Source of the DNA: Podarcis vaucheri | Lineage: Eukaryota | Assembly (NCBI GenBank): GCA_965113315.1 | Contig: OZ220371.1 | DNA: 64,000 nt | Direction: 5' to 3' (one strand) | Shown here: piece by piece, positions 1 to 64,000 of the stretch | How the letters are laid out: each line of letters opens with the position of its first letter | How positions within the stretch are numbered: the stretch's first letter is position 1 | Made by a program: the position numbers and the translations under genes | The notes under the pieces: generated by a model | Seen by the model: only the letters and a program-made list of their open reading frames with translations | The model's database searches: none | What the model was told of the DNA's origin: nothing

Positions 1-1483
1 ATTTCTTCTAATAGTGAATCTGACTGATAAGAGTGCCAGTTTGGCACCAAAAAATGGACACCCCAAAAGACAGTTAGATGTTCCTCCATACTCAAGGAAC
101 TCCCTAGATGTTTAGAAGTATGCAACTTTGTAAAGTAAAAGAACATAATGTCTGAAAACCAGAAGAACCTTTGAGTTTCCAGGAGTTTATGAAATGTTGA
201 GGTGTTAGCTGAGAAAAAGAACCCTGGGGTGCGTGGCAGAAATGAGAATGAGCTTGCTCAGACCCCTTGCTTTTGGAAACTTTGATATCTCTGTGGTAGT
301 TTTTGTTATGCGAGTGGTGCCACCGTACCCTCCAACATGTCCCAGTGCAAAACCAGGCCACATGTCTTCTGGAGCGCGCTCCTGTGTGAGTCATGTGACC
401 CACGCAAGCGCATGGCATCCAAAAACACATGTTTTGGGATGCTGCGATCTCATTTGGTAGGATCCATTCCTTTAAGGATCCTTAAGCCATTTTAGGCTTT
501 ACAAGTAGCCATCTCCTCAAATGTTGCTCAGAAATGAACCAGGAGTCAGTGCAGCTGGTACAGCCATAATGGTATAATACACTCCAAGCAACAGCCTCAT
601 TGGTGCATTCTGTAATTGCTGTACCAGCCTAGCAGTTTGCTTTATAGCTCAGCTACCATATGGTTGCTTGTTTTATTCCAAAATGTCTACAAACAAGCAT
701 ATCTGCACAATTCTTTCCCCCTCATTGCCTCCCCTTCACCTTGAAATTCCAGTTGCACCTATAATAACCGCTCAATCAAACTTCAACGTAGTGTGAGAAA
801 GCCTGATTGAAATGTTGCAAGCAGGATCCAGCACAATTTCATAAATTATTAGAACAGCAAATGAAAGTATTGGTACAGTCTACTAATCTATTATTGTGTG
901 GTAAATCTGGACTGCGGCATTTGTGAAAGGCATGTCAATGACTCCTAAGTAAGGAATGCCCTATTTGTGTACAGTTTTTAAGGAAGTTTACGTGGAGTGT
1001 TTCATGCTGTCTTCAAGGTTATAGCTGTTCTTTTCAGAGACCTGCTGTAAGAATTGACTGATGTATCACTCAGAGCAGGACCTGCCTGCAGCTGTGCAAG
1101 TATGGCAGGGACCGGGACCCTGGGTGGACAGGCAGCATTGGAAACATCTGCTGCCCCAGCTAGGCATGCACCAGTTTCTGGGGCAGCTCTGTAAAGACTC
1201 CCTGCTCTGGGGTCGGGGCCACCCCTGGCAGGACCAAGGGAGCTGTCCAATTGGGGGCAGCACTTTGGGGTGGAGCAAGGGCATGGGCCAGCCCCCATCG
1301 TGCGGGACAAGTGGAAGTGTGAACGAGCCTTTAGTCCACTAGTTTGTGCAAGCAATTACAATACAGTTGCTCGCAGTTATTTTCAATTCATTCAGTTCTT
1401 TGGATGCAATGCAATTTGTGGCATCAGATCAATCAATGTGTTGTATCCCGAATACTAGTTGAATTTAATTGCCTTTGGAATCA

Positions 1484-1969
1484 ATTGGTGGTATTCAACT
1501 AATTTTTACACAGAGTAAAGGTAAAGGGACCCCTGACCGTTGGGTCCAGTTGTGACCAACTCTGGGGTTGCAGCGCTCATCTCGCTTTATTGGCCGAGGG
1601 AGCCGGCGTACAGCTTCTGGGTCATGTGGCCAGCATGACTAAGCCGCTTCTGGCGAACCAGAGCAGCGCATGGAAACGCCGTTTACCTTCCTGCCGGAGT
1701 GGTACCTATTTATCTACTTGCACTTTGACGTGCTTTTGAACTGCTAGGTTGGCAGGAGCAGGGACCGAGCAACAGGAGCTCACCCCATCGCGGGGATTCA
1801 AACCACTGTCCTTCTGATCGGCAAGCCCAAGGCTCTGTGGTTTAACCCACAGCGCCACCGGCATCCCTTTTACACAGAGTAGACCCATTTAAATTAATCA
1901 ACAGGAAAGTTAGGTCCATTCATTTCAATGGGTCTGCTCTGAGTAAAAATTTGTTGAATACCTTCCAAT
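1484..1969. mobile_element. ~120-bp palindromic MITE-like hairpin element interrupted by a Sauria SINE
   Basis: Arms ATTGGTGGTATTCAACTAATTTTTACACAGAGTAGACCCATT / AATGGGTCTGCTCTGAGTAAAAATTTGTTGAATACCTTCCAAT are inverted repeats once the SINE is removed; sibling copies at 30893-31012 and ~47660-47890. Confidence 0.7.
1518..1867 (-). mobile_element. Sauria SINE, full length
   Basis: Minus strand starts GGGATGCCGGTGGCGCTGTGG (tRNA-like A/B boxes) and ends in an (ACCTTT)-type tail; 14-bp TSD TTTTACACAGAGTA at 1504-1517 and 1868-1881. Confidence 0.93.
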
Positions 1970-3443
1970 GAGACATTACAAACCTGCCCCATTGATTTCA
2001 CTAGGACCTAAGTTCAACTAATTTGGTCTAAATCCAACTAATTTATTTTTTTACTTCCAGTTGAAGTAAGTCATGATTTAAACCCATAGAAACCCATGAA
2101 GCAAGTTAAGTCTCAGATAACTTACCCATTCATTGAAAGCAATCTGTTTTTAGCAGAGGTGGATTTAGGGCAGTGCGACCAGTTCCCCCATACTGGGCAC
2201 TGAGCCTAGTGGGTGCCATAGGCTGGCGCAAATATTGAGGCAGCAGAAGGCAAAAGGCAGAGGGGTGCCAAATTTTGGGTTCGCACAGAGTGCCGCTGAA
2301 ATTTGAAAGACCCAGGTCTGCCCCTGGTTTTAGTCATGATTAACTTTAGCTTAATTGGGCCACTGTGTTTAAGACGGAGCCCACAGCAGGGGCAGCCTGA
2401 GACATTTGGGCACCTGAGGCAAATCACAAACTGGCATCCAGCCCTCTGGCCAGGGAACAAACGTGAGTGAAGATCCACATCAGGAACAAGAGGGGAACAA
2501 ACATCTCCATCGAGAACAAGGGCGAGAGGAGACCAGCACTCTAAGAGAGACCGTCAAGGGGGCCTCCAAGGAGTGCACTGCTGCTGTTGTTGCCATTGCA
2601 GCATCAGGCGAAGCCTTCCCTGGAGGCGGGATCTGCTGTCCCTGTGGATCCTGCCACCTGAAGTGGCCATCTCACCTTGCCTCATGGATGGGCTAGCCCT
2701 AGCCCACAGTCATTTCACTGCACAAAACAACACACACTCCTGGTTTCCTTGTGGGGCCCCTTTGCAATTTTCCATATTCGAACACACACACACACACACA
2801 AAATGCTTTTAAAGGTGTATTAGGAGGCCAGAGATAAAATGTTCATCTTTGATGTTTTATCAATACTTTAGAAGAGAGTGTGAGGTATGAAAAGCTTTCC
2901 CTTATTGAAACCTTCCTTGCATGCCCTTCCTCCTCAAAGTTTTGCCGTGGCTTGAGCAAAGCAGAGAGAAAGAGAGAAATAAAAGCATGTAATTTGCATG
3001 TAATACTAAAGCTTACAGAGGAAAGTTCAGAGGGAGAAATTAGCAAATACATTTAAAATAATACATTCTGCCTGTTTCTTTGTTTGCCTCAGATCACGTA
3101 ATTATGCGGATGACCAGTTGGAAAGGTTCTCTCCTATGGTTAAAGTCGGCAGCCTTATCTAGTGATGGAATTTTCATGCAACAAGGTACAGCTAAAGACT
3201 ATATGGAACTGGCCGAGATGACTGCCAGGATCCGAGACCTGGATGAAGAAGCAATGGAGGAGGACTGGAAAAGATTATTTGCAAAAGTTTTATAAACTAT
3301 ATGAACTATAAGAATTCGCACAAATTGGAAAGATTAGCTCCAGCAAAGAGGACACAAGATATTGAAATTAAATAAATAAATTAATGAAAAGATTAAGGTT
3401 TAAAGGTTGGAAATGTTATTATATTGGCTGTTTAAAGTAAATT

Positions 3444-3808
3444 AAAGGTAAAGGTAAAGGTACCCCTGCCCGAACGGGCCAGTCTTGACAGACTCTGGGG
3501 TTTGTGCGCCCATCTCACATCTATTGGCCGGGGGCCAGCACTGTCTGGGGACACTTCCGGGTCACGTGGCCAGCGTGACAACGCTGCTCTGGCGAGCCAG
3601 AGCCGCACACGGAACGCCGTTTACCTTCCCGCTGGTAAGCGGTACCTATTTATCTACTTGCCCCCGGGGGTGCTTTCGAACTGCTAGGTGGGCAGGCGCT
3701 GGGACCGAGCAGCGGGAGCGCACCCCGCCGCGGGGATTCGAACCGCCGACCTTTCGATCAGCAAGCCCTAGGCGTTGAGGCTTTAGCCCACAGCGCCACC
3801 CGCGTCCC
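3444..3808 (-). mobile_element. Sauria SINE, full length, CpG-rich (young)
   Basis: Minus strand GGGACGCGGGTGGCGCTGTGG...GGTTCGAATCC (A/B box), (ACCTTT)n tail; 13-bp TSD TTTAAAGTAAATT at 3431-3443 and 3809-3821. Confidence 0.95.
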
Positions 3809-3842
3809 TTTAAAGTAAATTGGCAATAAGTAATTTAAACTA

Positions 3843-6800
3843 CCCCTTCATGGATCACTGCCTTGCCGTGGCGAAGGGGCTTGAAGAACTCAGAGAAGCT
3901 ATGAACTACGCCGAGCAGGGCACACAAGATGAACAGGTCATAGTGGAGAGTTTTGACCAAACGTGATCCACCTGGAGTAGGAATCGGCAAGCCACTCCAG
4001 TATCCCTGCCAAGAAAACTCCATGGACAAAGACAACAGGCATATAAAAGTTATGACACTGGAAGATGAGCCCTTCAGGTCGGAAGGTGTCCAACATGCTA
4101 CTGGGGAAGAGCGGAGGACAAGTACAAGTAGATCCAGAGCTGATGAAGCGGCTGGGCCAAAGCCGAAAGGACGCTCAGTTGTGGATATGCATGGAAGCGA
4201 AAGGAAAGTCCAATGCTGTAAAGAAAAATATTGCATAGGAACCTGGAATGTAAGAACCATGAACCTGGGTAAGTTGGATGTGGTCAAAAATGAGATGGCA
4301 AGAATAAATATTGACATCCTGGGCATCAGTGAGCTAAAATGGACGGGAATGGGCGAATTCAGTTCGGATGACTACCATATCTACTACTGTGGGCAAGAAA
4401 CCCGTAAGAGAAATGGAGTGGCCCTCATAGTCAACAAAAGAGTGGCGAAAGCTGTACTGGGATGCAGTCTCAAAAATGATAGAATGATCTCGATATGAAT
4501 CCAAGGCAGACCTTTTAACATCACAGTAATCCAAGTTTATGCACCAACTACTGGTGCTGAAGAAACTGAAATTGACCAGTTCTATGAAGACTTACAAAAC
4601 CTTATCAAAGTGACACCAAAGAAGGATGTTCTGCTCATTATAGGGGATTGGAATGCTAAAGTAGGGAATCAAGAGATAAAAGGAACAACTGGCAAGTTTG
4701 GCCTTGGAGATCAAAACGAAGCAGGGCAAAGGCTAATAGAGTTCTGTCAAGAGAACAAGCTGGTCATCACAAACACGCTTTTCCAACAACACAAGAGACG
4801 ACTCTACACATGGACATCCCCAGATGGGCAACATCGAAATCAGATTGATTATATTCTCTGCAGCCAAAGATGGAGAAGCTCTATACAGTCAGCAAAAACA
4901 AGACCTGGAGCTGACTGTGGCTCAGATCATCAGCTCCTTATAGCAAAATTCAAGCTTAAACTGAAGAAAGTAGGAAAAACCACTGGGCTGGTAAGATACA
5001 ATCTAAGTCAAATCCCTTATGAATACACAGTGGAAGTGAGGAACAGGTTTAAGGATTTAGATTTGCTGGACAGAGTGCCTGAAGAACTATGGATGGAGGC
5101 TCGCAACATTATACAGGAGGCAGCAACTAAAACCATCCCAATGAAAAAGAAATGCAAGAAAGCAAAGTGGCTGTCCAACGAGGCCTTACAAATAGCGGAG
5201 GAGAGAAGGCAAGCAAAATGCGAGGGAGATAGTGAAAGATACAGGAAATTGAATGCAGATTTCCAAAGAACAGCAAGGAGAGACAAGAAGGCCTTCTTAA
5301 ACGAGCAATGCAAAGAAATAGAGGAAAGCAACAGAATGGGAAGAACCAGAGATCTGTTCAAGAAAATCGGAAATATGAAAGGAACATTTCGTACAAAGAT
5401 TACCATAATAAAGGACAAAAGTGGTAAAGATCTAACTGAAGCAGAAGACATCAAGAAGAGGTGGCAAGAATACACAGAGGAATTATACCAGAAAGATATG
5501 GATGTCTCGTACACCCCAGGTAGTGTGGTTGCTGACCTTGAGCCAGACATCCTGGAGAGTGAAGTCAAATGGGCCTTAGAAAGCACTGCAAATAACAAGG
5601 CCAGTGGAAGTGATGGTATTCCAGCTGAACTGTTTAAAATTTTAAAAGATGATGCTGTTAAGGTGCTACACTCAATATGCCAGCAAGTTTGGAAAACTCA
5701 GCAGTGGCCAGAGGATTGGAGAAGATCAGTCTACATTCCAATCCCAAAGAAAGGCAGTGCCAAAGAATGCTCCAACTACCGCACAATTTCACTCATTTCA
5801 CATGCTAGCAAGGTTATGCTTAAAATTCTACAAGGAAGGCTCAAGCAGTATGTGGACCGAGAACTCCCAGAAGTGCAAGCTGGATTTAGAAGAGGCAGAG
5901 GAACCAGAGACCAAATTGCAAACATGCGCTGGATTATGGAGAAAGCCAGAGAGTTCCAGAAAGACATCTACTTCTGCTTCATTGACTATGCAAAAGCCTT
6001 TGACTGTGTTGACCACAGCAAACTATGGCAAGTTCTTAAAGAAATGGGAGTGCCTGATCACCTCATCTGTCTCCTGAGAAATCTCTATGTGGGACAAGAA
6101 GCTACAGTTAGAACTGGATATGGAACAACTGATTGGTTCCAAATTGGGAAAGGAGTACGGCAAGGCTGTATATTGTCTCCCTGCTTATTTAACTTATATG
6201 CAGAATTCATCATGCGAAAGGCTGGGCTGGATGAATCCCAAGCCGGAATTAAGATTGCCGGAAGAAATATCAACAACCTCAGATATGCAGATGACACAAC
6301 CTTGATGGCAGAAAGTGAAGAGGAATTAAAGAACCTTTTAATGAGGGTGAAAGAGGAGAGCGCAAAATATGGTCTGAAGCTCAACATCAAAAAAACGAAG
6401 ATCATGGCCACTGGGCCCATCACCTCCTGGCAAATAGATGGGGAAGAAATGGAGGCAGTGAGAGATTTTACTTTCTTGGGCTCCATGATCACTGCAGATG
6501 GTGACAGCAGTTACGAAATTAAAAGACGCCTGCTCCTTGGGAGAAAGGCGATGGCAAACCTAGACAACATCTTAAAAAGCAGAGACATCACCTTGCCAAC
6601 AAAGGTCCGTATAGTAAAAGCCATGGTTTTCCCAGTAGTGATGTATGGAAGTGAGAGCTGGACCATAAAGAAGGCTGATCGCCGAAGAATTGATGCTTTT
6701 GAATTATGGTGCTGGAGGAGACTCTTGAGAGTCCCATGGACTGCAAGAAGATCAAACCTCTCCATTCTGAAGGAAATCAGCCCTGAGTGCTCACTGGAAG

Positions 6801-7065
6801 GACAGATCGTGAAGCTGAGGCTCCAATACTTTGGCCACCTCATGAGAAGAGAGGACTCCCTGGAAAAGACCCTGATGTTGGGAAAGATGGAGGGCACAAG
6901 GAGAAGGGGACGACAGAGAATGAGATGGTTGGATGGTGTTCTTGAAGCTACTAGCATGAGTTTGATCAAACTGCGGGAGGCAGTGGAGGACAGAAGTGCC
7001 TGGCGTGCTCTGGTCCATGGGGTCACGAAGAGTCGGACACGACTAAACGACTAAACAACAACAAC
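3843..7065 (+). mobile_element. BovB (RTE clade) LINE, full length ~3.2 kb
   Basis: APE endonuclease (GTWNVRTM, GDWNAKVG, SDH) plus RT (QGCILSP, YADD); 3' end GAGTCGGACACGACTAAACGACTAAA(CAA)n; perfect 11-bp TSD AATTTAAACTA at 3832-3842 and 7066-7076. Confidence 0.97.
4052..7054 (+). pseudogene. BovB ORF (EN-RT, ~1000 codons) with a single in-frame TGA at 4496-4498
   Basis: ORFs 3953..4498 and 4610..7054 are in the same frame and read MISI*IQGRPFNITVIQVYAPT across the stop; start ATG assignment (4052) is tentative. Confidence 0.9.
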
Positions 7066-9418
7066 AATTTAAACTAAAATGTAGGTTTTGAAGGTATAAA
7101 AAAAATGCATGAAACAAGGTTATAATTTGCTGAAATTTTATTTTGTTAAGAATGCACTGCGAGGGAGATTCGGGGAAGTCCGATAAATAGATTGGAACAG
7201 GCTTGAAATAACCATTTTCTCTTTTCTTTTCTTTCTTTTTTCTGTAACTGATATTTCTCTGTATAATTTGATGACAAATTTCTTATCTGGAAAAAAAACA
7301 ATAAAAATATTTATAAAAAAAACAAGGTACAGTTAAAGTGTTTAGTGCTGGAGTTGCTTTAGGCTGAATTTAGGGCCTCACATATGCAAATTCTTCTCTC
7401 TCTCTCTTTCTCTCTAATTTATGCACTTCTTCACCATTGTACAGTAACCCTTTCTCCCAGGTTTTCACACACACACACACACACCACAATCCAAAAGGAA
7501 TTTATTCTGTAAATAACTTCCTGCTTTTGCCTTAAAAACATAAAACACAATCATTGTATTATTCTGACTAAATATCAAGCATGAACATTTTAAAAATTGA
7601 AATTGATATCTATCTCCATTCTGAGTCTCATAGATGGTTTCTCAGTATGGGACCTCAATATATCTATGTGTACATGCAAATTACAAAATATGTAGATACA
7701 CAATAATAGTGTGACTAGTTAAAAATCTTTGGGGCGGGGGGGGGAGAAACATGGCTGCCTGTGCCTTTCAGATGTGAAATTTAGGAGGTGCAGAGCATTT
7801 TGTGACATCATGCTTGCCGTACAGGAACTCCTGGGCGCCATTAGCCAAAGTGGTTTTATTTACCCATGCAATTCATTTTCCAAATGCATTAGCATTTGCT
7901 TGTTTTGAAGTTCTCCAGGGTATCTGCAAAGCCGGCTGCCTAGTGGCAGAAAAATCTGTGTCCCTCCGATAGGTGAGTGACTGTGACTCCATCAATCAGC
8001 GCTGAGATGGGAATAAACAAAGGTGTTTCACAGGGATCCTGTGCCTAATGATCAGCAATTATAGGAAGTCAAATTAAGGCGTCGTTTTGTGGGTCTTGTG
8101 AAATTGATTAAGCAAAAAGAATGAGTGTGCCATTTCCCCAATTTATCCTGCTGCTCATTTTCAGTCAGAGCATTATCTCGGTTAACTGATGCAATTAATA
8201 TGAAAATGAGGAAATCATTGTTTAAAGAGATGAGAGGGAAGAGAAGAGGCATGAATGCAGCAGCGGCAAAGAATGAAAGACGCCAGGATGGAAATTTGCA
8301 TAGGTCAATGGTAATGTGATGCATATAGCACATATTCAAAGCTTTACTTGCAGAGTAATACATATCCATTAAATTATCATTACACTGACCTATGTCTGGC
8401 ACAATTCAATATTTCTAACTTCTAATGATAAAAAAGTTAATTAGGCTAAGGTGAAAACCTTTTCTGTGTGGACCAAAAGGAGAACATCAAAAGGGCATGC
8501 AGCCTCCCACTTCGATAAGGCAAGGTAACTTCACTTCCTCTTAATTCAACCTCTCATTAAGCATGGCAGGATTTTGTAGCTTGCCTTCTGTGTGGATTGT
8601 GATTTATTACACTGTCACTACTAATAAATACTCTTTTGACTGTGCAGTTACCGTTTAATATTCTATTTAGAAAGTTTAAGGCCAATTTGCATTGCTAATG
8701 CAATGGCTGGATTTTTAGATATATATTTTTTAAATAACTAACAGTTTCCACCTAAACTGGTTTGTGAAGTGCTGCAGACATCCACGTTCCACGGTCCAGA
8801 TGGCCCACTTTTCATAGCTCATGACTTTTAACTAGGTATGCAGCCAGTCATGCGGCTGCTGGTTCTTCTCATACTCAGCTTTTGCTTTCCAAGGAGATAA
8901 AAGTGCATGTCACCCTCTCCCACTTAGTCTGCATTCTAAGATAAAGATGGTGCTCTGAAATACATGTGTGGGAGAAGAGCATTGGATCTGGGTCCCTGAG
9001 TCATCCTTCGGAAAGCACAGATGCACAAATATGTCACACTGGTCTTCACAGATCCAGAGCCCAGCTCAATACTCAGTCTGGCCAGTGTTGCTTCTGTTCA
9101 GGTTTCCAGCCTGCCTGTCAATCAATTCCACCCACTCACCTTAAATTTGCACTTCTGCACAACCTGGGATTCCCCCAAGCCTGCAGATACCTTCCTCTTT
9201 GGGTGAAGATCAACTGCAGCAGAGAAAATCCACGTGTGTTTTCCTAATCGTGTGTCAGTAACCTGAAAGCTGATTTATATAATTTTTGCAATTTTTTTCA
9301 TTAAAATTTTCAAGCATTTCCCCAATACTCTTCATATCAAATAATTACATTGTTTCATAAGTTGACTTCCCACCCTCACCTCCACAGTGTTTTAAATCAA
9401 ACCTTTTCCACTGCATTA

Positions 9419-9562
9419 TGCTTTTTTTCTTTAAAAAAATACTTAGGGGTACTCTCATTTTCCTACTCAGATTGAAATACTGTCCCTCAATGAGGCCAAA
9501 TTAGATTCTCAAAATGTTTAGGGGTATGCGTACCCCTGCGTCCCCCCAGGAAAAAAGCACTG
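9419..9562. mobile_element. Short non-autonomous DNA element with (CAG)TGCTTTTTT/AAAAAAGCACTG termini
   Basis: Inverted termini and internal AGGGGTA(T/C)GCGTACCCCT; related copy in opposite orientation at 25958-26470. Confidence 0.55.
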
Positions 9563-12095
9563 CTTAATCTATTACAAACAGTAATAGATAGCACCTGTGA
9601 TTTCAGTAATGTGCACTAGTATACTGCTTGTATACATTAAACCACAGTTTATTTAAATTATTGCAGGCATGGAGAATCTCCCACTTGGCCCACAAGGTTT
9701 TGTCAGCAAAGCCATCCCCATGTGCCCTGCAAGTGATACGGTGTATGAGATGCAACTCAGGGGTTGCAGGCACTGCTGATCAGCTGACTGAGGAAATGGC
9801 ATCTTGAAGCAGCATGTAATATGAAGTTCACTGCTACAAGGGGTGAGTTAAAAGTTCCTGGGCAGCCAGACTACATAGCTTTCAGAAAGAACAGCATTCA
9901 CAGCAGTAAGTACAAATAAAGATAATCCCACTATATGCTTCAGGAAACTGCTACTTGGTGCAGAGGCTGGAGAGATGTCTTTCCATCCTATCATCCACTT
10001 TCACGTTACTATCTTGCTACCTTTGCTTTCCAGCTTGAGCTACACATCTGCACAAAGAATGCAAATGAGTGCAGAAAAGAAGAAGCAAAGCTTGCCAAAA
10101 CCAGGAGCTGAGCCGTCTCAGCAGACGGCATTCAGCTGTAGAACAAACAAACAAGAATGCCAAAATCTGACTGATTTTGGAAGGCTGCAAAACTATTACT
10201 TGACAAAGCTGGGACTAGGTCAGAATAAAAGAAGCAAAATAGGATGTGAAAGCTGGCTACTTGGGGGGGGGGGGATCCTATTGGAGCTGCTTAGTAGCCA
10301 GTGGTTGTGAAGGAGAGAAGGAAAGAGGAAAGAGTATCTGAGCCAAGGGATTTTGGGAGGCCATACTGTCTTCCTCCCAGGAAGAGCGTGTCATTAAAGG
10401 GGATGCCATCCAGTAGCTGCAGAAACCTCTGTTGTCGTGGTCAGTTGCCTTGCACAGAAGATGGAAGGAGTATAATCTCACCGTTGGGTTGGGTCAGAGA
10501 ATCAAGGGTTCTGTATCCTAGCATAAATGCCATTAATGGAAGACAGAAATCTGGCTGGTCATAAGCAGAGCCCAGAAGAACCTAGAAAGCAGGACAGGAG
10601 TCTGGGTAGAATCTGAGGGGCCAGGGATGGAACAAATTAGGGATGATGAATGGGGGGTTTGCCAGACCTTCAGGTATTGATTCTGGTTACCTGGCAGAGC
10701 ACGGTTCTACTAGCTGAACCAAGTAAACCACTGGCTATACATCTTGAGAGTGTGGGCCAACCTGCAAGGAAGAAGGAGAATATATATATATCAGTTGGAT
10801 AAACAATATTGAAATTGCTAACAGATTACTAGCCTTAAGATTGAAAGTGTTGATGGATGATACGATAGCAGTCCCCAGACAATCCTCATTACCATTGTAA
10901 ATTATACATCCTAAATGAATTAATCTGTTTAATGCCATCATTGAGTTTACCTTTCACAGCAGCTGCACAGCCACTCTGGGGTTTTGTTGTTGTCTGCTCT
11001 GTGTCAATTACACTAATCAGAAACTCATAGGCTGCCATTCTGGGAGTAATAGATAACAGACTCCTGGAGGAACATCCACCCACATTTAAAATGCCAACAA
11101 ATTTCTGTCCATGGTAATACATTCAGTGAAGTCAGTGGACTTGCCCAGATTTGCCTTCAAGCTTTAGAAAATGGAAATAAATTCATCCATCCAGTAGGGA
11201 TGTATCTATTTCTGCTTTTATTGAGAGGACCAGCTCACTTTGAAGTTTGTGAGGTGATTATGAGGATAACTACCCAGTGTTCAATATAGTCCTCTTAACT
11301 GCTTAATTACCATATGTCTCCAAACACTCCGTAATTAGATAAAAAAATGGAGAGACTGGAAATCTAATTCAATATTTATTGATGTGCTTTGACTTTGCTT
11401 CTTATTCTGTGAGGCTGCTAAAAATGCCTAAGACTTGCATTCGGCACACAGTCGACACACAGTTGACTTTCCACCCCACCCCACCCCGCACCCAAACTCC
11501 TAACAATATCAACATGGAAACTTAACATTGCACCAATACATCAGTTAACAGGGTCATCCTCCCATTGATTCATTCTAGGCCAGAAAGCCATCCTTCTCCC
11601 TACATCATTTATTTCTGCAGCTCTGCATTGTCCGATAGATTTCAATGTATGATTCTGTGCATTTGATATGGAAATATGTTAAAACAAACAAATGACATTC
11701 CATTGAAATTTGTTCTAAGCAATATTGACATTAAAATCTTATTGATGGTCTTACTTTATAATAGCTTAGCTGGTTAATTGGTGGGAGGAAATTTTATTTT
11801 AATTCATCATAACATTTGTATCATACCCTGCAAAAGCACTGCCCAGTGAGAAAAAAAATGTTAATTGTGAGGTTGTAGGTGAGGGGCAGACCTCTTTGTG
11901 TTTATATTTGATTACTTAGCTGGTGAAAAACGTAGGTGGTTAACCAAATGAAAATTCTTAAAGGTTTGCCAGCTCCATCTTTTGCACAAACAATTAGAAA
12001 AAGAATAGGATATCCATGCCCCCACTTTTGCACACACAGAGGCAAATTAAGCTAATTATTTATGAAATAAGTAGTTTGGGTGTTGGGAATGTTCA

Positions 12096-12438
12096 CAGAC
12101 CCTCCAAGTGTCCCTCTTTTCCAGGGACAGTCCCAGATTTACAGAAGCTGTCCCAGTTTCTGATTTCATCCCAAAATGTCTCACTTTCTCTTAGGACATC
12201 CCTATTTTCATCGGAGAAATGTTGGAGGATGTGGAGCTATGTGACCCCCAAGCCAAGGAGATACAACCTTTGGAAGACCTCTGAAGAAAGCCCTGTATAG
12301 GGAAGTTTTATTATGTTTTCATATATGTTGGCTGGAGCAACCCTGCCAGAGGGGAAAGGTATAAATAAAAAAATTATTGTTATGATGATGATGGAATAGG
12401 ACATTCCTGTTTTCATCGGAGAAATGTTTGAGCATATG
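12096..12438 (+). mobile_element. Composite non-autonomous element with CA(G/T)ACCCTCCAA-type termini, internal direct repeat and L2-like tail segment
   Basis: GGACATCCCTATTTTCATCGGAGAAATGTT occurs twice; reverse-oriented sibling at 20890-21313. Confidence 0.6.
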
Positions 12439-13443
12439 GGTCCATGTTTTCGACCAGATCGTTTAAATACTGTGTTGGCTAACTAGCCTGCCAGATGTGT
12501 GCCCCTTTGAGCATTGTTCCGACAGGAACACAATGTATACTGTGCTTGCAGCTGCAGAATGTGAGGCTGCTGCTACTTGTGAGTCCGGCAACCGACTGGG
12601 AAGTAGCCAGCCCCTGAGGGCTCGAGGCAGGCCATTCAAAGAATGCCTCTTTGTGAAGAATTGGTTTTCATCAGGCAGCAATGGTTGTAAATTAGCCTTC
12701 AGAAGAATAGCTGTGTGGGGTGAGGGAATCTTATGGAGACTGGCGTTCTCATTCACTTTCAGGCTTCATAAAGAAAAAAATCAAGAGTTTTCTTTTGCAG
12801 CACTCGCTGTTGCCTCTTTCCAAATCAGGCCTGCATGACGAAAGCCTCCCCCCCCCCACAAAAATCCTGGCTATGCCCATGCCCCAAGACCATAGGCATG
12901 AGAAGCGGGCAGGGAGGCACCATTGTGGAAGCCTGCGTCCCTCAGGTACATTCTAGGTCACTTTGCTGAATGTTCCAGCTTCCTATTTTTAAATGGTGAT
13001 AATTCTAGCCCTTTTGTTTACAGGGGTACACTAGTGGCCAAAATTGTGGAAACCTTTTGGACAAAGTGTATTTCCAAGGTTTGATAGCTCATAACACCAC
13101 TTTGTTTTGGAGTAATACCATAAAAGTATATATCGATGGAAAGATAATCTAATGAAGAATGTAATGCAACAATGTTTGTTCAGTTATCTGCATTCTATCA
13201 AAAGTTATAGCCAAATAACCAGAAAAAGGAGTGTTTAGAGAGCCAATCAGGTGTCATCTTGTTTTGACAATGATGTGAGGTCGGCTAGCCTAAGTTAATA
13301 TGTGTACATAAGTAGCCATTCTTGTCAATAGGTTGAGGTGGGGGAGAGGCAGGATGCAGGGGCCCAATCCACATACAGTGTACGAGGCCCAGAAAATCTT
13401 GTTGGCATCCCTGCCACCAGCCCATCCATAGCAAGCTAATAAT

Positions 13444-13988
13444 AATGTAATGTAATGTAATGTAATGTAATGTAATGTAATGTAATGTAATGTAATTGTA
13501 ATTGTAATGGGTATGAGTTACTCGTGCGTAAACTGGTGCCTTTCTCGGTTAATTTGCCTTGTTAAACCTTTCTGACTGCGCAGCCCCTTCTCATCGTGGC
13601 TGTCTCAGTCACTGGCAGAATCCGTCAGTGGGCGTTTCTTGAACCTCTTCCAACATAAAAGTTGTTTGACACCCAGTCTCCTCCTCCTCTCACTGCGCGG
13701 GAGTCTTCTGCGCAGGGAAGGCATGGGTAGCGGAGGACCTGGGCTCTCCTCACTGACGTCCAGTGAAGAGTCCTGGAGCCCTCCCTCCGATTCCCCCGTC
13801 TGCCCCCCTTTATCCCTGGTGTTGCGCTGATTGGCTTCCCCCTCTACTGAGCTGTTTCTCCCCCTGCTGCTGGGTCCTTCGCCAGCATAATCTGGGAGCC
13901 TCCCCTTCGCCTCTCGCTCCGATGTCAGTTCCCTGACAGTAATGTAATGTAATGTAATGTAATGTAATGTAATGTAATGTAATGTAAT
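13444..13988. repeat. (AATGT)n pentanucleotide microsatellite split by a solo LTR
   Basis: Perfect arrays at ~13444-13502 and 13939-13988. Confidence 0.9.
13503..13938 (-). mobile_element. Solo LTR (probably Gypsy)
   Basis: Minus strand TGTCAGGG...CCCATTACA termini; 5-bp TSD GTAAT both sides (coincides with the microsatellite unit). Confidence 0.65.
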
Positions 13989-14049
13989 ATCTGTAAATGA
14001 ATTTATGCTCTCTGGCTGGGTATTTTGCAAATTGGCAGTGGAATCATAT

Positions 14050-14240
14050 TTCCTCTCAGTTGCCTCTTTCCCAGGTTAAGCATACCCAGCTTCTTCAACC
14101 ATTCCTCATAAGGCTCGGTTTCCAGGCACTTTATCATCTGCACACATTCCAGCTTGTCAACATCCTTCTTAAACAGTGGCACCCAGAACTGGACACAGGA
14201 TTCCAGGTGTGGTCTGACCAAGGCAAAATTGAATGGTACT
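14050..14240 (-). mobile_element. CR1 LINE ORF2 fragment
   Basis: Translates as VRPHLESCVQFWVPLFKKDVDKLECVQ...PYEEWLKKLGM, typical of the CR1 ORF2 C-terminal region. Confidence 0.8.
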
Positions 14241-15810
14241 TACTTCCCTTCAGAGGCACCAACTTAAGGGAAATGGGGCGGGGGTACTAGACAAGGTCAG
14301 TGATATGGGATGGGGGGCAGGAGAAAGAAGGGAATGCACAAAAGAAACTTGAAAGTAAATGGTGAAGCTCTGAGCAATGTCCCTTCTCCCCCTCTCCCTC
14401 CACCCCTGGCTCTTACAGCGTGTCTTATGTGGTTGAAATAGTGATTCTGTGAGGGATTTAATTGAGAGGACTGGGACTGTCAATGGGAGCTTCACTTGCT
14501 GTTAGAAGTGCATGTGGCAGACAGACTGTGCAACACACACACACACTTTGCAGAAGGAGCCAGGGAATGCAAATCTCAGTTTCTTCTTGTTTTGAAGTTG
14601 AGGATTTCCTCTGCTCACTCCCCCCCCCCCCCCGGCCTTCCAGCTCCAACCACAAGGACCATAAGAAATGAAGTCAGAGGTGTTTGCCCAATCCCATCTC
14701 CCTTGCCATCCAGGAACCCTTCTACAAGTTCCTTTACAGGGCTCGTTGGAAAATGAAGTCCAAACAAGGAAAAGGAAGACAATTATGCCCATCAGCTTGG
14801 GGGAGGGGGCCCAAATATTTTATGTGGGGCAAAGGGATCTGGGCCCCTAGGAGTTGGCGCCTATGCGTTCCTTGATATGGATACTAGACTGCTTTGGGTG
14901 CAGCCTGGAATAGCATTAGCTATTATTCCTAATGCTGTTACTGCAGTCAGACTTCCATCCCCGTCCAAATGGTGGATGGGAATTGCTCTTATTTTCCAGA
15001 ACACAGAAAATAGTACGTTTTTAGAGACAGCTACATCTGCCCCAAGCACTGGGGATTTAGGCACATACACACTGCTAGTTTCAATCATATTATAGACTGA
15101 AAGATGGCAGAGGAGGAAAAAACATTGTTCCAACTAACCAAGCAAACAACAGCATTTTGGAGTTAACAGCTCTTCCACCAGGTAGCTAATATATTATATA
15201 GAACTGCAAGATAGCTCTATAAAAGAGCAGAGTCCTCTCTTGAAAAATGATACACCAATAAATAAGATTAGTTGAGAAACCAGGATGTAAAGAAACGTAT
15301 TATGTATAAAACTTTTAGAAGGTTGGAAGTCGTCCAGGAGATAAAGCTCACTAGGTAGGGAAGAAAGAAAAGGGAATTTGGAATCCAGCCACACTCTGAT
15401 GAGTCCAAGAGGCTTTTTGGAGTTTTACTGCTGTCCTTGAAAGTAAGTTTTCACCTTGGCTGTGAAGTTATCCAGCTCTGTGAAAGTGCTCATCTGGCTA
15501 TTTCTGTTGAATAGTGAGTAGACATAGCAGACGACGCAGCAATTTCTCCAAAGCAGCTCTTTATTTGTAAGCTGGAACAGAACTGAACAGCAAACAGCTC
15601 AGCCGGCCTGCTTTTACAGACAGCCAGCTGTCAACATTGTAGCAACAACAACCCAGGGTTTCCCGCCTAACGTAACTGACGTGGACCTGAGTGAAAACTA
15701 TCTACACGATACTCCTGGTGGCCAGGGTGAGAACTGCAATACATAACACCCCTCCCCACCGAGATAAGGCATTAGTTACAATCATAGTGGTTCCATTACA
15801 AACAGCATTA

Positions 15811-16124
15811 CAGTGGTGCCTCGCAAGACGAAAATAATCCGTTCTGTGATTCTCTTCGTCTAGCGGTTTTTTTGTCTTGCGAAGCAAGCCCATTGACGGA
15901 TTAGAGAATTAGCGCTATTAGCGGCTTTTAGCGGCTTATCAGCTTATCGGATCAGCTGAAAAGGGGGGGGGAGGGGAAAAAACCCGCAGGAACTCGCAAG
16001 ATATTTTCGTCTTGCGAAGCAAGCCCATAGGAGATTCGTTTTGCGAAGCACCTCCAAAACGGAAAACTCTTTCGTCTAGCGAGTTTTCCGTCTTGTGAGG
16101 CATTCGTCTTGCGGGGCACCACTG
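15811..16124. mobile_element. Tc1/mariner (Tigger/pogo-like) MITE inserted in the LTR element
   Basis: TIR CAGTGGTGCC(T/C)CGCAAGACGAA; TA TSD at 15809-10 and 16125-26. Confidence 0.9.
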
Positions 16125-16199
16125 TACGCTTATTGGTTTCAGTAAGGCACATAAGCATATTAATTGACCCTATTCACCATACAGCTTTACATGTGCAGT

Positions 16200-17092
16200 T
16201 TGTCCAGTGAACATAGTCTCTTAAGTACGCTGGGCACTTGGAAATCCTGCTGGATCGCCGAGGGCCAAGTACCAGAGTCCGGGTGACCTTCCGATTCTGG
16301 CTGCGACCAAATGTGGCATTGAGCCCGAGTTCCCTGGCTCCACTGCTGTCGAAGGAACCACTGCGAGCGGACTCGGCAGATGGTCAGGCATGGCGGTGGT
16401 CTGAGTCTCTGGACAGCCAGGCAGACCCACTGAAATGGCTTGGCTCAGCTCCATGCCTTCAGTTTGTGAGGAAGATGTAGGTGGAGCCTCGCCTTCCATT
16501 AATGACTGCTCCGGAGCTGGGGCCACAGTTGGGGGCACAGCGGTAGTGTGACGCGGGCTGCTGGCCTTGCGGATCTCCTGGGCAGAGCGTTCGGCAGCTT
16601 CCGAGGCCACGGCCTCCTCAATGGCTTTCTGCAGCGTGAGGTCTGGCTTGGCGAGGAGACGCCGTTGCAGACGGATGTCCCGGACCCTGCAGACGATTCG
16701 ATCCATCAGGGCATCATCTAAGTCTCGGAACTTGCAGTGCATTGCAGCCTGTCGGAGGGCGGCGGTGTAGTTCTTAATTGACTCCCCCTCTGCCTGGTTC
16801 CGGTGGTAGAACGCATGGCGGGCAGCAATCTTGGACGGCTTGGCGCGTAGTGGTTGCAGAGCTTCTCTTGAATCATGTCCCATGGTGTTGCCTGAACTGC
16901 TTCAGGCGCAACCAATGCTCGGGCCGTCTCGAACACCTCAGGCCCACAGAGGCTGAGGAATAGGCCCCGCTTATGCTCCTGTGATACTTCCATCAGCTTG
17001 TTGGCTTGGAGGTAGCAGTCGAACCGAGCGAGGTAGGAGTCCCATGATTCAGAGGCTGGGGCAAACGGCGGTAGAGGCACGAGTGAAGCCAT
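16200..17092 (-). pseudogene. Frameshifted Mag-type gag fused to the extreme C-terminal tail of pol
   Basis: MASLVPLPPF...WDSYLARF...NHYAP / KPSKIAARHAFYHRNQAEGES...LTLQKA; the end reads RRSSRISKCPAYLRDYV in another frame; no PR/RT/RH/IN motifs. Confidence 0.82.
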
Positions 17093-18430
17093 GGTTTTGA
17101 TGCCGGCGTGAAGGGCGATGGATGGAACACAGTGCTCTAGCCAGAACAGTCAGCTCTGAATCGGTTCTGCTCCGTGATTTTGCTCAGTGTTTCAGTTCTA
17201 TGATTCAGCTCAGCTCAGAGGGTGGCTGTGTTTGGCTGTGCTCTGATGTCCATTGATCCCACCTTCGTCGCCAGTGTTGAATAGTGAGTAGACATAGCAG
17301 ATGACGCAGCGATTTCTCCAAAGCAGCTCTTTATTTGTAAGCTGGAACAGAACTGAACAGCAAACAGCTCAGCCGGCCTGCTTTTATAGGCAGCCGGCTG
17401 TCAACATTGTAGCAACAACAACTCAGGGTTTCCCGCCTAACGTGACGTGGACCTGAGTGAAAACTATCTACACGATACTCCTGGTGGCCAGGGTGAGAAC
17501 TGCAATACATAACACCTTCAGAGAGCACAAAAGATCTGGGTGCAATTCTCCAGGAAGCAAGTAAATGAGGCTTGGCGAAGAGTCAGCGGGAGGCACAGTG
17601 AACATCTTCTGTCGTTTGGGCCCAATCTTGCTTTTTCTTTCCTTTGCATGCACGGCAGTGGAGAAGCGAAACCTTTGCTCCTCCCCATCTACTCATCCAC
17701 AAGATGGTTAGTCCACCGTTTTTATAGAGAACTGGATGACACCCAAAACACCATATGATGCTGTATCCCCAGAGATCCAAATGGGAAGCATGAGCCATGG
17801 AAGAAAATAACCATAAAGATCTTCCAGAGATTTGATATGAGGACCAGCTTATGCAAGGTCCTGGAAGCAAGGGAGGGGTGGGTGCACTGAGGGGCTGTTG
17901 ACATGAGGTAAAAGCAACATGGAGTGGGAACAAAGCAAGGCATTGTTGGCACTGGGGCTGGGTACCAGCTGGCCTGGAAAGTGTTGTAAAAGCCACGTCT
18001 TGCCATGTCACTTGCTTCAGTATCTATCACTGTACAAGGTCTGGCTGAGGAAACTGAAGCTTAGGGGTGGTCAGGACTGGCCCAAGACATTTTCCCATGG
18101 ACAGAATGGCACCCCTTGTTCCATGTACAGAAGGTAAGTAGACTGGGAATTTCATCTACAACACTAATGACAGAACAGACTTCCACCCTCCCTGAGTGGA
18201 GCATACTAGCTTAGGGGTAGAGAGCAGGTTGTGTGGCAAACGTAGCTCTGTTCTTTAACACCTTGCCGTTTCTTCCTGTCGCCTAAGGCAGCAACCTCGT
18301 TCCTCCACCACATGGCAGCACCGGCCCTGTCAGTGGCACATAAGGTAAATCAGAAATAAGCCAGGACGGAAGCACCAAAACGAGAAAGAATACAAAAAGG
18401 AGAAACTTGTTCCTCATAGTGCCAACTACG

Positions 18431-18816
18431 TGTCATGGGCCAGTAGTCAGCTTCACCTGTTGAGCAGCAGCCTGAAGGAGCAGAAGGCGAAGTGATTCCA
18501 TCTGCTGCTGATCAGTCTTCTTGCCCCTGATGAGAACTGGCTGGCTCCAGCTTTCTTAAACAGGGCTTCCAGCTGGGAACATTTGTCGTTTCTGATCAGA
18601 CCTTGCTGCTTCTTGCTTCTTGTGACCTTGGACCCTCAGCTTTCTTGACCCCCGGATCATCTGACTACGTGAACTGAGATACTCCTGACCTTAGGACTGG
18701 ACTGGGCCTTGTATATGGACTCTGCCTCCAGGCAAGTACCCCCCTGAGACTTGGCTGGTTGGCTGGCTTCTCCCTCCGTTGAGCTCTGCTGTGACTGGCA
18801 GCACAGGACCATAACA
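18431..18816 (+). mobile_element. Probable solo LTR
   Basis: TGTCATGG...CCATAACA inverted termini; no clean TSD. Confidence 0.45.
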
Positions 18817-18872
18817 ACTGGTCACAGCTCAAAATATTTAGGAACGCAGGTTCATTCAAGAACAGTCATGAT

Positions 18873-19176
18873 TATTGAAATATACTCAAGAGTCAAGTGT
18901 GGATTTCACGCTCTTTATTTCAGCTCATGGCAAACAGGAAGTCAGTCTTCCCAAAAACCTCTGGCTATATAGACATTATTTACACATTGGATCCCACGTG
19001 ATTGGCTGATTCAACTCCCCTCCTGAAGCCTGATTGGGCTGCTGCTACAGGCCAATCAGGCTGCTGATTCACTTCCTCCTGGAGCCTGATTGGGCGGCTC
19101 CTGCAGACCAATCAGGATGCTGCCTTCTAGGATCCTACTTGCCTATTGATCTAGGATCCAAGCTCAGTACATAACA
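18873..19176 (-). mobile_element. Solo LTR with repeated CCAAT/ATTGG boxes
   Basis: Ends CAGTACATAACA like the other LTRs; TSD ATGAT/ATTAT; TTTATT and TATATA motifs positioned as minus-strand polyA and TATA signals. Confidence 0.7.
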
Positions 19177-19649
19177 ATTATATACTACTTTGGGGCACAT
19201 TTAGAGTTCCAAAGAATCATCTTCGGCCCCATAAAATACACATCTTGCAGCAGGCAGGGACTGCCAGTGCTCACAACCACCTCCCCAAACCAGACAAAAC
19301 ACCTACACACATTCCAAAACAAATAAAACATGAGCAAAAAAGGCCACAGCCCACCCCACCAATGCAGACCTTCCCACCAATCACTCAGTCCCCACTTGCC
19401 ATTCAGCAGAAAGTAGATGCAGCACATACTCTGAGGTCAAGATAGCATGCTGCCATCTTGAAATCTGGGCACAGCAATCCTGGTCTGCTTAAGGCGTTTT
19501 ATGGGGCTTTTCTAGAAGGGAAGTTCCTAGCTCTCAGAGATGATAAAAGTATTTTTTTAATTGCAAGTTCAGTGTCACACATTTAAAAGAAACACTGTGT
19601 GCCATGAATTTATGAAACTGAGGAAAGTGTAAACAGGTAGATGATTTTT

Positions 19650-20070
19650 TTTTCGGTATGTGATGGGACTTGCAAGAAAGAGAGGGTATTTTGGGAAATG
19701 ATACATGACAAGATAAAAAACATGTTTAGCATGTGTATATCAAAAAGCCCAAAACGTTTCTGTTAGGGATTACAGGGGCAGAAATCTCCCCAAGCAAGAG
19801 CATCTAGGATTTTATATGCGCAGAAATGGAAGGAAGAAGTTCCAACCCAAGAAGATTGGATCAGTAAGATAATTATCAGTAAGATAATGGACTATGGCAA
19901 AATTAACAGCAAAAATTAAGAGAATCGAATGACAAGTGCTTTAGGGAAGAATGGATGCCTTTTTGGGGCTATTTAAAGAAATATTATAGTATGATGAACT
20001 TGCTAGTAGGATTTTATCTATGAGCAACAGAAATGATTCGATTATAATATTGTGGTTATGATTTGATAGA
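19650..20070 (+). mobile_element. Degenerate L1 ORF2 3' fragment
   Basis: Broken frames resembling YWEMIHDKIK..FLLG..KWKEEVPTQEDWISKI. Confidence 0.5.
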
Positions 20071-20889
20071 GATTTGATAGTACAATAGGAGGATGGGCTG
20101 TTTGAACTACCTTGTGGTGGTTATGCTTTCTCATATTATGCCTTGGGGTCCCAGTGAGATTGGGTGGTCTTATCTAGGTCAATAGCACAGATATATTGAC
20201 CATCCTTTTGACTACCTGCCACTAAGTCTACCTCTCTGGACCCCCTTTTAGTCCACGGGCTCCTGCTCATGGCCACAATAGGACATCTCATGAAGAATGC
20301 TATATGCATCCATTAGCATGTCTGCAAGGTTCCTTACACTCTTGCCCACTCTGCTTGTGGAGAAGGTCTAAAAATTAAAAGGTAACACTTCCTAGCTGGT
20401 TGCTGCAACCAGGAACTGTGTTGGGACACTGTATATAGCTTGAGAGGACTGCAATAACATAAGACATTATTCCATGCATGCCTGTCCTTGAGCCATAAAT
20501 GCAGACTCATTAAATTCTGACAATAGTTCCCAGGAGCTGTACTACATGACAACCCTGCTCCTTGCAATTCCTGATGCCGTAACTGCAGAGATATTGCAGG
20601 GTTTATGGCAATCTCAGGTCAACAGTATACTTCAGCACACTTCGTTATTACCGTTGTGCAATTCAAACTTCTTCTTGAGCTTTAAGGTGAAATAAAGTAT
20701 ATATGCTATCCCTGTTTGCTGTTTGGGTTTTCTTTTTACAAAATGAAGTCATTGCAGGTTGAGGCTATTGATGGTTAGGTCTTAAAAGAAAAAAATCTTC
20801 CAGGAAAGGTATTGCTGTTGTCATTTTATTATATTTATTACTGACTTGTTATCAAAGTCCCCAAGCAATTTGTGTTTAAAACATAAACA

Positions 20890-21313
20890 CATACCCTCCA
20901 ACTTTTCTCTGATGAAAATAGGGAGGTCCTATTCCATAATATTAATAATAATTTGAATGAATGACTTTATTATTTCAGTCACAGACAAGTTCCAGTTCGC
21001 ATACAATCATAAAACATTATAGGGAAGTCATAAAACACGATAGGGATTGCCCCAGCTTCTCTGGGAGGCTTCCAACATACAGCAAAACATATACTTCTCT
21101 ATAGAGGACTGTCTTCAGATGTCTTCTAGACATTGTATAGTCATTTATCTCCTTGGTTCAGGAGTCGCATAACTTCATACCCTCCAACATTTCTCCAATG
21201 AAAATAGGGACGTCCTAATAAAAAGCGGGACATTCTGGGATCAAATCAGAAACCAGGACAGCTTCTGTAAATCCAGGACTGTCCCTAAAAAATAGGGACA
21301 CTTGGAGTGTCTG
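20890..21313 (-). mobile_element. Second copy of the composite element at 12096-12438
   Basis: Reverse-complement similarity, CATACCCTCCAAC duplicated, TAAACA on both flanks. Confidence 0.6.
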
Positions 21314-21409
21314 TAAACATAAATACATCATACCACTAAAAATTCATATAAAAATCTAACATTCTTATACAAAGGCCTGCAGTTCATATAATCACGTATA
21401 TACAAAATC

Positions 21410-21620
21410 AACTCCCCTCATCCCACCCAACAGCAACCATAGGAAACTTTGGCAGCACACTAACAGCAGAAGAAAATCTGCTCAGTCCATAAAAGCCAGG
21501 TTTGTGGGAACAGGGAGAGAGATACGTGTTTACTTGGCACCAAAAAGATGTCAGAGAAAGCACCAGGCAGACCTCACCAGGGAGATCATTGCACAAATGG
21601 GGAGCCATATCTGTATCTAA
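21410..21620 (-). mobile_element. L2 LINE 3' fragment
   Basis: APHLCNDLPGEVCLVLSLTSF..VNTYL matches the L2 ORF2 end motif APxLWNxLPxExR..SLxxF...KTxL. Confidence 0.55.
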
Positions 21621-21860
21621 AAGTATCACACTCTTGGGAAATGTGTTTATTTATCTGACAAAAGTTTAGACCGTTTAATTCAGAAAAACAAAAAGCAAAT
21701 CCGATCACACAAATGTTTCATAAGAATGGAATATATGGGCATTCAGGTACAGGTAAAAGGAAACAAAGTGGAAAAACACGGAGCTGCCGGCTGGCTGCAA
21801 TCCTAATCCCACTTCCTTGGGAGGGAAACCCATGGAATTCTATAAGACTTGCTTCTGAAT

Positions 21861-22035
21861 GGTAAAGGAGAAAGGTAAAGGACCTGTGGGCGGTTGAGTC
21901 CAGTCAAAGGTGACCATGGGGTGTGGCGCTCATCTTGCTTCAGGCCAAGGGAGCCAGCATTTGTCCACAGACAGCTTTCCAGGTCATGTGGCCAGAATGA
22001 CTAAACCACTTCTGATGCAACGGGACACCGTGACA
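21861..22035 (-). mobile_element. 5'-truncated older Sauria SINE
   Basis: GGTAAAGG tail and GGTCATGTGGCCAG..ATGACTAA core shared with the other copies. Confidence 0.75.
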
Positions 22036-22072
22036 TGCCTAGACACATGTGCTGTGCCGCCACCATTCAATC

Positions 22073-22316
22073 TGTTAAGTTGTGGGCGAACATAGCAGAC
22101 GACACAGCGATTTCTCCAGAGCAGCTCTTTATTTGTAAGCTGGACAGAACTGAACAGCAAACAGCTCAGCCGGCCTGCTTTTATAGGCAGCCGGCTGTCA
22201 ACATTGTAGCAACAACAACCCAGGGTTTCCCACCTAAAATAACTGACGTGGACCTGAGTGAAAACTATCTACAGTATCCCCCTGCTGGCCCAGGGTGAGA
22301 ACTTCAGTACATAACA
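22073..22316 (-). mobile_element. Solo LTR of the same family as 15505-17514
   Basis: High similarity to those LTRs; perfect 5-bp TSD CAATC at 22068-22072 and 22317-22321. Confidence 0.92.
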
Positions 22317-23358
22317 CAATCAGCTCTCCCAGAGATCAATGGACATAGGTAAATGTTTGGCTGGGAATCTCAACCTCTTCTAGGTCCAAAATAAGCTAGC
22401 CTGGGTCACTTCTTGAACTAAATCTGGAGGCCTAGATTGTTATTCTGAAGAACATCAAAACAAAGAAAGTTATTTTATTTGGGGGTAGAAGTGGATGAGG
22501 TTTGCAGGCAAGGCAGGGGAAGACATGAATCCTGCCCAATCTCATATGGATGGCTGCTGTGGAAGAGCTATTCCAGTTTTGAGATGGGAAAAAAAGAAAT
22601 CAGCATCTCCTACTGTTGAAGAGATTTGCCCCAGGTAAGAAGCCTGCCAAACAGATAGGTTGGGGGATAGCTTTAATGTGGATTTTCTGGGAGACGAGCT
22701 AAATGGCTCATAACATCGACATTTAGGATTATGCTTTAGCAGAACATCTTCTCCAGATTTGATTGCCACATGGTGATGGGTACTTCATCCCCAAAGACCT
22801 TTATCTTACTTTTATGGCTTTTCACTTTTTGTTTGTTTGTTTGTTTGTTTGTGTTTTTTAAAGAAACAGCTGTTGTCCACAATACTATTTCCTCTCAATG
22901 TGCAGCTGCACTGTTAGCCATTTTTCTCTATTTTAACCTCCTCAAATAAACCCAGCCAGTCAGGGTTCACACGCTGGGTGCGGTGACACTATGAAGCCAG
23001 TTCAGGGTATCTATATGCTGGTGTCACTAAGGGGAAATAAAACCTAAAGAGACAATGACTTCCTGAATGCATTGCATGAGCAATTCTAGCCAAGTAGGGT
23101 TGATCACTTGAACAATAAAACACAGAAGGGTCATGCCCCAGGATGGCCTTCATTCATTCATTTGCACTTGCATGCTGTGTGGGAAGCTTAGATTAAATAT
23201 AACTAAGTTTTATTTTAGCGGACTTTGCTGCTCTGGACTTTGGTCCTCAATAGCAGAATTAATTCCCTGCACTTGAATGTGTACATATGACGAGTTTCTT
23301 TAAAACCAGCAGGCAATTGGAATAGTAACCTCCAATACAACAGATGCATCCATGTCAC

Positions 23359-23527
23359 AGAATCATAGAATTGTAGAGCTGGAAGAGACTCCAAATGTCA
23401 TCTAGTTCAAGCCTCTGCAATGCGGGAATCTCAGTCAGAGCATCCATGACAGGTGGCCATCCAGCCTCTGCTTAAAAACCTCCAAGGAAGGAGAGTCCAC
23501 CACCTTCTGAGGGAGTCCTTTCCACAA
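23359..23527 (-). mobile_element. CR1 3' end fragment
   Basis: AGAATCATAGAAT tail motif plus GTCATCTAGT..CCTCTGCTTAAAAACCTCCAAGGAAGG. Confidence 0.75.
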
Positions 23528-24266
23528 CCTATTTTTAAAGCAAGCATCTAAATATTACAGATGAGTTCTAGCCTGAGATCTCAAGTTGTTTGCCATGGAG
23601 GCATAGCCCATGCAGTACTGTATGCAGTTCAAAAGGCGCAGTCAGGTGGTGGGCATTGCTGGTTGGCCTCAAAGACTCCAAGGCACCATCAAGGAGCAGA
23701 GTTTTTCAAAGGTAAGACATTGCCACCTGCTGGCACAATGCTTTAACAGCATGTGTAAACAAGCACAGATTTACATAAGCAAATATAGAACAATGGCTTT
23801 ATTTGTCTTGCCTAACCCACCTAAACTAAGAGCGCCATTCAGTGATTTGGGGGAGGGGGGGAAGAAATCACTCTCTTTTATACAAAGCAGCTGATGTGAG
23901 CAACATGCAGCAGCTGACAGGGGTTCTTGACACTTTGGGTGGCAAGCTGAAGCCAATTGTCACCTCACATGTGGCATTCTGCAGGCAAACACTGAATGCA
24001 TGGTCCATATCGCAGACAGCATGTAAAGAGGGTGCATAAAGCAGCATAAGAAAGGAATATCTGGATCCTGTGGTCATCTGAACTGTGCACCCGTTCTCAT
24101 GTACACACAATGCACTGTCATGCTATGACATTTGACTATCCTAAATTTGGGGAATATTGACATTCAGTGGGGAATACTGAGAAGCTGAGATAAATTATGT
24201 GACTGTCCAAAAAGGTACATTGGGGAATATTGAAAACACCCACCAAACATTGCCCAGTGAATCAAA

Positions 24267-24466
24267 GAATCATAGAATTGTAGAGTCGGAAGGGACCCCA
24301 AGGGTCATCTAGTCCAACCCCCTGCAATGGGGAAATCTCAACTAAAGCATCCATGATAGATACCTTCCAACCTCTGCTTAAAAACCTCCAAGGAAGCAGA
24401 GTTGACAACCTCCCTAGGGAGACTGTTCCATAATCGAACAGCTCTTACTGTCAGAAAGTTCTTCCA
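24267..24466 (-). mobile_element. CR1 3' end fragment
   Basis: Same AGAATCATAGAATTGTAGAG tail; similar to 23359-23527. Confidence 0.75.
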
Positions 24467-25995
24467 GTGTTGAAGATTTTCACGGTTAACACTCATCTCC
24501 CCACCCCACCCCACCCCACTTTTCAGGCATTTGGGTAGCGGTCCACATTCACTGATACGTTTCTGAGTTTCAGAACATTAATAGAATTGGTGTGGGGTTC
24601 ACCCAATTTTCTACACTAAGTGACGCATGCACACCTCTAATTGCAAACAATTTTAAGTGGAGCCTATTTTTGAATTGAAAGTAGGGTAAAGAACGAATTC
24701 AACATGTGAATGGCAGCCCAGACCCCATTTATGTAGTGCTGGGCCAAACATTCGCCTGTGAGAACTTGTGGCTCAAGATTCAGAGGGGGGGGGCAGAGTT
24801 CAGGCTGAGTGAGATTTGCTTTTGGTCCACTCCCAATTAAGAGTTCTACTCCCACTGCAACTGATAACTAATCCCAAAGCTTGGGCTAAATTTCATCTGT
24901 CCCCTAGAATCACTGAGATGAGATGGTGGAAGAAGATGCAGACAATTCCAGATGAGACTTTTAACATAATCGCCTGTAATCAAGGAGGAAGCGATGTGCC
25001 GTTGAAGAGCTATAAAAACACAAGAAATCTGCTGACTTTCCTTGGTCTGGGTAAATTGTCAGTGAGGGCACTTGTCTCTGGGCTTTTAGCCAGCTGGCCT
25101 GCTGCCTCCCACGGTATTTGTTCATGTTTGGATCTGAGCACCTGGTACTTTAAAAGCTGCTCATATGAGGAGCAAATCAGATGTAATGTACGAGATCCAT
25201 GGCTGGGTGTTCTGACTCATATGCTGGCAACTCCTCACTTATGCAGGGATTACATTCTGGACCCCTGCGCACATAAAGTGAGGAAGAGCCATCTAAACAC
25301 CCTTTAAAACTCTCTGCCACTTTCTCTTCTATAGATGCAAAAAATACTGCATCCAAAAATATCCGCAACTAGAATTGCAGCTCTGGGGCTGGCAAGAGAC
25401 TGGAGGGTGCATTGGATAAGCACTACCCTCCACATGAACTGCTAGGTGGGGAGACTGAGCAGCATTTTGAAAAGCCTCTGGTCTCTTTGGGGCTTTCTCC
25501 GCCCTGATGTCCTCTTCGGGCTTCAGGAAGGGTCTCCTTGTGAGTCAGGCTCTCCTGCCATTTCCACGTTTGAATTGAATTACTTAATTATTTCTCGATG
25601 CAACACGTAGAGGCAGTTGTGTGCCAGTAAGTGAGGGAATGCCAAGAGAGAAAGCACACAAAATCTCATGAGAGCCCCGCAAGATCTTGCCGTGACTCAG
25701 AGGTTGCCACTGCAGCCACGTCTTCTCCTGTGGCAGGGGGCTGGGCTGCAGCCACAGCAGCTCTGGGGAAGCTCTGCAGAAGCTGCAGCCATTTCTCCTC
25801 ACTTCTGCAGGGACAGGTGGGGTGCCATCCCTTGGGATTCTGCCGCCCAAGGAGGCTGCCTGTGTCCACCTCACGAACAGGCTGGCCCTTCTATTATCCC
25901 CCAAAGGAGGAAAACGCAAGTTCAGTATGAGTAGGGCTGTACTAAACATAGTGGAACCAGTGCTTTTTTCCTGAGAGAACGCAGGGGTACGCATA

Positions 25996-26319
25996 AAGAT
26001 AAAGGGACCCCTGACCGTTAGGGGTTGCGGTGCTCATCTTGCTTTATTGGACAAGGGGGCCGGCGTGCAGTTTCTGGGTCATGTGGCCAGCAAAAACCGC
26101 TTCAGGCAAAACAGAGCAGCGCATGGAAACGCCGTTTACCTTACCGCCAGAGCGGGAGTATTTATCTACTTGCACTTTGACGTGCTTTCAAACTGCTAGG
26201 TTGGCAGGAGCTGGGACCGAGCAACGGGAGCTCACCCTGTCATGGGGATTTGAACCGCCAACCTTCTGATCGGCAAGCCCTAGGCTCTGTAGTTTATCCC
26301 AAAGCGCCACCCGTGTCCC
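25996..26319 (-). mobile_element. Sauria SINE inserted into a MITE (25958-26470)
   Basis: Similar to 1518-1867 with small deletions; TSD GGGGTA(C/T)GCATA at 25984-25995 and 26321-26332. Confidence 0.9.
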
Positions 26320-26617
26320 TGGGGTATGCATACCCCTAAACATTTTGTGAATCTTTGCACTTTGGTCCATTTACTGTATTTATTTTTCCCAATTTGAACT
26401 ATAAAATGGTGATTTTCTTGAGTCGAAATGAGAGTACCCCTAAACAATTTTTTTTTAGAAAAAAGTACTGAGTAGGATGCATTTTGCATGTTCAAACCTA
26501 TCATTCATTAGGTTCGCAGCTTCAGTTCTTGGCATCTCCAGGTAGGATGGAGGAAGAATCATGCCTGAAACCCGGGACACCGGCTCCAGGTCAGCGTAGA
26601 TAATAGAAGCCTCAAGA

Positions 26618-26756
26618 NNNNNNNNNNNNNNNNNNNNNNNNNNNNNNNNNNNNNNNNNNNNNNNNNNNNNNNNNNNNNNNNNNNNNNNNNNNNNNNNNNN
26701 NNNNNNNNNNNNNNNNNNNNNNNNNNNNNNNNNNNNNNNNNNNNNNNNNNNNNNNN
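26618..26756. other. Assembly gap (139 N) immediately upstream of the CpG island
   Basis: Run of n. Confidence 1.
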
Positions 26757-27125
26757 AACAGAAACCAGAAGGCTTCCAGCAAAGAAACAAGAGCAGCCAA
26801 TCACAGACCGCGCCACATTCCCAGGGGCGGAGCCAAGAGCAAGGGGACGTGGCCTGCAGACCGTCGTCGCGCGTCTGTTTTGTTTTGCCCCGCCGCTGCT
26901 GCTGCGCGCACGCGTACTTTGGCGGGCGAAATAGCCCCGCCACCCCGCTCGCCTTATGGGCCGACGGTGCCCCTCTTTCCCCCCTTGCGTTTCGTTGTCT
27001 TGCACTTCCGGCGCCGTCCTTTTCTGCTTCCGGGTTGGGGCGGAGAGGGTGGAGCGTCGCGGGCGCCGCCGCCGCTGCTGCCGCTGCCGCTTCCTCGGTA
27101 ACCAGCCGCCGTGTGAGGAAGCGCC
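26757..27125 (+). promoter_or_regulatory. BOD1L1: BOD1L1 CpG-island promoter / 5'UTR
   Basis: CpG-dense; CCAAT 26797, GC box 26824, NRF1-like TGCGCGCACGCG ~26903, E2F-like TTTGGCGGGCGAAA 26918-26931, ETS CTTCCGG at ~27005 and ~27027. Confidence 0.8.
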
Positions 27126-27401
27126 ATGTCCAGCAGCGGCAGCACCGTCGCCGCAACAGCAGCACCAGCAGCAGCGGCGGCCTCGGCGGCGACAGCAGCC
27201 TCGCCTCCCGCCCAGCCGCCGCCGCCGCCCCCTCCGCCTCCCCCGCCGCCGCCTCAGCCGCAGCCCCCGCCGCCGCTCCCCGGGACCTCCTCGGCCGCCG
27301 CCGCCGAGCCCGAGCTGGTCTCCCTCATCCTCAACCGCCTCAAGAGCCAAGGCCTCTTCGACCAGTTCCGCCGCGACTGCCTGGCCGACGTGGACACCAA
27401 G
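27126..27401 (+). CDS. BOD1L1: BOD1L1 coding exon 1 (Ala/Pro-rich N-terminus, start of BOD1/Shg1 domain)
   Basis: GCGCCATG start; LKSQGLFDQFRRDCLADVDTK; donor AAG|GTGAGG, phase 0. Confidence 0.95.
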
Positions 27402-28174
27402 GTGAGGGGACGCGGGGAGGGTCCTGCGGGGGGGGCGGCCCTTCGGAGCCCCGTTTGCCCAGAGACGCGCGCCCTCCCGCCACGCCCACACCTGGACCAA
27501 CCCCTGGCGGCGGCGGCGGCAGGAGGCGCTTCTGGAAACGCCCCCCCCCCGTCGGATAGCAGAAGCTCTTCCTGTTGAGTGCCTGCCTGCCTGCCTGCCA
27601 GAGGCGTCGAGGGCTGCAGCTCGGGGGTGGAGCCTGTGCTTCAGAGCCCTGTCCTTGGTATTAACGTTGTTGCTTTTAGGTTTATTTACACACACATACG
27701 CAGTGCCTCCCCCCCCCCCACAAGAGGGACTCCAGGCGAGAATAAGGACGAGAATAAGAACTGCTGAAAACGTAGAAGAAGAAGGAAACTTTAAGAGACT
27801 TAAAACCGTCCATCTATATATCAGAGGCGCCACGTTTCGCCTGACATTGGGGCGAGGACCATGTGATGTTGTGCAGTTGCACGCGCAACTGTTGAATCAG
27901 GAGGAAGCCCAGCGCAGAGAGCCCAGCCGTGCAGCTGGCCTCTCCATGGCTGGCCCTGTGGGCAAAGTGAGCTACGCAGAGGGGGCAGTCGTGATGGGAC
28001 TTGTAGTCCCCACTGGGCCTGCCCCAGAGGCAGGACTGGGGGGTGCGGCAGAGGCAATGACCTGTTGGTCATAGGGCAGGGTATGACCAGAGGCTCAGGA
28101 CTCTGGGAGCTCAGTCCCATCCAAGAGACTTTGAGGGGCTGAAGACACCTCTGCCCCCTAAAGTTGGTGTGTGT

Positions 28175-28277
28175 TTCTCAAATTTGGGTCTCCAGCTGTT
28201 GTCGGACTACAACACTCATCATCCCTAACTAGCAGGGGTGATGGGCGTTGTAGTTTGGAGACCTGAGTTTGAGAAAC
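28175..28277. mobile_element. Hairpin MITE (GGACTACAAC..CATCATCCC family)
   Basis: TTTCTCAAA..GGTCTCCA / TGGAGACC..TTTGAGAAA inverted arms. Confidence 0.65.
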
Positions 28278-28476
28278 AGCCAGTGCAAGCAATATGGAGC
28301 TAGACTTGTTTGAGGCAGCTTCCTGTGCTGCTGTGGCTCGAGGTGTGGAGTAAAAGCTTTGGGTTGGGGTGGGCTGCTGGCAGACTACTGGGCAGAGCCT
28401 GGCAGTGCCTGGCAGTTTGGGATGTGTGGCTTAATGGATGTGGGTTTTTACCTAAAAGTGAAAACAGAGACAAGTA

Positions 28477-28808
28477 CAGTGGTGCCCCGCAAGACGAATG
28501 CCTCGCAAGACGGAAAACTCACTAGACGAAAGAGTTTTCCGTTTTGGAGGCGCTTCGCAAAACAAATTTCCTATGGGCTTGCTTCGCAAGACGACAATGT
28601 CTTGCGAGTTCCTGCTGGTTTTTTCCCTCCCCCCTTTTTCTAAGCCGCTAAGCCGCTTATCAGCTGATCCGATCAGCAGATAAGCCGCTAAAAGCCACTA
28701 ATAGCGCTAATCCGCTAATCCGTCAATGGGCTTGCTTCGCAAGACGAAGAAACCGCTAGACGAAGAGAATCACGGAACGGATTCTTTTCGTCTTGCGAGG
28801 CACCACTG
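28477..28808. mobile_element. Tigger/pogo-like MITE, followed by a templated insert and a duplicated 34-bp terminus (28925-28958)
   Basis: TIR CAGTGGTGCC(C/T)CGCAAGACGAA, TA TSD. Confidence 0.9.
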
Positions 28809-29647
28809 TATTGAGCTGGGCTCTGGATCTGTGAAGTCCAGTGTGACATATTTGTGCATCTGTGCTTTCCGAAGGATGACTCAGGGACCCAGATCCAATG
28901 CTCTTCTCCTACACATGTATTTCAGAACGGATTCTTTTCATCTTGCGAGGCACCACTGTATAAAACAGCTCTTTTCCTTTAATTCTCCACCTCTGTGCTG
29001 TGAATTTGCTCCTTAACCAGAATTTTTAAGGTGAAAGTCGAAAGCATGAGGTGTCCGGTCAAACAGAAGACCTTGCAATCCTAGTTGCCAGGCAATTGAG
29101 AAAGATACCAAAGCTCTGCCCTCACCCGACCACTATTGTGAATACTCACTCATCTCCTGTTTTCCTCTTCCCTAGGCTAGTATCTTAGTGAAATAGATCT
29201 CACTGTGGTAGGAAATTTGTGGGGGGGCTGTATCACTTCAGACTGAAGGTGCAGACTCGTATGATAGAATGATTTGCAATTCAAAAACATGCTTTGTACG
29301 TAGAGAATTAGATGTTGATGAGAACTAGCCTATACTACAAGTGCAAGAGAGTACTCCGTGCTGTTTTTCCAGACAGAGGTGTAGGAACTCACCCTTGTTC
29401 TCTCTCAATGGCTCCCACCTGAAATAAAAGCCATTGTTTATTTAAAACAAATTATGCTAAATTTCATAACAAGCCAACTTCAAGCCATGTCTGGCTTCTT
29501 AAAATTACCCTTGTGTAAACCAGAATCCTCAGGTTGAATATAAAACCAAGCAGGGATTTGATTGAAACAAAACTTTTTCTGTGTGGTATGCAAGCCTGAC
29601 AGTTAGATTGGACTCATTCAGGCTTTTCAACATAGTGCTAAACCTGT

Positions 29648-30585
29648 CAGTTTGGATTTCATTGTGCAGAAAGTATTAATCTGATGTGTAGAGATCTTTG
29701 CTGTTCTACTTAATTCAAGAGGGTTCAGGAAGCTTCTCTGTGAAAGACACAAACAGAAGGTTTGTTTGTGTTATTCCTTCAGAGAAGCTGAGTACAGCTG
29801 GCTTAAACTGATTCTCTTCTCTTCTTCAAGGTTATGCAGCCTACACTGTAATAAGAGGCCAGAAGGGGGCTGGATTTCACTTTCTCTTTCTATCTCTCTT
29901 GCTTCAAGTGTGGTGTTCTGTACATAGCATGCTTAGTGTTAAGGTTTAGTCTTATTATAAGTTATTGTAAGTTTAAGTTAAGTCTGCTGCTACTGGATTT
30001 CCTATGGCCAGTGCCAATCCTGAATGTATTGGATTTGTGATCATTACGCTCATTTTTCTTAAGTAGCAGTAAAGCTCTGCTGAATGAAATACAATTGCCT
30101 CTGGTCTATTTTTTGGGGAATTCTGCAGCGTGTTTAAGTTTTTACTATTCTAACTATAGTTAGATTGGCTTCAACCAGAGCCAGGGCCTTTTCAACACTG
30201 GCCTCGGCCTGGTGGAACGCTCTGTCTCATGAGACCAGGGACCTGTGGGATCTGATTTCTTTTCGCAGGGCCTGTAAGACAGAGTTTGTTCCGCCTGGCC
30301 TTTGGCTTGGAGCCAATTTGATTCCCTCCCTCCCTCTCTTTTTTCTTTTCCTTCTCCTCCTGCAAGGAGGCTACATTTTAATATTTTAATGTTTCAATAT
30401 TTTAATGTATTTTAATTTTGTTTTTAAGTTGTAATCATTCAACTTGTTTTTATTATTGCTTGTAAGCCGCTCTGAGCCCGGCCTTGGCTGGGGGGGGCGG
30501 GGTATAAATAAATATTATTATTATTATTATACATTGGAATCTGCTCTGGATCAATACTGAGTAGAATTTCAATGTCAAAACCATG
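29648..30585 (+). repeat. Left arm of long intronic inverted repeat (interrupted by L2 tail)
   Basis: Reverse complement of ~32940-33686. Confidence 0.9.
30159..30530 (+). mobile_element. L2 LINE 3' end with (TAT)n tail
   Basis: RAFSTLASAWWNALSHETRDL..LISFRRACKTE; TGTAAGCCGC..GGGCGGGGTATAAATAAA(TAT)n. Confidence 0.85.
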
Positions 30586-30892
30586 ATTAGTGTTATATGT
30601 AAATGCGGCCAATTTCAGCCAATATGCAAGGCTTAAGCAAGTGAGATACCTACTCCTGGCTTAAGACCTGTTGGCAGGGAAATTTTCTTTAAATTAAAAC
30701 ATTTGTTCCTCTGCCCCAGTTAGAGAAGGCTGGTGTGTGTTATGTATTTCCTCCCTCTTTTTAATTGAGTCACTTTAAGCTATGGTGTATTATCAAACTA
30801 ATAGACTAGACACGTTAAAATCAATGGGCTTAGTTAGTGACTAGCTTAAATCCATGGATTTCAGTGAGACTTCTCCTGTGTATGAATAAGTG

Positions 30893-31012
30893 ATTGGTGG
30901 TATTCAGCTACGTTTTATCCAGAGTAGACCCATTGAGATTATATAATATAAGTTAAACCTATTAATTTCAATGGGTCTACACTGAGTTAAACTTAGTTGA
31001 GTACCTTCCATT
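30893..31012. mobile_element. Palindromic ~120-bp MITE-like element 73 bp upstream of exon 2
   Basis: AGTAGACCCATTGA / TCAATGGGTCTAC inverted arms; sibling of 1484-1969. Confidence 0.7.
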
Positions 31013-31085
31013 GTGTCCAATCTCATGAATGCCAAGGATATGCTAATAAGAAGTTTCACATAGCATTTCGCATTTTTCCTTTTAG

Positions 31086-31210
31086 CCTGCTTATCAGAAC
31101 TTGAGGCAGCGGGTGGACAACTTTGTTTCCAACCATCTAGCAACTCATACATGGAGTCCTCACCTGAACAAGAACCAACTGAGAAACAATATTAGACAAC
31201 AGGTTCTCAA
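31086..31210 (+). CDS. BOD1L1: BOD1L1 exon 2
   Basis: TTTAG|CCT; PAYQNLRQRVDNFVSNHLATHTWSPHLNKNQLRNNIRQQVL; AA|GTAAGT. Confidence 0.96.
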
Positions 31211-31925
31211 GTAAGTTTCACTCCTTAAAATGCAGCAATGCCTAATGTAGTTGCATTGGAGAAAACAGTACAGGGGTCCAACCAATTGTTTTTTTAGTGG
31301 TGTTCAGATAGCTGCTGACACATCATAAATTAAAATTTCATTTCATGACCACTTTGATGGGGTGGGAGTGGGAAGACTGCTGTTTGAGTCATTGTGACAA
31401 CTCACTAGTCTCTGAATTTAGTAGGAAGTTCACAGAAATATAAGAAATCATATGTATTGTATTTATCACTTATACTGCTTAACCTAAGAAATTGGATCTC
31501 CGCTCCATTTTTTTAACATAGAAAAAGCACGTACTAGTTTCAAGAGCAATTTAGAGAGTAGTGTTTAATAGATTACCATCTTTCAACTTAAGGATATTAC
31601 AGGTGTAGGCTTTGCTATGCTTAAATAAAAACAAATTCATATTTATTTCCATATCAGGTTATTATATTATTTTGTCCCATGAGTTAATACCAAACTCATT
31701 CTCCAAGCGTGGAGCCTTATGTAGCCAAAATGGCACCATCCAGTCACAAGTGGGAGTTACCGGCAGGCTTGTGGTGTCTCCCCAGACTTGCAGAACATAC
31801 TAAAGAACATACTTGCAGAACACACTAAAGATCAGAAATCTTTAGTGGGGGAGCCTTAATGGGGACTGGGGCTACATTTTTACCTAAAACCATTTTTAAA
31901 ATTGGTAATACTTTAACTTTTTAAC

Positions 31926-31962
31926 TGTGTGTGTGTGTGTGTGTGTGCGCGCGCGCGCGCGC
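31926..31962. repeat. (TG)n(GC)8 alternating purine-pyrimidine tract
   Basis: Direct reading. Confidence 0.95.
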
Positions 31963-32516
31963 CTATATTATAATTACCATAGTCTACAAACAATGAAAAT
32001 TTGATTGACTGAATTACAAGATAAAAAAGAGTTTTTCTATTGGCTTGAAGCAAAAATAAAGTATTACTTTTTAGCAAGTGTATTCACTGTGTGTGCTTCA
32101 GCACTGTTATCCCCATAATGGGCAGCCAAGTATTTCCCCCTGCTCCTCCCCAAGAAGTAAACAAGTTTGAAGCTTTATTGTTATAGTGCATTATTATAAG
32201 AGAGCTGGGGTAGGGTAGTGGCTAAGCGTGACCTATGAACCAGGAAGATCCAATTTCAAACATGTGTTGTTAGGCTAGTGACTCTCTGTTACTATCATAT
32301 ACATGCATGCTTTGTAATATGCAGGTGAATCTGGAGTATCTTATTAGGGAACCCCAAGAACATATATGATGAAGTCTTTGCACAACTGAAATAAGCTCTT
32401 TACTATTGTTATCATCATCATTATCAACATCCTCCTGTACAGAGTTATTGCAGGACCAATATGAGGCGAACTTCCTAGACAAAAATATGCTATTTTATGT
32501 TGTTGTTTTGTTTCAG

Positions 32517-32707
32517 ATCTGGAATGCTAGAATCTGGAATTGACAGAATAATTTCTCAAGTTGTCGATCCAAAGATCAATCACATATTCAGGCCGCAAGT
32601 AGAGAAAGCTGTCCATGAATTTTTAGCCACATTAAGCCACAAAGAGGAGGCCAGTCCCATCGCAGCTGCACCTGAGGAAAAACCGGACACTTCTGTTCTG
32701 ATCCAAG
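32517..32707 (+). CDS. BOD1L1: BOD1L1 exon 3
   Basis: TTTCAG|A; SGMLESGIDRIISQVVDPKINHIFRPQVEKAV; AAG|GTATTT. Confidence 0.96.
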
Positions 32708-32939
32708 GTATTTATGTCCATTGTTCCCGGCAGAACTGATGTGCTATGAAGTCTTAATTTGGAGCTTGGTGACTCTGTAAGCAGATGGGAAGGTATCAAG
32801 GAAGGGAAGCTGAGGTTTAGCCTCCCAACTTCTAAGTAAGTGTTCATGGTGCAATCTTACCAGTATAGGAGTTGGTCTGAAATTGAGTTGAGTCCTAATT
32901 AATTATCATGATCTCCTCCAAGGATCAATTATATGTAGG

Positions 32940-33686
32940 ATGATTCTGTCATTTATTCTACTCATATTGATCCAGAGCAGAACTCCAGTGGTATAGTTAG
33001 CAGAGTAAAAACTTAAACACGTTGCAGGATCCCCAAAAAATAGACCAGAGGCAATTGTATTTCATCCAGCAGAGCATTACTGCTGCTGAAGAAAATTGAG
33101 CATAATGGTCACAAATCCAATACATTCAGGATTGGCACTGGCCATAAGAAGTCCAGTTGCAGCAGACTTAATTCAAACTTGCAGTAACTTATAATAAGAC
33201 TAAACCTTAACACTAAACATACTATATACAAAACACCACACAGTTGGAAAGAGAGATGAAGAAGAGAGTGAAACCCAGGTTCCTTTTGGCCTTGCTATTA
33301 GAGTCAGCATGACCTTGACAGAAAAAGATAACAGAATCAGTTTAAGCCTGCTGTACGCAGCTGCTCTGAAGGAATAACCCAAACATCATGTGTTTCTTTT
33401 ACACAGAGAAGCTTCTACAACTCTCTTGAATTAGTTGCAGGTAGGTAACTGTGTTGGTCTGCCGTAGTCGAAACAAAATAAAAAAAATTCCTTCCAGTAG
33501 CATCTTAGAGACGAACTAAGTTAGCTATTGGTATGAGCTTTAGTGTGCATGCACACTTCTTCAGATCTTCAGCTGGTCTCTAAGGTGCTACTGGAAGGAA
33601 TTTTTTAATTTTCTCTTGAATTAATTAGAATAGGAAAGATCTCTACACATCAGGTCAGTACTTTCTGTGCTAAGAAATGCAAACTG
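32940..33686 (-). repeat. Right arm of long intronic inverted repeat (interrupted by Penelope fragment)
   Basis: Reverse complement of 29648-30585. Confidence 0.9.
33434..33611. mobile_element. Penelope-like fragment with partial inverted duplication
   Basis: TTCCTTCCAGTAGCATCTTAGAGAC / GTCTCTAAGGTGCTACTGGAAGGAA; 12-bp TSD TCTCTTGAATTA. Confidence 0.7.
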
Positions 33687-33740
33687 GAGGATCCCCCCGC
33701 CCCAGAAAAATCTTTGATCACATTGGACGTTGACCATATA

Positions 33741-33992
33741 CAGTGGTACCTCTGGTTGCGAACGGGATCCATTCCGGAGGCCCGTTCGCAACCTGAAAAG
33801 GACACAACCCGCGTCTGCACACGCGCGAGTTGCAATTCGCCGCTTCTGCGCATGCGCTTGACGTCATTTTGCGTGTCTGTGCGTGCTTGAGTGGCGAAAC
33901 CTGGAAGTAACCCTTTCTGGTTCTTCCGGGTCACCGCAGGACACAACCTGAAAACACACAACCTGAAGCAAATTTAACATGAGGTATGACTG
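33741..33992. mobile_element. Tigger-like MITE
   Basis: TA|CAGTGGTACCTC ... GAGGTATGACTG|TA. Confidence 0.85.
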
Positions 33993-34128
33993 TATGCGTG
34001 AAGCCTGCAATATCCCCTCCCCCCAATTACTCAGGTTTCTTTTTTGCTTTAATATATGAGACATGAATGTAAGAGCAGATTTTTCCGACTAATGGATGAC
34101 ATTTGTTCTTTACTTAACTCCTTTGAAG

Positions 34129-34755
34129 GTGTTCCTGCTTCCACTCCAAGCACAAATGTAGCTAATGATGCTATGTCCATTTTGGAAACAATCACTTCTC
34201 TAAACCAAGAAGCAAGTGCAGCCAGGGCATCCACAGAAGCAACAAATTCAAAGACTAATGACAGAGTCCCGAAAAAACTCCTGTCTCAGCAGAGCACAGA
34301 TGGTGGTATAGAGAAAGACGGTGGTGTAGAGAATTCAGAAGATCTGCTAGATGGAGAGAAATTGCTTTGTGACTCTGCAGAAGAAAGCTCTGAACCAGTA
34401 TCCAACTCAGAAGATGTAAATAACTTATTTTCTTCAAGTGAAGAAGGGAAAAGTCTGTCAAAAGAAATTAACAGTTTGGTTAACCCAAGCAAAGAAGCTG
34501 CACAGGAAAGTGATGAGCAGAAAAGTAAACTGATGGCCCAAAGTGATAGGAAAATAGAGAGCATGGAGAAAGGAGAGAGGAAAAAGGAGAAGAAAGAAAA
34601 ATCTGAGAAAAAGTTGGACCGCTTGAAAAAGAGTGGTGATGATCTAAAGGCTAAAGAAGAGAAGTCCCTGAAAGATAGAGAGGCAGAATCAGCCAAATAT
34701 TCAGCTCTGGAGAAGAACAGTAGTAAGCACAAAGCAATGGAAAGTACAAAAGAAG
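34129..34755 (+). CDS. BOD1L1: BOD1L1 exon 4
   Basis: NVANDAMSILETITSLNQEASAARAS; AG/GT boundaries, phase 1-1. Confidence 0.93.
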
Positions 34756-35076
34756 GTATAAAAACCACAGGTTGCCATGCAATATGAGGGTGGGGCGGGG
34801 CTATTGGGGTTGATAAGAAAGTTCTAATTTCTGTAGGATGCTCTGTAGTGTTAGAAAGCAAATATTTGCAACAGCATTTTGTTGCTTATGTGTACTAAGA
34901 GTGCCATTTTTTTTCATCTGCAATTTGACGGCAAAATTTAAGAGACCAGAAGCAGCTTTCCATGTGATGTTTGAAGGATGTAAATTGGCAAGCCTCCCCC
35001 AGGCATTCATGTAAGCCATTTCCACTTGCATGTGGGACTCTGGGCCCATGTTTTAAAAGATCTTCCTTTCTTTCAG

Positions 35077-35226
35077 AACTGGTTTTGGAGGATTCTGATG
35101 TTGACATACTCAGTGATATCACTGTTAGCTCTGTGCACACCAGTGATCTTTCTTCCTTTGAAGAACAAAGTGAAGAGGAAGTTGCGCTTTCAGACAGCAC
35201 AGAAGAAGGAGAGATCGTTTCTGATG
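35077..35226 (+). CDS. BOD1L1: BOD1L1 exon 5
   Basis: DSDVDILSDITVSSVHTSDLSSFEE..SDSTEEGEI; phase 1-1. Confidence 0.94.
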
Positions 35227-35408
35227 GTAAGGTAACAGTCCTGAAGCTGCACTGGATTTAATTCCCTAGCTAGGAGAAAGCAAAATGTGAACATTTATCT
35301 TCAAATATGCATCTTTGACCACTAGTCCTAGTAGCTAGGGAGGCTGGGAGTTGTCCCAACAGCTGGGGACCCAAGTTTGAGAAATAATGTGTTATACTGA
35401 TGTTGATA

Positions 35409-35808
35409 CAGTGGTGCCTCACAAGACGAAAAGAATCCGTTCCGCGAGTCTCTTCGTCTTGCAGCAAGCCCATTAGCGGATTAGCGCTATTAGTTGCTTA
35501 GCGGGCTAAGCGGATCAGCTGATAAGCGGCTTAGCGATCAGCTGATAAGCGGCTTAGCGATCAGCTGATAAGCGGCTTAGCGGATCAGCTGATAAGCGGC
35601 TTAGCAGTTTAGGATCAGCTGATAAGCGGCTTAGCGGCTTGGGGAAAAGGGGGGGAGGGGAAAAAACCCACAGGAACTCGCAAGACATTTTCATCTTGCG
35701 AAGCAAGCCCATAGGAAATTCGTTTTGCGAAGCACCTCCAAAACGGAAAACCCTTTCATCTAGCGGGTTTTCCGTCTTGCGAGGCATTCGTCTTGCGGGG
35801 CACCACTG
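35409..35808. mobile_element. Tigger/pogo-like MITE with expanded internal 23-24-bp minisatellite
   Basis: TIRs plus TA; five GATCAGCTGATAAGCGGCTTAGC units. Confidence 0.9.
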
Positions 35809-35827
35809 TACAGAGTTTAAGTTGATA

Positions 35828-36124
35828 CAGTGGTGCCTCGCAAGATGAAATTAATCCATTCCGCAAGTCTCTTCGTCTTGCGGTTTTTTCGTCTTGCGAA
35901 GCATGGCTATTGGCGGCTTAGCGGCTGTTAGTGGCTTAGCGGCTATTAACGGCTTAGCGGCTTTAAGAAAAAGGAAACAAACTAGCAAGAACTCGCAAGA
36001 CGTTTCGTCTTGCGAAGCAAACCCATAGGGAAATTCGTCTTGCGGAACGACTCAAAAAACGGGAAACTCTTTCGTCTTGCGCGTTTTTCGTCTTGCGAGG
36101 CATTCGTCTTGTGAGGTACCACTG
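35828..36124. mobile_element. Related Tigger/pogo-like MITE, 19 bp downstream
   Basis: CAGTGGTGCCTCGCAAGA..TCTTGTGAGGTACCACTG, TA TSD. Confidence 0.88.
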
Positions 36125-38103
36125 TAACATCTTATTGCAGTAGTGGCTGGCAGTGGGGGTGCTGTTACTTCCCTGGCCTCTCAATACGGGTGTCGCTACC
36201 AGTAATCATGAGGTTCAGGGGCGAGGCAGGAGGGAGGTTCCTGCAGGTGCTGCAGTGGAGCCAATCAAATGCTTCCTTTGCTGGGTCTGCAGTGCAGGAA
36301 CCTCCCTGCTGATTTGCTCCTCTTAGCTACCAATAGTGAGTTGATTAGGAAACCACACCACTTTGCCATCTGCTACTATCTGCCCTAAATGCTCACATGA
36401 GAGCATTCATGGAAGCTCGCACAAACATACACACTGATATCTAGGTACAACACAGGAAAAATGTTTTTCATCAGTATTGACATGAAATCACCCATTTTTT
36501 GGAAATTGGTCAAAAATGAATTGAGCATACAGTTCAGTAGCAGAGATGTTACATGCCCTCACATAGACAACCTATTTTCATCACAGAGTTAAATTTGCTG
36601 TGTTCTGTGCAGTTTGAAAATTGCATAGCTGTGGGCACAAAACTCTTAAATTAATCTGCAGCCAAATGCTAGGCTTGTCTTTATCATCTCATTAATCCCA
36701 TGTAATCTGTTAGTTGAGAGTACAGTATAATCTAAATGGGGTGTTCATTTAGGGCTGTACACAGGCCCCTAATCCACCCTGTGACTGACATCTGTGGCCC
36801 GTGGATCAGGTTGATATGCCCTGTGCCACCTGGGAACCACCTTGGAGCTGTCCCCCAAATAAGTGGGGGATTTTGAGTATCATTTTTAATGGGTTTTAAA
36901 ACCATATTTTAATATTCAGTTAAACTGGGGCTTTAAAATGACCAGGGATGGGAGTGCACCATAACTGTGCAGAATAGGATCCTGTCTGGTGCTGCTTTGC
37001 AAGTGACTTTCCTGCAGGAAATCTTGCAGTGCAGCACCCACTGCCTATGGAATCAATGCCTCTGCTCAACAGCTGTGGCATCAATTCTGTGGGGCATCGA
37101 GGCAGGAAGGAGACTCATGGCACTGGGCCTACCTTCTCCCAGAAGACAGCTGCCAGCCAAGTAAGTCTTGGAGGTATTGCACAGTTTTCTGGCCCAGTTT
37201 ATCTGCCTCTGCTTCTGCCTGTTGTCCCATCCTCTGACAGCAACAAATTTGTCTGGACCAAGACAACCTGACTCAGAGCAATTCATGGCTATGTACTCGA
37301 CCTGTCTGAGTGCTCCAAAGAAGCCCCATTTGGCTTGGGCCTCATCTAAATCCAGGGCTCAGCCTAGGGTTCATCAGGCCGTCTATTCAAATGCTAATAC
37401 ATTTTCAGATTTTAGTGGATATGCCTGTGCTACGTCCCAAATTGAAACCAATGCATACCTTCAATAAATTGTTGCTGAGACAGCTAGGTATTCTACAATC
37501 CTGCTGCAATATTTCAATTTCCAGAATCCTTGCCAACTTGCCTTGTAGCACCTGGGTACTAAGTGCTCTATGTTGCTGTTTATTAATAAACTAACTAACT
37601 AACTTTAACCCCAACAGATTTTGGGGATTTAAGCTCTCCCTTAGTTTTAGATGTGTGGGAAAACAAGGCAAGAATTTGAAGAGCTATGTGCAAGCACAGA
37701 ATGTTTGTCAACTGGCCAGGGGGCGGGAGGGAAGCTTGCCTTGAGTGGCTGATTTTTCACTTTCAGCTTCTGCATTGAGCAGTAGGTCCCCTGACTGCCA
37801 GCATCAGATTTTGAGATGGAACACAAGGAGCTACAGTAGGAAGAAGGCAGAATGGATCTTTTGTTCACATGGAACTTTCTGCCGGTCCCTTTCATCCCAG
37901 CCTAGATCTGGCTTTTAAAAACATCTTTCAGTTAAGGTGGGGAGGGGTACTTGTGTCCTTACAGATGTTTGTTGGGCTCCAGTTCCTATTATCCCAGAAC
38001 TTTGCCTTTGCTGATGGGAATTGGAGTTCATTGACATCTTGCATGGCACCAGATTCCTTATCCATGCTGTTTAGTAACCTTCATTGTCTCTATGTTTCTC
38101 TAG

Positions 38104-38273
38104 ATGACGAAGAAGAACATAATCAGGTTAAAACAAAGCCAGAGGCTGATTGGGCCAGCAATAAAAAAACAAAATCTGGGCGACACGCTTACGTCCATAA
38201 GCCTTACCTCTACTCCAAGTATTATAGTGATTCTGATGATGAAGGGACTGTGGAGCAACGCCGCCAGTCTGTT
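38104..38273 (+). CDS. BOD1L1: BOD1L1 exon 6
   Basis: RHAYVHKPYLYSKYYSDSDDEGTVEQRRQSV; phase 1-0. Confidence 0.95.
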
Positions 38274-39109
38274 GTAAGTTTGGTTTATTTTATTTTTTAA
38301 AAAAATTATTTAGCAAAGAAATGAGAACAAGAAAACAATCGAAACTACAAACAATACATGTGTAGACATTTCAGGGATAAGAAACTGCTTCTCTCCTTTG
38401 TTCTGACCTATTTTGGAATGCTTGGAACACAAACTAGTATAGTTTGGACCAGTGTTGTGCCATTCTCAAGCCTCTTGCTTATTATCAATTAATGTGGCAG
38501 TCAGCTATTCCTAATGATAGCTCTTCTGACCTCCAGTCTTTTCAAGAAGTATTTCTGGAGACTTGGCCTTGGTGTGCTTATGTCCAGTAGTCTTAATGGA
38601 GGGAAAACTGAAGAATATTAATAAAGGTTTCATGTCTTGAGGAACTCTTAATTTCTTTATCAGATGAACTTCTGTTTGATACACAAAATTACTGCCAGCA
38701 TATTGATCCATTGGAGAGGGTTTTGTTTTGCATTTCAGAATAGATTGGTACTGTGTCCAGACTGAGTTAATTTGCTTGACTACAATTTCTGGGGGGAGGG
38801 GGTTTACTTTGCAGACAAGAAAGTACAATCGAAAGGGTTATTAGGTTTTTAAAAACATATTGTGGGTTTATTTCAATAAAACAAAAACAGTTATGGCCAG
38901 CATCTAGAGAAGCCTTTGCATGACAGGAATAGGGTTTTCAGGTTTTGCTTTCTTGCAGCAGTCCTTCATACCTCATTGAGTGCCACTGAAGCTACTCTGC
39001 TAGCCTTCAGGGAAGCTTTCTGGGGAGACATAGAGGCTGCTGCTGGAAGCAGGGTAGTGAAAACATGCTTTGGATCCCATCATATGAACTCCCATTTTCT
39101 TATCTTCAG

Positions 39110-39224
39110 GCTAGAGAAAAAGAAGAGAGACTGTTAAGGAGAAGGCTTAACAGAGAAAAACTTGAAGAAAAGCGGAAACAGAAAGCTGCAGAAAAAACGA
39201 AAACACTGAAAAGTGCAAATCAAG
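39110..39224 (+). CDS. BOD1L1: BOD1L1 exon 7
   Basis: AREKEERLLRRRLNREKLEEKRKQKAAEKTK; phase 0-1. Confidence 0.93.
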
Positions 39225-39402
39225 GTGCTGAGCTGTACTTCAGATGAACACTTCTTGTGCTGTTTTCTACTTGCGAGTTAGTTGCTTTTTTGCACAAGAG
39301 AGTGTATACTTAATTTAGTACTCGCCAAACAATTTATTTCGTTTTGCAGCCAAAATAACAATATCAGAAATTGCAGCTAGAGACTTTACTGTGTCGTTCT
39401 AG

Positions 39403-39547
39403 GTAAAAGCACTCAAAGCCTGGAAGAAACTCCTGCCAGAGGACTTGAATTGAAAGCCAGCGGTGCCAGCATCAAGGATGTGCTGAAAGAACAAAGGTTT
39501 TTAGAAAAGAAGGTAGCCCTCAGCAGGAAAAGAAAGAGAGAGTCAAG
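39403..39547 (+). CDS. BOD1L1: BOD1L1 exon 8
   Basis: IKDVLKEQRFLEKKVALSRKRKRES; phase 1-2. Confidence 0.92.
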
Positions 39548-40483
39548 GTACTGGCAGAGGAGATGAAATTAGTACGTTTTGCATACTACAAAGTGCAAAT
39601 CCTTTGAAAGTAGCATAGATACAGTTTGAAATAGTTTGAACCCCCTCTAAGGTTCACAAACCTCTGGGCTGCTGTTCACAGTTCACCCATCCAAGATAAG
39701 GTTAGTAGCAGGCGGCGAGCACCTTGCAGGAAAGTTCATCCCAGAGAGCTTCAGTTAATGACGTCTAACTATTTTTGAAGGACAACTGAGATGTCAGGCT
39801 TCATTCTGTTTTAGCCCTTTTCTAGCATTAATGAAAGTATGGGAAGCCATCCTTTCAGCAAACCCACTAGTGTGAGGAGAGTTCCTCCATGCCGCCTTGG
39901 TGCATCTCTCGCCCTCCAGGAGTCTCCGCAGGGTTCTCAGGGTCTTTCCATTTAAGGCTCTAATTTGCTTTTTTTTTCCATTGTAGCAGTCCCCAGTGCA
40001 AATAGGAGCTTTATCTTTTTTAAAAAAACAAAACCTAGTTGTGTATATTTCAAAAATAGAGCATTCTTTTTCTCCAGACCTATCTTTTATCCCTAATATT
40101 CAGCCATACATTAACTTCAAGAATTGGTCTCCCCTTTATCCAAGTCAATCTTGCTCTTGTGTGTTGTGCACTTGAGTTCTCTTTGGATCATACTAAGCCC
40201 TTGTGAAAGCCCTCATTATTACCTTTAAATACTCTTCTAGGTGAGCGGAAGATTCCAGGAGCAATATCTTCCTTAGAGCATATTACTCTCATTTAGTCCA
40301 CCAGCAGTGCTGAAATTCTAAAGTATATCCTGGTGGACACTATTAGAGTATCTGCTGCGTCTGCAGCTTTGGGGACACAGCTCCACATGAAGAAATTTGT
40401 AGAGCTGCTACAGGGACTTGTGTCCATACTTGCACTAGGCATTACAGCCTCCCCCAGCCTGGTGTCCTCTGGATGTTTTAGGC

Positions 40484-41092
40484 CAGTGGTTCCCAACCTT
40501 TTTTGGCCATGCCCCACCTAAGCATCTCTAAAATCCTGATGTCCTCCCCCCCCCCGTGACATATACCATATTTTTTGCTCTATAGGACGCACCAGACAAT
40601 AAGATGCACCTAGTTTGGGGGGAGGAAACAAGAAGAAGAAAATTCTGAACCCCAGAAGCCAGAACAACAAGAGGGATCTGGCTTCTGGGATAGCCTCTTG
40701 CTGTTCTGGCTTTGGAGACAGCCTGTGAAGCCTCCGCAGGGCAGCGGGGTGCCTTCACCCTGCTGTCCTGCATAGGCTTTGTGCAGCTAACCGCAAGCTA
40801 GAACAGGGAGACGGAGCGCTGCACAGCGCTCCGTCTCCCTGTTCTGGCTTGGGGCTTAGCTGCACAGCTTGCATTCGCTCCATAAGATGCACACACATTT
40901 TCCCTTTTTAGAAGGGAAAAAGTGTGTCTTATAGAGCGAAAAATACGGTAATTCTTATTAGTCAAAAAGTGAACTCCTGTTCACATGGAGGAAGCCTAAA
41001 AGGCCATTAACTTGGTCTAAGCAAGCTTCCAAATTGCTTCCCTTAAAAATCAAATTGCCCCCCTGTGGGGCACCCCACATTGGGAACCACGG
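40484..41092. mobile_element. hAT-type MITE containing a Tc2/mariner-type MITE (40566-40948), itself inside a hairpin MITE (~40445-41162)
   Basis: CAGTGGTTCCCAA termini with 8-bp TSD TTTTAGGC/TTTGAGGC; inner CC(G/A)TATTTTT..CTCTATA TIR with TA TSD. Confidence 0.8.
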
Positions 41093-41182
41093 TTTGAGGC
41101 CCATAAACCATGACCGTTGGCTGCACTATAGGTGAAGATGGGAGTTGTAGCCCAAGACATCTCTTTTTTATTATTCTTTCAG

Positions 41183-41258
41183 GCATGAAGAAGAAGGGAA
41201 GAAGAAAAAATCTGAACAGCTTGAGAAGGATCCTGGAGAACCTCAGAAGATTCCTGAA
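41183..41258 (+). CDS. BOD1L1: BOD1L1 exon 9
   Basis: TTTCAG|G; HEEEGKKKKSEQ; GAA|GTAAGT, phase 2-0. Confidence 0.9.
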
Positions 41259-41604
41259 GTAAGTCCCTCATTTAAACTTTGGCTCTTGTTCTGTAAGACT
41301 GTAAGCTTGAGCTGTACCTTTAAAATTCAAAGATATAACTAGTATTGTCTGCACTGCAGTACTGTTTTATAGGTTTTAAGCCATTAGTATAATGAAGAAA
41401 ATCTTAACTACTAAGATTTAAGTTAGATTACTATTAACCTTTTAAAAATGATTTAATACACAAAATTACATGTTGCACAATGCAGCTAATTCTTCCAATT
41501 AAATTCAAGGATTTCAGTTCAGACAATGAGCATGGGCTTTGACGTAATTCAGGTGAAAATAGCCTTTTGCACAAAGAAATCATACTTACATTTTTATATT
41601 GTAG

Positions 41605-44600
41605 GGTGTTGAAAAGCCCTCCCCAAAAGAAGTGAAGGCCAGTCAAGGCAAAAATGAAGCAAGTAAACTTGTGAGAAGACTTTCAGAGACGGTGCATTCA
41701 GCTGATGAAAACAGAAATGATTCCAAGGTAGAAAAAGAACACAAAAGAAGACCATCTACTTCTCTCCAGGTGGAAGGAATGCAGCAAGATACTGAGCCCC
41801 GGGATCCCAAATCTCAGATTGACAGAGCAGAGACCAGCTCAGAAGAACCTCAGAAGCAGAAAAGCATACTTAAAAATGAAAAGCATGTTAAAAAGGATGA
41901 TTCAGAAATCCAAAGTTTTAGAGGTGCACCCAGGAAAGAGGCTAGATCATCAAAAGATAAAAATGAAAAAGAGAAAAGTATTTCTGAAGATAAATTATTA
42001 ATTAAGCATAAATGTAAAGGAGATGTGTTTCATAAAACAGGTGATGAGGCTGAAAATTTGCCATCTGAGAAAGGGCTGAAAAGCGAGGAGAATCTTCAGA
42101 AGCATAGCCAGCTAACAAAATCTTTCTCAGATGACAAAGCTGAACGGAAGAATAAGCACAGAAGTGAAAGGAAAACATCAGCAAACAGCAAAGATCTGAA
42201 AAGTGTTTCTGAACATGCTTTAAAAAATGAAGAAAGTTCACGTAAAGAAAACAGAAAAGACAGACAGGGTTCTATAGATAAATCCAGAGCAGACCACAAG
42301 TCTAAAAGACTGTCAAGTGATTTAAGGCCACAGAAAGAGTCTCAGGGTACATCAAAGCAACATAGTTTTGTAACATCAAGGAAAGGGGAAGGTTATTCAG
42401 AAGACAAACATGATGCAGAATCGACAAACTCTGATAACACTTTAAAGCAAGGTGATAGTATACACAAAGACAGGCGAAAATCAAAGAATGCTTTGGAAGA
42501 GAAGTTACTGTTAAAGTCCAGGTCCAAGAGTCACAGCAAGCAAGGCAAAACACCTGAACCTGAACTACAAGAAAGTTCCTCCAAGCAGGAATCAGGACAG
42601 AAATCCGGGCCTAATTCAGAAGAGAGTGATCCAGATAAGCAGTGTAAATCCAAAACTGAAATTAAAGGTTTTGAAGAAAATTCTGTAGAATTGGACCCTG
42701 ACAGTGGAGCACATTCAGTTAGTAGTTCTCAAAAAGACTTCAGTCATCGAGTTAAGTCACAGTCAATAGAAAAATCATCTGCAAAAGAGAGAAATAAAAG
42801 TGATAAAGATTTGAGTAGTTCAAGACTGGAAAGGAAAATGTCAGCTGAAGGTCACAAGAGCAGAAGTTTGAAGCATAATAGTAAGGACATGAAAAAGAGA
42901 GAAGATGACAACAAACCAGATGACAAAGCTGTTAAACAAGTAGAGACTCATTCAAAGTTGCAAGAAAATCTGCTCACAGATAAAAGAACAACTAAAAAAT
43001 CAGCTAGTGAAAGCAGAAAGGGAAGTTTTTCATTCCAAGAAATAGATAAAGGAGAAGAAAAATCATCAGCAGAAATGTCAGTCTGGACTAGTGGGCACAT
43101 GTTACATTCTGAAGAATGCCAAGAGCCAATGGACATACAGTCAGAACAAAGGGACAGTAATGCACAGCATCAAATAACTCAACCTAAAGAAGAAATCAGT
43201 AATAATTCACAACAAGAAACTAAATTTAAAAACAATGCCAAAGACCAAATACATCATAATTCATTGCATGAGTTGAATAAAACTTTGCCTACAAAGGAAA
43301 TCTCAAAATCTTCCCCTTCCGGTTTCAGTAACCCCAAACAAAAGTTTGAAAAGACTCCTATGAAGGAAATGGATGTGCCAAGTGATGCCTTTAAAAGTGA
43401 CGAAAGCAGTTCTCCAACCAAGCAGCTATCAAATGAAGGTGTTGTCCATCAAAAATCCATGGATATGACTGTTGCAGAAGTCAAAAACCCTTTGTGTGAT
43501 GTATCTATGGAGGAATCTTTTAATTTGGATAGGCCAGCTAATAAAGATACCATTTCAGACAATGAAGCACATACTGCTAAAACGGAACAGCATGGTAGCA
43601 TTGTATTCGATGGTAACATAAAAGAGAGTGATATCACTGACATGGAAATTTCTAACGCAGGTGGCAAAGGGCACCTAAGTTGTAAAGAAGTGACTGAAGA
43701 GAAAACGAGTGGTTTTATATGCATTCAAGAAGGTACTATGCAAAAGATTACTGGAATTGCTTTAACTGGCAGTATAAAGAGTGAACAAATGACCAGCCCA
43801 ACTATAGTATTTACAGAGGTATGTGCAAACAAAGGCAAAACAAATGAAAACCATACTGTCAGTGGTGTAATAGAATTGTCTTCAGGGTCAGTGCCCGAGA
43901 ACACTCCAGAAGAAATTGGTGAAATGTCCATGATGGCTAGTAAACGAGGAGGTGATTTAAGAAGAGTCACTGAAGATAAAAATGAAAACAATGTAGTAGG
44001 CAGCAGCAGTTGTGTTAGCATCAGCAACAGCATGGAGACTGAGGTGACTGTTATCGGGACCAGCACAGAGAGAACTGCTGGGAGTGCTGTAACAGCTACT
44101 AGCACTGGAGGAAGCCAAAGTGAAGAAGGTACATCAATCCATTTGCAAAGAGAAGGCGATGCCACTATTACTTGCTCAGAAGAAAAAAGTGAGACTGCTT
44201 TGAGCTGTACAAGTATAGAAGCAGATGAAGGTTTCACTGTGGGATGTTGGACCCCAAATAAGGAAGGTGCTCATTCCATGTCAGAATGTCCTGTCACAGC
44301 GACTGAAGAAAGTGGTGTTGGCACTGAAGGACTTAGCGTGTGTGAAAGCTCCTCAACCAAGGAGGAAGAAAGTGGAGAATGCATTGTGAATTATGCAGAA
44401 GAGCATTCTAAACCATTAATCAATGAAACCAGGGTAGAACTTGAACAGACTGTGAATAGTGTTGAAGCAGAAGAGAAAGATGATGCGGTAACCAGTGCAG
44501 GTTCTGAAGAAAGGTGTGTGGCTTCCGTCTGTAGCGGTACAAGCAACTTTGACAGTGCTACTACCTTCCTCAGTGAAGTAGAAAGTGATGGTGCTGTTAC

Positions 44601-47191
44601 CAGTGCGGGTACTGAAGCCAAGGATAGACCTGTGACAAGTGAAAATCCAGATGAATTTCGGAGTAATGCAGCTGGAAGTGAGCATGCTAAAGCTGCTGAG
44701 GGTGCTGTGACTTGTACGGCTGCCGAAAGAGGAAGTCCTGGCTCTGCCATCTGTTCAGTGACTGGTACTGACTCGCAAGATGAGCGAGCTGTGACTGGCG
44801 TGTGTGCTCAGACGGCAAACAATGTGGCAACTGGGCCGCATGCTGACAAGAGTGAAGACATTGTGAATGGTGAGAGTGCCGTCACCAGCACAGGCATAAC
44901 AGCAGAAGATGGTCCTGAAGCTGCAGCTGCGTGCACTGGTTTGGAGGACAGCAATGAAGGTTTTGCAGCAGCTTCAGATACACAAGAAAAATACGAGTTT
45001 GCCACAGACAGTACAGCAGCTAGAGCTGAAACGAACATCATTGATGTCAGTCAAGGTTCCTATGATGATGAAGGTTGTGTGACTAGCACTGGTGCAAAAG
45101 AAGATGACGAAGAAGGTGAAAATTTTGTTACTAGTACAGGGAGAGGGAACGAAGAAGCGGAACAGACTTTGACCTGTACAGGAACAGAAGAAAGTGAAAG
45201 GGTGCTGATTTGTGTTGGAGCCAAAGAAGGTGGAAGTTCCTCCATCTGCCTTGCTGCAAGCCAGCTTAGAACTGACTTGGGTGAGCTGACCTCAGATGTC
45301 GATAAAGGTGCTGTTGACAGCATGACAGGCTTAGAGAAAGACTTGAAAATTGATGATATCCACAACAGTACAAAGGGAGTGGTTGAAAGTAGCACCACTA
45401 GTGTTGGTGTGGCCAGTGAAAATGTTATGGCATTTGGTGCAAAGAAAGAGTCTCAATTTACTGAGAATTATGAATGTGACGTGATTAGTGCAACCTCGAA
45501 GCAAGGTGTGGATCAAGAGTCTGCTGTGGAAGAGAAGAATGAGGATGCCACATCTTTCATAGATATCAGGAAATCTGAAGGCCCGTATAGGATAGGCTCA
45601 AAGAAAGTAGCTGTTCTCTCAGCATCTGCTAATGAAGATGAGAGAAGTGAAGGTGAGACCATCTCTACAAGTGTGGTCAAAGTGTGCCCTACCTCTGCTC
45701 AGTCTTCTGCTAAGCATGTTGATCAAACACCACTTGTTGCAAAAACAGTTGAAAACCTTGAGAAAACCCCAAACCTCATCAGTACAGAAGATTTCAACAC
45801 CCCTATGCCTAGCACAGCTGTTGAGTATATGAATCAGGATGGAACTGCTGGGAAACAAAATAACGTTTCTACAAGTATCTTGGAAGAATTTGAAGCCCCT
45901 ATGCCAAGTGCAACAATAGAAGATGGCAAAAGTGCATTTCTTACTATACAAGCTGCAGAAAAGACCACTACTGTGGAAATGGACGCTATTCCCATGCCCA
46001 GTATGTCAACTAGAAGTGTTGATGAAGGTAATACAGTTCATAGCAAAGAGGAAAGGGATGAATGCACTGTGATTTCCACAAGCATAGTTGAAGAGTTAGA
46101 GACTTCCATTTCCCAGGAAAGAACTGAAGATGCAGATGAACATTTCCCCTTAAGATTGGAACAAACGGCAGACACAGCTATGATCTCGACAAGCTCAGTG
46201 GAACAGTTTGAGACTTCTGTGTCTCCTGTTGAGACACAAGAGATTGATCAGGTCTGTAGAACCCAAGGAAGGTTTGAGACTTCCACTATCTCTACTACAG
46301 AAGGATGTGACAAAACCATCCATGGTGCATTTGTGCCAGTAGAAGCTAAAGCAAGAACTACGGGTGCTGGAGTTTCCACAGATGGAGCAGAACATGTTCA
46401 GGAAGCCACAAGCCAAGAGATTGAATTTGTGGTTCAAAACACTGAAAACAACAACCAGAGTGCTGTAATTTTGGTTCAGAAGGGAGGAGAGTATGATGCT
46501 CTTGGACTTAGTGTTGCCACTGCTAAACCTGACAAAGAGTTGGTTGCCTTGAGTGCAGACATGCCGGAGGATAGTATAGCAGCCGGAATAGTGGAAGAAT
46601 GTGACAGTGTCTCTACTGTTGCGCTCTCAGAGAAAACTCTACTTGAATTTTCAAGCAAAGAAGTTGAAGATGAAGATGTGCTTCAAAAAGAAAGCCAAAG
46701 ATTCCATCAGGGGGAACCTGAGGGTGCTGTGGAAGAATTAACCACAGGTGACACCACAAGCACAGAAATGCCTGAAAATACAGTGCAATCTGATAGCATA
46801 GGAGAAAGCCTTGGCACAGAAATTTTGAACCCTTCTGTCAGTGATGGAACATCCACCGAAGACAGCGTGCATGAATGCAGAACCCAAGAGAGTGGGCAAC
46901 ATACCGAAGTTCCATCTGGTATGCCACTGGAACAGAAAAGTGGGGATGTAAATTTATCAATAGGCGATATTAGTCACAAGCCAGTATTAGAAACTGACCT
47001 TGGTGAAACAATGGATCTCCCCAACAGGAAATGCTCGACTTCATTACTTGTCGAATTGGGGGGAAATTCCAAGGACAGAGCACTTGGAGGAGGAGCAGTT
47101 CAGGGTAGTCACTTGGCTGACATAGATGCTAAATCGGATGGCCAGAATGAAGAGGAAGCGTTTTCTCAAGGGAGTGTAGCACATCAGTCTG
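41605..47191 (+). CDS. BOD1L1: BOD1L1 giant exon 10 (5587 nt; basic then acidic low-complexity region)
   Basis: TGTAG|GGT, open frame (ORF 41632..47277), EKDDAVTSAGSEE, GCVTSTGAKEDDEEGE; G|GTAAG. Confidence 0.95.
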
Positions 47192-47778
47192 GTAAGATCC
47201 TTATGAACTGCAGTATTTTGAGACTTCGGAATTTAATGATTGGGGTGTGTGGGAAGTTAGACTTAGGAGCCAGCTAGCATAAATAAGCAAACTGCCTGCA
47301 GTTGATCAAGTATACAAAGAAATAATATAGTAAACAAAGTTGAGATTTTCCTATTTAATATAATTAAGAACAGGATTAGGGTCAACTTTAGAATTTAAGG
47401 ATAGCAGCTAGACTATCGGCTAGCACGAAACCTTCATATTTTATTGTTATTCAGCAAAATTTATATACCACTCTAAGCAGTTTTATTTACAACATTTCTA
47501 TGAAACCCCTGAAATCAAATTTCCAAGAAAGGTGGCAACGATGAATAAAATTCAGTAAATCGTGGTGCTAAAACCACAGCAGAGAGAATATGCACCTGAG
47601 GTTAAAATTCTTGGGGAACGAAAGGTCTGTCTGCCTGCTGCCTGAAATATACTGGTTTAGGTATCCGGCAGGTAAGTTCTATGTGGCATTACCCATTGAA
47701 ATGAATGAACATAACTAAGTCAGGTATAATAACTTCAATGGGTAATTTAAACCGAGTAAAATGTACTTGAATACCACC

Positions 47779-47878
47779 TACAGATGGTATCTGAAGAAGT
47801 GTGCATGCACACGAAAGCTTATACCAAGAACTAACTTAGTTGGTCTTTAAGGTGCTACAGGAAGGAATTTTTTTTATT
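47779..47878. mobile_element. Penelope-like fragment
   Basis: CTGAAGAAGTGTGCATGCACACGAAAGC; 12-bp TSD TTGAATACCACC. Confidence 0.7.
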
Positions 47879-48709
47879 TTGAATACCACCCACACTCTTT
47901 AGCTGCCACATCTGACTTCAGATAGTGGGGCACTTTGAAGCAGTAACTTGCAGTATAAAGTATGAAGTAGTGCAAAGAATCAAAGCCTTTATAAAACTGA
48001 AAATTGTCTTACAATCCTATACCTTTGAAATCATGGTGTGTAAATGTTATATTCTTTCGTCACTAGGGTTGTGCTGGATTTGGCAATATCTGGAAGAGTT
48101 AGGAATTTCTAGAACTGTTCTGTTTTGTGGAACAGACAATAAAGTTCACGTTTAACTTTCTAACTGGGATATCCTCTGAAGCTGAGCCATGGAAGGCTTA
48201 GTTATTTTAAACCCACCAGTTCCTAATGAAACACAGAGAAAGGAACAGTTACCTGCACCAGAAGCTTCTATCTTTAATAATCTTGTAGCATAGCCTTGAA
48301 TGGAGAGAGAGATTAGCTTGCTTTTGCCTAGATATAAAATGCCACAGAGAATAAGGAATCATGCAAGTAAGTTTAATTGTAAAATCTTTACTGAAGAGAG
48401 CCAAAGGCACAACAGGGACACTATGCCCATTTCATCCCCCAAGAGGAATGTAGTTTGAGGGCGCCTGCTTCTGTCAAAGAGCCCAAAGCATAGAGACACT
48501 GTTGATTCATATGCTAGGGCCTTGTAAGAACATGCTGAATACTGAGCTTGCTGTTAAAATAATATATTAATAGAGTGGTGCTTGGGGTTCTAGACAAAGG
48601 ACTCTATGAAGGAATGCAGTTAATAGATGACATCAAATATTGCAAGACAGCAATAACATTGCAAGGAGTATAATCAAATGAATATAAACATTTAAATTGC
48701 TTTTGTTAG

Positions 48710-48777
48710 ACAGCAAAGAAATTCACCCAGTTGTGGCTGAAGAGCTGGAACAAAGGACCAGGATGACAGCTATTGAG
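48710..48777 (+). CDS. BOD1L1: BOD1L1 exon 11
   Basis: AG/GT, open frame, phase 1-0 fits neighbours. Confidence 0.75.
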
Positions 48778-50031
48778 GTATTATGGTGTTTTAAAAGATT
48801 TTATTCCTTATACCTTTGATTTAGTTTCTGGACTTAACTAGGGAGAAAAGTTAATTTATTTGAATTCTTTTCCCCCATCCCAATAAATTTATATTGAAAC
48901 TTTTTCATCCTACAGTACAATATAAAACAAGCTAACTAAAAATAAAAAAGGAAAGGGAAAGCAAAGTAAATACAAAGCCATCTTTCAGAGGTAGATCTTA
49001 ATCAAATGTTACACAGAAAGCGCTGGACTCTCCCAGCTCTCACCCAGGAGCTTCCCTTTCTTCTCCCACTCTGGGAGATCTTCCCTTTCCAGCCTTTCAC
49101 GCAGGGTCATTCACCAGCCAGCCATCTCCATCATGTGCGTACAGTCTCCTCAGTGATCCAGAGTAGAAACCACTCAAAAAAAGAAACAAGAAGAAAAAGA
49201 AGCAGGATTTTTTTAAAAAGTTTTTCACTCTAAATTCACTCCAAATTGTACACAGAATCCTTTCTCTCCCAGCTCTGTCTCTGCCAGCTCAGAATATTCC
49301 GTAATCTCTCCATCCATGGTTCCATTCCACTTCTCCAACATCATAATTCCACTGCAAGACTATTTTACCTCTCCAGGCACCTGTCCTCTCCATTCCATCA
49401 TCTACTGCCTCCAGCCTTATCATTCCACTCTCTTCTTCTGGCAGGCCTTGTTCTGGCAATCAATATTTTTCTCCAAAGCTTCTGTGTCTTTAACCTCATC
49501 TTTCTCTTGACCATTTTCATTCACCACCTTATCCATCTCAGTTCAGATCTATTTTAGTTGCTCATCCAGTAATTGCTGTATGATGCCAACAGTCAATGGG
49601 GTGTCCAACAGTGTTTTTGCCATATTGAGTGTTCTTGGTCTTATTGACAACTCACTCTCCACTTTAAGGTTTATAGTCTCTACCTTAAAAGCTTGAGTCT
49701 CCTGTCTTCTTATCTCCAGACCTTATTCTTTTCCCACAGTTTCACTTTGCAGCCAGCACTTTCATCAAAGGGATGGAAGGTTGAAAATAGCTTTCTAACT
49801 TTTAGAACACCCCTTAGCCGTTTATGTTGATACTGCATGTCAAATTTCAGACGCTCAAAGGAACTTTTCTGGATTTTATTACCAGAATATTCAGGTTTTC
49901 CATACAGACATTTCCATGCCTGTGAAATAATGATTATCCACTTTTAGTGTAAGTACTGGATAATTTAACAAACTGAGCATGCCCTAACTGCTAATTTTTG
50001 GAGTCCTGAAAGATTTTCCTTCACTTCATAG

Positions 50032-50101
50032 GACCCACAGTGTAGAAGCATGGAAGAAGAAAACCTCTCTGAAGAGATTCAACCAGAATTGATTTCCAAA
50101 G
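50032..50101 (+). CDS. BOD1L1: BOD1L1 exon 12
   Basis: CATAG|GAC ... AAAG|GTAAAT, phase 0-1. Confidence 0.78.
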
Positions 50102-50317
50102 GTAAATTCCTGTTTCTAACGGCAGGGATGAACTGTTGCAGGTTATAATCTTTGGGATGAATCAATAGAATTAAATATTACATTTCATAAAACATCTGAA
50201 GGTTAGTCAGCAGCCCCAGTTGTTCCTGGGGAGTGAGACTTGCATTTAGTGCAGCTTAATTTAAGTGCCGAATGCAAGTTGTGCTGCTTTCCGGTGGGTG
50301 CAGATCTGCCAGATATT

Positions 50318-51245
50318 TTTATTTTTTTTAGGGTTCTGTAAATTCTTTATTGTACATCAGTAAAGCAAAAAAGAAAAATTCCCTTTTGCCCAGCCACTGC
50401 TTAGGGCCCAGCCTGAGCACCATGCAAGATGCCGTGTACACAATCCACTAATTGCAATATCAGGACCAAAAAAAAAACAAGTGACTGGAATTCAAGACCA
50501 GTTCTGCTGCAGCTGTTGAAACCAAGCTGCCATTTGACAGAGGAAAGGGGTCAGCCATGCAAAAAAAGGCTGCCACTACAATCACTACTAGTTTGCCCTC
50601 TGCATTAACATCAGAACTTTGTGAGCTCTCTAGCCTGTCTCAAGCCTAGCTCTTTTCTCAACGAGAGATCCCCACATTTTGTTGAATGGCTGTGGCTGCT
50701 GACCCATATTTGGATGCCTCTTTCCCCAAGTCATTCTGCTATATGCAGCGTGGGGGCCCCTGTTGCTATTTCTCCCTCATTTAATGACTCGGCAATAATA
50801 CAATGAAGCAGAGGCAGCAGTGAACAATCGTTGAATGTTGCTGGTAGGTGACGTGTTGTGCCTCAGAGGCTCCACAGCATGGCCACGGCCCTATAGATGC
50901 CCACATCGTGGTGATAGAAGTAGCAGAGGCCAGCAAAGGTGAGCGCTGAGAGCAGGTAGAGGCCAGTGTTGGCCAGTTTAATAGATGTCTCTCCATGGAC
51001 ATAGTCAGTTACTGTTTGCCCAAGGCCCCAGTGACCGTGGAGTGTGAGAGTGTCAGCCAACGAGTAGTCCATGGCTGGTCCAGGATACAGGTAAGCTGCA
51101 GGCAGGAGCCCAAGCAGGAGGTCACTGACTGCTCACTCACCAGTCCGGTGCAGAGAGGCAGCCTTGGAACCAGCAACTCCCCGCCGTGGGGTCTGCCCAG
51201 CCCCACCCGCAACAGCCCCGCCACCATCTTGCACCGTTTGCCGTC
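50318..51245 (-). pseudogene. SDHD: Processed SDHD pseudogene (5'UTR, exons 1+3+4, 3'UTR, poly-A) in BOD1L1 intron 12
   Basis: [67 protein letters not shown]; intronless; AATAAA (50346-51, minus), A-tail, degenerate ~17-bp TSD at 50301 and 51246; frameshift plus internal TGA. Confidence 0.93.
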
Positions 51246-52711
51246 CAGATCTATCAGATGTTATACAAGGTCAGGCAGTTGACAGGTGGGTGTCAGAAGC
51301 AGCCCCCAGAAGGCTGAACAAAAGTGGTTCCCCACCCTTGCCATAGTGTTATATGTACTAAACTGAACTAAAAGTAAATGTCTGAAAAACTATTCCGCTG
51401 CACTAGCTGTTTCAGCATTGGAGAGAGAGATCTTAAATCCTCATTTTAGTTGAGGCCCCCACCCCCATCCTTTCAGTTTAAGTAAATTTAGTGTAACTCA
51501 AATTTAACCCTTGTGAGGGTTGTATACAGCGAAGTAGTTCCATCAGTACAAGGACTTCCGGCTGTGCAATGGAATGTCCCCTCCCTCTCCCTGTGTGCCC
51601 CCTAAATCTGTTCTGGGTGTTTCCCCCACCCTCAAGTGCAAATTTGGGAAGGGTGCAGAGAGGCCATGGGTACAGGGTGTTTTTGTGCATATGGAACTAC
51701 TGCCTTGGTAAAGTATTTCACAGTTTCTAAGATATTTACAAGGGAGTCCTTTTGCTTTGATATGTAATTCTTGTTATATAAGGCAAATGTTAAATTTGCA
51801 AAACTTTTATTAGAGACATTTTTAGAGCACTCCCTCTGCTTTGTTTGAGATTATTCTACCTAGGTAAAAGGAAGTTGTTTATAAAATAATCATGTCTTCT
51901 GTCAGGGCTGAGTGTGCACAGCAGACAGTGAATTTCATAGTTTGAAACTGCAAGGAATGTAAACACCCCATTGCTGTTTGAGAAACTAAGATCCAACTCT
52001 GTCTTTGACAGTATATTTAACAACTGAAATGTTCTCTTGTAGTTTAATGTAGTATCAATGAAAGGAACCGTGTACGTGTTTTCAGTGGTTTAGAGAAAGA
52101 GCATTGTTTTTGGAAGGGGTTTTTGGATTAATACCAGTAGCTAGCTATAGTCTACGTTTACAATAGGAAGTTTCAGTAAATCAGAATTTTAAACATTTTA
52201 AAGTTGGAATAAGCAACTGGGAGGCACAGGCTTCCTGCCTATTGCTCAGCATAATCCTTCAACCCCAAGAGGCCTCTCTCTCTGCAGTGCCTGGGAGCGA
52301 GCAGCCGACCTGCATAAGAAAGAGAGGGCTCTTTGAAAGCCTTTGCTGCTGCTCATGATGGAAAGGAGGGGTTGAGGAGCCCTTTTGCTGTCTCCTGACT
52401 GCTGGAAAGTGAGTCAAGACAGGGAACAGGCTAGAGGCTTATGCATATCTGACACTTGAATCCCTTTCCTGACAAGTGACATCGGAAGAGGAAACCTGGT
52501 TGGTAGCCTCTGCATTACTGTATTGCAATGTGAAAGAATTAGAATTGGTACTACGGGATGCTGCCCGTGAAGTGGCCAATTTGGATATTGGGTGGGGGTG
52601 GGGGTGCAAACTGTTATAAAGCAGGAGAAAAAGCAGATTCCTGAGCACAGAACATAGCTGCTCTAGTCCCAGAAAGGTTTCCTCTGAAATAAGGCTAACC
52701 TGTAAATAATA

Positions 52712-52818
52712 ACTTTGACCAAACTGCGGGAGGCCGTGGAAGACAGGAGTGCCTGGCGTGCTCTGGTCCATGGGGTCACAAAGAGTCGGACACGACTAAC
52801 GACTAAACAACAACAACA
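52712..52818 (+). mobile_element. BovB extreme 3' fragment
   Basis: Close match to ~6960-7065 including the (CAA)n tail; TSD TAAATAATA. Confidence 0.92.
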
Positions 52819-52942
52819 TAAATAATAGCATAATGGGGGGTTGATTTTTTAGTGGGAGCATTTCAGTACTGCTGCTGAAATCCACACGAGCAAATTTATA
52901 TCTAATGGGGATAAAATGCATATGCATTGGGATGCAGTAGGC

Positions 52943-53078
52943 CAGGCATGGCCAAATTTGGCCCTCCAGCTGTTTTGGGACTACAACTCCCATCATCCCT
53001 AGCTAACAGGACCAGTCGTCAGGGATGATGAGAATTGTAGTCCCAAAACATCTGGAGGGCCAAGTTTGGCCATGCCTG
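52943..53078. mobile_element. hAT hairpin MITE
   Basis: Near-perfect palindrome CAGGCATGGCCAAA..TTTGGCCATGCCTG; 8-bp TSD CAGTAGGC. Confidence 0.9.
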
Positions 53079-53206
53079 CAGTAGGCACAGCACCTCTGAA
53101 CTGAAGCCCATGGATTGGGGTGGGGAGGTGAGTAGTACGGTCTGCCTGAGGACTGCTTCCTGTGCCCTTGCATAGAAATATTATTTTTCTGTACAAGTTT
53201 CTAGCT

Positions 53207-55414
53207 CAGGGGTCAGCAACCTTTTTCAGCTGTGGGCCAGCGAAATTACAGGAATATCAGCTTATTGTCAATAATTGGGAAAATATATGCACGGTTCTTG
53301 TTAACTAAGCTTACTAAGTGGGCCGAAGAGAACAACCTGATTGGGCCTGAACAAGCTGGTTTTAGATCGAATCAGTCAGCGGTCGATCATGTCTTAGTTT
53401 TATACCACCTTGCCCGGAAATATTCCGCCCCAAATAGAGGCCAACTTTGTGCGGCCTTTATTGATTTAAAGGCTGCTTTTGACAGCATCCCCAGAGGACT
53501 ACTTTGGGGGAAATTAGCACGATGGGGAATAGACAAAAGACTTTTGTGGCTAATAACTAAACTGCATGACGGATCGGCCGCTAGGGTTAGAATCACTCCG
53601 GCAGGCGACCTCTCAAAGCCAGTAACCATCAATAGAGGTGTTCGTCAAGGATGTATCCTTGCTCCGACCCTTTTTAATCTATTTATAAGCGATATGAGGG
53701 TGCCTCTGATAGATTCTCAAGAGATGATCCATGCCCCCCGTCTTGCCCAATATCGTTGCCCCCTTCTACTCTACGCAGATGACGCAGTGATCCTATCTTT
53801 TTCAAGAGTTGGCCTTAGGAGGGCCTTAAAAATTTTTGATGCTTACTGCAAATCAAATTTTCTTACAATTAATCACGCAAAGTCCAAAGTCCTAATTTTC
53901 ACCAAGAGTCGAAAAACCTATAATTGGAGAATAGACGGGAAAGCCATAGACCAAGTTTTTAAATTTCAATACTTGGGTGTCCTCCTCCAACACAACATGG
54001 GCTGGAAGGTCCATCTTGCATATGTATTAAATAGAGCTAAAGCCCTTTCCTTTGCGCTACTGCGTTTTTTCTTTTCAGATGGGGCTTTCCATATTCCATC
54101 AGTGTTAAAAGTTTTCAAGGCAAAGGTGATTGCAACAATAGCATATGCAATCCCAATATGGGGGTCCTTTGTTAATCTAACCCAGTTGGAGGTAATCCAA
54201 AACCAACTGCTAAGAAGGTTGCTAAAACTACCCAGGTGTGTAGGCAATACAGCTATACGACTCGAACTAAATGTGACATCTCTAGAAACTACACTATGGA
54301 AATGCATCCTCTGTTACTGGTTGGCATTATGGCATAAACTCCCATATCTCCACCTGATACAGTGTCTCTGGAGAGATTACTTCCCTAGCCCTTGGGCAAA
54401 AATAATACATGGGAAACTTGTGTCCTTAGGACTATCTCCATCTGAACTATTAAAATTGGATTTAATTTCTGCCAAGAGAATTATAACTCACAGATTAGAG
54501 GAGATCGATTTACAATTTAATATTGCGACAGGTGGTGGCACCTGTTCGCCGATAAACCTTGGCTTAACACCACCAACGAAACTCCCAGCTTATTTAACTA
54601 CCTTATCTGTGGTGACGCACAGGTATGCCTTTATAAAGGCTAGATTCAATGTTTTCCCATCAAATGTGTTGGGTAACAGACTCTCCAACGGACAGATCTC
54701 ACTCCTCTGTGACTGTAAAAGTGGATCTATAGAATCGTTATACCATATAATCTTCTGTTGTCCATTACATTCGGCTCCACGGTCCAAGTTTCTGGCCCCA
54801 TATTTATCAAGAATTGCTGACAGTCCTCAGGAAGCCCAAATAATATACTTATTAAACGACGAAGACTCAAGTAGATCCCTTGCAGTCGCTAGATACCTGA
54901 TTAATGTCTTATTTCATAAGAGGAGAAATGGATCACTGTATGACTCTGACAGCTTAGCCAAACTTAAGAACCATCAATAAGTGCCAGAACTAAGACGCAT
55001 ATCCCCGAGGGATTTGAATTACGGTTGACACAGAGGGAGCTTATTGTATATAGTGTTTACTTAATTGAAGTAAAATTGGTTTTATATGGGTGTTTTAACT
55101 TGGAATTGTTTTAAATTGTTTGTTTATGGAAATCTTGATGTATTGTTTTAGATATGGGCCTATGGCCGTAATAAATCAAATCTGAATCTGTGGGCCAGTC
55201 CACCGTCCCTCAGACCATGTGGTAGGCCGGACTATATTTTGAAGAAAAAATATGAACGAATTCCTATGCCCCACAAAGAACCCAGAGAAGCATTTTAAAT
55301 AAAAGCACACATTCTGCTCATGTAAAAACATGCTGATACCCAGACCGTCTGTGGGCCAGATTGAGAAGGCGATTGGGCTGCATCCAGCCCACGGGCCTCA
55401 GGTTGCCTGCCCTG
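53207..55414. mobile_element. hAT MITE split by LINE insertion
   Basis: CAGGGGTCAGCAAC / GTTGCCTGCCCTG termini; 8-bp TSD TTCTAGCT; intact sibling at 58663-58922. Confidence 0.88.
53241..55187 (+). mobile_element. 5'-truncated young non-LTR retrotransposon, probably RTE-X clade (RT plus C-terminal CCHC knuckle), uninterrupted ORF to 54980
   Basis: NYRNISLL, EQAGFR, FIDLKAAFD, GVRQGCILAP, LYADD, CxC..H....C; AATAAA then short ATCTGA-type repeats; 11-bp TSD CTGTGGGCCAG. Confidence 0.85.
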
Positions 55415-55627
55415 TTCTAGCTGAAACTTGTTTGCATAGTTCTGAGAACACTTCATAGTAGTTCTTAAAATCCATCTTGAACTTGTGGTTAACATACTGT
55501 TAAGGAAATGTGGGTATAAATCAGGAAGTCACCACTTTAAATCTCCTATCTGCCAGAAGTCACTAGGAAGCTGTCTACATCTACAATATAGAGATAATTG
55601 GTTGACCTTACAGATTCATGAAATGAT

Positions 55628-56008
55628 TGTCACGGGGCTGCCAGGGAACGCCTTTGAGGAGCGGAAACAGTCAGAGGGAGATAGAGAGTAAGTGACGGAT
55701 GGGAAAGAGGGAGAGAGCCCGGAGGCAGGAAGGCTCTCCAATGCTGAAGCAGAGCCCCAGCACCGCACAGGAAGCCTAAGCCTGTGCCTGTGCCGTCTGC
55801 ACAGGAAAGGAGAGGGGTAAAACGCAGGGATCAGAGACGTCCCCACCTTTTCTGTTGGAGGAGAAGCCGGAGAAGACCACTCCCCGAATCTGAACCGGAC
55901 AATTCAGACGCATGATTGTAATGTGCTGCTTGTACATATGTAAACTGTAAATATCTCTCTGAGTGAGCAGAGGGTGCTTATTGAGAAGAGCATATACAAG
56001 CCATCACA
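55628..56008 (+). mobile_element. Probable solo LTR
   Basis: TGTCACGG...CCATCACA; composition like 13503-13938; TSD only 3/5. Confidence 0.5.
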
Positions 56009-56072
56009 TTGAGACACTGCTTTGTAAAGCATTTTGAATGAATTAATAGTCCTTTTTTCTGCCTTTTTTTAG

Positions 56073-56146
56073 CACTTGAAACAACAGATACTTCAGTCGT
56101 AACAGAAGCAGTAGGAGTCCAAGTTTCTAGAGAGAAATCATTAGAG
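56073..56146 (+). CDS. BOD1L1: BOD1L1 exon 13
   Basis: Polypyrimidine tract AG|CA ... GAG|GTTTGC, phase 1-0. Confidence 0.75.
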
Positions 56147-56478
56147 GTTTGCATTTCTTTCTTGTTTTACTTTTCTTTATTGAAGTTTTTTCCCCCTTTT
56201 TTTTAAAAAAAAAGATTACAGCTTTTAGGAGCCTGCCTATCAAAGGCATGATTTCTATATTGGGATAGCTAAATGAAACCGCCTTGTATCGCTCTTAATA
56301 GCAGACAATGGAGGCAAGCAACCAGGGACAGCTGTAACTTTGACGCTCTGCTTGGCATCTTCCCTGATGCATCTTGGCTGGCTGCTGTTCAGAACAGAAT
56401 CCTGGACTAGTTCCACTTTCAGTCTTGATCCAACATAGAAATATTTACTTTCTCATCTATTTCCTCTCCTCCTCTTAG

Positions 56479-56563
56479 TTGCAGGTAGAAATACCTGATC
56501 AGAAGGAAGAGAGCTTCATGCCAGAAACAGACAGACATCCTGGTATCGAAGAGGGTGAATCAG
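56479..56563 (+). CDS. BOD1L1: BOD1L1 exon 14 (alternative in-frame boundaries 56485 / 56554 possible)
   Basis: Open frame LQVEIPDQKEESFMPE; phase 0-1. Confidence 0.7.
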
Positions 56564-56741
56564 GTAGTTTACAAATAAACTCTCCTACCTTGTTGTCTCT
56601 GGCAAACATTTGACTAGTTTGCATGGGATGGTTTGCAGGCCAATCTGATTTAGAAAAAAAATACGTACAAGGTTTCAGCACTCATTATCCTAAGTCTTCA
56701 GAAAATGTTTTTTTTAAAAAAGGGTTAAATTTATTTTGCAG

Positions 56742-56821
56742 ATCATGGTCCAGTGTGTCAGATTTTGGAAAAAGAAGCTGAAGAGAGCCAGTATTTTGAA
56801 GCCAGAGCAGAATCTAATACG
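56742..56821 (+). CDS. BOD1L1: BOD1L1 exon 15
   Basis: TTGCAG|AT ... ACG|GTATAC, phase 1-0. Confidence 0.75.
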
Positions 56822-57637
56822 GTATACTTTAAATCTGTTTTCAGATATATTACTTCTCAACATACTGCTTGAAATGCTTGCTCAAAGTCAACACAGCCCT
56901 AGCCACATTCCCCATAACAGGGGCAACAGCATCCATTAATTCTCATTACTGTCAATGCAATCAGTCGTGGAACGTAGGATCGAAAATGTAACAAAACAAC
57001 AACATAAGCACTTCTCAGAGAATCTCTCGTCCCTTATAGACAGCTGCTTGTTGTAGCTTTCCTCAAAGTAAATTGCAAATGAGCTTCCTAGAAGACAGTT
57101 TTACCTTCAGCCTTTTCCGTGACGTCTCTTTTCAAGCCAGCTTTAGGATCGTAGTTCGGATTGACATATTTACTGACAGATGAGCATTTTCTTTAAATTC
57201 TTTCATGATTTATAGTAGTTTCAGAGATAATTAAAGACAGTGCAGCTGGCATTTTCTCTGGAGATTAATTTTCATGGTGCTTGGGCAAGCTATAGTTTCT
57301 CCCACTCCAGTCGCTCACCCATCTGATAGGCTTTCTCGGTTCCACATCAGCGAACAATCCATCCAGAGCATGTAGGAGGAATTAATCCCATATTGCATGT
57401 GTTACGCAGAGATAAGAATGACAGATAAACTTTGCTGTCAAGTCACCACTTAATTACACCTTTTGGAAGCTTTTTGGAAGGAGGTGTGGCTCCTCCTCAG
57501 AAGCGGCTTATCAGTTATTTCTGTCAGAATAATTTACGTAACTAGTTGTGGTGGCAACCTTTAAATGTAGTAGTTCACAATGCCGTTCTGTTAGTACTAC
57601 AGCACACAATATTTTAACATGTTTTATAATTTCATAG

Positions 57638-57722
57638 GAAACAACTTCCAGAGACTCAGAAGATACCCTTGAAGGTGATGCCAAGTCTCTGCAACCTTCA
57701 TCAGAAACTGTAGAAGGAAAAG
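57638..57722 (+). CDS. BOD1L1: BOD1L1 exon 16
   Basis: CATAG|GAA ... AAG|GTAACA, phase 0-1. Confidence 0.78.
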
Positions 57723-58377
57723 GTAACATCAGAGTTACAGAATTTTCCTGAAAGGGTTAAAAGACACCTTTCATTTTTGGGGAGGGACCAATGAAAGCCT
57801 TTGTTGGTGTTGGGTTGGCAACCCCAGTTCTTTTCTCTTTTTTCCCCAATTAATTTTTATAAGTTTTCCAAATTTTTAACAAATTAATTCAAATTTGACA
57901 CAAATGTAAAAGTTGACCTCTACCCCCCCTTGCAAGATGCAACTTTTCCCTCTCTCCTTTGCTACTCACAGCAAAATACTTTTTCTTAATTTCTAATACT
58001 TTTCCATCCATTCCTATTTCCATCAACTGTGCCTGTTCAATTCCTGCTTAAACTTTTCTCTGACTATTTTCCTAATTAATCAAATAGAGTTAATCTTCCT
58101 TTATCAATCCATATAAATCATTAATCATAATTTTAAATCATATTTCTTCCAATATAACTTTACACAATATGTCTTTGCACATTTGCAACATTCTAATTAA
58201 CAGTACTCAAGTTTTACAGACTCCAGAAACATCTCCTGGTCTATCTTGTTATGCAGTTCCCTTTTCAGAAAACAGACAACCCCAGCTCCAAAGAGCCTCC
58301 TTCCTGCTGGATGGAGAATAGTCTACCCATGTCTGGACCACAGTCTAGTGAATAAGTAGAACTGCTGCTCCTGTGTA

Positions 58378-58618
58378 CAGTCAAACCTCAGTTTTCGGAC
58401 ATCTCGGCTGCCAAACATTTTGGAAGCCAAACACCAAAAACCCGGAAGTGAATGCTTCCATTTTCTAATGCCCCTCAAAAGCCAAACAGCTTCCAAGGCA
58501 TGTTTCTCAATTTTCCCCACTGAACTTGCTGGCGTCCCTTTGAGCCTCGGTTTTCAAATGTTTTGGAAGTCGAATGGACATCCGGAACGGATTACGTTGG
58601 AAAACTGAGGTTCCACTG
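58378..58618. mobile_element. Tigger-like MITE
   Basis: TA|CAGTCAAACCTCAGTTTTC ... GAAAACTGAGGTTCCACTG|TA. Confidence 0.8.
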
Positions 58619-58662
58619 TATTAAGCAAATATCCTGTTCCTTTGCATACCTACCCCATAGAA

Positions 58663-58922
58663 CAGGAGTAGGCAACCTAAAGGCCGGGGGCTGGATGCAG
58701 CCCATTTGCCTTCTCAATCCAGCCCCCGGACAGTTCGGGAATCAGCGTGTTTTTACATGAGTAGAATGTGTCCTTTTATTTAAAATGCATCTCTGGGTTC
58801 TTTGTGGGGCATAGGAATTCGTTCATTCCCCCCCCCTCCCTGCATATATATATAGTCCAGCCCCCCACATGGTCTGAGGGGTGGTGGACCGGCCCACGGC
58901 TGAAAAAGGTTGCTGATCCCTG
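58663..58922. mobile_element. hAT MITE (260 bp)
   Basis: 8-bp TSD CCATAGAA; reverse-oriented sibling of 53207-55414. Confidence 0.9.
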
Positions 58923-59169
58923 CCATAGAAGCACAGGTGTATGCAGCGATACATGATGCAGCAAACTGTAGGATAGGTTATAGCAGCTGCATATTCGTTG
59001 ATGTTTATCTAGATTGTCAAAGAAGTCGAAATGATGGGGTGTGCTGCAAGTGAAAACCAGGCGATGTACAATTCAGAGGAAGTCACTGGTTTAAGCAATT
59101 GCTCAAAAATGATGGTGGGGATTTAATTTGTGGGGTTTTTTTTAAATTAAAAAACGTTTTTTCCTGCAG

Positions 59170-59237
59170 ATGAGATTGTTGGTAAAGCGGATATTTGTGA
59201 AAAGTCAGATGAGAAATCCAGTGTAAATCCTGTTGAG
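59170..59237 (+). CDS. BOD1L1: BOD1L1 exon 17 with GC donor
   Basis: CTGCAG|AT ... GAG|GCAAGT; phase 1-0 required by exon 18. Confidence 0.78.
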
Positions 59238-59988
59238 GCAAGTAACATGGCCTATTCTGATAGTTATTTGAAAGTATACTTTCCTGATGGATGGATGGAT
59301 GGATGGTGAAGGGAAGAGAAGGGAAGATCTCCCAGGATGGGAGGCTGGGAGAATAAAAGGAGGAGAGAATTTGCTGAATTTTGAGGGAAGTACCCAGTAA
59401 GTCTAGTTGCTTAAACCAGAACTGATTCTGTATTCTGTATATATTCTGAAGTGCATGTTGGAATGGTCGTGAGCACTTTTATCTGGAAAGTGCCTCACTA
59501 ATTGGTCCCAGCAGGCTACTGGGGGCTGTAATAAACTGCAAACCACTCAAAATAGCTCCACTGGTTGACCTTCACACAAATACTAAGTAATTATTATCGT
59601 TGTGAATAACGTTGGTGCACACCGGAGCTTATAAATGGTTTAACTTTCCTTGGCTATTAAGAATCCATCCCAGCCATGGTTTTGATTTCAATGGGAGAGG
59701 AGACTTTAGCGGATTTTTAACTCTCCACTGAAATAGCGAAACTTAAAAGAAATGTTTGACTTAACCTATGGTGTGTGAGAGAGGTTGGGAAAGACACGCT
59801 ATCATAATGTGACTATAATGTGAAGAATCACTATTTCTGGACATGTTGTATTAGTTTTGTGGGCACTAGTCAGTGAAAGCTTACACAGCAATAAATTGGT
59901 TAGTCCTTTAATGTAACACAAAACTCTTTGTTCATAATCCAGTTGCCTTAGTGGACACCTTGAGTTGACTTAAACAACTTTTGTTTAG

Positions 59989-60064
59989 GAAAAAAAGCAA
60001 GTACCAGTTAAGCGGAAAAGAGGAAGACCCCGTAAATATCCTATTGAAATAATGGCACTGCTTG
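59989..60064 (+). CDS. BOD1L1: BOD1L1 exon 18 (AT-hook KRKRGRPRK)
   Basis: TTTAG|GAA; PVKRKRGRPRKYP; G|GTAAGT. Confidence 0.9.
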
Positions 60065-60142
60065 GTAAGTACAGAGCTGCGTCACCATGGAAAATGTACT
60101 TCAGCATTTCATTAAACTCAGAAGGTTTATTTTTCCTTTCAG

Positions 60143-60177
60143 GTCAAGTTTCAGAAGCTGACTCAAGAACTGGAAAT
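60143..60177 (+). CDS. BOD1L1: BOD1L1 exon 19 (35 nt, after a 78-bp intron)
   Basis: TTTCAG|GT ... AAT|GTAAGC, phase 1-0. Confidence 0.75.
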
Positions 60178-60539
60178 GTAAGCATTTGGATGGATATTCT
60201 GTTTGGATGCTCACATATTGTGGGATTGCTGGCTCTCTGTGGAACACTGTTTTATACTTTTTTTCAATTGCAATAACACAACATTGGCCAGGATCCCGTG
60301 GGCTATTAAGCTGGTTCCCTGAGCTCAAGGCATTACCCTTGTTTTCTCCCACACTATAGCGGATTATTTTTTAAATGGAAGGGACCTTCAAAAAGAGTTG
60401 TGATATTCAGGTAACTCAAGATTTCCAGTGGGTTGGTGCAGATTTTCTTTTTTTGTCACCTGCCTTGGAGGTCTGTTGTCCAACCAGGAAGGCAGCATAT
60501 TAATTGACAACCTGGACAATTTTGTATTTTCTTCATGCT

Positions 60540-60860
60540 ATTATTTTTATATCCCTCACTTTCTCCCAAAGGCACCCAACACATCAGTAACAATATCATT
60601 AAAAACAGTTGAAAAGCAATGAGGTTCTCTCACTCCATTATTTCAGGGTTGCCAGTATCTTTCATCCACCAAATGGCTGGGTAAACAGGAATGTTTTTAA
60701 ATTCCTCCTGAAAGCCAGTAATGAGGGAGAAGAAGAAACCTCACTAGGCGGGGCAGTCCACAAATGGGCACTGACATGGTCACCCCCAGTGGAGGCACCA
60801 ACGCCGTGTTTGCCTGTTTGCCATAAGGCATACCATCTCTGTGGGAGGAAGGCATAACTG
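60540..60860 (-). mobile_element. L2 LINE 3' fragment
   Basis: HLWTAPPSEVSSSPSLLAFRRNLKTFLFTQ motif. Confidence 0.7.
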
Positions 60861-61610
60861 CTACTGCATAAAAGAACTGTTAAACTGGGGGTATGAATTG
60901 ACCCAAAACATGTCAACTACTGGATCACTGCAGCACTTAGTGATTGGCAGCTGAACGTGAGAGCTTCATTGAAAGCAGTGGTTTTAAAATGTTTGCCAGC
61001 TCACAGAAAAGTCAGCTGTAGATTTCATGGCAAAGCCAGGTTTGTTGTTGTGTGATCTGAGAAATGGTCTTGAGTTGTAAAATGTACTGCATATTAGATT
61101 TTTGCGAGTCTTTGGACCGTAACAAAGAATGTGCGTGTGCATATTAGATTATTTTGTTTTTATTTGCATTAACTGAAGAAACAGTATAGCCCTCTTCAGG
61201 ACTTATCATCTTAAGAGAGAACGCATGTAGAGATTAAATTCAAATATGCACCATTCACCCTGCGCCCACCCACAGGCACCTGAGTTTTTTGGCACTTTCA
61301 CACAGTAGAGAGCCTTGCATATCTACGGAAGCCACTCATGGGACTAGGAATCCTGATCTTCCAGGGTTCCCACTCTTGCAAGGAGCCTCCATAGATCTGC
61401 AAAGCTCTGTGCTGCAGAAATGCACTGTCAATGTCTGAAGGAGTCGGGAGACGTGTGGCTTCATTTGGGGTGGGGGAAACATCTGTCCTCACAACTCCAT
61501 TCAGTGGGTGTTTTCTCTTCGGGTGATAAGACCTAAACAAGGCCTGAACGTGTTTTAATTTTTCTAATCCTGCACTATAGAAATATACTGCTATTTTTGT
61601 TTTTAATTAG

Positions 61611-61659
61611 ATGCAGCAGTCTTCAGGTTCTAGCAGTAGACAGATGATTACTCCAAAAG
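61611..61659 (+). CDS. BOD1L1: BOD1L1 exon 20
   Basis: ATTAG|ATG ... AAG|GTAATT, phase 0-1. Confidence 0.72.
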
Positions 61660-61782
61660 GTAATTATTCAAAAAAAAATCTCTTTGGAAAGGAAGAAAGA
61701 GTGGAAAGGATGAGGTGCATCTGTAACTCAGCCATTTTTCTTTAAAGAGTTACTACTCCAAAAATTCAGATCTAGCCTTATA

Positions 61783-62003
61783 CAGTGGTACCTCTGGTTA
61801 CGAACTTAATTCGTTCCAGAGGTCCGTTCTTAAGCTGAAACCGTTCTTCTCCTGAGGCATGCTTTCTCTAATGGGGCCTTCCCCCGCTCGCGTACGTCCG
61901 GCACGCAATTTCCGTTCGTATCCTGGGGCAAAGTTCGCAACCAGGAACAACTACTTCCGCATAACCGCATAACCTGAAGCGTTCATAACCAGAGGTACCA
62001 CTG
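61783..62003. mobile_element. Tigger-like MITE
   Basis: TIR CAGTGGTACCTCTGGTTA, TA TSD. Confidence 0.88.
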
Positions 62004-62574
62004 TATAAACTCTTGTGGGTCTACAAAACAATGGTGCATGCAAAGACCTTCCCCCATCTATTTCAAAGATGAGTAAAACACTTTGTCCAGCTTCCAAGTG
62101 GACTGATTTCAGTGGCATTGACATGGATGCCAGAGATTTCTCACTTCTGTGAGTAGGGCAGTTTAGGGTGCTTGGGTCAAATGGCAAAGTAACCACTGTG
62201 ACTCACTGCTTCATACACTGTTCCAGTAAGATTTTGAAGCGAAGCAACTGCATGGTTTACTCAGGCTGCTGGCATGGGAAGTAACCAATTGCATCCACCT
62301 TTTTACCAGACTGTAGCATTTACAACTAACATCAAGCATTTCAAAATCCTGAGCTGCCTTCCGTTTGCCATTGGTGGACATCTCTGCCAGAAATAACTTA
62401 ATTTTTGCTTTATTATGCTGTGGCGAATTTTAGAAAGAAATCCTTTTTTAAAAGTTCCTTGGTCATTTAAGTTTAATTTAAACTTCATACGAAAAATGAC
62501 GGTTATAACAGTTGGTGTGTTCAGAGTTGCAGTTTATGTAGAGTTCTTAACACATTTTTTTCTTCCTTTTTTAG

Positions 62575-62603
62575 TCAAAGGTTCATTGAATGAGAGACAC
62601 AAA
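62575..62603 (+). CDS. BOD1L1: BOD1L1 exon 21 (29-nt microexon)
   Basis: Long polypyrimidine tract, TTAG|TC ... AAA|GTAAGT, phase 1-0. Confidence 0.75.
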
Positions 62604-62699
62604 GTAAGTTCAAGATCTTTTAGTGCAATTTGTTTTCCACTTTGATCCTAAAAATGTTTGATTTTTGTGGACCATTGATCCATAAAATGAAAGCAATAA

Positions 62700-63135
62700 T
62701 CAATGTACTGTACTATAAAATAAATAAGACAGTATTGTAGATGAAAAAAATTTAAATTGCAATTTTTTCTTACCTGCACTGATGATAGTCATTGTTTGGA
62801 TGGGGGGCTTTTATTCATTTCCGCAGTCACACAATCAATCAGTAGTTGAACTGGGTTCCACACAGTCACAAAAACAAATTAACCAAAAAAGCCTCAAAAC
62901 TCAAAATAAATAGCAAAAACAAAAGCGCCAAATTTAATCCATTCCGGCAGTGTGTTTGACTTGTTAAATGTTCAAAAACCAAGGCGCAGCTTCTGATTGG
63001 TGCAGGCGCCCCAGAAACAATAGCCGACAGCCGCATTAGATGTTTGGCTTCCGAAAAACGTTTGCAAATCAGAACGCTTCCTTCCGGGTTTTTGGCATTT
63101 GGGAACCAAGGCGTTTGAGTACCAAGGTACCACTG
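62700..63135. mobile_element. Tigger-like element fragment (one terminus)
   Basis: Ends AGGTACCACTG|TA; left boundary uncertain. Confidence 0.6.
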
Positions 63136-63441
63136 TATGCCTTACTATACACATGATCATGGGTAGCAGTCATTCAGCAGTTTGTCATCTATGAGCTTTT
63201 CTAATTCTTAAAAAAACCCAATTAAAAATCCGCATCTTGTTGCATGTTTCCCCTAAGTGACGTGTGTATTTTGTGAACAAGTACATAAGTAGAGTGTGCT
63301 GCAATATGTTCCTCTCCTCTCCGTACTGTCAGTAAATTTATAAGCCCTCTTATGAGTTCCCCTTGTCTTTTTTTTTCTCAGCCAGAAGCCCTGTGTGCTT
63401 TCAATTTCTTTACTGTTTCCCCCTTTACTTCCAACTATTAG

Positions 63442-63526
63442 GAAGCTAAAGAAGGGGAGGCAGAGGTGGCCGTGCGTCGAAGGGGAAGGAAGCCCAAGCG
63501 ACCTCTAATTCCACCAGAGGAAACAG
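63442..63526 (+). CDS. BOD1L1: BOD1L1 exon 22 (RRRGRKPKR); gene continues beyond window
   Basis: ATTAG|GAA ... CAG|GTAAAA, phase 0-1. Confidence 0.85.
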
Positions 63527-64000
63527 GTAAAACATGGAGGTTCTGTTTCTCTTAACTTTTTCTATTGTTTAAGGTGCATGTTAGCTTATACAAATATCAG
63601 TTTTATTATCCTTTATTCATCGAGGGGAAAATCATTGGGTTATGGCTAAAGTAAATATTATGGGGAAATGTGCAAATTGCTGTAATCTCATGTCAGGAAT
63701 GGTACATCCCAGCTGCTTCCCTACAACCTCTTGGGTTTTCTATGAATTCTGGCTGTGAACTAAAGAAGTAAACTATTGTAAATGTTTTTGGAGAGATTTT
63801 AAACAAGTATGCATTAAAATGCTACGGAAATGGAAAATTACTTACTCCACTCACGGGGTCCATTTAGAATTCACCTTCTAAAGTAAGTATCCATATCCCT
63901 TCTGGAGGCTTGGGTGGAAATTTGAGTGTGTTTATAAAATTTTGTAGGGAAGGACACACTTGAGCCAGACAAAAAACGTCAGAAACTAACACTTGCTGTT

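Follow-up and report, generated by a model that had tools for sequence, protein, structure and literature searches.

An inverted 119-bp copy of DNA from 20 kb away between duplicated ends of a Tigger/pogo-type MITE, best read as a one-off repair-mediated duplication in a vertebrate intron

The window, that is, the whole stretch of 64,000 nucleotides analysed here, corresponds to C28:78926001-78990000 of a 1.61-Gb vertebrate genome and contains a gene whose first three exons match the COMPASS-Shg1 domain PF05205 in order, and which we take to be BOD1L1. The insertion described here lies within intron 1 of this host gene, exon 1 of which ends at 27401 and exon 2 of which begins near 31087 (Table 1). 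An intronic open frame of 591 aa on the plus strand (window 53205-54980) is presumably LINE reverse transcriptase-like. Downstream of the host gene, a homeodomain is found on the plus strand (L055:2635-2860, ~86.8 kb in window coordinates), presumably that of NKX3-2, and conserved elements upstream would more likely act on NKX3-2 than on the host gene.

Table 1. Features of the donor and acceptor sites (window coordinates; a dot in the strand column means that no strand is assigned)
Feature	Position	Strand	Remark
Donor segment, intact, single-copy in relatives	8954..9072	+	TA at 9070-9071
Coding exon 1 of the host gene	27126..27401	+	PF05205
Left TA target-site duplication	28475..28476	.	joint 28473->28958 with 3 shared letters in X2, X3, X17
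Non-autonomous Tigger/pogo-type DNA transposon (MITE), 332 bp, 22-bp TIRs, TA on both sides	28477..28808	.	
Outer TIR-bounded unit, 482 bp, single-copy Pack-TIR-like	28477..28958	.	no other locus found genome-wide
Subterminal MITE hairpin, 14-bp stem, 8-nt spacer	28759..28793	.	predicted, -13.7 kcal/mol, z -5.5
First copy of the duplicated MITE end with TA, 36 bp	28775..28810	+	38 bp from 28773 if 28774 was then A
Junction 1, GTA microhomology	28808..28810	+	
Inverted copy of 8954-9072, 119 bp including both microhomologies	28808..28926	-	older donor alleles
Junction 2	28923..28926	+	GA in the present sequence, CAGA when compared with most of the subfamily
Second copy of the MITE end with TA	28925..28960	+	G>A at 28940 (CpG) inside the TIR

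The element that hosts the insertion has a TA duplication, TIRs beginning with CAGT and no coding capacity. Since the same TIR was found beside DDE_1 (PF03184) in 6 of the 12 loci fetched (L159-L164; on one side within the fetched flank, frames of 444-584 aa), the MITE is classified as a non-autonomous element of the Tigger/pogo type. A genome search with the MITE gave 5,509 candidates, 40 of which were scored, at 96-100%, and the exact subterminal pattern has 5,036 matches in the genome. The 29 closest copies show a median of 4 substitutions from their majority, with no two fewer than 3 apart, and the copy at 28477-28808 has 6 differences from this majority. Judged by these distances, the subfamily is young, with no sign of current spread in the sample of 29 copies. 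Many pogo/Tigger-type DDE_1 frames without stops are present as well (L153-L164 and the genome table), with recurring lengths of 575 and 631 aa and several equal scores, which suggests that a DNA transposon family has been active recently, or still is, in this genome. Elsewhere in the window, two related MITEs of different subfamilies (35409-35808 and 35828-36124) lie 19 bp apart, each with its own TA. A lone 25-bp MITE right end with TA (L194 / L214:148), with no other end within 10 kb upstream, was probably left behind by a deletion or is a short templated insert.

The reverse complement of 8954-9072 is found at 28808-28926, differing at 2 of 119 positions (E 2e-53 in a comparison within the window) and enclosed by a 36-bp direct repeat with 1 mismatch (28775-28810 and 28925-28960); the alignment thus confirmed the structure given in a preliminary description of this DNA, namely an inverted copy set between a 36-bp duplication. 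The insert is 19,736 bp (19.7 kb) away from its donor, and the captured length is 112-119 bp, varying with the assignment of the microhomologies. Since the donor is intact, the piece was copied and not moved. The expectation that the 119-mer should occur at exactly two loci also held in the genome search, which gave 2 matches in 1.61 Gb (2 of 2 candidates; 98% over 119 bp). A repeat query used as control returned 40 of 45 candidates, so that multi-copy sequence is visible to this search. The right TIR of the outer 482-bp unit carries a CpG change.

A chimeric join at a repeat end, made during assembly, would be expected at a repeat boundary, where the structure is indeed located, and would agree with its being missing from all 7 relatives' runs. 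However, the copy departs from the donor in cis at 2 sites and matches the relatives there, and each copy of the MITE end has a private change against the subfamily majority (28774 and 28940, respectively). An assembler's duplicate would be identical to its source, and this copy differs from it; we therefore consider an assembly artefact very unlikely. The inverted 119-bp copy is real in the assembly, young and, as far as the 7 runs show, lineage-restricted.

The order of events was read from relatives. From 24 runs listed, each with at most 0.50 of the words, 7 were aligned (X1, X2, X3, X4, X15, X17 and X19); the acceptor site was compared in X2, X3, X15 and X17 and the donor in X1, X4, X15 and X19. 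The pre-insertion state, which the preliminary description had proposed to look for, was found in two forms. The TA site is empty in 3 of the 4 acceptor runs (X2, X3, X17), where 28473 is joined to 28958 and 484 bp are skipped, and the contigs of X15 run into both ends of a MITE without insert (28277-28487 and 28941-29450; one run, with no contig across the element). The 119-mer is present in X2, X3 and X17 in contigs of 1,785, 1,976 and 2,554 bp whose match is confined to the insert interval. None of the 7 runs yielded a second copy of the 119-mer, contigs showing presence better than absence. At the donor, depth is even and contigs span both borders in X15, X1, X4 and X19, and among the rows listed for these runs neither 8954 nor 9072 shows a joint or a loose end. 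The empty site together with the MITE without insert implies that the MITE inserted first and the 119-bp piece was added later, the MITE-only state being seen in X15 alone.

These comparisons bear on the proposal that the piece was captured as the flank of a MITE once present at TA 9070-9071. In a one-sided ectopic gene conversion, a related MITE at this donor TA would have been invaded from a break in the MITE at 28477-28808, copying would have run on into its flank, and the new end would have returned through microhomology. Long homology would then account for the succession of TIR, TA and donor sequence, and the family is dense, with four full copies in the window. However, a MITE or loose end at the donor was seen in 0 of 4 runs among the rows listed (24 of 109 loose-end rows), the 119-mer lies within long contigs in 3 more runs, and the 6 extra bases that relatives have at this place (TA-CTCT-TA) are unlike an excision footprint of the MITE's ends. 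Nothing in these runs speaks for flank capture from a MITE, and gene conversion of this kind is highly improbable. The 6 extra bases form a short direct repeat at 9069-9077, on the donor side of junction 1, in X4, X19 and one X1 haplotype; the second X1 haplotype, X15 and the window do not have them. This indel was rejected as a trace left by the event, X15 and one X1 haplotype being without the 6 bp and yet without the insert.

The two mismatches are informative in themselves. At 8970 and 9043, the donor reads G and T, respectively, both in the window and in X15; X1, X4 and X19 have A at the two sites, and so does the insert. At 8986 the insert agrees with the window and X15. The template alleles were A8970/A8986/A9043, unlike those now in cis, and the insert, which is free of private substitutions, has a haplotype between the two groups of relatives. 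Since the insert has the relatives' allele at both mismatches, it is a snapshot of an older donor haplotype, and decay of the copy was ruled out as the source of the mismatches on the same ground. Either the homologue would have been the template, or a later crossover within the 20 kb would have replaced the donor. When the donor and acceptor regions are compared for divergence from X15, 4 changes in 730 bp stand against 10-12 in 814 (p 0.08-0.19).

The microhomologies proposed earlier, GTA and GA, are both present at the two junctions as described. The letters shared at junction 1 are GTA, made up of the final TIR base and the TA, and junction 2 shares GA in the sequence as it stands. Because position 28774 is A in 28 of the 29 closest MITE copies, the microhomology at junction 2 was probably CAGA and the duplication 38 bp. 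The insert is without filler at its junctions and without poly(A), AATAAA/ATTAAA or any run of five A or T. This bears on the possibility that a LINE reverse-transcribed an RNA fragment into a staggered cut, the 36-38 bp being a target-site duplication as in a class 1 TSIP. A flanking direct duplication does exist, and the elements inserted in copies of the same MITE family at L165, L199 and L205 are, as we assume, LINEs. However, the missing poly(A), polyadenylation signal and tail repeat largely refute such an origin, microhomology is found at both ends and the donor is nearby non-exonic DNA. The duplication also exceeds the 4-21 nt of earlier cases (PMC2671141), and a LINE-mediated insertion is hardly to be credited.

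The return point of junction 2 falls, in the predicted fold, within the 8-nt spacer of the subterminal hairpin. As a hotspot of breakage this spacer was rejected, with 15 altered versus 5,036 intact copies, and 15 versus 4,258 for the adjacent arm (Fisher p 0.72); it may simply be an unpaired place where a DNA end could anneal, which is a guess. At L165 (C17:1801057), the hairpin spacer of another copy of this MITE is interrupted by a LINE-3'-end-like piece of ~120 bp, presumably CR1-like, which is accompanied by a 4-5-bp duplication. L189 has a short local inversion in the MITE subterminal hairpin, which fits template switching between the hairpin arms. Going by its sequence, 28903-28926 resembles a splice acceptor on the gene's strand, with a pyrimidine-rich stretch followed by TTTCAG, and a donor-like AG/GTGAAA splice motif is found at ~29030, ~105 bp downstream of the acceptor-like end of the insert.

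We consider it probable that a single germline repair event, in which the template was switched twice through short microhomologies at the right terminus of the MITE, produced this structure. A 3' end ...CACTGTA would have been left at the right TIR/TA by a nick, a break or a stalled fork, for which a cut by the cognate transposase and a stall at the folded element are both possible triggers. This end would have primed on GTA of the donor minus strand and copied ~115 nt, after which the new end ...TTTCAGA would have annealed to CAGA in the hairpin spacer, 38 nt inside the MITE. With the sister chromatid or the same molecule as template of this last step, the final 36-38 bp would have been copied twice. 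The same path may be read on the opposite strand with the steps reversed, and SDSA, fork switching and polymerase-theta repair would look alike from the sequence.

Template switching is supported by the microhomology at both junctions, without filler or poly(A) signal, by the intact donor, by the order of events in relatives and by the insert alleles that match those of relatives. The class is moreover common: of 12 low-copy pairs in 1.264 Mb, 2 others are local duplicates with two copies. Microhomology together with a flanking duplication is known from Pace et al. (2009), and a cis bias from Tan et al. (2021). On the other hand, junction 1 lies exactly on the TIR/TA boundary, for which the chance is ~5% for a random break (reckoned post hoc). 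The duplication of 36-38 bp is longer than the 4-21 nt of Pace et al. (2009; PMC2671141), the distance of 19.7 kb is beyond their 5-kb cut-off, past which many cases are retrotranspositions (PMC2671141), and the breakpoints of single-copy Pack-TIRs are skewed to the interior of the element in Tan et al. (2021; PMC8277862). As for the two origins offered in the preliminary description, template-switch repair at the end of a transposon agrees with every test made, whereas MITE-mediated flank capture finds no support, a MITE at the donor having been seen in 0 of 4 runs among the rows listed.

The exact position of junction 1 would also be explained by an aborted one-ended transposition, in which the cognate transposase cut the right end of the MITE and joined its 3'-G to TA 9070-9071, a target 20 kb off and possibly on the homologous chromosome. 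The branched product would have been resolved by copying: from the sister chromatid, the end of the flank would have copied 36-38 nt of the MITE a second time, and it would have annealed at CAGA. Junction 1 indeed reads TIR, TA and donor sequence like a normal insertion joint, and the 21 paired members of the family found in 1.264 Mb have TA at all 42 of their ends. DDE_1 elements with the same TIR (6 of 12 loci) have open frames of 444-584 aa, and the event is about as young as the MITE subfamily with its median of 4 substitutions per copy. However, GTA is also an ordinary 3-bp microhomology, and the donor shows no scar of the event, the 6-bp indel at 9069 being common to runs without the insert. 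A second duplicated right end was found neither among 46 TIR ends (1.264 Mb) nor among 49 loci with altered subterminal sequence (up to 1.5 kb), and synapsis by wild-type mariner transposase is reported to be slow unless the ends are inverted (PMC4013102). One-ended transposition is thus regarded as unlikely.

The 46 TIR ends in 1.264 Mb consist of 21 pairs and 4 orphans, and the doubled end occurs only at the insert locus, the other 3 orphans belonging to longer or cut elements. No upstream right end was found in the 49 altered loci (15 of 15, 30 of 44 and 4 of 15 of three pattern sets); the subterminal patterns detect exact-match copies only, and less than half of the breaks in three 8-nt windows, so that this is a weak bound. 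Short local duplicates are ordinary: 12 low-copy pairs passed the filter in 1.264 Mb, and 2 besides the insert are short duplicates with two copies genome-wide. One is a 61-bp perfect direct duplicate with copies 5.2 kb apart and no flanking duplication (L091:3945-4005 / 9158-9218), the other a 118-bp direct duplicate of 97% identity with copies 1.7 kb apart (L100:1753-1870 / 3610-3728). The remaining 9 of the 12 pairs were dropped, 1 as a genome-wide repeat and 8 because their appearance or their distance marked them as repeats or as portions of larger elements (3 viewed, 5 unviewed). A 468-bp inverted repeat of 99.4% identity, with arms 1.2 kb apart (L072:7527-7994 / 9226-9693), is likely to represent the ends of a retroelement. 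Three short local duplicates per 1.264 Mb scale to roughly 800-11,000 per genome.

It had been suggested that the outer TIR pair could mobilise the captured piece and that the event might record an enhancer-promoter contact. Mobilisation is possible in principle, matching transposase frames being present, but it has not taken place, the piece being found at 2 loci only. Nothing supports the contact idea: other short local duplicates, spaced by 1.7 and 5.2 kb, are found in the neighbourhood, proximity is the published norm for the class of local duplicates, and the haplotype now in cis did not serve as template. The donor lies more than 230 bp outside the block at 7750-8720 on which that idea drew, and the idea relies on a single event at a distance (~20 kb) for which closeness along the chromosome is sufficient. 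The locus is a scar in an intron, of a kind that numbers in the hundreds in a vertebrate genome, and gives no indication of function or spread. As an example it is unusually well resolved, in that the empty site, the MITE-only state and the older donor haplotype are all visible in relatives. If one-ended transposition were true, the insert would be a fossil of half-finished transposition in the vertebrate germline and a transposase-dependent route to single-copy Pack-TIRs; if it were also recurrent, it would give cut-and-paste elements in animals a further way of capturing host DNA, with doubled TIR ends as a searchable mark.

Several known systems resemble the insert in part. The templated sequence insertion polymorphisms (TSIPs) of Onozawa and Aplan (2016; PMC5110952) are likewise germline insertions from an intact donor, and the microhomology is as in their class 2. 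Unlike them as there described, the insert has a flanking 36-bp duplication, of which class 2 has none, it has no poly(A), which class 1 has, and its donor is local (PMC5110952); the polyadenylation signal and poly(A) tail of class 1 and the absent target-site duplication of class 2 thus both fail to fit. Polymerase-theta inserts after Tc1/mariner excision in C. elegans are also templated inserts of the germline at a Tc1/mariner-type site (PMC4490562). In those cases, however, the element is lost and the inserts come from the immediate flank (PMC4490562), whereas the present MITE was retained with a doubled end and the copied DNA lies 20 kb off. A doubled terminus was not found among the papers listed on templated insertions at transposon ends, and the supplementary tables of Tan et al. 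(2021) may contain some.

Pace, Sen, Batzer and Feschotte (2009; PMC2671141) described 1,136 repair-mediated duplications inside human transposons, 824 of them with a donor within 5 kb and 58 of the 1,136 intrachromosomal and farther than 5 kb; microhomology with a flanking duplication occurred in 5 of 39 proximal cases. Like these duplications, which measure 50-619 bp, the insert is a short copy, at least 50 bp long, with one intact donor on the same chromosome, and it lies inside a transposon. It shares with them the hallmarks of repair, namely microhomology and the lack of a poly(A/T) tail, and it is lineage-specific with empty orthologous sites, in a subtype with microhomology and duplication that is already known (PMC2671141). 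It differs in its duplication of 36-38 against 4-21 bp and in its donor distance of 19.7 kb against less than 5 kb, which places it in their "distant" group although its workings are those of a repair-mediated duplication (PMC2671141). Their criteria ask for transposon segments of less than 95% of the consensus that meet within 30 bp, whereas here the first segment is full length and the overlap is 36-38 bp; their pipeline, as published, would skip it (PMC2671141).

Tan et al. (2021; PMC8277862) reported 370 Pack-TIRs in 100 animals, ~two per 10,000 TIR elements and mostly single-copy, with 56.9% within 15 kb of the parent, a cis bias, a median microhomology of 2 bp and capture after insertion of the transposable element; the single-copy ones were ascribed mostly to transposition-independent gap filling. 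Like these, the insert is an internal non-TE piece of more than 100 bp (within the 100-5,000 bp searched) between two TcMariner-type ends, with a cis parent and microhomology, and it was not transposed further (PMC8277862). Its two pieces of the same element each include at least 10 bp of the terminus (28477-28808, 28925-28958), the parent is unique with a length ratio within 80-120% and an identity above 90% (2 loci, 98%), and an orthologous element without capture exists in a relative (X15; one run, no spanning contig). The multicopy form, with the piece at several loci and distinct target sites, does not apply to a piece with 2 loci only. The breakpoints of Pack-TIRs are skewed to the interior with small gaps and the majority lie below 15 kb from the parent, whereas here nothing of the MITE was lost, its end was duplicated, one breakpoint lies at the very terminus and the distance is 19.7 kb (PMC8277862). 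Set against these systems, the inverted 119-bp insert is best read as a one-off repair-mediated duplication that also falls within the search definition of a single-copy Pack-TIR.

What the first reader, a model, noticed from the sequence alone, without database searches (positions are those of the whole stretch)
29648..33686. Long inverted repeat brackets exactly BOD1L1 exons 2-3: candidate circRNA / exon-skipping / dsRNA-editing switch
Seen: 29648-~30585 (intron 1) and ~32940-33686 (intron 3) are reverse complements over ~570 bp after removing an L2 tail (30159-30530) from one arm and a Penelope piece (33434-33611) from the other, so the pair predates both insertions. A hand-aligned ~230-bp core is ~90% identical, with perfect runs of 32-38 bp (e.g. 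TATGGCCAGTGCCAATCCTGAATGTATTGGATTTGTGA). The arms show no TIR, TSD or tail of their own. Established: reverse-complementary intronic matches promote back-splicing and ADAR editing. Inference: pairing loops out exons 2+3 (125+191=316 nt, most of the BOD1/Shg1 domain), giving a 316-nt circRNA and/or a frameshifted, NMD-targeted skipped mRNA, i.e. a lineage-specific post-transcriptional control on a fork-protection gene.
Basis: partly seen in the sequence, partly recalled or inferred. Interest (0 to 1): 0.8.

Follow-up and report, generated by a model that had tools for sequence, protein, structure and literature searches.

The report
Inverted transposon copies flanking BOD1L1 exons
The long inverted repeat around BOD1L1 exons 2-3 is real, but its arms are two old copies of a high-copy lizard interspersed repeat lying in opposite directions, a common arrangement that may allow some circular RNA but shows no sign of being a dedicated control switch.

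Summary
A unit of about 565 bp in intron 1 (29648-30158 + 30531-30584) is the reverse complement of one in intron 3 (32940-33433 + 33613-33686). Identity is 87% over aligned bases and 89% in a 228-nt core, with perfect runs of 38, 36 and 32 nt. Each arm is split by one nested insertion. Only exons 2 (125 nt) and 3 (191 nt) lie between the arms.

The reading is mostly not supported. Whole-genome contigs of two lizard species pile up on both arms at 300-2000 times the single-copy level, with 50-100 or more distinct contigs per site. Other family members are 85-89% like arm 2, the same as the arms are to each other. Most listed sites where an arm departs from the family majority are private to that arm.

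Pairing is very strong in silico, and skipping exons 2-3 would shift the frame. However, the only RNA runs available have almost no intron reads and 3-6x depth on exons 2-3. No back-splice or A-to-G signal was seen, and none could be excluded. A second inverted pair in the same gene brackets exons 2-5.

Verdict: an ordinary inverted transposon pair and an untested circRNA candidate.

The parts
29648..30158 (+). Arm 1, main part (intron 1): copy of a ~565-bp interspersed repeat
   Evidence: inverted match to 33686-32992; summed contig depth is 11,000-52,000 against about 30-65 in unique intron.
30159..30530 (+). Nested high-copy retroposon-like insert with an (ATT)n tail, splitting arm 1
   Evidence: One search shows it is absent from arm 2. 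In one search, family contigs join about 30531-30540 directly to about 32991-32996, and depth here is 300,000-450,000.
30531..30584 (+). Arm 1, terminal part next to exon 2 (about 500 nt upstream of the acceptor)
   Evidence: match to 32981-32940. In the fold the innermost pair is 30577-32947.
31086..31210 (+). BOD1L1 exon 2 (125 nt)
   Evidence: AG/GT borders. (Shg1 profile positions 27-66). (stranded RNA depth about 3 in the bin).
32517..32707 (+). BOD1L1 exon 3 (191 nt)
   Evidence: (Shg1 profile positions 75-102).
32940..33433 (-). Arm 2, main part (intron 3), reverse complement of arm 1; starts about 235 nt after the exon 3 donor
   Evidence: depth is 13,700-64,600.
33434..33612 (.). Nested insert splitting arm 2, with a 12-bp target duplication (TCTCTTGAATTA) and its own hairpin (33482-33517 / 33571-33606)
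   Evidence: In one search, family contigs skip 33414->33613, and depth is about 900,000.
33613..33686 (-). Arm 2, distal part
   Evidence: match to 29721-29648.
27126..27401 (+). BOD1L1 exon 1 coding part (ends in phase 0, donor GTGAGG)
34129..34755 (+). BOD1L1 exon 4; in the frame left by exon 1 it stops after 10 codons
   Evidence: RNA depth is 5-13.
28474..28813 (.). Intron-1 member of a second, outer inverted pair (partner at 35646-35924 in intron 5)
   Evidence: 166 nt at 92%, plus 100 nt at 86%. (duplex -292 kcal/mol).
35646..35924 (.). Intron-5 member of the outer inverted pair; together they bracket exons 2-5
   Evidence: Exon 5 was read at about 35077-35226.

Best explanation
The two arms are old, decayed copies of one high-copy, non-coding interspersed repeat of about 565 bp, a transposable-element family I could not classify. 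One copy lies in intron 1 and the other, in the opposite direction, in intron 3 of BOD1L1. Most likely they arrived by two separate insertions. Each was later hit by one further transposon insertion. In the pre-mRNA the two copies can form a very long imperfect double-stranded stem that loops out exons 2-3. Such a stem is the known substrate for occasional back-splicing and ADAR editing. Any such products here are most likely by-products of transposon insertion, not a selected control on BOD1L1. Shown: the repeat itself, its multi-copy nature, its presence in two species, and the predicted pairing. Inferred: independent insertion, and the by-product status of any circle.
For: Multi-copy. Summed contig depth over the arms is 11,000-65,000 in species A (run X1) and 22,000-127,000 in species F (run X11). 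Adjacent unique intron gives 30-65 and 50-90. Each listed arm site carries 50-100 or more distinct contigs, against 1 at unique sites.

Nested inserts are secondary. Several distinct single-copy-depth contigs run straight across both insertion points (joints 30533<->32991 and 33414->33613). Family copies without the inserts therefore exist elsewhere in the genome.

Arm-to-arm likeness is ordinary. The longest family contigs laid on arm 2 differ at 23/215, 33/224, 29/218, 26/179 and 34/273 letters, which is 85-89% (table 8). The arms are 87% alike.

Most departures from the family majority are private. Of the 24 printed arm rows, 16 are private to one arm and the partner has the majority letter. 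Seven rows, which are 5 site pairs, are shared.

Homology ends where unique contigs begin. The X1 contig 29103-29662 stops 14 nt into arm 1 and another starts at 30545. The flanks of the two arms are unrelated.

There is a weak hint of separate decayed 8-9-bp target duplications at equivalent borders: AAACCTGT/AAACCATG and GGATCCTC/GAATCATC, reached by 55 of 1000 random controls.

The pair is old and shared between species. Species F, about 2.5% diverged in unique intron, has the exon-side junctions of both arms (X11 contigs 30548-30989 and 32411-32984).

The arrangement is common. There are 11 inverted pairs of at least 60 nt within 15 kb in this window, including a pair bracketing exons 2-5.

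Pairing is strong in silico. Duplex energy is -597 kcal/mol for the core, against -142 when shuffled. In the minimum-energy fold of 29500-33800, 496 of 565 arm-1 bases pair with arm 2.

Background: transposon dimers in flanking introns drive mostly non-conserved, low-level circRNAs that look like splicing noise (PMC8516420).
Against: No terminal inverted repeats (local score is at the shuffle mean), no clean target duplication, no tail, and no tRNA-like or other known RNA head. The element class is therefore unknown, and transposition is inferred from copy number alone. The read-laying output itself warns that summed contig depth is not a true copy number. There is no third copy in the 64-kb window, so two copies 2.4 kb apart are locally unusual. 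Five listed site pairs are shared by both arms against the family majority. This fits a shared subfamily but also a local duplication or gene conversion. Only 40 of 656 difference rows were printed, so the private-versus-shared count is a sample. No usable RNA evidence exists, so a real and even abundant circle is not excluded.
Confidence: 0.8

Rival explanations
1. One reading: the pair is a lineage-specific post-transcriptional switch. Arm pairing loops out exons 2-3. This yields a 316-nt circRNA and/or an exon-1-to-4 mRNA that is frameshifted and degraded, plus ADAR editing, and so tunes BOD1L1 output.
For: The geometry is favourable. The innermost predicted pair lies 509 nt before the exon 2 acceptor and 240 nt after the exon 3 donor. 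The duplex is very stable. The arms have no competing partner inside the window. Skipping gives a stop after 10 codons of exon 4. The pair is kept in a second species. Exon 2-3 depth, at about 5-6x once corrected for exon length, is lower than exon 4 depth of 8-13x, although junction-mapping losses on short exons can explain this.
Against: The arms are ordinary members of a high-copy family and no more alike than other members, so nothing points to selection on pairing. No back-splice joint is among the rows printed, and there is no A>G excess: RNA gives A>G 62 and 53 against G>A 80 and 79, and DNA contigs give 40 and 47 against 59 and 66. Both results are weak, because intron depth is near zero and reads on the arms come mainly from other copies. 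Presence in a species only 2.5% diverged is expected for neutral old insertions. Cross-species work in mammals finds such transposon-driven circles to be mostly non-conserved by-products (PMC8516420). An outer inverted pair offers an alternative fold.
Confidence: 0.07
2. Local inverted duplication: one transposon copy inserted once, and a later local rearrangement copied it in reverse to the other side of exons 2-3.
For: There are two copies of the same extent only 2.4 kb apart and no other copy in 64 kb. Five listed site pairs are shared by both arms against the family majority.
Against: Homology ends at the family's own borders, and the flanking DNA is unrelated on both sides. A segmental copy would usually carry some flank with it. 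Each arm has a different possible decayed target duplication. Sixteen printed rows are private to one arm, and the arms are as far from each other as from other members.
Confidence: 0.1
3. Assembly artefact or chance similarity.
For: None found.
Against: E=4e-136. Independent contigs of two species cover the junctions between unique intron and the arms.
Confidence: 0.01

Closest known systems
Inverted transposon pairs (reverse-complementary matches, e.g. inverted Alu pairs) in introns flanking circRNA exons
   Same: Two opposite copies of one interspersed repeat sit in the introns on either side of internal exons, close to the splice sites. They are predicted to pair and bring the downstream donor near the upstream acceptor. 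This is the architecture reviewed and analysed in PMC8516420.
   Different: The arms are long (565 bp) and old (13% diverged over aligned bases), from an unclassified lizard repeat and not a young SINE. No back-splice read has been seen. PMC8516420 finds that young, little-degraded elements are the ones most associated with circles.
ADAR-edited intronic double-stranded RNA formed by inverted repeats
   Same: The predicted stem is long and imperfect, with perfect runs of up to 38 bp.
   Different: No editing signal was found, and the available libraries barely sample introns.
Non-autonomous hAT-type DNA transposons (8-bp target duplication)
   Same: The element is short, non-coding and high-copy, starts with CAG, and may have decayed 8-bp flanking repeats.
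   Different: No terminal inverted repeats. The target-duplication signal is not significant (55 of 1000 controls). It is not filed as a member.

Membership tests
Interspersed repeat (transposable element) family | Many copies dispersed in the genome | tested here: met
   summed contig depth on the arms is 300-2000 times the single-copy level in two species, with 50-100 or more distinct contigs per site. Unique intron bins stay at baseline.
Interspersed repeat (transposable element) family | Copies share defined ends that coincide with the ends of homology | tested here: inconclusive
   Unique contigs stop at 29662 and start at 30545, and arm homology ends at 29648 and about 30584. The loose-end table was cut off, so the ends of other copies were not seen.
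Interspersed repeat (transposable element) family | Target-site duplication at each copy | tested here: inconclusive
   Best equivalent borders give 5/8 and 6/8 matches, and 55 of 1000 random controls reach the same score.
hAT-type non-autonomous DNA transposon | Terminal inverted repeats | tested here: not met
   local head-versus-tail scores are 9 and 11, against a shuffle mean of 9 and a maximum of 15-17.
SINE | Pol III head derived from tRNA, 7SL or 5S, and a 3' tail | tested here: not met
   ARAGORN finds nothing. Rfam at E<=1 gives only sub-threshold miRNA-like hairpins outside the arms. No A-rich or microsatellite tail is present at either end.
circRNA locus driven by reverse-complementary intronic repeats | Complementary repeats in both flanking introns near canonical splice sites | tested here: met
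circRNA locus driven by reverse-complementary intronic repeats | Back-splice junction reads (32707->31086) | tested here: inconclusive
   none is listed, but exon 2-3 depth is only 3-6x and unique-intron depth is about 0. Only 15 of 304 joint rows were printed, and even the linear junctions are not among them.
circRNA locus driven by reverse-complementary intronic repeats | Resistance of the product to RNase R / absence of a poly(A) tail | not testable with these tools
   No such library was offered.
ADAR-edited intronic dsRNA | Clustered A-to-G differences between RNA and DNA of the same animal in the arms | tested here: inconclusive
   there is no A>G excess (62 and 53 A>G against 80 and 79 G>A). 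Reads on the arms are mostly under 95% alike, so they come from other copies. No matched DNA was available.

The most novel reading that the evidence does not exclude
The inverted transposon pair does drive a reproducible exon 2-3 circle, and/or a frameshifted exon 1-4 mRNA, in these lizards at a level that measurably lowers functional BOD1L1 mRNA. The pairing has been kept for that reason.
Probability: 0.06. Interest if true: 0.45.

Novelty: new member of a known kind. Interest (0 to 1): 0.17.

Why it matters
If the circle exists, it would be one more case of transposon-driven back-splicing, this time in a reptile and in a gene that protects replication forks. It would be useful as a data point on circRNA origins outside mammals, but it would not be a new mechanism. 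As it stands, the finding mainly shows that long inverted repeats around exons in this genome are produced by common transposons and should not be read as regulatory devices without RNA evidence.

Tried and rejected
1. RNA test. Intron depth was about 0 and exon 2-3 depth was 3-6x. The joint table showed only the 15 best-supported rows, all from DNA contigs. Neither back-splicing nor skipping could therefore be judged.

2. Third copy in the window. None was found.

3. The scan's own index by sequence.

4. Classification of the repeat. No tRNA was found. No Rfam family reached its gathering score, and the only hits were miRNA-like hairpins of other nested elements. No terminal inverted repeats were found. 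Two attractive 8-bp flanking repeats with one mismatch each (TAGTGCTA/TAGTGTTA and TGTAGGAT/TGGAGGAT) were rejected, because they sit at non-equivalent element positions in the two arms and each has about a 30% chance expectation (my arithmetic on the search space).

5. Inversion alleles. The 'opposite strands' joints in DNA contigs were considered and rejected. Each joint is carried by 2-7 distinct contigs, which fits other family copies that lack the nested insert.

6. Literature. No paper links BOD1L1 to a circRNA. The held supplements of PMC8516420 do not mention the gene.

7. Steps left out. The N run at 26618-26756 was left untouched.
Full report
OBSERVATION

The inverted repeat is there. 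The repeat finder and blastn give three collinear reverse-complement blocks:
- 29648-29721 with 33686-33613 (85%)
- 29711-30158 with 33433-32992 (84% with gaps, E=4e-136)
- 30540-30584 with 32981-32940 (84%)

After removing the insert 30159-30530 from arm 1 and 33434-33612 from arm 2, a global alignment gives 549 aligned columns at 87% identity. The core is 228 nt at 89%. Homology begins sharply at 29648/33686 and fades near 30584/32940, and the flanks are unrelated. The arm-2 insert has a 12-bp target duplication.

GENE CONTEXT

The gene lies on the + strand.
- Exon 1 coding part is 27126-27401 and ends in phase 0.
- Exon 2 is 31086-31210 (125 nt) and exon 3 is 32517-32707 (191 nt), both with AG/GT borders.
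- Exon 4 is 34129-34755.

Scanned exon by exon by reference, exons 1, 2 and 3 match Pfam COMPASS-Shg1 profile positions 2-26, 27-66 and 75-102 of 102. Exon 4 read in the frame left by exon 1 stops after 10 codons.

WHAT THE ARMS ARE

No third copy lies in the 64-kb window.
- X1: whole-genome contigs of organism A, which is probably the window's species.
- X11: whole-genome contigs of organism F. Its unique intron contigs differ from the window by about 2.4-2.8%.
- X23 and X24: two bulk RNA runs of organism F.

Depth. Unique intron bins have summed contig depth of 31-67 (X1) and 50-91 (X11). The arm bins have 11,258-64,646 (X1) and 21,757-126,881 (X11). Single arm sites are covered by 50-100 or more distinct contigs, against one at unique sites. 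The tool warns that summed depth is not a copy number, so I read this only as hundreds to a couple of thousand copy-equivalents at 80% likeness or better. The control is internal, because unique bins of the same stretch stay at baseline.

Nested inserts. Several distinct contigs of single-copy depth run straight across both nested insertion points (joints 30533<->32991 with 7 contigs in X1, and 33414->33613). Uninterrupted family copies therefore exist elsewhere in the genome.

Similarity. The longest family contigs laid on arm 2 are 85-89% like it (table 8). That equals the arm-to-arm figure.

Private versus shared changes. Of the 24 printed arm rows where the window differs from the family majority, 16 are private to one arm and its partner carries the majority letter. 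Seven rows, which are 5 site pairs, are shared by both arms, and one differs three ways. The shared sites fit a common subfamily. They do not exclude a local duplication, which I keep as a 10% rival.

Other points. Against duplication, homology ends where unique contigs begin (29662 and 30545) and the flanks are unrelated. There is also a weak hint of different decayed 8-9-bp target duplications at equivalent borders, reached by 55 of 1000 controls. The element has no terminal inverted repeats, no tRNA-like head, no Rfam match and no tail, so its class stays open. Organism F carries the exon-side junction of both arms (contigs 30548-30989 and 32411-32984). The pair is therefore older than that species split, as its 13% divergence over aligned bases implies.

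HOW IT COULD WORK

In silico the arms pair.
- Duplex energy is -597 kcal/mol for the core, against -142 when shuffled.
- In the minimum-energy fold of 29500-33800, 496 of 565 arm-1 bases pair with arm 2.
- The innermost pair lies 509 nt before the exon 2 acceptor and 240 nt after the exon 3 donor.

This is the known architecture for repeat-assisted back-splicing and for ADAR substrates (PMC8516420). The step from structure to product is inference.

RNA EVIDENCE

The RNA evidence is inconclusive.
- About 12% of each RNA run was read.
- Unique intron bins have depth 0-0.45, which suggests the libraries hold little pre-mRNA.
- The exon 2 bin has 3.3 and 3.1 in X23 and X24. The exon 3 bins have 4.1+1.35 and 0.19+2.6. 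Exon 4 bins have 5.5-12.8 and 6.6-9.6.
- Reads have the first mate on the minus strand, which fits a + strand mRNA in a stranded library.
- Only 15 of 304 joint rows were printed, all resting on DNA contigs. Even the linear junctions are not listed, so the lack of a back-splice row is not evidence.
- Change counts show no A>G excess: RNA gives 62 and 53 A>G against 80 and 79 G>A, and DNA contigs give 40 and 47 against 59 and 66.
- Reads on the arms are mostly under 95% alike, so they come from other copies.

HOW UNUSUAL IT IS

It is not very unusual. The window holds 11 inverted pairs of at least 60 nt within 15 kb. One of them is 28474-28813 in intron 1 against 35646-35924 in intron 5 (166 nt at 92%, -292 kcal/mol). 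It brackets exons 2-5 and nests around the pair in question. Other first-stage notes on this genome list inverted repeats around exons of EBF2 and ZFAND3 (unchecked). By my own rough arithmetic, about 1,500 copies in about 1.4 Gb give a handful of same-family pairs within 4 kb by chance, from this family alone.

COMPARISON WITH WHAT IS KNOWN, AND VERDICT

This is an instance of the inverted transposon pairs that flank circRNA exons. In mammals such pairs are mostly young and species-specific, and their circles look like splicing by-products (PMC8516420). No paper links BOD1L1 to a circRNA.

The special status given to the arms is not. The circRNA, exon-skipping and editing idea remains an untested possibility of ordinary kind. 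Interest is low.

Noticed in passing
window 28474-28813 and 35646-35924 (also 36056-36126 and 15806-16127): A second inverted transposon pair lies in the same gene (166 nt at 92%, plus 100 nt at 86%). It brackets exons 2-5 and nests around the studied pair. Another copy of the same element lies upstream of the gene.
   Followed up: partly
window 33737-33995: A very high-copy element directly after arm 2, with contig depth of 160,000-400,000. Sharp loose ends at 33738/33739 and 33994/33995 appear in both DNA and RNA runs, which suggests a short element with well-defined ends. Partial copies lie at 61776-61840, 61980-62007 and 58571-58621.
   Followed up: no
window 30899-31005: A palindromic high-copy element (43-nt arms, 81% complementary) lies about 80 nt upstream of the exon 2 acceptor. 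A related copy is at 1868-1970. It gives only sub-threshold miRNA-like Rfam hits. RNA reads on it come from many copies.
   Followed up: no
window 33482-33606: A hairpin (36-nt arms, 92% complementary) lies inside the insert that splits arm 2. A related copy is at 47789-47881 in inverted orientation. It gives a sub-threshold mir-559-like Rfam hit on both strands.
   Followed up: no
window 31928-31962: A compound (TG)n(CG)n microsatellite in intron 2. The reads tool skipped it as a repeat.
   Followed up: no
window 26618-26756: A run of 139 N lies just upstream of exon 1, in the GC-rich promoter region.
   Followed up: no
window 32685, 34202, 34493, 34548, 34739: Exonic single-letter differences between the window and species F were seen in all RNA reads, and all five are also carried by F's DNA contigs (X11). 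At 34493 the X1 contig of the window's own species carries the alternative letter too. These are species or individual differences, not editing.
   Followed up: partly
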